Source: Eledone cirrhosa (Eukaryota). Taken from it: 64,000 bases of DNA. The stretch lies in assembly GCA_964016885.1 (NCBI GenBank), contig OZ024741.1, forward strand, positions 193,316,001 through 193,380,000, given 5' to 3'. The translations under genes and the position numbers were made by a program. The notes below the pieces were generated by a model. The model saw nothing but the letters and a program-made list of their open reading frames with translations, was not told the origin of the DNA and searched no databases. This document shows positions 1 to 64,000 of the stretch, piece by piece. Positions within the stretch are counted from its first letter, which is position 1. Every line of letters begins with the position of its first letter.

Positions 1-409
1 ATAGAATTAGACCCGTATTCTAATGATATCTATTCCTGGGCATATCGGATGTGAGTCCACTGCGGCTCTTAGGAATTATTAAACCTTTGTTTCTAAATTA
101 CCCACAACAGTATCCATACCTTTCTGTTCTAGGACTACGATTCCACGTAAAACTACATAGTTATTATTACCCACAATAGTATTATTACTTTTCTGTTCTA
201 GACCCACAATTTCATGCAAAACCACGTGGTTATAACTTTCCAAAGAAATGTCAAACGCTTCTTCTTTATATATATTTTGGTTTTCAGAATCTAGTCTAAT
301 AGCTTTTATTGCCCTAATACGTTTACTTTTAACTTTTTTTATGCGAAAATGTTTATTCTTAATACATGTTTCATCACAAAGTTGGCTTAAAACTATTGAA
401 CATTACATA

Positions 410-1015
410 AATATATAAAAGAAAGATGAAAACAAAATTAAGTAATGAGAAAATGGGGAAGGGGTACAAAAGGGCTGATCTGGCTGTAAAGCAAAGTAGA
501 GGAAAAGACTATAAATGCCATAAATGAGAGGATAGGGAGGGAAAGCAAAGGACTCTTCGGCCATAGAATAAAGGGAGGGGGAAGAGGAGAGGCTGATGGG
601 CTCTGGGGTAGTGTTTGAGCTGCACCTTGCGGACAAAACTGCAAAGGCATTTCCGTGGACAATGGCCTGCGACACCTGCTGCAACAGCCACCCCAGCTCG
701 TGGGGCTTCTTCCTCGGATTGGCTGCTGATGTTACAATTTTGCGGAGGGGCTCGGCAGTACAAAGTCTGAGGACGCCTGAGGTCTCAATGGCGACCGGTG
801 TGAAGAGAAATCTGCCAAACAATCGCGGTATTTATTTGCCTTCCCTTCCTCTGCATTGCGGACCGCAGTACCGGGGTTTGTGATCGAAGTGACTAAGCTA
901 GAGGCGGAGAAAGTGTCAGAACATATGTCCCAGATTAGGGATTTACCTCCTTCGAAGGGGAAGAGAGTAATTCCATTGGGGCGCTTGCCGTCTTCGCGGT
1001 CGAGGCCCGCTGGTT
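410..1015 (-). mobile_element. CRE-like non-LTR retrotransposon, 3' fragment (restriction-like endonuclease)
   Basis: Minus strand translates GLDREDGKRPNGITLFPFEGGKSLIWD...FTPVAIETSGVL...LLQQVSQAIVHGNAFAVL, the PD-(D/E)xK endonuclease C-terminus of CRE-type elements. It is frameshifted and homologous to the copies at 28.6, 30.2 and 42.9 kb. Confidence 0.8.
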
Positions 1016-2160
1016 ATAGAAGCGGAAATTGTCTTTTGATGTAATTCCTGCATTTTTCTTCGCTATTCACTTACCTGTTGTATGTATATAAAGTGATGAT
1101 GCAATTTTAATTGCTTGAATGTTGATGACATTAGATGTCATATTTGGAATTTTCATGTTTTTGCTATGCTGTCAAATAGTATTATATTTATTTTTACTCA
1201 ATTCCTGTATATTGTACGCTTTTTCTGGGATAACAGCAAGCTTTACGAATATTTACTCTCCTTTAAAATCAACGCAGCAAAGGGCTTTTTCTGGTGTCAA
1301 ATCAGGAATAAGTGAATTTATATATCCTTCGAAAAACTGCACAACGTACTAACGACCGGGAAGATGCACTGTCTATCGGCAGGTTTTCAAAATGTACTTT
1401 TTTTTTAATTAAGAGAGAATTTGAGAACCCTAAAATAGGTTGTAATTTAATCGATACTACGTAGTGCGTTGGTTGTTTGTTTGGTCCAGTGTCAGATTTC
1501 AAGTTTGACATCAAATAGGAAAGAGAATTAAAGCATTGGTTTCAACAGCTTGTATACAGAGAAGTATCTGGTGAAATGTTAGAGAGATAAAGAGGCAAAA
1601 GATGAACGCTAAAGTGAGAGTGCACTCGCGTTAACCTATGCATGCACACACATATACATATGCATACACAGAAACATGTAATTGTCGTCTGTTTTATAGA
1701 ATTTTGTACGAAGTTTCGGTTTTCTTTTCATTCTTTCCTCGTTCATTTTAACGAATAGAATAAACATATATCTAGCAGTGATTTGATATTCTTTTCAATA
1801 GAGTTTCTTTTACACTATCAATCGGCCACCAAGAAGCTGACCTCTGCAGCCTCATAGATAACGTTGATTCCTAGCATTTAAGATGTAGTCCACTGCTTTA
1901 CACAGACTCTGTGAGTCTCTCTCGCTCCATCTCGCCCCCCCCCCTCCCCCCTCGCTCATTCTATCTCGTTCCCCACTCCTTCTCTCTCTGTCGGCTAAGC
2001 CAGCAAAATTCCTCCCATCAACAGACATTTGATAAATACGATTTCTAATATTACCTTTGCAAGCAAACACGCATACACATCATCCCGATACATAACATCA
2101 CACAATTTATCTATGGTTATTTGTTATTCGTGTATTGACATATAACTTCGGCAAAAGTTA

Positions 2161-2485
2161 TGTAGCAGGAGTTGCCTCCCTTGTTGTGACACTCACATCC
2201 CCAATAGATTAACGCTCTCTAGACAGGAAGTAGAACCCTTTCTGTAACTTCCGGTCAGAACCCTATAAAACTAATAACGTTAAGCTCTCTATCTCTCATT
2301 TGCCCTTCCGGCGCCTGGCCTTCGCCAGGCGTCTTCTGCCAGCCACGTTCGCCTGGCAATCAAACGGTAACTAATAACTTTGCTTCATTCTTTCATCTAT
2401 TCATTGACATGTCAACTATACTGTTCTATATATCCACAAATTGTTAATTAAATATTATACACACAAACCACATCTCCTTGTTACA
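2161..2485 (+). mobile_element. Solo LTR (Gypsy-type)
   Basis: Starts TGTAGCAGGAG and ends CTCCTTGTTACA (TG...CA with short inverted termini), has an internal TATAAAA, and shares the block ctctctagaca..gaagtaga..acttccggt.agaa with the LTR at 7670. No clear TSD. Confidence 0.6.
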
Positions 2486-2629
2486 TTCATACAACCCAGT
2501 ATTTTGTTATAGTTATATTTAATAAATTAGCAACATAGCGGCTTTGTGTTATTGTGGTTTATATATTTCATTTCCTACGTGATTAAGGTAAATCACTTAC
2601 CCAAGGAACCACCATATCATCATCATAAT

Positions 2630-2815
2630 TGTTTCTACTTAAGGCACAAGGCCAGCAATTACCCAGTGCATTACTGGTACTTTATTTTATCGACCCTGTA
2701 AGGATGAAAGGCAAAGTCAACCTCGGCGAGATTTGAACTCAGATCGTAAAGGGACGTAACTATGCTGGAAAGCATGGCGTCCGACCCTCTACCGATACTG
2801 CCAATCCACCGCCCT
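2630..2815 (-). mobile_element. tRNA-derived SINE (Octopus-type, Meta-like core)
   Basis: Minus strand has a tRNA-like head (GGCGGTGGATTGGCAG...GAGTTCAAATC) and the core GACTTTGCCTTTCATCCTT..GGTCGATAAAATAAAGTACC. It is flanked by a 16-bp direct repeat ATATCATCATCATAAT (2614-2629, 2816-2831), read as the TSD. Confidence 0.9.
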
Positions 2816-3677
2816 ATATCATCATCATAATGAACACTGTTACACACTTACTTGCACACCCGCAGTCTCTGGCCACACACTATCGGGCACATCAATCTTC
2901 CCTTGCCTACACTCTATATGACATTGACCACACCACTGAGCAATCCGCATAAGTAGCTGTTTTCTTTAATAGAATGTTTAATAGTGTTTACACGTGAGCA
3001 GCATAATTAATTCTTTTAGTCGTAGTGAATTTATTTGTTTTTATTATTATATTCATACAAGATCATTTAGTTACCTACCATTAGTCCCAGTGGCAAACGT
3101 ATACTTGAAATGACCCCTCATATGTCGGGTAGCACTCCAGTAACTTAATAAAATGGCATTATCTTATTCAGTAACAAAAACTGATGCGTACTACACGGGC
3201 ACAGAAATAGTTGTCACAACTGTCTTTCGTAACTTTCACACCTGACACTTCAATTGACGTGTATAAAGCAGGACATCGCCTCTAATACATCTGCCAGCTT
3301 CTACACTGGCATGACCCCTACACGAACTTGTTACATGGTGTAGAGAATGATTGTTGTGTCAGTTAGCTAAATTCAGTTTAAAATACTTGTTATTTTAAGT
3401 TTTACTTTCTATACAAGATGTTAGGTACAAAGAATGATAAAATAAATGGAACAAAGAAATATGCAGTGAGATGAATATTTCACCAAGATAATTGGATTTC
3501 TTACAAACTAAGTAGGCATTCGTTCAATATATCTCAGTATCTACCTCAATCACCCACTCGCACTTTTCTTCACACTCCTTTCACTTACCCATCTCCCCCT
3601 CTCCCCTTTCTTTCTTTATATATATAAATCTCTCTTTCTCTCTCTCTCTCTTTCTTTCTCTCTCTCTCTCGCTGTAA

Positions 3678-4056
<379 letters not shown>

Positions 4057-4534
4057 ATATATATATATATAGAGAGAGAGAGAGATAGAGATATGAGTGT
4101 GTGTGTGTGTGAAACTCATGCTAGTCAACTTATCATTATATATGTGTGTGGTGTGTGTGTGTGCATAGAAATGTATATAAATAAAAATTGCATATAAAGA
4201 TAATGTATGTACACACATATATAACATACATAATTATATATAGTGTGTGTGAGTGTGTTTACAATTACTAATCAATGTGGCAAGAATGATAACTCAATAC
4301 TATAGTAGAAAATAATATATTCTTTATTAAAGTTAAGCATGAGTCTTGTTGCTCCGGAGATTCTCCTGCATACTCACAGATTCGTCAGAAATAAGTATGC
4401 ATGTATATATACATATATTTGGAGAGAGGCGATGGAGAGCTATGTGGATAGATAGATGCATTAGAGAAATACAGTCTGACAGTCAGACAAATAAATATAT
4501 ATCAGTTATATATCAGTATATTTATATAACGATT

Positions 4535-4748
4535 TCTAGTATAGGCACAAGGCCAGTAATTTGAAGGCGAGGGGAAAGTCGATTAAATTGACCCCAGTGC
4601 ATTACTGGTGCTTTATTTTATCGACCTGGTAAGGATTAAAGGCAAAGTTAACCTCGGCGGGATTTGAACTCAGGCCGTAAAGGGCCGTAACTCTATGCCG
4701 CAAAGCGTGTTGTCCGACTCTCTACCGATACTGCCAATCCACCGCCCT
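4535..4748 (-). mobile_element. tRNA-derived SINE, same family as 2630-2815
   Basis: Near-identical head and core sequence. Confidence 0.9.
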
Positions 4749-4843
4749 AGTTTATATATATATATATTAGCATAAAATATATAGGCATTTATATATAAAT
4801 ATTGTGTACAAGCAAAATCAAACACATACTAAATATATACACT

Positions 4844-4882
<39 letters not shown>

Positions 4883-6744
4883 GCATTAGTATGCATAAAA
4901 AGACATTTATTTATGTATGAGAATATATTCACTTATTTACAACCACAAACTCTTACTAATCTAATTATACATATGCTTATACACAGCCACATGCATATGC
5001 ATATATGTGTGCATGTGTGTACGTCTATTTTTGTATGGGCGTGAATACTCACTATTATAGTGTACTAGATACGATACATATATATATATCTATACAAACA
5101 CATACATATATATCAGTCTCATTGTCTATAGAATGTTCCACTCATATATCGATGAAACTACTCCATTTTATCAAGTGTACCATCATAATGGATCATTTTT
5201 CCTCAAGCCAAAGTTACTGCATATTCTTCCCCACTTATTCTAAAAATTGTTTCAATATTGGACAGTTTAAATTATCTTCAATATGAAGGGTCTTTTTTTT
5301 ATGTTACGACAGCGGGAAAGAAAAACAGAATGTCACACACACTAAACGTTTCTTTGCTCACATATTGTTGCCAGTATTGTGATTTGAATTATTTATCAAA
5401 CACGATGAAATTCCTTTTCTGTTATATTACACTTTCCGAGGAAAAGGTGCTTTATCTTTCAACCAAAATGGTTGACAATGAAGCTTGATGGGCAAATGCT
5501 TCTATTTTCCTAGAAACTGTAAACACAGAGAACTAGACTCCAATAAAGGGAGGGTGCCATTCCCGAAAATCAGAATTCTCTTACTTTGATCCTATTCACT
5601 GATAGTTCTGGTGGCTTTTACTCATAGGTCTAAGTTGCTGTTGCTATAGATATTGTTGTTTTTGTTTCTTGTATTGTTTGTAAACACATATGTGCTCTGA
5701 TTGGGCAAACTTGTAGTCAAGGTTATTCCAACCATGATCATCGCAGCTTTGTCTTATTTGCAGAAAACCTAGGAAGGCATTATCCAAAATATCTTAGAGG
5801 TTGAGTTGTTACGTAGACGCTCTTTAGTTGTCAAATCATATTTCTGGTGATTCCCAGGACTGAATCTGGTGGAATTCCACTCAGAAATCTGATGATTATT
5901 AGTTGGAGGAAGGAGGTGCTAGTGAAATTCCACTTAAAGATCTGGTGATTTATATTGATACATCTAGTGATTTCGTTTTCATTTGACATCAGCAAAGAAT
6001 TTGACCACAACTGACACGTGATTCCCTTCTCAAAAACTGCCCTCGGCTCGGTGGATGTATATAAGATCACATCATCACAGTGTTTACAAATTGAATTCTC
6101 TCTGATTAGCAGTCTATCAACTCTGTTATGTCCTAAAGTTTGGTTTTGTTCCCAACACTTTCCTCTTACGCATACACAACCTACTTGCTGTCATCTTCAA
6201 CAACGCCGCTTACTCCTGTGCAAGTGAAACAACCAGCCATTCCAGTTAACCTTCAGCACACAAGCTTTATCCTCATGTAACCGAGACACGTCATGTAAAC
6301 CCTCATTGATACAATGGATCAAAGACATTTAAAACATTCTCCAATAAGGTTATGAAAACCCTGTCTCATTCAGCAGCAGAAATGCACAATATTGTGAACA
6401 GCACGTCACTACACACTTGAGATCGGTACAAAAGCTAGGATTTTACTATCACAGAAGATCTCTCCTGAGGAACTCATATCCTGAACAATCATAAAGAACA
6501 GACTTTCTCTTCAAGACCAAAAAAACATCTTAGCCACCAAAATACTAACAGTCTATAAATTAAAGGTAAGACCCACAAGGATGTTATATATAAGTTTATG
6601 AATTATCAATGTGTTGGGGATTTGAAATTTTTACAAATGTAGGGATCACAAATGCATGGAAAACTGTAGCAAAAGTCGATCACTGTAAATAATAGTTTAG
6701 AAAGTCGGGACATTTCTTCGACTCTGGAGACACACACAGACACG

Positions 6745-7045
6745 TGTGATTGTCGTGGAGACAGAGCCTTCAAATATTCCTTCCAGCAGGTCCTGTCAGA
6801 AGCAACCATCTCCTCCAACTGATCCGGCTGCGTCCCCAAGCGAGACTAGCCAAGCTCATGGATGTTATCCAAACATCTTGCTCGGGGTCTACCTCTGGGT
6901 CATCTGTCGGTTGGTTTTGCCCGTAAAATCTGTCCAACAATTCTTTCCTTACACATTCTAACTACATGCCCATAGTATCAGAGCTGTGATCTCTCAATTC
7001 AGAGAAGTATCAGCTCCATCTGGAGTGACTCTCTGATCTCCGAGC
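6745..7045 (-). mobile_element. RTE-clade LINE 3' fragment
   Basis: The reverse complement aligns with 43800-44095 (agagagtcactcc...ttgagagatcacagctc...cccagaggtagaccc...gatcagtt). Confidence 0.75.
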
Positions 7046-7915
7046 TACGCACTCCATCGAGTGATGTTACTCCAAAGACCCACAGTGGCTGTTAATGGTC
7101 GAAAAGAGACAATATCCATTGGCAGAGCAAAGAGGGCTTTCTCTGAAAGTCTCATTACATTGCCTGACATACCTCGTACATTCACTCCCACACCAATACC
7201 TTCACCTCCACCGCAAACACCACATACCACACAACCTTATGTCACACGAAGTGGCAGAACAGTAAAATGGCCAAGTAAATTGTCAAAAACTATATACATT
7301 TAAACCCTAGTGGCATGATAGAATTAGTGTCAGAAAAGTCTGAACACTGGTGATGTATGAACTATTTGATTTTTGAAGAAACTTTGAACTAACCATTGAG
7401 CATTAATTTTTCTCTGCTCCTTTATATTACCTTTGAAATATCAGTTTTGTGACATTTACATTATTTCTGCATCATCCATGTGCAGCAAAAAATTTATTCT
7501 TTGTAAAATGCATTCACTTGTTTTGTACCTTTTTGCTGTTTGCTTCAGTTGCGAGCTTATGTTTTATTCATGCACTTTCTTGTACCTTTGATTTGCTCCT
7601 CATTCATTACAGGTTCTCGCTACAATGACCTTGCGTTGGTTATTCGACTTCTCGTCTGAGAGGGGGTCTTGTAGCACTCTCTAGACAAAGGGAAGTAGAT
7701 AGAGTTACTTCCGGTAGAATTCTAGAGTATTCCTTGAACTTCCGTTCTAGGAATTATAAAGGAGAGAGCAAAGAGCAATCTCCCTTCTTTGGCGACAGGC
7801 TCTTGACTGTTCACACACGAGCGCAAATACACAAAAGTTTTTTTATATCTGTTATCTAATTAAATTAGTGGTTGGCCTGCAGTGGTGTTTACTGAAGTAA
7901 ATAACCCTGTGACCA
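7046..7915 (+). mobile_element. Gypsy LTR retrotransposon 3' end (integrase C-terminus, PPT, partial 3' LTR)
   Basis: VNGRKETISIGRAKRAF...YVTRSGRTVKWP resembles the Gypsy integrase tail (DTVSIDRLKPA...TRSGR). The polypurine tract GAGAGGGGG at ~7658 is followed by TGTAGCA at 7670. The LTR is cut off by the satellite. Confidence 0.7.
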
Positions 7916-7919
7916 ACTC

Positions 7920-10900
7920 ACTAAACATCTAATTACCACAACCATATCTATTTACTACAGCTATTTACCACAACCACGTCTAGTTACCACAACCACATCC
8001 AGTTACCACAACAACATCTTCCACAAACATTTATTTCCCACATCTAGTTACTACATGTAGTTACCACAACCACATCTAATTACCACAACCATATCTATTT
8101 ACCACAGCTATTTACCACAACTACGTCTAGTTACCACAACTAGTTACCACAGCCTCATCTACGTACCACAATTAGTTAGTAGTTCCCAGAGAGTAAGTAG
8201 TTCCTCCATCCAGTTACCACAACCACATAGTTAACACATCTAGTTACTACATGTAGTTCCCACATCTGGTTACCACATCTATTTACCACAAACAAATTCA
8301 GTTACCACAACCACATCCCATTACCCCATCCAGATCTAGTTACCACGACCACATTTTTTACCACATCTAGTTGCCATAACCACATCTAATTACTATATCT
8401 AGTTACCACAACCATATCTAGTTAACACAACCATATCTAATTACGATATCTAGTTACCACAACCATATCTAGTTACCACAACCAACCACATCTAATTACC
8501 ATATCTAGTACACAACAACCATACTAGTCAACACAACCACATTTAATTACCATATCTAGTTACCACAACCATATCTAGTTAAGACAACCACATCTAATTA
8601 CCATATCTAGTTACCACAACCACATCTAGTTATAATAACCACATCTAGTTACAATATCTAGTTACCACACCCATATCTATTTAAAATATCTATTTACCAC
8701 AACCATATCTATTTACGATATCTAGTTACCACAACCATGTCCAGTTAGTAAATCTAGTTACCACAGGTAGTTATCACAAACACATCTACTTGCCACATCT
8801 GATTACTACATCTAGTTACCATCACAACAAGTACTGACCACATCTAGTTACCACATGTAGTTCCCACAACCACATCTGGTGACTACAATCTCATCTATTT
8901 ACCACATCTAGTTATGACATCTAGTTACCACAATGACATCTGGTTAACACAAACAAATCTAGTTACCACATCTAACTAGCACATCTATATCTAGTCCCCA
9001 CAATGATAGCTAGTTACCACAACCACATCTAGTTACCACAACCACATCTAGTTACCATAACCACATCTAGTTACCACAACCACATCTAGTTACTACATCT
9101 AGTTACCACAACCACATCTATTTACCACAACCACATCTAGTTACCACATTTAGTTACCACAACCACATCTAGTTACCATAACCACATCTAGTTACTACAT
9201 CTAGTTATAACAACAACATCTAGTTACTACATCTAGTTACCACATCCACATCTAGTTACCACATTTAGTTACCACAACCACATCTAGTTACCACATCTAG
9301 TTACCACAACCATATCTAGTAACGACAACCACATCTAGTTACCACATCTAGTTACCACAACCACATCTAGTTACCACAATTAGTTACCACATCTAGTTAC
9401 CACAACCACATCTAGTTACCACATCTAGTTACCGCATCCACATCTAGTTACCACAACCGCATCTTGTTACCACATCTAGTTTCCACAACCACATCTTGTT
9501 AACACAACCACATCTAGTTACCACAACCACATCTTGTTACCACATCTATTTACCACAACCACATCTAGTTACCACGTGTAGTTACCACAACCACATCGAG
9601 ATACCACATCTAGTTACCACATCTAGTTACCACAACCACATCTAGTTACTACATCTAGTTACCACAACCACATCTAGTTACCACAACCACATCTAGTTAC
9701 CACATGTAGTTCCCACAACCACATCTGGTGACTACAGTCTCATCTATTTACCACATCTAGTTACGACATCTAGTTACCACAATGATAGCTAGTTACCACA
9801 ACCACATCTACTTACCACATGTAGGTCCCACATCTAGTTACCACAACCACATCTAGTTACCACATTTAGTTACCACAACCACATCTAGTTACCACATCTA
9901 GTTACCACATCTAGTTACCACAACCATATCTAGTTACCACAACCACATCTAGTTACCACATCTAGTTACCACAACCACATCTAGTTACCACAAGTAGTTA
10001 CCACATCTAGTTACCACAACCACATCTAGTTACCACATCTAGTTACCGCATCCACATCTAGTTACCACAACCACATCTAGTTATCACATCTATGTACCAC
10101 AACCACATCTAGTTACCACATCTAGTTTCCACAACCACATCTTGTTAACACAACCACATCTAGTTACGACAACCACTTCTTGTTACCACATCTATTTACC
10201 ACAACCACATCTAGTTACCACATGTAGTTACCACAACCACATCGAGTTACCACTTCTAGTTACCACATCTGGTTACCACAACCACATCTAGTTACCACAT
10301 CTATTTACCACAACCACATCTATTTACCACAACCACATCTAGTTACCACATGTAGTTACCACAACCACATCGTGTTACCACATCTAGTTACCACAACCAC
10401 ATCTAGTTATCACATCTATGTACCACAACCACATCTAGTTTCCACAACCACATCTTGTTACCACATCTATTTACCACATCTAGTTACCACAACCACATCT
10501 AGTTACCACATCTAGTTACCACATCTAGTTACCACATCTAGTTACCACATATAGTTACCACATATAGTTACCACATCTAATTACCACATTTATTTACCAC
10601 ATCTAGTTCCCACATCTAGTTACTACAACCACATCTAGTTACCACACCTAATTACCACATGTAGTTACCACATCTAGTTACCACATCTAGTTACCACACT
10701 AGCTACCACATCTAGTTACCACATCTAATTACCACATCTAATTACCACATCTAATTACCACATCTAGTTACCACATCTAGTTACCACATCTAATTACCAC
10801 ATCTAATTACCACATCTAATTACCACATGTAGTTACCACATCTAGTTACCACATCTAGCTACCACATCTAGTTACCACATCTAATTACGACATCTAATTA

Positions 10901-13640
10901 CCACATCTAATTACCACATCTAATTACCACATCTAGTTACCACATCTAGTTATCACATGTCGTCACCACACCTAGTTACCACATCTAGCTACCACATCTA
11001 ATTACCGTATCTAGTTACCACATCTAGCTACCACATCTAGTTACCACATCTAGCTACCACATCTAGATACCACATCTAATTACCACATCTAGTTTCCACA
11101 TCTTATTACCACATCTAGTTTCCACATCTAATTACCACATCTAGTTAACACATCTAATTACCACATCTAGTTACCACATCTAGTTCCCACATCTAGTTAC
11201 CACAACCACATCTAGTTACCACATCTAGTTACCACATTTATTTTCCATCTTGGTTGTCCATCGTGAACGATGATAAAATCTTCTTTATTTTAGTTCCCGT
11301 CTGCCGTGGGCACAAAGGTCGCTGTGGAGGCCGATCCTTGACTTGCAGGTCCGGGGACAGTGGGGGCAGAGAAAGAGACTGGAGTCGCCTGGTGCAGCTG
11401 TTGATGCCTTTCTTTTCCTTTCACGGGCCTCAGTGACCAATCTCCGTCTCTTCTCTTCAAAAGAGTCTTTGGCGCGTCTGGTAAGGGCTCGCCACTCAGT
11501 CCTGTCCTGAGCATGGGGCTCGAGTTGTTTTGGGGCGATTCCAGTGTTGTTGATACTGGACTTCACGCAGTCTTTGAACCTCTTGAGAGGCCTTCCCCGC
11601 TTTCGTTTTCTCGAACAGAGTTCCCCATACATCAGTTGCTTAGGAAACCTGTGATCGTCCATCCGGATGACATGTCCCACCCATCGAAGTCGGCTCTTCA
11701 GTACCATAGCTTCGACACTGGTTGTCTCAGCCATGTCAAGAGCTTCGAGGTTGGAGACCTTGTCCTGCCATTTGATGTTCATGATTTTCCGTAACCACGG
11801 CTAATTCCCACAGCTTCATCTAGCTACCATATCTAGTTTCACATCTAGTTACCGCAACCACATCTAGTTACAATATATAGTTACCACATCTAGTTACCAT
11901 ATCTAGTTACTACATTTAGTTACCACAACCACATCAAATTAGTACATATAATTACCACAACTATTTACCACAACCATATCTAATTACCCCATCTATTTAC
12001 CTAAACCACATGCAGTTACCAAATTTAGTTACCACATCTTATCAGCACAACTTCATCTAGTGAACACATGTAGTTACGTCAACCAAATCTAGTTACCACA
12101 ACCAAATTTAGTTACCACTACCACATCTATTTAATACAAACAAATCTAGTTACCACATCAAGTTACCACATCTAGTTTCCACAACAACATCCAGTTAACA
12201 CAACCACATCTAGTTAAGACATCTAGTAACCTCAACCACATCTAGGTGCCACATGTATTTACCACATATAGTTGCCATAACCACATGTAGTTACCACAAC
12301 TAGTTTCCAAATCTAGTTACCACAAGCATATCTAGTTACCAGAACCACATCTAGTTACAACAAATACATCTAGTAAACATTTCTAGTTAAGACATAAAGT
12401 TAACTAAACCAAATCTAGTTACCATATCTAGTTACAACAACCGCATCTAGTTACTGCAACCACATTTAGTTACCACAACCACATCTAGTTACCACATCTA
12501 GTTACCACATTTACTTACCACAACCACATCTAGTTTCCACATCTAATTAACGCAACCATATATAGTTACCACCTGTAGTTACCACAACCACATCTAGTCT
12601 CCACATCCAGTTAACACAACCATATATAATAACCACCTGTAGTTACCACAACCACAGCTTGTTATCACATCTATTTTCCACAAACATTTCGTTGTTACAA
12701 CGACCGCATCCACTTACCATATATAGTTACCATATCTGGTTACCATATCTAGTTACCACATCTGGTTTTCACATCTAGTTTCCAAATCTAGTTACCATAT
12801 ATAGTTACCACATATAGATACCACAACAAGTTACCACAACCACCTGTAGTTACCACATCTAGTTACCACATCTATATAACACATCTAGTTACCTCATCTA
12901 GTTACCACATCTAGTTACCACATCTAGTTACCTCAAGCACATCTAGTTACCACATCTAGTTAACTAAAACCACATCTAGTTAGCACATCAGGTTAAAACG
13001 TCTAGTTAACACATCTAGTTACCACAACCACATTTAGTTACCAGATCTAGTTACCACAACCACATCTAATTACCCAAACCACATCTAGTTGCCACAACTA
13101 GATCTAGTAACCATATCTAGTTAAGACATCAGTTACCTCAACCACATCTAGTTACCACAACCACATTTACTTACCACAACCACATTTAGTTACCATATCC
13201 ATTTACCACAACCACATCTAGTAACCACATCTTGTTACCACAACCGCATCTAACTACCACATCTAGATACAATGGCTTGTTACCACATTTAGTTACCACA
13301 ACCACATCTAGTCTCCACATCTAGTTAACACAACCATATATAATAACCACCTGTAGTTACCACAACCACATCTTGTTATCACATCTATTTCCCACACACA
13401 TATCTTGTTACAACAACCACATCCAGTTACCATATCTGGTTACCCTATCTAGTTACCATATCTAGTTACCACATCTAGTTACCACATCTAGTTACCACAT
13501 CTAGTTTCCACATCTAGTTTCCACATCTATTTCCCACAACCATATCATGTTACAACAACCACGCCCAGTTACAATATCTAGTTACCACAACTACCTCTAG
13601 ATACTACAACTAATTACCACACCTTCTTCTAGTTACCATA
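7920..13640. repeat. Satellite of interspersed 13-bp (TAGTTACCACATC) and 19-bp (TAGTTACCACAACCACATC) monomers
   Basis: Read directly. It has a homogeneous core and degenerate edges, and is interrupted by an RTE fragment at ~11243-11795. Confidence 0.97.
11243..11795 (-). mobile_element. RTE (BovB-like) LINE, 5'-truncated 3' end
   Basis: ORF 11285-11782 reads IKWQDKVSN...RLRWVGHVIRMDDHRFPKQLMYGEL..GRPLKRFKD...CPHCPRTCKSRIGLHS. Confidence 0.92.
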
Positions 13641-14099
13641 TTTAGAAAATCGTGTAAAATACTACTATATGACCAGTTGCCCACTAGGAAGAATTGCACA
13701 TCCTATCTTTCATTTAGCTAATTATACATATTATTAGAATTATATGTACATCTTTTGTACATTTTATGTAAAGCATCGAACTTGCAAAGCGCTGAAGAAT
13801 TACGAATTTCATAGAAATAGCTGTAAATACAGTCAATTGCTGTAAATATTAGCTCAGAAAATCTTCTGCTCCTCTTCATTAAAAAACAAACCGTGAATCC
13901 GTATAATTAGCAGAAAGTGCAATAACAACGGTCATTCGTGTTACAATAATAACTTCAAACACACACTCCACATCCACGTGTCCGTATATTCCTCGAAAAT
14001 CTATCTCTACTAAAGAACTCAAAGACAAGGACACTCGATGAAATATACGCACCATCCACATAGACCATGATTTGGACCCTTTCATTCCACCAAATACTA

Positions 14100-14808
14100 A
14101 AAAAAAAAAACCCACCATCACCAAAACCAACAACACTATTACAACCTTCACAACCAGCACCCCTCCATCGTTACTACTACCACCATCACCATCATCATCA
14201 TCATCACTATCCCTGCCACCATCGCGACCAGCACAATCAGTATAACTACAAAAAAATACCATCACCATCATCATTTTTCTACCGTAGACCAAACCACAAC
14301 CAGTATTATTGCAGAAACCACCACCAAAAATATTATTACCACTATGATAACCAGTACCACCCCTAATACTATTAATCCTGCCGAGGTTAACTTTGCCTTC
14401 CATCCTTACGGGGTCGATAAATAAAGTACCAGTAATGTACAGGGTAATTGCTGGCCTTGTGTCAAAAGTAGAAACAACTATTATATCCACTCTCTCCGTC
14501 AATATCCTACTATCACCACGACCATCATCATCCCTTAACCTCCACTATAACTACCACTACCACAGCCATAATCATCACTACCACCACAGTAAGATTACCA
14601 CTATCATAACCACCACTACGATAACCTCTTCTTCTAACCATAACCATCAACACCACCAATATCAACACTACCACCCCCCACGCCCCACCCCCACAGTAAC
14701 ACCCATCGCTACCATAACCCCCATCTCTACCATCAGCCCCCGCAATATTAACACAAATGCCACTATCATCATCATCAACGCAACCATAACCTCTATCACA
14801 ATTACCAC

Positions 14809-14852
<44 letters not shown>

Positions 14853-14872
14853 CCACCATCACAACCACAACC

Positions 14873-14905
<33 letters not shown>

Positions 14906-15233
14906 GTAATCGTCAAAGTACCACAGTAACAGTAGCACTTCACAAACAACTTAAAACAGTTAGGGTTACCAATAACAACAAGGACGTTTGCCAAACCGTG
15001 ACCACCTACACAAATATTAGAGATGGCAAGAGCTAGCCACCAACACTTATTGTTGCAACCACTGCCACCACTACCATCATTGTTACTACCACCGTAATCA
15101 CTACCACCACCAGCACCAACACTATCACTACTACCACCACCACCACCAACAACACCACCACCACCACCACCACCACAAGGACCACTACCACCACCACAAC
15201 CACCACCACCACCACCACCACTAGCTCCACCGT

Positions 15234-15291
<58 letters not shown>

Positions 15292-15562
15292 GCTACTGCT
15301 GCTGCTGCTGCTACCCTGAATACCACTACCACCACCACCACCACCACCACCACCTCCACCGTTACTACCACCACCACCACTACTACTACTACTAATACTA
15401 CTACTAATACTAATACTACTGCTAATACTACTACTACTACTACTGCTGCTGCTGCTACCCTGAATACCACTACCACCACCACCACCAGCTCCACCGTTAC
15501 TACCACCACCACTACTACTACTACTAATACTAGTACTACTAATACTACTACTGCTACTACTG

Positions 15563-15597
<35 letters not shown>

Positions 15598-15820
15598 ACC
15601 CTGAATACCACAATCACCATGACCACCAGTATTACAGCTATTACCAACATGAAAACCACCACTACCACCACCACTACCACCACCACCACCACCACTACTA
15701 AAACAACCAAGAACAGTCTTGCCACAACTACCTCCACCGCCATCAATACTCACCACCTACCACTACTGCAGCCATTACGACCGTCATCACGATTATCATC
15801 ACTACAGCTACCATTACATA
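14100..15820. repeat. Low-complexity trinucleotide tract (CAC/CAT/TAC/TGC)n
   Basis: Read directly. It contains three copies of the unit GCTGCTACCCTGAATACCA (~15308, 15451, 15592). Confidence 0.9.
14372..14480 (+). mobile_element. SINE fragment (core and tail)
   Basis: gccgaggttaactttgccttccatccttacggggtcgataaataaagtacc matches the SINE core. Confidence 0.8.
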
Positions 15821-15984
15821 AATAATACTAATCAAATTGATGTATTTATAGTGTATGACAGACATAAACAGTAGCTAACGCCCACGTATCTGCAAGTTGG
15901 CGGACCTAAGTTATCTAATATTTCTTCATGATTATGCATTTATGTATATTGCGTGTGTCTGTATGTGTGCATGAGAACGCGTGT

Positions 15985-16224
15985 ATACACACACGCGCAC
16001 ACACACACACACACACACATACACACATACAAACACAAAAACACACACACATACATTTATTCATACTTACATACACTCTCATATATACACACAGACATAC
16101 ACACACATATACATATCATATATATATATATATATGTATGTATGTATATTTGTTTTTATGTATATATATATATATATATACATATATTTATATATACATA
16201 TATGTATATATATTTATTTATATA

Positions 16225-16279
<55 letters not shown>

Positions 16280-16284
16280 GTTTT

Positions 16285-16337
<53 letters not shown>

Positions 16338-16390
16338 ATAAATATGTGTGTGTGTGTATATATATATATGTATATAAATATATATGTATG

Positions 16391-16455
<65 letters not shown>

Positions 16456-16499
16456 GTGTGTGTGTGTGTGTATTATGTATGTATGTATATATATATATG

Positions 16500-16537
<38 letters not shown>

Positions 16538-16602
16538 CGTATGTATATATATATATAAATATATATGTAGGTGTATATATATATATATATATATACATAT
16601 AT
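15985..16602. repeat. (CA)n/(TA)n/(TG)n microsatellite cluster
   Basis: Read directly. Confidence 0.95.
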
Positions 16603-16979
16603 AGACTTGCCTGCCGCCCACCTATTCTAGAGTGGTAGCTAATGCAACGTTACAAGTTATCTCGCTTCTCATTCCAGAAAAGAATAATAATTATAGATCC
16701 ATATAAAATTCTCGTTTATAAATGTAGATATATATACACGCATAGGCACACATACGTTTAAATACACATACAAGAATTATACATGTAATTTGACATAAAG
16801 GTATAATTATATAGCTATATGACAACTTGCACGCACACCCACGCGCGCAGACACGTATCCGACACGCATATATATATGTATATATATAGGAACGATCGAC
16901 TTTCGTCAAATCGGACCGAGGGAACAATGTTTCCGTTGGTCTTTACAATTGCTAATACTATCTATCGGTCGCAACTCCA

Positions 16980-17072
16980 GGTAGAAGGAGCAACGTGAAA
17001 TAAAGTGTCTTGTTCAAGGAGATAACGCATCGCCTGGTCCAGGAATCGAACTCACAACCTTACGATTGCGAA
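16980..17072 (-). mobile_element. SINE head fragment (second family; related to 58460-58800)
   Basis: gaaataaagtgtcttgttcaagg...ggaatcgaactcacaacctta is shared with 58695-58790 and includes a B-box-like GAGTTCGATTCC on the minus strand. Confidence 0.65.
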
Positions 17073-17465
17073 CTAACCTATATTATATTTTATCTGATGA
17101 AAGCTCGCCATAGTTTGCTCTGGTGGCCCTTGAAATATGTATAATGAAATTATAAATATAGTTTCCATTTGTTAATATATATATATATATATATATTAAC
17201 AAATGGAAACTATATTTATAATTTCATTATACATATTTCAAGGGCCACCAGAGCAAACTATGGCGAGCTTTCATAAGATAAAATATAATATAGGTTAGTT
17301 TTATTGGCCCTTGAAATATGTATAATGAAATAAATATGGTTTTATAAATATAGTTTCCATTTGTTAATATATTGTATATTTACTCCAATAATTTGTTGAG
17401 TGCTTTATATCAGTTATAAAAATATTTTGCTTGTTGTATCCCAACAAATTAAATATAACCTCTAT
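17071..17465 (+). mobile_element. Composite Penelope-like terminal repeat (+/-/+ copies) with hammerhead motif
   Basis: 17071-17177 and 17193-17300 are inverted copies around a (TA)n tract. 17305-17465 is a direct copy that starts inside stem II. Confidence 0.75.
17085..17150 (+). ncRNA. Type I hammerhead ribozyme motif
   Basis: ttttat-CTGATGA(17094)-aagctcgcca..tggtggccctt-GAAA(17132)-tatgTA-taat. Stem II is imperfect. Confidence 0.6.
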
Positions 17466-18099
17466 ATATATATATATACATTATATGTGTGTTTGTGTAT
17501 GTGTGTGCATACGTGTATATGTGTGTTCTATATCTTTAGTTTGCGCCTTCAATACCTACACCAACTCCATGTTATATCACCACGTTCACCGTTCTATGCT
17601 CTGTCTTACCTGACATCTCTGTTTATTTCCAAGGGACCAGTGTATTTTGTGTTGTTGTTTCTTCAGTAACTGTGGATACTTTAGTTGGTAGATGTGTATG
17701 TATGTGTGTGTGTGTGTGAGAGTGTGTATGCGCGCAGAGTGCAATGATATTCCGATAACACACGGTATAGAATCAAAGATACCCAATGCATCAGGAGGAG
17801 AGGGTACTTTTTTTCACCTCCTTGAAATATAGTGATCAATAAATTTCTAAGGTAACATTATCTGTGGTTATTTCCCTTTCCTTTCCTCTTGCTCTTCTCC
17901 ACTCAACCTCACATCTCCGTTTCTTCTCCTGAGTTTGTTGCCTGAATATTTACAACCTATCTCCATTGTAATGGCTTCCTAAACCCAACCATTATATAAA
18001 TATTTTTTCTCCAAAATGGCTTACTGAATACACACATTGCTTTCCTCAAAAATCTTTTTGCCGTTCCTTCCTCTTTTCACTTTTACTTCATCTTTTATT

Positions 18100-18140
18100 G
18101 ATTATTCTGATGAAGGACTAGTGTCCGAAATATTAACACT
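18100..18140 (+). ncRNA. Minimal type I hammerhead ribozyme motif
   Basis: CTGATGA(18107)-aGGAC-tagt-GTCC-GAAA(18127)-TATTA. Related to the 48121 copy. Confidence 0.65.
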
Positions 18141-18286
18141 CTTTTCTTACTATATCAAGCATTTAACTAATATATTTCTTCATTATACTGAGTTGTTTGC
18201 TTTGTTGTTTCTGTTTATTTCTTGCGCACACGCACACATACAAATATACATACATACATACAGACATACATACATACATATACATA

Positions 18287-18670
18287 ATATGAAAGAGTAC
18301 TGGTGGAATGTTCCAGTAAAAACCCCGATAAAATGCAGGCATAACAGACCAGATATAATGATAGGGGACAGGGAAAAGGAGGTATGCACAATAGTGGAAA
18401 TTATCTGCCCAGCAGATGCCAATATAATATCAAAGATTAACGAAAAGGAGAATATCTATGCAGAACTAATGAGAAATCTACAGATATTCCACCCTGACTA
18501 TTCCTTCAGATTTATACCTGTGTGCCTGTGATTATTGGGGCACTGCCTCAATACAAATCCTGAGAAGCTAGGCTTCACAGAAACAGAAAGAACATGACTA
18601 GTTAGGAAATTACAAGTACAATCCATTAATGGAACAGTAAAAATATGTGAAACATTCCAAATATTCTACA
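18287..18670 (+). mobile_element. R4/Dong-like non-LTR retrotransposon 3' fragment (restriction-like endonuclease)
   Basis: YWWNVPVKTPIKCRHNRPDIMI.DREKEVCTIVEIICPAD.NI..K..EK...Y..L...IPV(IIGAL) is a typical RLE motif set. Confidence 0.8.
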
Positions 18671-19288
18671 TCTAATAACTGCATATACACTTGTACAGAT
18701 ACAAAGCAGATGCACGTGCACACAACTCAAAACATGCACATCCACACATCCAGAGAGAAAAAGAGAGAGAGAGAAAGAGAGGGACAGAGATATAGAGATA
18801 TATGTGAGCACACCCGTCTGTATTTGGTCACGTACAGCCGGAAGGCAGATGGATTTGCGCGTCTCGGGGCATGGGAAGCATATGAAACCGTGGGTATTTT
18901 TATCGGGTCCATGTGCATATCTGTGCGTCTGTGTCCTGCAGTGTACAAGTTTGTTTCGTATTGGTTCGTCATGTCGATTCTGACGAAGATATTATGATGC
19001 CTTTTGTTAGGTATCAGCAATTTCCTTGAGTCACTAACTTGACGTTCAGCTTTACGTCCAGTTGTTTTAAGTGTTATATGACTCATTTCATTTCGTCAGT
19101 GCCTAAGTTGTAGTTTTTACAGCCAATCCTGTAAGGATAAGATTTTTCTAATATACTTCACTTTATGCTGTAGTTAGATTTTGTATTCTTCACATCCTAG
19201 AAGGAACTAAAGAGTTTAGTCTTGTTTTGTACTTCAGGATTTCTAAAATTTGACAGTGCAGTCATCGTATAATATTTATCCTTTGGTT

Positions 19289-19362
<74 letters not shown>

Positions 19363-19639
19363 AATATTTCGTATCACCAAGGAAGCTATGCTTGAAGCGA
19401 AATCCTTTTTCTTTTATACATATGTATTTATATATATATGTGGGGGGGGCGGGGGGGTGAGAGACACAGGGAGAGAGAGAAATGGATAGATGGATAGACA
19501 AAAATGGTTAAGCAAATAGGTAGTGAAGGTCAGATAGATATATAAAGTTATATCTATCAATCTATTTCATTATGTATGTATCTCTCTCTTTATATCTATA
19601 TATCTATATATCTATATATATATATATATATATATATAT

Positions 19640-19956
<317 letters not shown>

Positions 19957-20204
19957 TTGTATATGTATATACATATAAGTGTGTGTGTATTCTTTTAATC
20001 TGTTATTGGGTTCAGTAATTAGACTGTAGCCATGTTGGCGCAACACATGATTCAGTCGATCCTACCAACATCGGTACTTATTTTTCAAGTCTGCTACATT
20101 ACATACTTCATGAATATATTTTTCTGAACCGCTAAATTTAGAGACATAGGCACACATAAAGAGACACAAACATAAATATAGACATGGTCACCTTCCATAT
20201 ACAC

Positions 20205-20275
<71 letters not shown>

Positions 20276-20326
20276 TGCAAAACCGCATGCCCATCGGCTG
20301 TCGAAATTGAGGTGCACAGTTTTGAC

Positions 20327-20720
20327 CAGAGCCAGATTTAATGGGGGGGGGAGCAAAAGGGAAAAATTGCCTCCCCTAGCGAAGGGGCCCCATCAGCGTC
20401 AGTCGTAGCCAATTATTTGCGCTCTCTGCTTAAGCCTTTTAGTTTTACACCTTTGACAACAAGAATTATATTTTTAGTATTTAATGTTCTTACTGTGAAA
20501 ACATTTATCAAATTTTCTCAATTTTAAAGACAACAGATTGTTATGAAAACAATATTCTAATAAAAAGTATTTAACGTTGCTTACATGGAGTCATCAAAGT
20601 TGTACCAAGCCAACTTTGATATGTAAAATTGGGGAGGTCACTGTGTTATCTAATTCATTGTGTACAAGGGCCCTCAAACCTGAAGTGCCCTGGGCCCTCC
20701 GTGGTCTAAATCCGGCCCTG
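20327..20720. mobile_element. Non-autonomous hAT-type DNA transposon (MITE)
   Basis: Termini CAGAGCCAGATTTA / TAAATCCGGCCCTG, with a perfect 8-bp TSD GTTTTGAC at 20319-20326 and 20721-20728. Confidence 0.9.
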
Positions 20721-20876
20721 GTTTTGACCACCACCATCCGGGATTACATTGTCCCACAAGATAATTTTGACATCCGAAAAATCATGAACTTATTTTATCT
20801 CCTTTTGCAATATTATCCGCGATACATGTAGCTCCCCCTCTTCCACATCTGTTAAGTTGCTCACTGTATATATATA

Positions 20877-20931
<55 letters not shown>

Positions 20932-20932
20932 A

Positions 20933-21195
20933 CGTAAAAGGTAAACAGAAATAACAACACAATCAGTACAGTATAAGGAAGGAATATATTAGGTTAATAC
21001 TTGATATAGCAGGACGAGTGTCTTAACGTTTCGGACGCTAGTCCTTCATCTGAAGAAAGAATGAGAGATAAGATAGATTGAGGGGACGGGCGGGTTGGAA
21101 TTGGAAAAAAATCTCTTTGGATAAAAATAAAGGTCCATTCATATTGACATCTATTGCAAAACTTTTGGTGCTGGCGTTTTGTATATGATTTATTT

Positions 21196-21200
<5 letters not shown>
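20933..21200 (-). mobile_element. Penelope-like terminal repeat with mutated hammerhead (CAGATGA core)
   Basis: Reverse complement of 47985-48245. The minus strand at 21021-21060 reads tctt-CAGATGA-aGGAC-tagc-GTCC-GAAA-CGTTA-aga. Confidence 0.75.
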
Positions 21201-21290
<90 letters not shown>

Positions 21291-22254
21291 AATCAAAGAA
21301 CGCCTACATACTCATACAATATTTATTTGCTCACAATGTTTCATCCATACCATTGGGCGGGAATCATCAGAGCTTTATAAACAAAAATACAGTGCTGAGT
21401 ATAAGCTTTACCGAGCTTAGTCACATGAACATTAGAAATACAATAGAGGGCAACAAGAGGGAGATCGTGAATGGCGAGTATGGAGAGAGTGCATAGTGGG
21501 GGTTGATATTCAGCACTACAGCTAAATGCAATGGTACAGGCAGATATTTTCACAAGATGCAGAAGCACATGAGGGCACATAAAGGCAAAAAGTATAAACA
21601 ATAGTTAAAACATATAATAAAAAGTAAAAGGAAAATAATAATATAGAGAGATAAAAAAATTAAAAAATTAAAAACGAAAAAAGAAAAAAATGTTAAAGCA
21701 CACAAAAAACAGAGGAAGCTCTGCGTTGGTCACTATATATAACAGGTGATTTAGCTCTCCATAACTTAAAGTTATAGAAATACTAAAAGGCTCCCAAGGT
21801 ATCTTCAGAAAGCCCAAATGGGATTTTATTCCTCCCCATAGTATACATAATCAAGGTATACTAGTAGGTTACGGAATTATGTGAACCATCGGTGCTAAAC
21901 CTGTATATATACATGCACCACATAAATACAAGCCAAACACAAGTAAAGATACTGATTATGGTATAACTCCAAATATGAAATAACACATAGTAAAGCGGAC
22001 CCACTTATGCATCGAGTGATCAAACTGGAGAACTACACACCAATATACATATATTTTCTCTTTATTTTTTCTTTCTCTTGTTCTTCTCTCTCTTTCTCTT
22101 TCTCTTTCTCCGTAACCCAACGGCTTATTTAAAAACATCCAATACTAACTTACCTAATAGTATAATTAAAGTTATAACTCCACTATCCGGGAGCTTCCAA
22201 CAGTAATGGTTGCATTCTTTAAGGGTATGTCAATATTTATTTATAAAACTGCTC

Positions 22255-22365
22255 TATATTATATTTTATCTGATGAAAGCACACCATAATTTAACTTGGT
22301 GTCCTTGAAATATGTATAATGAAATAAATATGGTTTTATAAATATAGTTTCCATTTGTTAATATC
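22255..22365 (+). ncRNA. Type I hammerhead motif within a Penelope-like repeat
   Basis: ttttat-CTGATGA(22270)-AAGCACACCA-taatttaact-TGGTGTCCTT-GAAA(22307)-tatgTA-taat. Confidence 0.65.
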
Positions 22366-22383
22366 GTTATATATATATATATA

Positions 22384-23118
22384 CAATATATTTAGAAACA
22401 CACAGATACATGCGGACACACACATATATACATGAATGCATCCGCACCCAACTGTGAGTTAAGCAGTTTAGGTATGATACATTTTATTACTAATTATATC
22501 TAAATGTTTCTTCTCTCTTCATAATGTATTTTTAACTCTGATACTGGTTCAGTCTAGTTCAACTGAATTGGTCTGTCCCAGTCATTCATTGAGCAACATC
22601 GGTGAAGTTGGCACCCTTAACTCACAGTTGGGTGCGGATGCATTCATGTATATATGTGTGTGTCCGCATGTATCTGTGTGTTTCTAAATATATTGTTAAT
22701 AACTCCCTCTGGTCGAGCAATCTTTGAAGTGTGGGGACAGCTGGAAAGCTTCCATTACTCATACTTCTCGCCTTCTTCACCACCTCTTCTGCGGCCTCGA
22801 TATAAATACCCCCTCCGCCTCCGTGGTATTTTCTTCGAGGTTATAAGAGGCTTGGCTCTGTTTCTCGACCGTTATATCGCGTGACTATCTCCCCCTCCGC
22901 CTTTTGGGATTCTTTCTCACGTCGTGTAGACGCGTTCTTGAGACTAGTAAAATGAGGTATCCTCTTGATAAGTCGGCAGACCTCGCAAGGACTCTATATC
23001 TTTATGATATATTGTTTTTGTTTATGCCACGAAACTACGTAGTCGAGGAATTTAGGAGCAGTTTAGGTATGATACATTTTATTACTAATTATATCTAAAT
23101 GTTTCTTCTCTCTTCATA

Positions 23119-23122
<4 letters not shown>
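22384..23122. mobile_element. Repeat with ~80-bp inverted arms and ~65-bp direct repeat (Penelope-like architecture)
   Basis: 22384-22463 is the reverse complement of 22616-22696. gcagtttaggtatgatac...cataatgta occurs at ~22463 and ~23058. Confidence 0.55.
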
Positions 23123-23170
<48 letters not shown>

Positions 23171-23174
<4 letters not shown>

Positions 23175-23211
23175 AAACTGTTGGTGCTGGCGTTTTGTGT
23201 ATGATTTATTT

Positions 23212-23242
<31 letters not shown>

Positions 23243-23390
23243 GTATATATATATATATATAAAATAAATCATACACAAAACACCAGCACCAACAGTTTTG
23301 CAATAGATGTCAACATGAATGAACATTTTATTTTTATCCAAAGAGATTTTTTCCAATTCTAACCGGTCCGTCCCCTCAATATATCTTATT
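23171..23390. mobile_element. Inverted partial copies of the 20933/47985 family around a (TA)/(TATG) tract
   Basis: aaactgttggtgctggcgttttgtgtatgatttatttta is mirrored at 23260-23300 and continues into sequence matching 48000-48110. Confidence 0.7.
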
Positions 23391-23739
23391 TGTTATAGGT
23401 GTATATAATATATTATATATACTGGTATATGTGTATATGGTTATGTGTATATATGTATTTGTGTTCGTGTGCGTATGCGTGTATGCGTGTTTGCACGTAC
23501 GTAAGGTGTGTATATGTGTACATTGTGTTTTTATTGACGTTCGTATGGTGAACATATGTGTTTTTACCTTTAGGTATGTGTGTGTGTGCGTTATATATGT
23601 ATTTATGTGTGTGTGTTTATATGCGTTTATATAATTATACGTATATATACACACATACATATATATATATATGTGTGTATTTTTTATGTGTATTTGGTAT
23701 ATACGTTCGCATGTGTGCGGGTACATGTTTCGCGCGGGT

Positions 23740-24125
23740 TTATGTATGTGTGCACGTGTTTATGTGTCCATGCATGTATTTGCATGCATGGTGGGTGTTT
23801 TCGTGTATGCACGTGTATGTACGTATATTGATGCGTGTATGAATATTTTAATTATTATTGATTTTAATAACCTCTGTCATTTTCGTTCTACTAATTTATT
23901 TACTTTATTCTTAACTCTGAAGCCAAGAATCATTCGGTTTCCTAAAAAGAATATTAGTCTACGACTCCATTTATACCATAGACGTGGTTCTGTCTTTGCG
24001 TGTAATTGTTCTCTTCGCTCCACATAACGACGCCTTTTTCTGCGTTCACAGATTGATTTTTTTAGTTTCAAAAGATCTCGTTAAGGGTGAAAGCAGCGAT
24101 TCTTTGCTTAAACTTTAATCAGTTA

Positions 24126-24130
<5 letters not shown>
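23740..24130 (+). mobile_element. Internal segment of a Helitron-associated repeat
   Basis: Shares blocks (ctctgaagccaagaatcatt; gttaagggtgaaagcagcgattctttgctt) with 35820-36410 and, inverted, with 52370-52480. Confidence 0.6.
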
Positions 24131-24188
<58 letters not shown>

Positions 24189-24269
24189 GTGTGCGTGTGT
24201 GTGTGTGTGCTTGTGTGAGTCTATATTTATACATACGTATGTATGTATGTATGTTTGTATGAATGTATT

Positions 24270-24550
24270 TATGTATTTATGCAGCATCTGTGAAAGACTG
24301 TGCCTCAGCAAAGCTGGACTCAAAAGTCATCTTTGCAGTCATAAAGTGGGACCAGTGGTTGACTACCAGGCTGCTGTTGGGGATGCTACTCATCATGCCT
24401 GTCAAGCATATAGAAAAGAGTGTAGATCAGCAGGGGCGTTCGAATGACATGTAAAAGTACATGACGACCAACCACAGCCGGCTATTGGCAGTGAATGTTT
24501 TCATCATGGTTGCCAACTCTGGGCAAAAAGCCACATTCGATCGCAACACT
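24270..24550 (+). mobile_element. RTE LINE extreme 3' end (C2H2 zinc-finger remnants)
   Basis: CSICERLCLSKAGLKSHLCSH followed by a second degenerate finger. Confidence 0.6.
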
Positions 24551-25899
24551 GTTACTTATTAATATATATATATAAATATATATATGTGTGTGTGTGTGTG
24601 TATACATATGTATATGTGTGTGTTTTTTATCGTGCAATGGCCACACTCGATAACGAGGGGGCAGCCATCATTTATGTATGTATACATGACGGATTTCTGC
24701 AGTTTCCGTCGACAAAATTCCATTCTTAAGGTTATTTGCCAGCTCGAAACTATAATAGAGGGAGAGTGTATGTGTGTGTACATATGCGTGTTTGTCTCCA
24801 TATATATTTGTCTATCAACCAAGTAGGCCATAACATTATGAATGTTAAAAGCTGAAACAAATCCGGCAAGGCATCTTGTGGAACTCTCTTATAATATTTG
24901 ATTTTATCAACCCAGAAAAGATTGACATTGGCGGGATTTGACCTCAGAGCATAAAGAGCTGGAACAAATATTGAAAATCATTTTGATCTACGCTCTAACG
25001 AGTCTGTCAGTTTGTTGATTGTATATGTATGTGCTTGTCTGTATATGTAATCATGTGCGGATGTGTATGTGTGTATATATGTAGATGGGTGTATATATAT
25101 AGTGTCTTCACTGTAGAAAATCATATTGCAAACAATAATATAACGTAATAGAACAATTTCATTCACTATTCCCAATCATTTAACATTATCATACATATGT
25201 TTTTGTTGCTGCTGTTGTTGTTGATATTGTTGTTAATAAACAAAAGAAAACAAGAGAAGGGTAAGATAGAAAGATGTCGGTGGTAGAAATGGCGAAGTCA
25301 GAGGGAAGAGTGAGGGGGGAAGAATCTACTAGTGTGTTGTCCGCTGTTATATTTGTGTTGCCAATTGCACTGGTGCAGCGTACTGCCTCACGTGCTGATA
25401 CATGAGGCAGATAAACGAACGAACGAACGAACGAGAATGAAGAGGAAAGACATGGCGCCAGCCAAGCCAAAACTAAGCTTAAATAGTGAATGGTCTCACT
25501 CGGTTTCTGTTGTGGCTTTTTCTTAGAAAGGAAGAATTTCTGCTGCGAGACTCACATGTGATATCTCGTTTTGTAATTGATTGCGTGGGCTGTTTCTATA
25601 AACACTTGTTGCTTGTTGCTGTTGACGATATTAAACAGGATTTATTTGTTAATGGTGTTGTTGTTGTAGCTGTTGTTGTTATTATCATTCTTTGTTGTTG
25701 TTGCTATTGTCAATGATCAAACCTACGAACATATCGCTATCTTCTATATGAAGGATACATTGTTCAATATAACCGTCTCCTTTTTAAGAATGTATATATG
25801 TGTGTGTGTGTGTGTCTGCGTGTGTGTGCGTGTGTGTGCGTGTGTGTGTGCGTTTGTATGCGTGCGTTTCTGTCTCTGTGTATTTGTATGGGTATATGC

Positions 25900-25972
<73 letters not shown>

Positions 25973-26071
25973 AACTAAAAGACAAATTACTTTTATAAAC
26001 TTTTGTCACGCTGTAGAAAGGGGTTAGCAAGAGTGTGTGTGTGTGCGTGAGAGAGTAAGCGAGAGAGGGAA

Positions 26072-26140
<69 letters not shown>

Positions 26141-26204
26141 AAGAGAAAGAAAGAGAGTGACGATCGTGGTGATGGGAGTGGTTGTGTCGAAAAATATTGA
26201 TTAA

Positions 26205-27510
26205 AATCAAATTATGAAGACAATACTATGACAATTCGAAGACAAATCCATAACAATTCCAAGATAATTCAATTGTCTTCAAATTGTCATGGAATTGTGT
26301 TGTATGGGATTTCGAAATATCATGGAATTGTCTCAGAATTATATTGTAATTGTCTTCAAATTACTTGGAATTGTTGAGGAATCGACATGGAATTTGTCTA
26401 GTTGTCAGAATTGTCTAGGTGTTTTTATGGAATTTACTTGAAATTGTCAGGAAAATGTTTTGAAATTGTCTTTGAATTTTCTGAATCTGTCTTAGAATTG
26501 TCATCAAATTTTCATGGATTTGTCTTGAAATTCTTCGGAAAACGTCTTAAAATTATCATGGGATTATTTTTGTAACAGTCTTACAATTGTCCTGGAATCG
26601 TAATAGAATTGTTTTCATTGGATTTACTCAGAAATGCCATGGACTGTATTGGAATGGTGTTGTAATTATTATTGAACTGCCTTGTAACTGTGAAGGAATT
26701 CTCAATTGAATAGTGCTTCTCTCTTGAATTGTCATCAAATTGGTATGGAATTTTCATGGAATTTTCTAGGAATTTTCATGGAAGTGTTTTAGAGTTATCT
26801 TGGAAACGTGTTAGAACTTTTATGGAATTGCTTTGAAATTATCTTGGAATTTTTTCGCAATTGTCTTCCCAGTTAGTATGGAAATTTCATGGAATTGTCT
26901 TAGAATTATTCTGAAATTATTTTGGATTTATCTGGGAATTGTGATGGAGATGTCCTGTAATTAGCTGGAAATTGATTAGAGATATTTTTCGAATTGCCTA
27001 GTATTGTTATGGAGTTTTCTTGGAAGTGTCATGGAATTGTTATAAAAATTGTCTTGAAATTTTCTCCGAATTGTCATACAATGTTCTTAAAATGTCTTGA
27101 AATATTCATTGAATTGTATTGAAATTGTCTTTAAAATGTCTTGAAATTGTCTTGGACTTTTCTTGAGATTGCATTGGGATTTCTTGGAATTGTTTCAGGA
27201 TTGTCATGGAATTGTGTTGGGGTTCTCTCAGAATTTTATAAAAATTGTCTTGAAATTATTTTGTAATTACAAAAATGTTTAAGACATTTCCACGATAATT
27301 CTAATACATTTCCATGGCAATTCCAATACAATTCCAAAATAATTACAAAATCTGTCAAGAATATTCCGTGAAAATTCCTAGGAAAGGCTATAACAATACC
27401 AAGAGTATTTCAGAAATCTCCCAAAATAATCCCATGAGAATTTTTATAATTCCATGAGAATTTTTATAATCCCATGAGAATATCTATGGAAATTCCCAAA
27501 AGGTTCCATG
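26205..27510. repeat. Degenerate ~11-12-bp satellite (GGAATTGTC(T/A)T) with orientation switches
   Basis: ACAATTCCA-type units at 26205-26270 and 27270-27510, GGAATTGTC-type units between them. Confidence 0.85.
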
Positions 27511-27670
27511 AGAAAAATTTTCCTTTTCGGGTGTTCAGGCATTTACTAATATATTGTTTGTACACACGCATACATATATATATAATATATATATATATGT
27601 GTGTGTATGTGTGTATTGAAATTTTGTATTTCTAAAGAAATACGATATGTTTATGGATAAACATTTAGAA

Positions 27671-28128
27671 AGCCGTAGCTATGCAAAACACCGGGGCTAT
27701 CGCCTCTGGTGGTGTCCTACAGAAGCTAGGGGGGCAACCGTCAATGCATTTCGAACTTAACTGGTTCTCATCCGGATGATTCCTCCCACACCTCTGACTG
27801 CTGAACTGGAAAACAGGCGAGAATATATGGTTTTCTCGTCTGCGTAAATGAGGTGATTAATCTCATTTACATATGAAGCTGCATAAGTTGGCTCAACTTA
27901 TAATAGAATAGAATTAGGATTTAGCTTCGTGCATGGCTGTATACAAATATCTATTGAAATTTCCTATTTCTAAAGTAAGACGGTACGTTTATGGATAAAC
28001 ATTTGTAGTTATGCATACATATCTGTATACAATTAAGTTCGAAAAGCATTGACGGTTGTCCCCCTTGCTTCTGCTGGACACCACACCACCAGAGGGTGAA
28101 AGCCCCGGTGTTTTGCATAGCTACGGCT
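27671..28128. mobile_element. MITE-like element with ~100-bp terminal inverted repeats
   Basis: AGCCGTAGCTATGCAAAACACCGGGGCT...TTCGAACTTAA is mirrored at 28033-28128. AGAA lies on both flanks (possible TSD). Superfamily unclear. Confidence 0.75.
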
Positions 28129-28181
28129 AGAATTCCTCCTAGCACCAACAACAGCATCAGCAGCAACAGTATTGCTATTGT

Positions 28182-28551
28182 TATTCATGTTCATGTGGTT
28201 AATTATTTTTACATATATTCATGTTCATGTGGTTAATTATTTTTACATATATTCATGTTCATGTGGTTAATTACTTTTACATATATTCATGTTCATGTGG
28301 TTAATTATTTTTACATATATTCATGTTCATGTGGTTAATTATTTTTACATATATTCATGTTCATGTGGTTAATTATTTTTACATATATTCATGTTCATGT
28401 GGTTAATTACTTTTACATATATTCATGTTCATGTGGTTAATTACTTTTACATATATTCATGTTCATCTGGTTAATTATTTTTACATATATTCATGTTCAT
28501 GTGGTTAATTACTTTTACATATATTCATGTTCATGTGGTTAATTATTTTTC
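28182..28551. repeat. 34-bp tandem repeat, ~11 copies
   Basis: Unit TA(T/C)TTTTACATATATTCATGTTCATGTGGTTAAT, period 34. Confidence 0.97.
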
Positions 28552-28552
28552 A

Positions 28553-42699: not shown

Positions 42700-43320
42700 T
42701 AACAAATATAATATATAAAAAGGAAAGGGAAAGGAAAAAAAGAAAGAGAAAAAATACACAGGCACGTAATACTCACACCTTAGACCACATACAACAAAAT
42801 GCAGGCGAAGGAGTGGTGAAACGAGACGCTACCAGAGCAAAAGATGAAAATATACGAGGAGCACTGGGAAACCTCTCTAATATTTTTTTAGGCAAGCCAG
42901 CATGCTCGCAGCGTTACCTGGGGTGATACCGAGGCTGAGGTGCTGGAACAACCAAGTGCCCTCATGAACATCACCAGTTACCTCTGTTTTGGCAAGCCAC
43001 CAGTGAAGATAAGAACCTCGCTGTCAGTAGCCCGACTCCCCCAAACGTCTCGAACGCCACAGGCTGGATAATGTAGTTAGCTGACAGAACACGGTATTTT
43101 AGGATTTTGTTCCATTCAACTGCGGATGCTGTAGCTCTCGCCCTTACCGCTGCATCCAGGATGTGGGAAGAAGCAAAAGAGTCACTAACTGTGACGTCCC
43201 AGGTAAGGCCCCTGCCTCTTGACCAGGAGCACAGAGTAAGTCCGTCAAGTCTTTTCCCATCAATTCTGGATAACCCAGATGGTTCCAAAATGATGTTTGC
43301 CCGGGCCAAAGCTCTTAAGT
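42700..43320 (-). mobile_element. CRE-like non-LTR retrotransposon 3' fragment
   Basis: LEPSGLSRIDGKRLDGLTLCSWSRGRGLTWDVT..KY..L..QPVAFETFGGVG. Confidence 0.85.
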
Positions 43321-43479
43321 GGAACTAGGACAGTATGTGTATGTGCGCGTGCGTGATTTTGTTGGCGTTCTTAAATTAGAGACATGTGTGTATCACTGTT
43401 TTAAAGTTAGGGACATACGTGTCTATCCCTTTCCTTCCTTTTACACACACATACATTCACACAAACACATACACATATT

Positions 43480-44120
43480 GTGTGATGGACGGGTGGACTG
43501 AAGACACTCAAATTTATATACATGTGAATGGAGTTCTACTGAAGCAGTTAGAGAAGTTCAAGTATCTTGGAGCCGTGTTCATGAGTGATAGAATGCAGGA
43601 GGCTGAATTAAGTGCAAGAATTGCAAAAGCTGATGCAGTAATGCGCCAGCCTCAGCATTCAGCAATCAGAAGAAGTGGGTAGGTGTAAAAGCCAAACTTG
43701 CTGTCTTCCTGGTATTAGAATACAATTGCAAATAAAAGTGGCAGAAATGGGATTCCTCGGAAGGGTCTTTGGAATAACGTTACTCGATAAAGTGCATAAC
43801 TCAGAGACCAGAGAGTCACTCCTGGTAGAGCCGCTACTTCTCCGAATTGAGAGATCACAGCTCCGATATTATGAGCATGTGGTTAGAATGTCTCAGTAAG
43901 TAATCGCTGGACACATTTTACAGGCAAAACCAACCGGCAAGAGACCCAGAGGTAGACCCTGAGCAAGATAGTTGTATAACATTCATGAGCTTGGCAGCTC
44001 ACGCTTTGGGATCCAGCTGGATCAGTTAGAGATGTTTGCTTCTGACAGACTCGCTGGAAGGAGTGTTTGAGAAGAACTCTTCCCCCACGACCCTCTCAGA
44101 AATAAGTGGGCGAAGAAGAA
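43480..44120 (+). mobile_element. RTE-clade (Expander/Rex3-like) LINE 3' fragment
   Basis: LKQLEKFKYLG...RIAKA; AEMGFL.RVFG.TLLDKV.NS..RE.L.VEPLLLRIERSQLR..HVVRM; GKRPRGRP. Confidence 0.88.
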
Positions 44121-44739
44121 GATATTGTCAATTTACTTTTCAATTTACATATGTATATTTGCGTATAATGCCAATATGCACACTACATATACTAGCAGAA
44201 AACCGCCCTCGGGTAGTTTTTCTGCTAGTCTGTATAATAATTCCACAAGTTTGAGTTACCAACAATTAGTGAAAACTCCCTTATCTTCTCTGACGAACGC
44301 GTTTATCTCTTCTCCTGCCCTTTATTGCAATTGCTTATATTTTTAACACGAGATCTTACTTTATTTTTCTTGCTTTTTTCTTCCTTTTTCTTTGTTTCAT
44401 TCGTCTCTCGTGCTAATGAGCACCACATCTTTTCCCTAACGTCACGTGTTTTGTAGCTTAATTGCTATAAATTAATGTTTTGCCTCGCGTCTCTTACTCC
44501 ACTGGACAGCGTTTGGTTTATGCCTGACACTGTGACACCGGATGGACCAGGGGTACTATTGACTGGCGTCGAAACTGCCAAAGTCCATCTCAACGGTCGA
44601 TGACCATTGAGTGCTGTGTCCTTCGTTTGTGTTTATTTTATTTTTTTTTATTATTTTTTAAGGTCTCCCCTTTAAAAATTGTTTTTCGTTTTGTTTTGTT
44701 TCTGTTCGTTATCTTGTCCTTTCTTAGTTAATTTTCTTA

Positions 44740-44863
<124 letters not shown>

Positions 44864-44944
44864 TGTGTGTGTGTTTATATAGGTCCATATGTGTGAGTCG
44901 GTGTTTATGTACACGTTTTTTTGTCTGTCTGTGTTTATGCCCTG

Positions 44945-45092
44945 TAACTTACTGGTTCGAAACAAAAGAGATCGATAAAATATGAACCAAACCTGAAAAA
45001 AAAGTACTGGGGTCGATATGATCGACTAAAATTTTCTTAAGCCGTACACCACCATGTTTACAAATCGAATGATAGAAACCAATATAAGAAAT
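44945..45092 (+). mobile_element. SINE 3' fragment
   Basis: aagtactggggtcgat.tgatcgactaa...cacc.ccatg...aatga..gaaacc. A similar minus-strand piece lies at ~19990-20090. Confidence 0.55.
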
Positions 45093-45095
45093 TGT

Positions 45096-45126
<31 letters not shown>

Positions 45127-45198
45127 CATATAAATATACATACATTCATACACACATACACACACACACACGCACACGCACACACACACATACACACT

Positions 45199-45241
<43 letters not shown>

Positions 45242-45243
<2 letters not shown>

Positions 45244-45371
45244 CGAAGGAAATGTGGTAAGGAACCAGGTGGACCATAACGCACCAAAGTACTCAATACT
45301 TGGGGTAGTAGAGTGGGTAATAGGAACCAGTAAGACCCCGACGGCTGAGCTCAAGCCGTTTCGACGGCTAA

Positions 45372-45373
<2 letters not shown>
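45242..45373 (-). mobile_element. Short Penelope-like element truncated in hammerhead stem II
   Basis: Nearly identical to 19640-19772, ends at GACGGCTAATTC, and sits inside (TA)n. Confidence 0.75.
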
Positions 45374-45418
<45 letters not shown>

Positions 45419-45609
45419 GCTCTATAGACACGTTGAACACGTTGCATAGCACAAGAATGCGTAGGATGTTTTGTTGCTGCTCTGTTGCGTTGGATGTAGG
45501 AAGTTTGTAGTGTTAGCAGCGATTACTGTGGGGGCGTGGTCACCTGACTCTGCTTTCACTTTCATAATCAGTTACAGGAAGGATTATTGGAGGCAGACCT
45601 AGAGTTTTA

Positions 45610-45858
45610 CTTGTCATAGTGGACCGTATACTGGGGTTGCTGTTGGTGATGGGTATGTCATTAGTGGTGGTGTTGGCGATGGTTGTTGTAGAGGTGATGA
45701 TGGTTAAGTTGGTGGTGGTGGTGGTGGTGATGGTGGTAGTGGTGGTGGTGGTAGTGGTGGTGGTGGTGGTGGTGGTGGTGGTGGTGGTGGTGGTGGTGGT
45801 GGAGATGCTTATAATATAAATATGGCGATAATAAGGATGCTAGTGATGGTGGGTGATA

Positions 45859-45893
<35 letters not shown>

Positions 45894-46137
45894 AGGAATA
45901 GTGGAAATGTTAATGATGGTGGTGGTGGTGGTGGTGGTGGTGGCGTCAATCGTTTGCATACTGTTTAGTGGAATAGTGAGTTTGGACGGAGGAGGCAGCT
46001 GGTGATAAGGTATGGTTGGCTGATGGTTGTGCTAATGATGGCGATGAGAAGTATGGCATTTTTAGTGCTTGAAGTAATTCACTTGTTCAGTGTGGTGGCT
46101 TGTGTAGCAAAAAGGTTGTAGCAGCACTAACTCTTAC

Positions 46138-46189
<52 letters not shown>

Positions 46190-46910
46190 AGAGGAGGAGT
46201 TGGAGCAGGAGATAGAAAAGGTGGAGGAGGGGAGTAGAAGAGGTGATGAAGATGACTTTCTCCTTGTTTTTCTTCCACTGTTTTGGTTTTCCTTTTATCT
46301 TCTTTTTCTTCTTCTTCTTCTTTTTCTTCCACTTCATTATCTTCATTTCACCCTCCTCTTTCTTCATTGCCTATTTCATCATTTTTTTCTCCTTTCTTTC
46401 CATTTTATTCTTCATCACCCATATCCTCATCATCATCATCATCATCAACACCATCATCATTATCAACACCATCAACACCATCATCATCATCATCATCATC
46501 ATATTTTTCTTCTGTTCGAAAATACTTTTTAATATTCTGTCTTTTCCTTTTGCTTTCCACTTTTTCTCTTTCCTTTTCTTCTTTTTTTCATCTATCTATA
46601 TTCTTTTCTTTTTCATTTCCACCCCCTCCTTCTTCTTCTACTTCTACTTCTTTTTCTTCTTCTTCTTCTTCTTCTTCTCCTCTCCTCTCCCTCCTTCTGC
46701 TTTTTCTTCTTGTTCTTCTTCTTCTCCTTCTTCTTCTCCCATTCTCCTCCCCATTCTTCTTCTTCTTCTTCTTCATCTTCTTCTTCTTCTTCTTCTCGTC
46801 TTTATTACTTCTAATTCTTTTCTTCTCTGTGTTTCTAATTCTTTTCTTCTCTGTTATCTTCTTGTGTTTTTTATCTTCTGTTTATTCGTTTTTTTCTTTT
46901 TCTTCTTTCA
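45610..46910. repeat. Low-complexity tracts (GGT, GAT, GTA, CAT, CTT)n
   Basis: Read directly. Confidence 0.9.
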
Positions 46911-47218
46911 TGGCATGTGCTTTACACTTCTTTATTTGTACCAACAGTTACTGCTCTACACTTATCCCTTTCTCTTTATGTGTAGAAATACATCGTCAAC
47001 ATACCACAATAAACTCGTTTGACAATCGCCCCTGAATGTGAGAAAGTTTCCCAGAAAGTTAACAAGAACTTAACGTTCTCCACTGAAGTTAAGAAGAACT
47101 TACCAGAACTAATATCCTACTGTAAAGATTTGAACTATTAAAGAACACCAGCCACCAGTGAAACCATTCTTTTTTTTTTAAATATTTCTTACTGTACCAA
47201 GGAATTTCCTTTATTTTC

Positions 47219-47265
<47 letters not shown>

Positions 47266-47812
47266 TAAGTTTGAAGAATAGTCTGACAGAATTTATTCTA
47301 AGGAATCAACTAGATAAATAATCATTTAAACGGAGCTAAGTATAAAATGTAACTTTGAAGAAATAACAGATAAATGTTATCGATATTCCTCTATGAAGAA
47401 CAGTCAGATAAAATTTACCTAATCTTTCCTCTTAGTCCGTACAAATTAACTAGACAAATAATCAATTAAACGGAGCTAAGTCCAGAATGTAAGCTTGAAG
47501 AAAAAATAGATAAAACGTTACCACCCCTATATTACTATGGCTCTCTTATAGTCAGAAACAGCTTCTCTTACAACTAATACAGACCGAGTAAATATGCACA
47601 CTCCACTTTTCCCTTCACTGCTCCGTATACACACATACACACCCTTATATTAATATACTTTTGCTCATAGCTTCGTACTTACAAGCACACATACACTCTT
47701 TTACTCACATATACACACACATTTCTTCTTAGCTTCTTACGGACTATAACACACACATTTCTTCTTAGCTTCTTACGGACTATAACACACACACTCACAC
47801 ACACACACACAT

Positions 47813-47895
<83 letters not shown>

Positions 47896-47984
47896 CATAC
47901 ACACGGGCACAAGTATAGCGCTTTATACAAAATGGTTTTTTTTCCATTTCAGGTAGACGCGCTCCATCATCCACTTTTCTAAAA

Positions 47985-48243
47985 AGTAAATCATACACAA
48001 AACGCCAGCACCAACAGTTTTGCAAGAGATGTCAACATGAATGGACTTGTTATTTTTATTTAAAGACATTTTTTCTAATTCCAGCCCGCCCGTCCCTTCA
48101 ATCTATCTTATTTTTAATTCTTTCTTCTGATGAAGGACTAGCGTCCGAAACGTTAAGACCCTCTTCTTGTTATTTCAAGCGTTAAACTAATATATTCCTT
48201 CCATATACTGTAGCGATTATATTGTTATTGCTGTTTACCTTTT

Positions 48244-48245
<2 letters not shown>
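47985..48245 (+). mobile_element. Penelope-like terminal repeat carrying an intact minimal hammerhead
   Basis: Matches 20933-21200 in reverse. Confidence 0.75.
48121..48160 (+). ncRNA. Minimal type I hammerhead ribozyme (palindromic stem III)
   Basis: tctt-CTGATGA(48127)-aGGAC-tagc-GTCC-GAAA(48147)-CG-TTA-aga. All core nucleotides are present and AACGTT is palindromic. Confidence 0.8.
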
Positions 48246-48275
<30 letters not shown>

Positions 48276-48414
48276 TTAAAAGTTAAACAAGGTTCAATGA
48301 ATACATTACAGAATGAGTTTTACAATAGATTGGAAGCACTCAACAAAAAAGGTTTTCCAGAGTTATTAATAGTAATTCAAAATATTAACAAAATAGATAT
48401 TCTTGTGATCAATT

Positions 48415-48485
48415 ATATTTTATTATACATATTTCAGAGGTACTGAGTTAAGTTCAACAGTACGTCCTCATCAGATAAAATAAAA
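48415..48485 (-). ncRNA. Type I hammerhead ribozyme motif
   Basis: Minus strand: ttttat-CTGATGA-ggacGTACTG-ttgaacttaact-CAGTACctct-GAAA-tatgTA-taataaaat. Confidence 0.65.
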
Positions 48486-49407
48486 TGATACATGACATAC
48501 ACTGACATAGTAGATGGTTAAGATTCAGTCATGGTAGTGATTACCTTATGACAAAACTCAATATTTATTGAGAACATGAGATAACATAATACAAACAATA
48601 GAGAGGTTACGTGTAATAGAGTTTAAGAAATACATGTTATACAATATAACAGTTATACATCTTTTTTATTTTTCAAAACTACTGGAGAAAGAGGAGGGAA
48701 AGGAAAGCATAGAGGAAGAAACAGCTGAAGTGATAATATATTTAGTAGGTGGCTTGAAAAAACAGATGAAAGATGATTAAAGAGAGAGAGAGACAAAGGG
48801 GAGTAATTTATGTTCAAGTTTATATACACAGATTTCCATATATGCAACACATGTCAGTGGAGAGATAGACCAATATTTGTCGGCTATTATGGTTTGTTAT
48901 ATTTATACCTAGATATACATAAAAAAACAAATGCAAATCTAACTTTCTGAGTCCCCCAAAACACTCAAAATGAGTAAAATATATAAAATTTGTAAACGCA
49001 TGAATGATCCACAGTTCAATTATAATCAGTAAATTTTCAAGTTAAATATCCAAACTATATATTTAAAACAGAGACAGATAAATAAAGACCTGAATCAAAA
49101 TTATAAATACCAATAAAATCATAAGGTATGTATATTTATCAAGTAAACAAGTTATCAAACGAGTGTCCTTCATTCTAACATTAATTCTATCATAAATGAT
49201 TAGAAGATAAAGCATTATTAAAGTTTTATAAACCGTTATGACTTTTTAAGCCCAACGGTTGATAAGAGACATCAAAAATCAGGCCTGATTGTTTACTGTT
49301 GTTTCCTGACTTTTTGCGAGGCTTGGAATGTAGACAAAATTTTTATATATATATATAATAAGAAAATGCGAAGTACTTTCAGATGTTACAACCCTTTATT
49401 GATAAGG

Positions 49408-49482
49408 CCGTGATACATATTTCAATGACGTCAGTCGCCACGCGATTTCGCATAGCCAGTGCCATTATCTCATCAGACAGCA
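49408..49482 (-). ncRNA. Type I hammerhead motif with long stem II
   Basis: Minus strand: ctgt-CTGATGA-gatAATGGCac..TATGCG-aaat-CGCGTG..gaCGTCATT-GAAA-tatgTA-tcacgg. Confidence 0.55.
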
Positions 49483-50105
49483 TCGTACATAAAAGGGGTA
49501 CGTAGTCGAGGCAATCCAAATTGAAACGACAAGGAAACGGACAAAGGCGATGCTCTTGAAGCCTTCGCCTATTCCCTTGTGAACCCCCAATTCACCTCCA
49601 CATGCATGCGCAGGCGCAAATATGAAGGAAGTTGACCAGCTGACAACCTACCCCAAAACACAACAAAACTGTCCTAGGCAGCCCCCTCCCCATGCCACCC
49701 CTACCCCTCAAAAAAATCAATCTCCCCCATCCAAGACGGTATGGTGACGCGGTCACCAGGTTCTAAGTTGTGGTTTACGGCCAGGCGCACGTCCAGTGGT
49801 AGCCGACCAAAACTCTGTGGTAGTGGCAGAGTATAAGTTTCAGTAGGTTTCAATACTACCCCTAAATTATACTTGGACAACAGAATTGACGATCACCCGC
49901 GAAGATGATGTAAACTAAATTCTAGGTTCTGCATATTATGGTTTCCCATTGGAAATTAAATTTGGTAATAAGGTTGAAAATTAGAAATTAAGAGTAAAAA
50001 TCTCAATTGAAGTAAATAAAGAAATATAATAAATATACTCCGTCATTCCTAGGTGGAAAAAATAGGTTGAGTGCGTGAATTGAATTGCATCAATGTTTAC
50101 CGTAA

Positions 50106-50169
<64 letters not shown>

Positions 50170-50231
50170 GTAGAACACACTGGAGGTTATATCCGTAGTA
50201 GTAGAGCACTCAGTCCATGGGACGAGTTTGG

Positions 50232-50383
50232 TAGAAGCAGTTCCACAACAGTTAGTTCACCATACCAAGAATAAATGTTTCAAGCGGATCTTCCGTACAA
50301 CTCCACTCAGACCGAGCTGAAAATCCGCAAGGTGAAACATTTGTTCTCGGTATGGTGAACTAACTGTTGTGGAACTACTTCTA
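50232..50383. mobile_element. Short inverted-repeat element with degenerate hammerhead-like core
   Basis: ~50-bp arms (tagaagcagttccacaacagttagttcaccatacc and its complement) and an internal CTGAAA-TCC-gcaa-GGT-GAAA-CATTTG. Confidence 0.55.
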
Positions 50384-50388
50384 TGTAC

Positions 50389-50471
<83 letters not shown>

Positions 50472-51855
50472 GACAGTGTACAAACCAATCAAAAATGAGA
50501 GATAAGAGATTAGTTGTGAGAATTATAAGCGAGCAGTGAAAGTCAGGAAGATAACCATATGCCATGCAAAAAGAGTATAGGCAGAGCATTAATATAAAAA
50601 TTATTGTTAGAGAATACACAACTAAATTCTTGAAAAAATATTTATTGGTTTACAATTGTTTCAGAGGCCGGACCATAATTCGGTCCATAAAAATAAAATC
50701 TGTCAATTTTAGAATCGATAGGTACGGATGATATAAAAACTGAACTATGATTTGACCTCACCTTCAGAACCAAAATAAATATAAAATTCAACAATGCATG
50801 ACACTGATGGGAGGGACAGCAAAAAACATGAAACACATACCATACTAATTATCAATCGAAGGATTAAAACAGAAGGATCAGACATTGTAATTCAAAGAAG
50901 GTATTTATGCTTGTAAGTAATGGAGGATTGACATAACCGGAAGTAAGCAAGTGTGAATAGCAAGGGACATAAATATGATGAAAGAGAGACTATTTGTTAC
51001 TAAAAAACGATTTTAAAAAATGGTACTTAATGGAAATTATTGTTGATATAATTAGGTTATAATTAAAAAAGGATGAAAAGTCTTAGTATTATTCCTCACC
51101 GTAGAAATAAAAGATGAATATTGATGTGAGATGACTTAACGTGCAAAATTACTTAAGAGAGTTAATTTGACACAATCTATTGAGAACAAAATAATTAAAG
51201 AAACGAATGTATATTTTTACAAATGGAGTAAAAATATTTAAAACAAATGGTTAGATAAGGGTAGAAGAAAAGAAAAGCTTAATTATCATATTTAATGACC
51301 AAGTTAGGTATATCAGGGTATAATACGTCAGTCTATTAAACATGTTTATCTAGTGCGTGTGTTAAGTTTAGTAAGACGGGAAAGCGGTAAGTTAAGTGTC
51401 ATACATAGGTGTAAAGAAATTTAGTAAAGAAAGAAATTTAAAAAATGTGTTAAAGTGTTAAGCTAAGGCAAAAGGAGATATAGCGCTAAGAATACTAATT
51501 ATAACTATAAAGGTTAAAATAAAATAAGTTAAAAAAATGTTATAGAGAATGTGATCAAAGAATATATAATTTGTCACATATGGAGGAAACGGACCTTCAA
51601 AGTGAGGGTTCATAAAAAAAAGTATTTGGATGGATGGATACCAAGGAAAGTGTGTGATACATAGATAGTTATAAACTAGAGTAAATTAAAAGGAGTATAA
51701 ATCTGAAGGGAAGGGATAGAAGAGCTTAACAAAGAAACAAAAGAAATCCCCTATTAAACTAAAAAAGGTTTAGAGGATTTGGATAATAATTTATATATAT
51801 ATACTAGCTGGTCCGTCCGGCTGGCTCCGGCTACTATTGACGTATTCTACGACAT

Positions 51856-51918
<63 letters not shown>

Positions 51919-51964
51919 ACTGACGTACCTAGCTTCGCTTGGATAAATAGATGATAAGCCGTCT

Positions 51965-53145
51965 GTGTAGTATAGTATTACTGTTGAAAATATATCGTAT
52001 AGTATAGTATTACTGTTCAAAAAATATAGTATAGTATTACTGTTGAAAATATATAGTACTAGCAGAATGGCCCGGCGTTGCTCGGGATTATAAACATAGA
52101 TTGGCATGTTTATCCCTACTTTCTGAAACAGTTTCGTCGTATGTTCACCAATTGATGCAGAAGTCCTAATAAAAAGTGAAGTCGCCTTGGGTGAATAGGC
52201 AAATCATTTTCCATTAAGATTTTTCAAAAGCATGCAATTGCGTCCCTCACTTTTTTGTTGTTGTGTTTGCTGCTGTCGAGCCTCGTGAAATAAATAAGTT
52301 TGTTTATATTTTGTTATTGTGTATGCAAAAATATCTGTACACGAATATATAATTATATATATATATAGTAAAATAACAGATTAAAATTTAAGCGAAGAAT
52401 CGCTGCTTTCACCCTTAACGGGATCTGAAACTAAAAAAATCAATCTGTGAACGCAGAAGTAAATATTTTGAAAAACGTTACAGACTATATGTATATATAT
52501 ATATACACACTATATATACACACACACACATATAGCGTAATAATGTCGTAATGCAGACAGCCAGACATACAGACAGATATTATAAGGCCGCAAGGTTATA
52601 TCTATGTATCTATCTAAAAAGAAAGGCTTAGAATTATAGAGAGAGATCGCTAAATCGCCTAATGCGGTCCCTGGGGCATTGAAAATTTGAAATATTGTTT
52701 GTTCAAAACACTCACCCGTGTAAAGTCTGTTTGCTCAAAACACTCACATGTGTAAAGTCTGAAAAAGATCGGTTGGGTGGTTTTCGAGTTTTAGGGAGTC
52801 AGACAGACAGACAGACAGACAGTCATTCTCTGTTTAGATATATAGATAGTATAGTATGACTGTTGAAAACATATAGTATAGTATAGTATTACTATTGAAA
52901 ATATATAGTATAGTATTATTGTTGAAAATATATAGTATAGTATTACTGTTGAAAATATATAATATAGTATTACTGTTAAAAATATATAGTATAATATAGT
53001 ATTACTGTTGAAACTATATAGTACAGTACAGTATTATTCTTGAAAATATATAGTACGGTATTACTGTTGAAAATATATAGTATATATAGTATTACTGTTG
53101 AATATATATAGTACAATACAGTATTACTGTTGAAAATATATAGTA
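51965..53145. repeat. Minisatellite (TAGTATTACTGTTGAAAATATA, ~22-30-bp units), split by a Helitron
   Basis: Read directly at 51965-52058 and 52847-53145. Confidence 0.9.
52059..52846 (-). mobile_element. Non-autonomous Helitron
   Basis: Minus strand begins TCTATAT.. followed by (GTCT)n and ends CCCGAGCAACGCCGGG-ccattctg-CTAG. It is inserted between A and T with no TSD. Confidence 0.8.
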
Positions 53146-53760
53146 CTAGCAGTGATACCCGGCGTCGCCCGGGATAAGATATTTTGGAACGCGGGCCCCC
53201 AACAGACCTAATCGTGGAAAAACTGCATGCCTGGACAATGTGTAAAGAAAATAAACCGAATACTCTGATGGCTGGATAATCTTTAAGATTTTCCTCGATG
53301 AAGCAGGAAAAATGCAGGTTTTCACCTAATGCGGATGCTAGGGGATCAAGAAAATGAATTCTTTTTATGTGCATAATATACCTTGAAATTTCGGGAAAAT
53401 CGGCTAGACGTAACGCCTAAAGAAAGCCCTAAAAAGCTGAATAAATGAAGTTTTTCACCTAATGCGGGCCCTAGGCCATAAAAAAGTTGGATTTTCTTTG
53501 CTCACGGTATGAAGAAGAGACTGACTAATACATAGTTACAATTTCAAGGAAATCGGTCTGGCGTAACGCCTCAAAATACCCCTAAAAAGCTGGAAAAAAC
53601 GCAGTTTTTCACCTAATGCGGGCCCTAGGGGATCAAAAAGTTGAATTTTTTATGTGCATAACACTGTCTGAAACATAACGCGGGCCGCCAACAGACCTAA
53701 TCGTTACAAAACTGCATGCCTGGAAAATATGTAAAGAAAATAAACCGAATGCTCTGATGC
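53146..53760 (-). mobile_element. Second Helitron (3' end) with internal tandem repeats
   Basis: The CCCGGGCGACGCCGGG hairpin plus CTAG ends at 53146. ttttcacctaatgcgg recurs three times, and 53189-53270 is duplicated at 53677-53760. Confidence 0.7.
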
Positions 53761-54297
53761 AATTAGTATTAGGTATGCTTCTCCTTCCACGTGGAGAAAA
53801 TCGGCTTGGTGCTTTTGTACTTTAATAAAGTGGCATGAGTCAGCAGGACAGATGTCACCACTTATGTCATAGGGAAGTCTGCAATGCTTGAGCAAGGCAT
53901 GACGTGCAATCGGACAGCATGTGGAGCCTTCTCGAAGGAGTCCACCTTACCTTAGTAAGTAAACGCAACTGGACAAACGTTTACCAAACTGTGGTTATAA
54001 TTTAACAAATTTAAAGAGGAATGGTGCAATAAAAGGAGCTCCGGGGCGTGTGCGTGTCCACTGGCAGCCCTAAACGAAAGGTCGCCATCAGTTATTTCAA
54101 GGGCCCTTAAAAGGGCCTTGTAAGCCGTTCACTGACACCCCAGTAAGGGGGGTAACCATCAACAATTTCAAGTGGTGGCCCTAAAAGGGGCTATGTGAGC
54201 GTTCACGGCCCATTTAACAGCCATACATTGACGCGCCGAGTGCGAAGTAGAAACAATTATACTGCTTTTTTATACAACTGTAAATAACATGTTTATG

Positions 54298-54370
<73 letters not shown>

Positions 54371-54584
54371 TTTTCCGTAGTGTTGTAATATGAATATTAC
54401 ACACAGTAGATGGACAGCTCACGTAGGGTTTGCTCGACGGTTCCAGTTGTAGTTTCAAAAGTAATCCGGAGAAAATAGAAGGATTTAAATGGATACAGTT
54501 CAGTAAAAGGAATTTATTGACGTGTGTTTCAATAACAGTTATATAACCTGAAAACAGCTGCTATCTACAAAGTATTAATTATGC

Positions 54585-54636
54585 GGACACTCAATATTTC
54601 AATGTTATTTTCAACTATCATTTCATCAGAATAATC
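54585..54636 (-). ncRNA. Type I hammerhead motif
   Basis: Minus strand: ttatt-CTGATGA-AATGATAGTT-gaa-AATAACATT-GAAA-TATTgag. Stem I pairing is weak. Confidence 0.5.
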
Positions 54637-55055
54637 TCATTGAGAACTTGTTTGGTTTTTATAGAGAATATTAAGAGGGAGGAGTGAAGTTAGAAGAATA
54701 GTTAAGGGAATAGATAGAAATGTTTGATAGCAGTGGGTAATTAGATTCCCATCTGTTGTTTTGACATTTTTATAGAATACATTATTTGGCGTTGGTTATT
54801 TTTCTAAATCTATAGAAGGATTAGAGATAGTAAAGATATGCATGGTTGGTTTTGTGTTTGCACTTAATTAACATACAGACTTAATTTTTTCTTTCAAGTG
54901 TGTGTATCCGTTCGCCCACACATAGATATGTGTATATATACTTTTTTTTTTTTTTAAAACCTACACATTCACACACATACATATTTGCACACCTCTACAA
55001 ATACATACACTCACATACACATACTTACATGCTCATACTTACATACATATATACA

Positions 55056-55153
<98 letters not shown>

Positions 55154-55258
55154 TATATGTACCCACATACGCATTCATGTATATACACTTTCATACTCTA
55201 CTTATCTTCATATACACACATATAGACACACTCATATATACATACATACTCCTGTCTA

Positions 55259-55298
<40 letters not shown>

Positions 55299-55549
55299 CA
55301 CATATACATGAATACACATACATTTAATTATACACATCAAATATATATATATATATACACTCACCCACTTATTTTCTTATTTATATACATTTTCACATAT
55401 ATACATACATATGGTCGCTTTTAGACACATTCATTATAGCATATTCGCACCTATTCTCACCAGCATATTTATCCATTATTAGTGTGATAATTTAAGGTTA
55501 TTAATAGTACATATATATGTTGAGAAGAGATTGTTTTTATATTTTTCTA

Positions 55550-56093
55550 ACTAGATTGAGGATTTGTATAGTTGGGAGGATGTCCCTCGTTTATGTAATA
55601 TTCAGCTTGTAGTGGGAAAAAAGGGTTTTAGTTCGGAGACGGCAGAATAATGTTCGTTCAATTCTGTTATTAAGCAATTTCTTCTTGTGTGTGATTATGT
55701 AATAAATCTCAAGATTACATAATTTGCAGAAATTTTGGCTTCTGGAAAAGCTTTGGGTTTTAGCTAATTTCTCCCATTTTAGGGTAAACTTTTGATCGCT
55801 ATCCCTGAGTGTCCAAGCTTTTTCTGCTAAAGTTGTTACATTTCTTTGGCTCTGGTGTTTTATTGAGTAAGAATGCCTATATAATCGAGATTTAAACGAT
55901 GTTGCCGTTGATCCCACGTAGTACCACTCGTTGCCTCCGGATTCAATGGTACACTTATAGATGATATTTTTTTCAAGGCAGTTATTGCCGAGGGGGCAGT
56001 TGTCAGGATAGGTGCAGTTACAGTTGTGTACGTTGGGTTTTCTCTGGAGTAGTATTGCAGACGAACTTAGGTGTGGTTTATTTATGTTCTGTA

Positions 56094-56095
<2 letters not shown>
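55550..56095 (-). mobile_element. Penelope-like element GIY-YIG endonuclease fragment
   Basis: CNC....CPL..NCLEKNIIYKCTI...YYVGSTATSFKSRLYRH...CKLCNLEIYYII..LLN.R.E shows the Cys-rich linker plus GIY-YIG, as in Neptune-type PLEs. Confidence 0.9.
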
Positions 56096-56137
<42 letters not shown>

Positions 56138-56139
<2 letters not shown>

Positions 56140-56337
56140 CAAAGGAAATGTGGTAAGGAACCAGGTGGACCATAACGCACCAAAGTACTCAATACTTAGG
56201 GTAGTAGAGTGGGTAATAGGAACGAGTATGACCCCGACGGCTGAGCTCAAGCCGTTTCGACGGCTAATTCTGGACTCATTTTGTCCAAATTTAGCCGTCG
56301 AAACGGCTTGAGCTCAGCCGTCGGGGTCCTACTCGTT

Positions 56338-56341
<4 letters not shown>
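56138..56341 (-). mobile_element. Short Penelope-like element with fold-back at hammerhead stem II
   Basis: Same family as 19640. The palindrome centre (56276-56282) is the loop of an imperfect 17-bp hairpin directly abutting GAAA. Confidence 0.75.
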
Positions 56342-56376
<35 letters not shown>

Positions 56377-56461
56377 GTATAAAGGAATGGTGTAATAAAA
56401 TGTACAAATTAAACTATCTCTTATTTATGATACTAACACTATATATATATATATACACACA

Positions 56462-56531
<70 letters not shown>

Positions 56532-57789
56532 TATATATATATACATATATACACACAGGCACAGATAGCGAAGTCAGTGTACAGAATGGTTTTCATAATG
56601 CAGACAGCCAGACATACAGAGACATATTATAAGGGCGCGACGTTATAGCTATGTATCTATCTAAAAAGACAGACTAAGAAAGAGAGGGGAATGTCGTATA
56701 ACCGGAAGTGTTGAAATTGGAAATTTTGAAGAAGTGAATATTTAAATAAACAATAAAATATCTTTAATGTTTTAACAAAATTTAGTAGACAAAAACACTT
56801 TCTTACTTGGAAAAAGTTACATCTATGGTGCAAATCTGGTGCCGTTTGGCGAAAAGTGTGTTACTTATATACGGCCGTCAGCTTTATTAATATTGATATA
56901 TATATGTGTGGGGGGGGGGGTGTCTGTCTGTGTGTGTGTGCATATTTGTTTGCATGTATGTAATGTATGTACGCATATATGTATGTATGCATATATGTAT
57001 AGGTGTATGCGTTTGTGTGTGTGTGTGTGTATATGGGTGATTGATATACACGACAATCTTCCATTTTGGTTTATATAATTTCAATTTTGCCATAAATCTT
57101 CACCGCTGTCTTCTTTATATTTTAATGAATTTTCAGCGTTATTGTCATATTTGGTGGACTTATCTTAATATCTGACCTTCTTCTCATAAAGCACATTTGA
57201 TTTATGGATTCTCTTTTAGTGGCCACAACACGTGATCTTGTATAGATATTAACGGTAAAATAGAACTCCAGGAATACAGATATATTTCTTCAGGAACGCT
57301 TAATGTCGAAACGAATTAGTTTCGAAAGAAAAATATACAAAAGGTCAGAATAATTCTTAGGAAAGTCGGAAGTTCTTATCGCATTCTTTTAAATGAAGTT
57401 TTTATATTTAATTCCTCTGTCTTAAATGGGAAGAATCATATAGAGAAACTGTGGTATGAAGAAATCAATACTAAAATATTTATCATCAAACAAATCAATC
57501 AATATAGCCTTCTGCCAATTTTACATCAAGTTTTAGATTTTGATAGGCAGTTGATTTAAATGATATATTGGGCTGCCCATGCGTTTTTTTTTCTTTCTTT
57601 TTTCTTCTCCAACGACGGTAATAGAGATCACGGTTCGCTTATATCTACCATTGAAACCGGATCATAGATTTGACACATCGCTCGTAATTATTTTATTCCC
57701 TTCGAATCAATATTGTACTCGCCGCATCTTATAGTGGCAAATGTTTAGTTGTGTTCGTCATACTTTTCGCAACGATATCAATGGCGTAT

Positions 57790-57980
57790 TATCACCACCA
57801 CTTCCACCATCATTAACAACATCATCATCATCGACAGTGTCATCATCGTTGTCGTCGATATCGTCATCATCATCATCGTCGTTGACGTCGTCATCATCGT
57901 CGTCATCATCATCATCATCATCATTATCATCACAATCATCACCATAGACGTCATCATCATCAACAACAGCAGCAGCAGTT
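57790..57980. repeat. (CAT/CGT)n low-complexity tract
   Basis: Read directly. Confidence 0.9.
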
Positions 57981-58459
57981 ATCGCCTACAACTTCTACTT
58001 ATGCCAGACAATCACCTCGTACACATTACAGATCCTGTTTCATCCTGAAAAATGCTCCACGTTTATCAGCAATCACGACGCCAAATCCTCCGTTAGATAC
58101 TTCATCGCGCTCTTGAGCGGATATCCACAGTCGATTTACAATATTTAGAATGTATATTTACCATATTTAGAATGCATGTTTACAATATTTATAGTGAATA
58201 TATATCCTATTTAAAATATATATTTTCAATATTTAAACTGTATAATTAAAGCATTTAGTGTGTACATTTACAACAGGGTGTATATGTATAACAGAGTGCA
58301 CATTTACAATAGAGTTTATGCTTACAATGGAGTGTATATTTACAATAGAATATATTTACAATATGTATGTATACACTACGCTTCAATCGTCATCCGATGG
58401 TTTATTTCTAATTCGAACTAAGAACCTTTGCTTCTGTATAAATTCTATTATTGTTGTTA

Positions 58460-58800
58460 TCAAGTAGCATAGTAAATATGGTGCAAGGTACTGTAGACCC
58501 CCACTTCCCTTGGTCATGAATGACCATGGGTTTGCACCTAGAAATCTCCCCTTCAGGTCTCAAGCTCGGACAAGATGTCACCCATGCATAACAATCTCCT
58601 CTCTCCACGCCACTGATGTTGTCCAAGGGAAAGGTAATGGCCAATACGTGGCGTCACAACTAATTTTTTTCCAGTTAAGTGAACTGGAGCAACTTGAAAT
58701 AAAGTCGCTTGCTCAAGTCTTGAAATAAAGTCGCTTGCTCAAGTCACATGGTACAGACCGGTCCGGGAATCGAACTCACAACCTTATGAATGTGAGCCCA
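58460..58800 (-). mobile_element. SINE/RTE-tail-like repeat
   Basis: Ends with ccgggaatcgaactcacaacctta (tRNA-like head on the minus strand) and has an internal 26-bp tandem duplication ttgaaataaagtcgcttgctcaagtc. Confidence 0.6.
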
Positions 58801-58893
58801 ACCAAGAAGTTAGCAATTCTTGTCTTTTCACCAGCACCGTGTTATATGTAAATAGATAGCACCAGGTAGAAACCACATATTTTTGTCACAATT

Positions 58894-61413
58894 CTAAAAC
58901 TCCCAATAACCCCTACTGGCTGTTTTAGGTGCTATAGTTCTGTTAACCATATTAGGTGTAATATGTGCAACAATTCTGTAAACCATACTAGCTGTAGTAG
59001 GTAGCAGAGATATGTAAACCATACTAGCTGTAGTAGGTAGCAGAGTTCTGTAAACCATACTAGCTGTAGTGGGTAGCAGAGATATGTAAACCATACTAGC
59101 TGTAGTAGGTAGCAGAGATATGTAAACCATACTAGCTGTAGTAGGTAGCAGAGTTCTGTAAACCATACTAGCTGTAACAGGTAGCAGAGTTCTGTAAACC
59201 ATACTAGCTGTAGTGGGTAGCAGAGTTATGTAAACCATACTAGCTGTAGTAGGTAGCAGAGTTCTGTAAACCATACTAGCTGTAGTGGGTAGCAGAGTTA
59301 TGTAAACCATACTAGCTGTAGTGGGTAGCAGAGTTCTGTAAACCATACTAGCTGTAGTAGGTAGCAGAGTTCTGTAAACCATACTAGCTGTAGTAGGTAG
59401 CAGAGTTCTGTAAACCATACTAGCTGTAGTAGGTAGCAGAGTTCTGTAAACCATACTAGCTGTAGTAGGTAGCAGAGTTCTGTAAACCATACTAGCTGTA
59501 GTAGGTAGCAGAGTTCTGTAAACCATACTAGTTGTAGTAGGTAGCAGAGTTCTGTAAACCATACTAGCTGTAGTAGGTAGCAGAGTTCTGTAAACCATAC
59601 TAGCTGTAGTAGGTAGCAGAGTTCTGTAAACCATACTAGTTGTAGTAGGTAGCAGAGTTCTGTAAACCATACTAGTTGTAGTAGGTAGCAGAGTTCTGTA
59701 AACCATACTAGCTGTAGTAGGTAGCAGAGTTCTGTAAACCATACTAGCTGTAGTGGGTAGCAGAGTTCTGTAAACCATACTAGCTGTAGTGGGTAGCAGA
59801 GTTCTGTAAACCATACTAGCTGTAGTAGGTAGCAGAGTTCTGTAAACCATACTAGCTGTAGTAGGTAGCAGAGTTCTGTAAACCATACTAGCTGTAGTAG
59901 GTAGCAGAGTTATGTAAACCATACTAGTTGTAGTGGGTAGCAGAGTTATGTAAACCATACTAGTTGTAGTGGGTAGCAGAGTTCTGTTAACCATACTAGC
60001 TGTAGTAGGTAGCAGAGTTATGTAAACCATACTAGCTGTAGTAGGTAGCAGAGTTCTGTAAACCATACTAGCTGTAGTAGGTAGCAGAGTTCTGTAAACC
60101 ATACTAGCTGTAGTAGGTAGCAGAGTTCTGTAAACCATACTAGTTGTAGTAGGTAGCAGAGTTCTGTAAACCATACTAGCTGTAGTAGGTAGCAGAGTTC
60201 TGTAAACCATACTAGCTGCAGTAGGTAGCAGAGTTCTGTAAACCATACTAGTTGTAGTAGGTAGCAGAGTTATGTAAACCATACTAGCTGCAGTAGGTAG
60301 CAGAGTTCTGTAAACCATACTAGTTGTAGTAGGTAGCAGAGTTCTGTAAACCATACTAGTTGTAGTAGGTAGCAGAGTTCTGTAAACCATACTAGTTGTA
60401 GTAGGTAGCAGAGTTCTGTAAACCATACTAGCTGTAGTGGGTAGCAGAGTTATGTAAACCATACTAGCTGTAGTAGGTAGCAGAGTTATGTAAACCATAC
60501 TAGCTGTAGTAGGTAGCAGAGTTCTGTAAACCATACTAGCTGTAGTAGGTAGCAGAGTTCTGTAAACCATACTAGCTGTAGTAGGTAGCAGAGTTCTGTA
60601 AACCATACTAGCTGTAGTAGGTAGCAGAGTTATGTAAACCATACTAGTTGTAGTAGGTAGCAGAGTTCTGTAAACCATACTAGTTGTAGTAGGTAGCAGA
60701 GTTCTGTAAACCATACTAGCTATAGTAGGTAGCAGAGATATGTAAACCATACTAGCTGTAGTGGGTAGCAGAGTTATGTAAACCATACTAGCTGTAGTAG
60801 GTAGCAGAGATATGTAAACCATACTAGCTGTAGTAGGTAGCAGAGTTCTGTAAACCATACTAGCTGTAGTAGGTAGCAGAGTTCTGTAAACCATACTAGC
60901 TATAGTAGGTAGCAGAGTTCTGTAAACCGTACTAGTTGTAGTAGGTAGCAGAGTTCTGTAAACCATACTAGTTGTAGTAGGTAGCAGAGTTCTGTAAACC
61001 ATACTAGTTGTAACAGGTAGCAGAGTTCTGTAAACCATACTAGCTATAGTAGGTAGCAGAGTTCTGTAAACCGTACTAGTTGTAGTAGGTAGCAGAGTTC
61101 TGTAAACCATACTAGCTGTAGTAGGTAGCAGAGTTCTGTAAACCATACTAGCTGTAGTAGGTAGCAGAGTTATGTAAACCGTATTAGCTATAGTAGGTAG
61201 CAGAGTTCTGTAAACCATACTAGCTGTAGTGGGTAGCAGAGTTATGTAAACCATACTAGCTGTAGTAGGTAGCAGAGTTCTGTAAACCATACTAGCTGTA
61301 ACAGGTACAACAAATAGTTCTTTGAACAATACTAGCTGTAACACGTAACACAATTTGGTAAACCATTTCAATTGTGATAGGTACTCCAATTCTGTGCACC
61401 TTACTAGTTGCAA
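58894..61413 (-). CDS. Possible repeat-protein ORF (SMVYRTLLPTTA)n, 839 aa; coding status unproven
   Basis: The frame is open across the whole array and the diverged flanking units stay stop-free. An ATG in CACCATGG context lies at 61495 in the repeat frame but is separated by a 4-bp insertion at ~61310. Confidence 0.25.
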   Translation of the reverse strand: MQLVRCTELEYLSQLKWFTKLCYVLQLVLFKELFVVPVTASMVYRTLLPTTASMVYITLLPTTASMVYRTLLPTIANTVYITLLPTTASMVYRTLLPTTASMVYRTLLPTTTSTVYRTLLPTIASMVYRTLLPVTTSMVYRTLLPTTTSMVYRTLLPTTTSTVYRTLLPTIASMVYRTLLPTTASMVYRTLLPTTASMVYISLLPTTASMVYITLLPTTASMVYISLLPTIASMVYRTLLPTTTSMVYRTLLPTTTSMVYITLLPTTASMVYRTLLPTTASMVYRTLLPTTASMVYRTLLPTTASMVYITLLPTTASMVYITLLPTTASMVYRTLLPTTTSMVYRTLLPTTTSMVYRTLLPTTTSMVYRTLLPTAASMVYITLLPTTTSMVYRTLLPTAASMVYRTLLPTTASMVYRTLLPTTTSMVYRTLLPTTASMVYRTLLPTTASMVYRTLLPTTASMVYITLLPTTASMVNRTLLPTTTSMVYITLLPTTTSMVYITLLPTTASMVYRTLLPTTASMVYRTLLPTTASMVYRTLLPTTASMVYRTLLPTTASMVYRTLLPTTASMVYRTLLPTTTSMVYRTLLPTTTSMVYRTLLPTTASMVYRTLLPTTASMVYRTLLPTTTSMVYRTLLPTTASMVYRTLLPTTASMVYRTLLPTTASMVYRTLLPTTASMVYRTLLPTTASMVYRTLLPTTASMVYITLLPTTASMVYRTLLPTTASMVYITLLPTTASMVYRTLLPVTASMVYRTLLPTTASMVYISLLPTTASMVYISLLPTTASMVYRTLLPTTASMVYISLLPTTASMVYRIVAHITPNMVNRTIAPKTASRGYWEF

Positions 61414-61495
61414 TAGGTATCACAGTTCTATAAACTATACTAGACTTAAGAGACACCACAATACAGGAAACCATTCTAATAGTAATAGACACCAT
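58895..61495. repeat. 36-bp minisatellite (~65 homogeneous copies plus diverged flanking copies)
   Basis: Unit GCTGTAGTAGGTAGCAGAGTTCTGTAAACCATACTA. Confidence 0.97.
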
Positions 61496-61669
61496 GGTGT
61501 GGTGTAGTTGGCGGATCTATACAGTTAGAGCACAGTAAAATTAACAAGTGTATAATTATTTTATATATCAATGGTGCTGTGGGGATTGCGTCAATACCAT
61601 TATGTCTCTAATTTAAAATCTAGCGATATTATCATTGTTGTTCTTCTTCTTGTTGTTATTATTATTATT

Positions 61670-61850
61670 AAGGTCGGTGGATTGGCAGTACCGATAGGCC
61701 CTTTACGTTCTGAGATCAAATCCCGCCGAGGTTAACTTTGCCTTTTATCCTTACGGGGTCGATAAAATAAAGTACACACTGGGGTGGATTTAATCGACTT
61801 TCCCCTCCCCCAAAATTGTTGGCATTATGCCTATAGTAGAAATCATTATT
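61670..61850 (+). mobile_element. tRNA-derived SINE
   Basis: ggtggattggcagtaccgatag...caaatcccgccgaggttaactttgccttttatccttacggggtcgataaaataaagtac. Confidence 0.88.
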
Positions 61851-61899
61851 ATCATTATTTCTTGGAATCTGAGTCATTGATGTTATTTAACTGGAAACT

Positions 61900-63360
61900 T
61901 TGTTCAAATAAACATCAAGCCATTACCTGCAGCCTCAGATATTCAAAATGTATCGGAGGGTTCTTGCAAGCATGCCATTTGAAGTGTTCCAAAAAGGGGT
62001 CTGGACTAATGTTTTTTAACCATGCTTGAAACCTCCAATGCTCCAATGACAATCGGGACGACTTTCATCTCAGGTCAGTCCCAGAACTTTTGTATCGTGG
62101 CGGCACCCTTAGAGATAGTATTAGTATTCTTTTTCGGGACTCTAAATTATTATTTCGTATTAGTTTACTTTTTTACACTGGGTGGTTGCTGGCCTTGTGC
62201 CTGGGGTAGAAACCTTTATTTATTATTTCGTGGTAGTTTCTTTAGTATTTTGGCCCCTCACTTGTTGACCCGTCACCGTAAGATATACTCGGTTTATTAC
62301 TTATACCTCTTAAAAGGGTCTCATTATAATTCCGTCCCACCTAGTATATATATTTTTAGCCTAGCAGTACCAGTGAGAGACTTAGATCGTAGTAACCAGA
62401 AATTGTTTTGTTTTTTTTTACATTTAATTGCTTTTTAACACTCTCAGTATTTTTCTATATATTTACCCCTTATTGTTCTACTTACTGTTTCGACTTCCTC
62501 CCCTCCCCCTCCCTAGTATCTTCTTTGACCTCATGCCCAGCTGTAGTCGGCACTATCAACGCATGAATGGGTCTCCTCCACCCCTCTCCCTCTTTCTCCT
62601 ACTGGCAGGTTTAGCTACTCCTTCCCACCACAAATTGCCATCATAGAATTATTATGTCTCAACAACAAACTTTTGACCAATCCCTGTGACAATCACTTTG
62701 ACCATATATGGAATTACCCCTTGAGAAGCTCGGCTATTCAAATACCAGGATCAAAATGTTCATTTAGTCCAGAATTAGCCGTCGAAACGGCTTGAGCTCA
62801 GCCGTCGGGGTCCTACTCGTTCCTATTACCCACTCTACTACCCTAAGTTGGTGCGTTATGGTCCACCTGGTTCCTTACCACATTTCCTCCGTTATATATA
62901 TATCTTTCTCTACAGATGCTACAGAGTGAGCTAGCCTCCTCCTTGTCAATATGGTGTTTCACCCACTTCGTTCTGTGCAGTCAATACCATTTACTCTCTA
63001 GCTTTTTTAAGGGCTCTTCTTTTTAACCAGCTCCATTTCTGTGGATCACTGAATTCCGTTTTCTTAAAAAGGTGTTATGAAGGATTTTTTTCATAAATGT
63101 TGCTCCTCCTCTTTGTTGTTACTTCCTTCTTGGATATACCCTGGTCTTCTGATTCAGTACAACTTTAAGCATCGTCCCCCTACTCTCAGGCACATATTTG
63201 TGTAGACAGGTCTTCTCCATCTGAACACAGTCCTCTATGCTGATAAGACCTCTTCCGCCTTCAGATCTCTTTAAGTATAGTCTATCAACATCACTCCTCT
63301 TCTGGAACATTCTGTAGCTAGCCATTAGCTTCCCAGTCTTTCTATCCATTTCTTTTTGTT
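61900..63360 (-). mobile_element. R4/Dong-like non-LTR retrotransposon, decayed and interrupted
   Basis: SDVDRLYLKRSEGGRGLISIED; WSWLK..LK..(T)AQNE; RHN; MKVVPIVIGAL at ~62050-62090. Confidence 0.75.
62765..62893 (+). mobile_element. Short Penelope-like element starting inside hammerhead stem II
   Basis: gtccagaattagccgtc-GAAA-cggcttgagctcagccg-TC-ggggtcc...ccgttatatata. Confidence 0.75.
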
Positions 63361-63439
63361 CAGTTATTTTTATTATTATTTGAAATACACACAATCAATT
63401 GTCGTACAGATGATGCCATAAGGGCACAAACAACAGTAA

Positions 63440-63780
63440 ATATCTTTGCAAGGTTTTTAAATTGATAATTCCATTCGCAGGGCAGCATTATTTTCTGTAT
63501 CTCTTGCAGAGATGTCTTTCCAGATATCCGGTCCAAATACTTTTCAGTTCCCATTTTTATTATTCCAAGTGCACCGACTATCATTGGTTTGAACAGGCCT
63601 TAAGATGTCCCATTTTCTCAGGTTCAATTGATAGATCGTTATACACACTGAGCTTTCCAAACTCTTTCGAGGAGATGTTACGATCTGAAGGAATGCTCAT
63701 GTCAATTAAGAAACATTTTTCTCTTTATCGTCTTTTACAATTATATCAGGTCTGTTGGCCTTGATTGTTCTGTCCGTGTT
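63440..63780 (-). mobile_element. R4/Dong-like 3' fragment (second copy)
   Basis: DRTIKANRPDII...FLIDMSIPSDRNISSKEFGKL; IVGALGIIK...SLQEIQKI.L. Confidence 0.8.
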
Positions 63781-63784
63781 CACA

Positions 63785-63950
63785 GGACGGTGGATTGGCA
63801 GTATCGGTTGAGCGTCGGATAGCATAATTTGTGGCTTATAGTTAGGGCCCTTTACGTTCTGACTTCAAATCACACCAAGATTGGCGTTGTGTTTTATCCT
63901 TACGGTGTCCGTAAAATAAAGTAGGCCTTGTGCCAAAAGTAGAAAAAATC
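63785..63950 (+). mobile_element. tRNA-derived SINE (diverged)
   Basis: ggacggtggattggcagtatcggttgagcgtcgga...ttctgacttcaaatc..ttatccttacgg..taaaataaagta. Confidence 0.8.
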
Positions 63951-64000
63951 ATCATCATCACCAGCAGCAGCAGCATCATCATCAGCAGCAGAAATAGTAG

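What the first reader, a model, noticed from the sequence alone, without database searches (positions are those of the whole stretch)
56138..56341. Genomic palindrome built on a hammerhead stem II: candidate ribozyme-hairpin-primed retroinsertion
Seen: on the minus strand the element reads ...GACGGCTAAATTTGGAC-aaaatga-GTCCAGAATTAGCCGTC-GAAA-CGGCT(tgagctc)AGCCG-TC-GGGGTC.... That is hammerhead stem II, the GAAA box, a full stem III and a canonical GUC cleavage triplet. Where CTGAnGA and stem I should lie 5' of stem II, there is instead an almost exact inverted copy of the downstream sequence. The central 17-bp hairpin is imperfect (one A-A mismatch, and one pair that is G-U only in this orientation), as a natural RNA stem would be, while the outer ~45-bp arms differ at one base, as a fresh DNA copy would. 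Known: Penelope-like elements carry type I hammerheads in their terminal repeats and often have inverted 5' ends. Inference: the cDNA stops at the far side of stem II, folds back on it and self-primes second-strand synthesis, so the ribozyme structure sets the insertion architecture.
Basis: partly seen in the sequence, partly recalled or inferred. Interest (0 to 1): 0.8.

Follow-up and report, generated by a model that had tools for sequence, protein, structure and literature searches.

The report
Head-to-head stub of a Penelope-like retrotransposon
This palindrome is one of tens of thousands of short head-to-head insertions of a Penelope-like retrotransposon that carries a variant hammerhead ribozyme, and the copies likely stop where the element's RNA begins rather than at a ribozyme hairpin, so they may record how these elements copy themselves.

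Summary
The palindrome is real (59-bp arms, 7-nt centre). It is a 5'-truncated, head-to-head insertion of a ~3.4-kb Hydra-clade Penelope-like element (PLE) in (TA)n; about 24,700 arms match one 18-mer exactly. The hammerhead half is genuine, but the parent's core is UUGAnAA (U3:A8 variant), not CUGAnGA, and the true 5' strand of stem II lies about 40 nt further upstream. Breakpoints are strongly clustered: 37 of 44 unselected arms end between -30 and -47 (0 = first base after GUC), at a conserved initiator-like TYAGTYC. Five other hammerhead families in this genome show little or no such stop. A smaller peak lies exactly at the predicted cleavage site. Pairs are almost always one +20-ended and one +100-ended arm, and either can be the longer. 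Best model: two cDNAs primed on opposite strands of the nicked target run off the RNA's 5' end (transcription start, sometimes ribozyme cut) and are joined. Fold-back is not excluded. The architecture, the U3:A8 variant and the self-priming idea are already published; the RNA-end reading was not found in print.

The parts
56138..56276 (-). Tailed arm: element positions -41 to about +100 (0 = first base after GUC), sense on the minus strand
56138..56216 (-). PLE 'tail' (about 80 nt); in full elements it is the sequence that follows the 5' pseudo-LTR and leads to the ORF
   Evidence: L106; ends at TAT|(AT)n
56231..56270 (-). 3' half of the type I hammerhead: stem II 3' strand 56270-56259, GAAA 56258-56255, stem III 56254-56238, cleavage after 56236, stem I 3' strand 56235-56231
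56276..56282 (.). Junction TCATTTT. It matches the parent's own -47..-41 (TCATTTA) at 6 of 7 bases when read in the sense of the tail-less arm; alternatively an added G after A(-41) plus filler
56283..56341 (+). Tail-less inverted arm: -40 (likely -47) to +20, ending GTTCCTAT|(AT)n; private changes at 56288 and 56290
56099..56137 (.). (TA)n target, left
56342..56375 (.). (TA)n target, right
62716..62811 (+). Complete parent hammerhead in a longer copy: stem I ACCCC 62716, core TTGAGAA 62721, long stem II, initiator-like TTAGTCC with A at 62766, GAAA 62784, cleavage after 62806
62085..62895 (+). Longer 5'-truncated copy of the parent's 3' UTR with tail (left end approximate, read by eye against L106)
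19640..19835 (.). Second head-to-head short insertion of the same family (other subfamily; both arms share its variants)
45242..45374 (-). Solo tailed arm starting at -35 between (TA)n tracts

Best explanation
This is a short, head-to-head insertion of a Hydra-clade Penelope-like retrotransposon in a (TA)n repeat, likely made when two cDNAs primed on opposite strands of the cut target ran off the 5' end of the element's RNA and were joined. Shown: the parent (RT plus C-terminal GIY-YIG-type endonuclease, 1.2-kb 3' UTR, U3:A8 hammerhead); two fixed 3' ends (+20, +100), both at TAT next to (AT)n; one of each per insertion; 5' ends piled up at -30..-47, with a minor peak at the GUC cleavage site. 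Inferred: transcription starts at the initiator-like TYA(-41)GTYC inside the long loop of stem II; RT starts internally at +20 and +100 (as shown in vitro for another PLE), so on such RNAs it can make only 60- and 140-nt cDNAs; their 3' ends anneal or are end-joined with 0-1 nt of microhomology or a short filler; a minority of templates begin at the ribozyme cut; long copies come from RNAs that read through this site.
For: Parent ORF and motifs. Wall: 37 of 44 unselected arms that reach -30 end by -47 (mode -41, 7 arms), 7 go further, in 1.4 Mb of evenly spaced stretches; genome-wide 24,704 arms hold -40..-23 against 4,280 that read through to -64 in the main subfamily (the latter misses other subfamilies). 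The same wall, at the same A, in the oldest subfamily, whose -40..-31 sequence differs but which keeps TTAGTTC. The apical hairpin there is poorly kept (78% paired against 99% for basal stem II) and the ribozyme region folds no better than shuffles (z -1.0). Other hammerhead families are copied through stem II. Cleavage-site peak: of 62 distinct loci in the first 100 of 167 rows, 47 solo copies start at exactly 0, 12 at -1..-4, 3 are remnants of the other arm (tallied by eye; binomial). Pairs: 109 of 123 are tail + tail-less, 2 tail-less twice, 0 tailed twice, 12 untyped. Tail-less arm longer in 11 of 27 unselected short pairs and 2 of 10 long direct pairs, one by 2 kb. Direct joins to another PLE family's reverse strand (L034, L036). 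In vitro precedent: both strands cut and extended, two internal RT starts bounding the tail (PMC11167929).
Against: No RNA data show a start at -41. Ends spread over -30..-47 and overlap the 3' strand of a weak apical hairpin (-44..-37), so a structural stop is not excluded. The two arms are nearly always of one subfamily (2 possible exceptions in 109) and some share rare variants, as fold-back predicts. The tailed arm is the longer one in 15 of 27 short and 8 of 10 long pairs. Common junctions such as TTCTG|AGTCC are tight 3-4 nt loops that fold-back would give, and their mirror forms could arise by later deletion in an unstable palindrome. The extra G before A(-41), a possible cap signature, is weak: 11 of 70 solo junctions, 3,253 G against 650 A genome-wide, but about half of 18 inspected G cases are letters of the other arm and extra G also occurs at position 0 (5 of 47). 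The cleavage-site pattern cannot see starts at +1 and beyond, and stem III or the G run could also halt RT there.
Confidence: 0.6

Rival explanations
1. One cDNA primed at +100 runs to the RNA's 5' end, folds back through 1-2 bp near its own 3' end, copies itself to +20 and is joined to the target there; later deletions at the centre blur the symmetry. The stop is the RNA end, not stem II.
For: One tail per insertion and same-subfamily arms follow automatically; tight-loop junctions recur; tailed arm more often longer; self-priming was proposed for PLE junction palindromes (PMC3846280).
Against: Tail-less arm longer in 11 of 27 short pairs and in L104 (2.7 kb against 0.7 kb) and L198; +20 is also the end of solo and long copies; in the window copy the centre reads as parent sequence on the tail-less arm.
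Confidence: 0.25
2. One reading: RT stalls in the upper part of the natural stem II of a read-through RNA, and the ribozyme fold fixes where inversion happens.
For: Ends do lie on the 3' strand of upper stem II (-45..-35); older subfamilies have a better apical hairpin; family F has 3 of 14 arms broken within stem II.
Against: RT must first pass stems I, III and basal II; the wall stays put while the apical hairpin decays; sister family A, with the same U3:A8 core and long stem II, is complete in 10 of 10 arms; no short junction seen holds the natural loop plus natural 5' strand.
Confidence: 0.1
3. The 204-bp unit is a fixed non-autonomous element (MITE- or SINE-like) that spreads as a palindrome, or an assembly artefact.
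For: Forty near-identical full-length matches at 92-100%.
Against: Nearly every copy has its own junction; arm lengths run from tens of bases to 3 kb; short-read contigs of one sample show the same head-to-head joints at varied places (possibly the source sample). Short copies may still be re-transcribed; not tested.
Confidence: 0.05

Closest known systems
Hydra clade of Penelope-like elements (Craig et al. 2021, PMC8557442; section 11, passages and supplement part 2 read)
   Same: Single ORF, C-terminal endonuclease, DKT, CxCX5C linker, CxxC and CxH, (TA)n targets, hammerhead near the 3' end, inverted 5'-truncated copies, tail on one end.
   Different: About 3.4 kb with a 1.2-kb 3' UTR (most are under 3 kb); RWR for RWK; tail about 80 nt (30-40 described); all listed Hydra hammerheads have CUGAnGA and short stem II, this one UUGAnAA and a 56-nt stem II.
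PLE hammerheads with U3-A8 core (Cervera and de la Pena 2014, PMC4209133; parts 1-2 of 4 read)
   Same: U3-A8 for C3-G8, G10.1-C11.1, palindromic loop 3, nearby motifs on opposite strands.
   Different: Described in Schistosoma Cercyon elements with minimal helix III; here a 5-bp stem III and a long stem II that holds the putative start site.
PAc (Poseidon) in vitro mechanism (Frangieh et al. 2024, PMC11167929; parts 1-2 of 4 read)
   Same: Two internal RT starts bounding the tail; both target strands cut and extended; uncleaved RNA is the main template.
   Different: They found no homology between start site and target and no RNA ends at the ribozyme site; here both ends lie at TAT next to (TA)n and a minority of copies begin exactly at the cleavage site.
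Adineta Penelope inverted-junction palindromes (Arkhipova et al. 2013, PMC3846280; passages and discussion read)
   Same: Head-to-head pLTRs with palindromes at the junction; self-priming proposed.
   Different: A handful of copies and an antisense-template proposal; here thousands of junctions point to sense-RNA ends.
L1 twin priming (recalled; only search listings seen)
   Same: Two target nicks prime two cDNAs that are joined as an inversion.
   Different: In L1 the two pieces cover different parts of the RNA; here both arms copy the same -41..+20 stretch.

Membership tests
Penelope-like element, Hydra clade | [quoted passage not shown] | tested here: met
   FDIxxYY and YRDD, then VIY..YIG..R; 251 homologues, one with PF01541 at the aligned place. 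Pfam gave no hit on the query pieces themselves; all copies read have stops or frameshifts.
Penelope-like element, Hydra clade | DKT motif, RWK motif, CxCX5C linker, CxxC and CxH, no CCHH | tested here: met
   SDKTG and RWR, CNCPDGSIC, CNLC, CKH against the list; RWK is RWR, as in the aligned homologues; absence of CCHH judged by eye.
Penelope-like element, Hydra clade | Insertion into (TA)n; inverted or tandem 5'-truncated copies; tail on one end | tested here: met
Penelope-like element, Hydra clade | Placement in the Hydra clade by RT phylogeny | not tested
   No reference Hydra proteins were fetched; assignment rests on motifs.
Type I hammerhead ribozyme | Core C3/U3-U-G-A-N-G8/A8-A, GAAA, UH, three stems | tested here: met
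   Parent only: 73 long arms (42 distinct) give TTGAGAA 61, TTGATAA 4, TTGAAAA 3, CTGAGAA 2, other 3, so position 7 varies; stems I, II, III 88-99% paired. The finding itself lacks the 5' half.
Type I hammerhead ribozyme | Covariation support for the stems | tested here: inconclusive
   Eight close sequences, no excess over shuffles; sister family A keeps the layout with other letters.
Type I hammerhead ribozyme | Self-cleavage after GUC | not testable with these tools
   Indirect only: 47 of 62 solo copies near the site start exactly there.
Non-LTR retrozyme | Tandem units each with a complete type I hammerhead | tested here: not met
   Short copies are inverted or solo and lack the 5' core; definition from 10.64898/2026.07.22.740005 (part 1 of 5 read).
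Naiad PLE | N-terminal endonuclease, no canonical hammerhead | tested here: not met
   Endonuclease motifs are C-terminal.

The most novel reading that the evidence does not exclude
The thousands of short copies are a genomic record of this PLE's RNA ends: a transcription start inside the ribozyme's stem II loop and, less often, the ribozyme cut itself. They would give in vivo evidence that a PLE hammerhead cleaves, and that the inverted-repeat-plus-tail structure of PLEs comes from one RNA copied twice from two start sites on opposite target strands. Starting transcription inside stem II would also leave the 5' copy of the ribozyme incomplete, so that only the 3' copy can cut.
Probability: 0.4. 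Interest if true: 0.7.

Novelty: new variant of a known kind. Interest (0 to 1): 0.45.

Why it matters
How PLEs make their inverted ends and one-sided tail, and whether their hammerheads cut in vivo, are called open in PMC8557442, PMC4209133 and PMC11167929. A family with tens of thousands of independent junctions and exact landmarks (-41, 0, +20, +100) gives base-level predictions for 5' RACE and for the existing in vitro PLE assay. As a single locus it is an ordinary repeat fragment.

Tried and rejected
Rfam at gathering score: nothing. CTGANGA upstream of the hairpin: 13 hits, none a parent ribozyme of this family. Idea that the +6 mismatch marks two different templates: rejected, the variant is rare and about even on both arm types; the excess comes from the query used. 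Neptune and Naiad assignments: dropped on motifs. Cap-G signature: only weak support (the test, p 0.03, left C-preceded junctions out of the denominator, and C is templated in one subfamily). double-counted arms through a shifted reference and was redone. One search's extension overruns some breakpoints by a few bases. RNA: no RNA holder listed. Contig depth steps up near 62760, but that depth is no copy number. An oriented junction search over the whole genome was not run, so arm asymmetry rests on 27 unselected pairs. Earlier scan notes: nothing. Literature searches found no paper reading PLE 5' ends as transcription-start or cleavage-site run-off; subscription journals and bioRxiv supplements are not covered, and Repbase was not available.

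Full report
Observation. The quoted sequence is at 56138-56341. It folds as one hairpin with 59-bp arms and a 7-nt centre, far beyond chance (z -18.4), between two (TA)n tracts. Positions below are counted from the first base after GUC (0 = window 56235 on the minus strand).

It is a repeat. A search of the own 3.0-Gb genome found 1,106 candidates; the 40 scored match at 92-100%. In most of the 30 fetched copies the arms pair perfectly up to the centre, and the centre differs from copy to copy. So the 'imperfect natural stem' is a perfect inverted copy with two private changes. The one outer mismatch is a rare variant: 88 places, about half on each arm type. An exact 18-mer at -40..-23 occurs 24,704 times. 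In 140 evenly spaced 10-kb stretches there are 51 arms that hold the -23..+5 anchor, in 28 stretches.

The parent. Window 62085-62895 continues upstream of the hairpin and belongs to a large family (2,244 candidates). Long copies are about 3.4 kb. They encode an RT (SDKTG, FDIxxY, YRDD), a CNCPDGSIC linker and a C-terminal endonuclease with CNLC and CKH; 251 homologues were found, one with a Pfam GIY-YIG hit at the aligned place. These are the motifs given for the Hydra clade of PLEs, which also target (TA)n (PMC8557442). No tree was built. In L106 a pseudo-LTR is followed by the tail and then the ORF, as in other PLEs.

The ribozyme. The parent body has no CTGAnGA, and the 13 genome-wide hits of such a pattern are junction accidents or joins to other elements. 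The complete motif is ACCCC (-91), TTGAGAA (-86), a long stem II (-79..-24), GAAA, stem III with a palindromic loop, TC, GGGGT. Position 7 varies among subfamilies (G 61, T 4, A 3 of 73 long arms), as in a hammerhead core. U3-A8 is a published PLE variant (PMC4209133). Basal stem II is 99% paired in eight copies, the apical hairpin 78%; covariation is not significant. A sister family repeats the layout with other letters (window 22959-23050).

Where arms end. 3' ends fall mostly at +20 or +100, both at TAT before (AT)n. Of 123 head-to-head pairs, 109 have one of each, 2 have two +20 ends, none has two tails, 12 were untyped (this set mixes selected and unselected loci). 5' ends are clustered: 37 of 44 unselected arms that reach -30 end by -47, mode -41. 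Long inversions break anywhere from -57 to -3,099. The wall sits on TTAGTCC, TCAGTCC or TTAGTTC, which fit the initiator consensus YYANWYY (recalled) with A at -41, and it is unchanged in the oldest subfamily. Penelope has an internal promoter with an initiator in its pseudo-LTR (PMC2377424, passages). Other hammerhead families here are copied through stem II: 10/10, 3/3, 12/12, 23/23, 11/14 (counted over all DNA held). This speaks against a ribozyme-made stop.

A second peak. Solo copies that start near the cleavage site are rarer (51 against 405 on the reverse strand), but 47 of 62 distinct ones start exactly at 0 and 12 at -1..-4 (first 100 of 167 rows, tallied by eye). This fits reverse transcription of cleaved RNA to its end. 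The pattern cannot see starts downstream of 0, so a broader stop at stem III or the G run is not excluded.

Mechanism. In vitro, a Poseidon PLE cuts and extends both target strands and starts at two internal sites that bound the tail (PMC11167929). Applied here: on an RNA that begins at -41, starts at +20 and +100 give 60- and 140-nt cDNAs that run off the end; joined head to head they are the 204-bp element. Fold-back of the tailed cDNA predicts that the tailed arm always reaches further upstream. It does in 15 of 27 unselected short pairs; the tail-less arm does in 11, one is equal; among long direct pairs 8 against 2. In the window copy the centre reads as parent -47..-41 on the tail-less arm (6 of 7 bases). 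Against this: arms share subfamily and sometimes rare variants, tight-loop junctions recur, and later deletions could mirror them. The extra G before A(-41) is suggestive only. No RNA could be examined. I put two joined run-off cDNAs at 0.6, run-off plus fold-back at 0.25, a structural stop in stem II at 0.1.

What is known. Inverted 5'-truncated copies, the one-sided tail, (TA)n targeting, opposite-strand hammerhead pairs, the U3-A8 core and self-priming at PLE junctions are all in print (PMC8557442, PMC4209133, PMC3846280). A Hydra family is listed from an octopus, with a different ribozyme; the host here was not identified. Eight searches found no report of PLE 5' ends piling up at an initiator or at the cleavage site.

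Verdict. Interest 0.45.

Noticed in passing
window 37484-38047: Second palindrome with 276-bp arms next to (TA)n, from another family; it carries a U3:A8 hammerhead-like motif (TTGAAAA, short stem II, GAAACCGGTC) at about 37897-37937 and breaks about 130 nt upstream of it.
   Followed up: partly
window 22959-23050; L209, L144, L176, L177: Sister family with TTGATAA core, long stem II and palindromic stem III; complete in 10 of 10 arms.
   Followed up: partly
L216:4836-4892, L173, L175, L275, L145: Hammerhead-like family whose stem III is TATATA, with stem I resuming after it.
   Followed up: no
L034, L036, L032: Arms of this family joined directly to the reverse strand of other hammerhead-bearing elements, suggesting two different RNAs at one insertion.
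   Followed up: partly
all DNA held (about 2 Mb): At least ten distinct hammerhead-like families, several with the U3:A8 core that Rfam and CUGAnGA scans miss.
   Followed up: no
L228:3400-4100: Complex insertion that includes sequence just downstream of the tail (start of the ORF side) in reverse, suggesting further start sites or template jumps.
   Followed up: no
L268, L272, L276, L278, L280: A very young subfamily (CAGCTGTC, CTTACTGG) with identical arms; its long parent was not identified, so short copies may be spreading on their own.
   Followed up: no
window 58799-61300: Tandem array of a 36-bp unit, about 65 copies.
   Followed up: no
L109:5597-8618; L111, L115, L123: Long ORFs of other retroelements (a 1,007-aa frame in L109; endonuclease-RT frames in the others) beside the PLE copies.
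   Followed up: no
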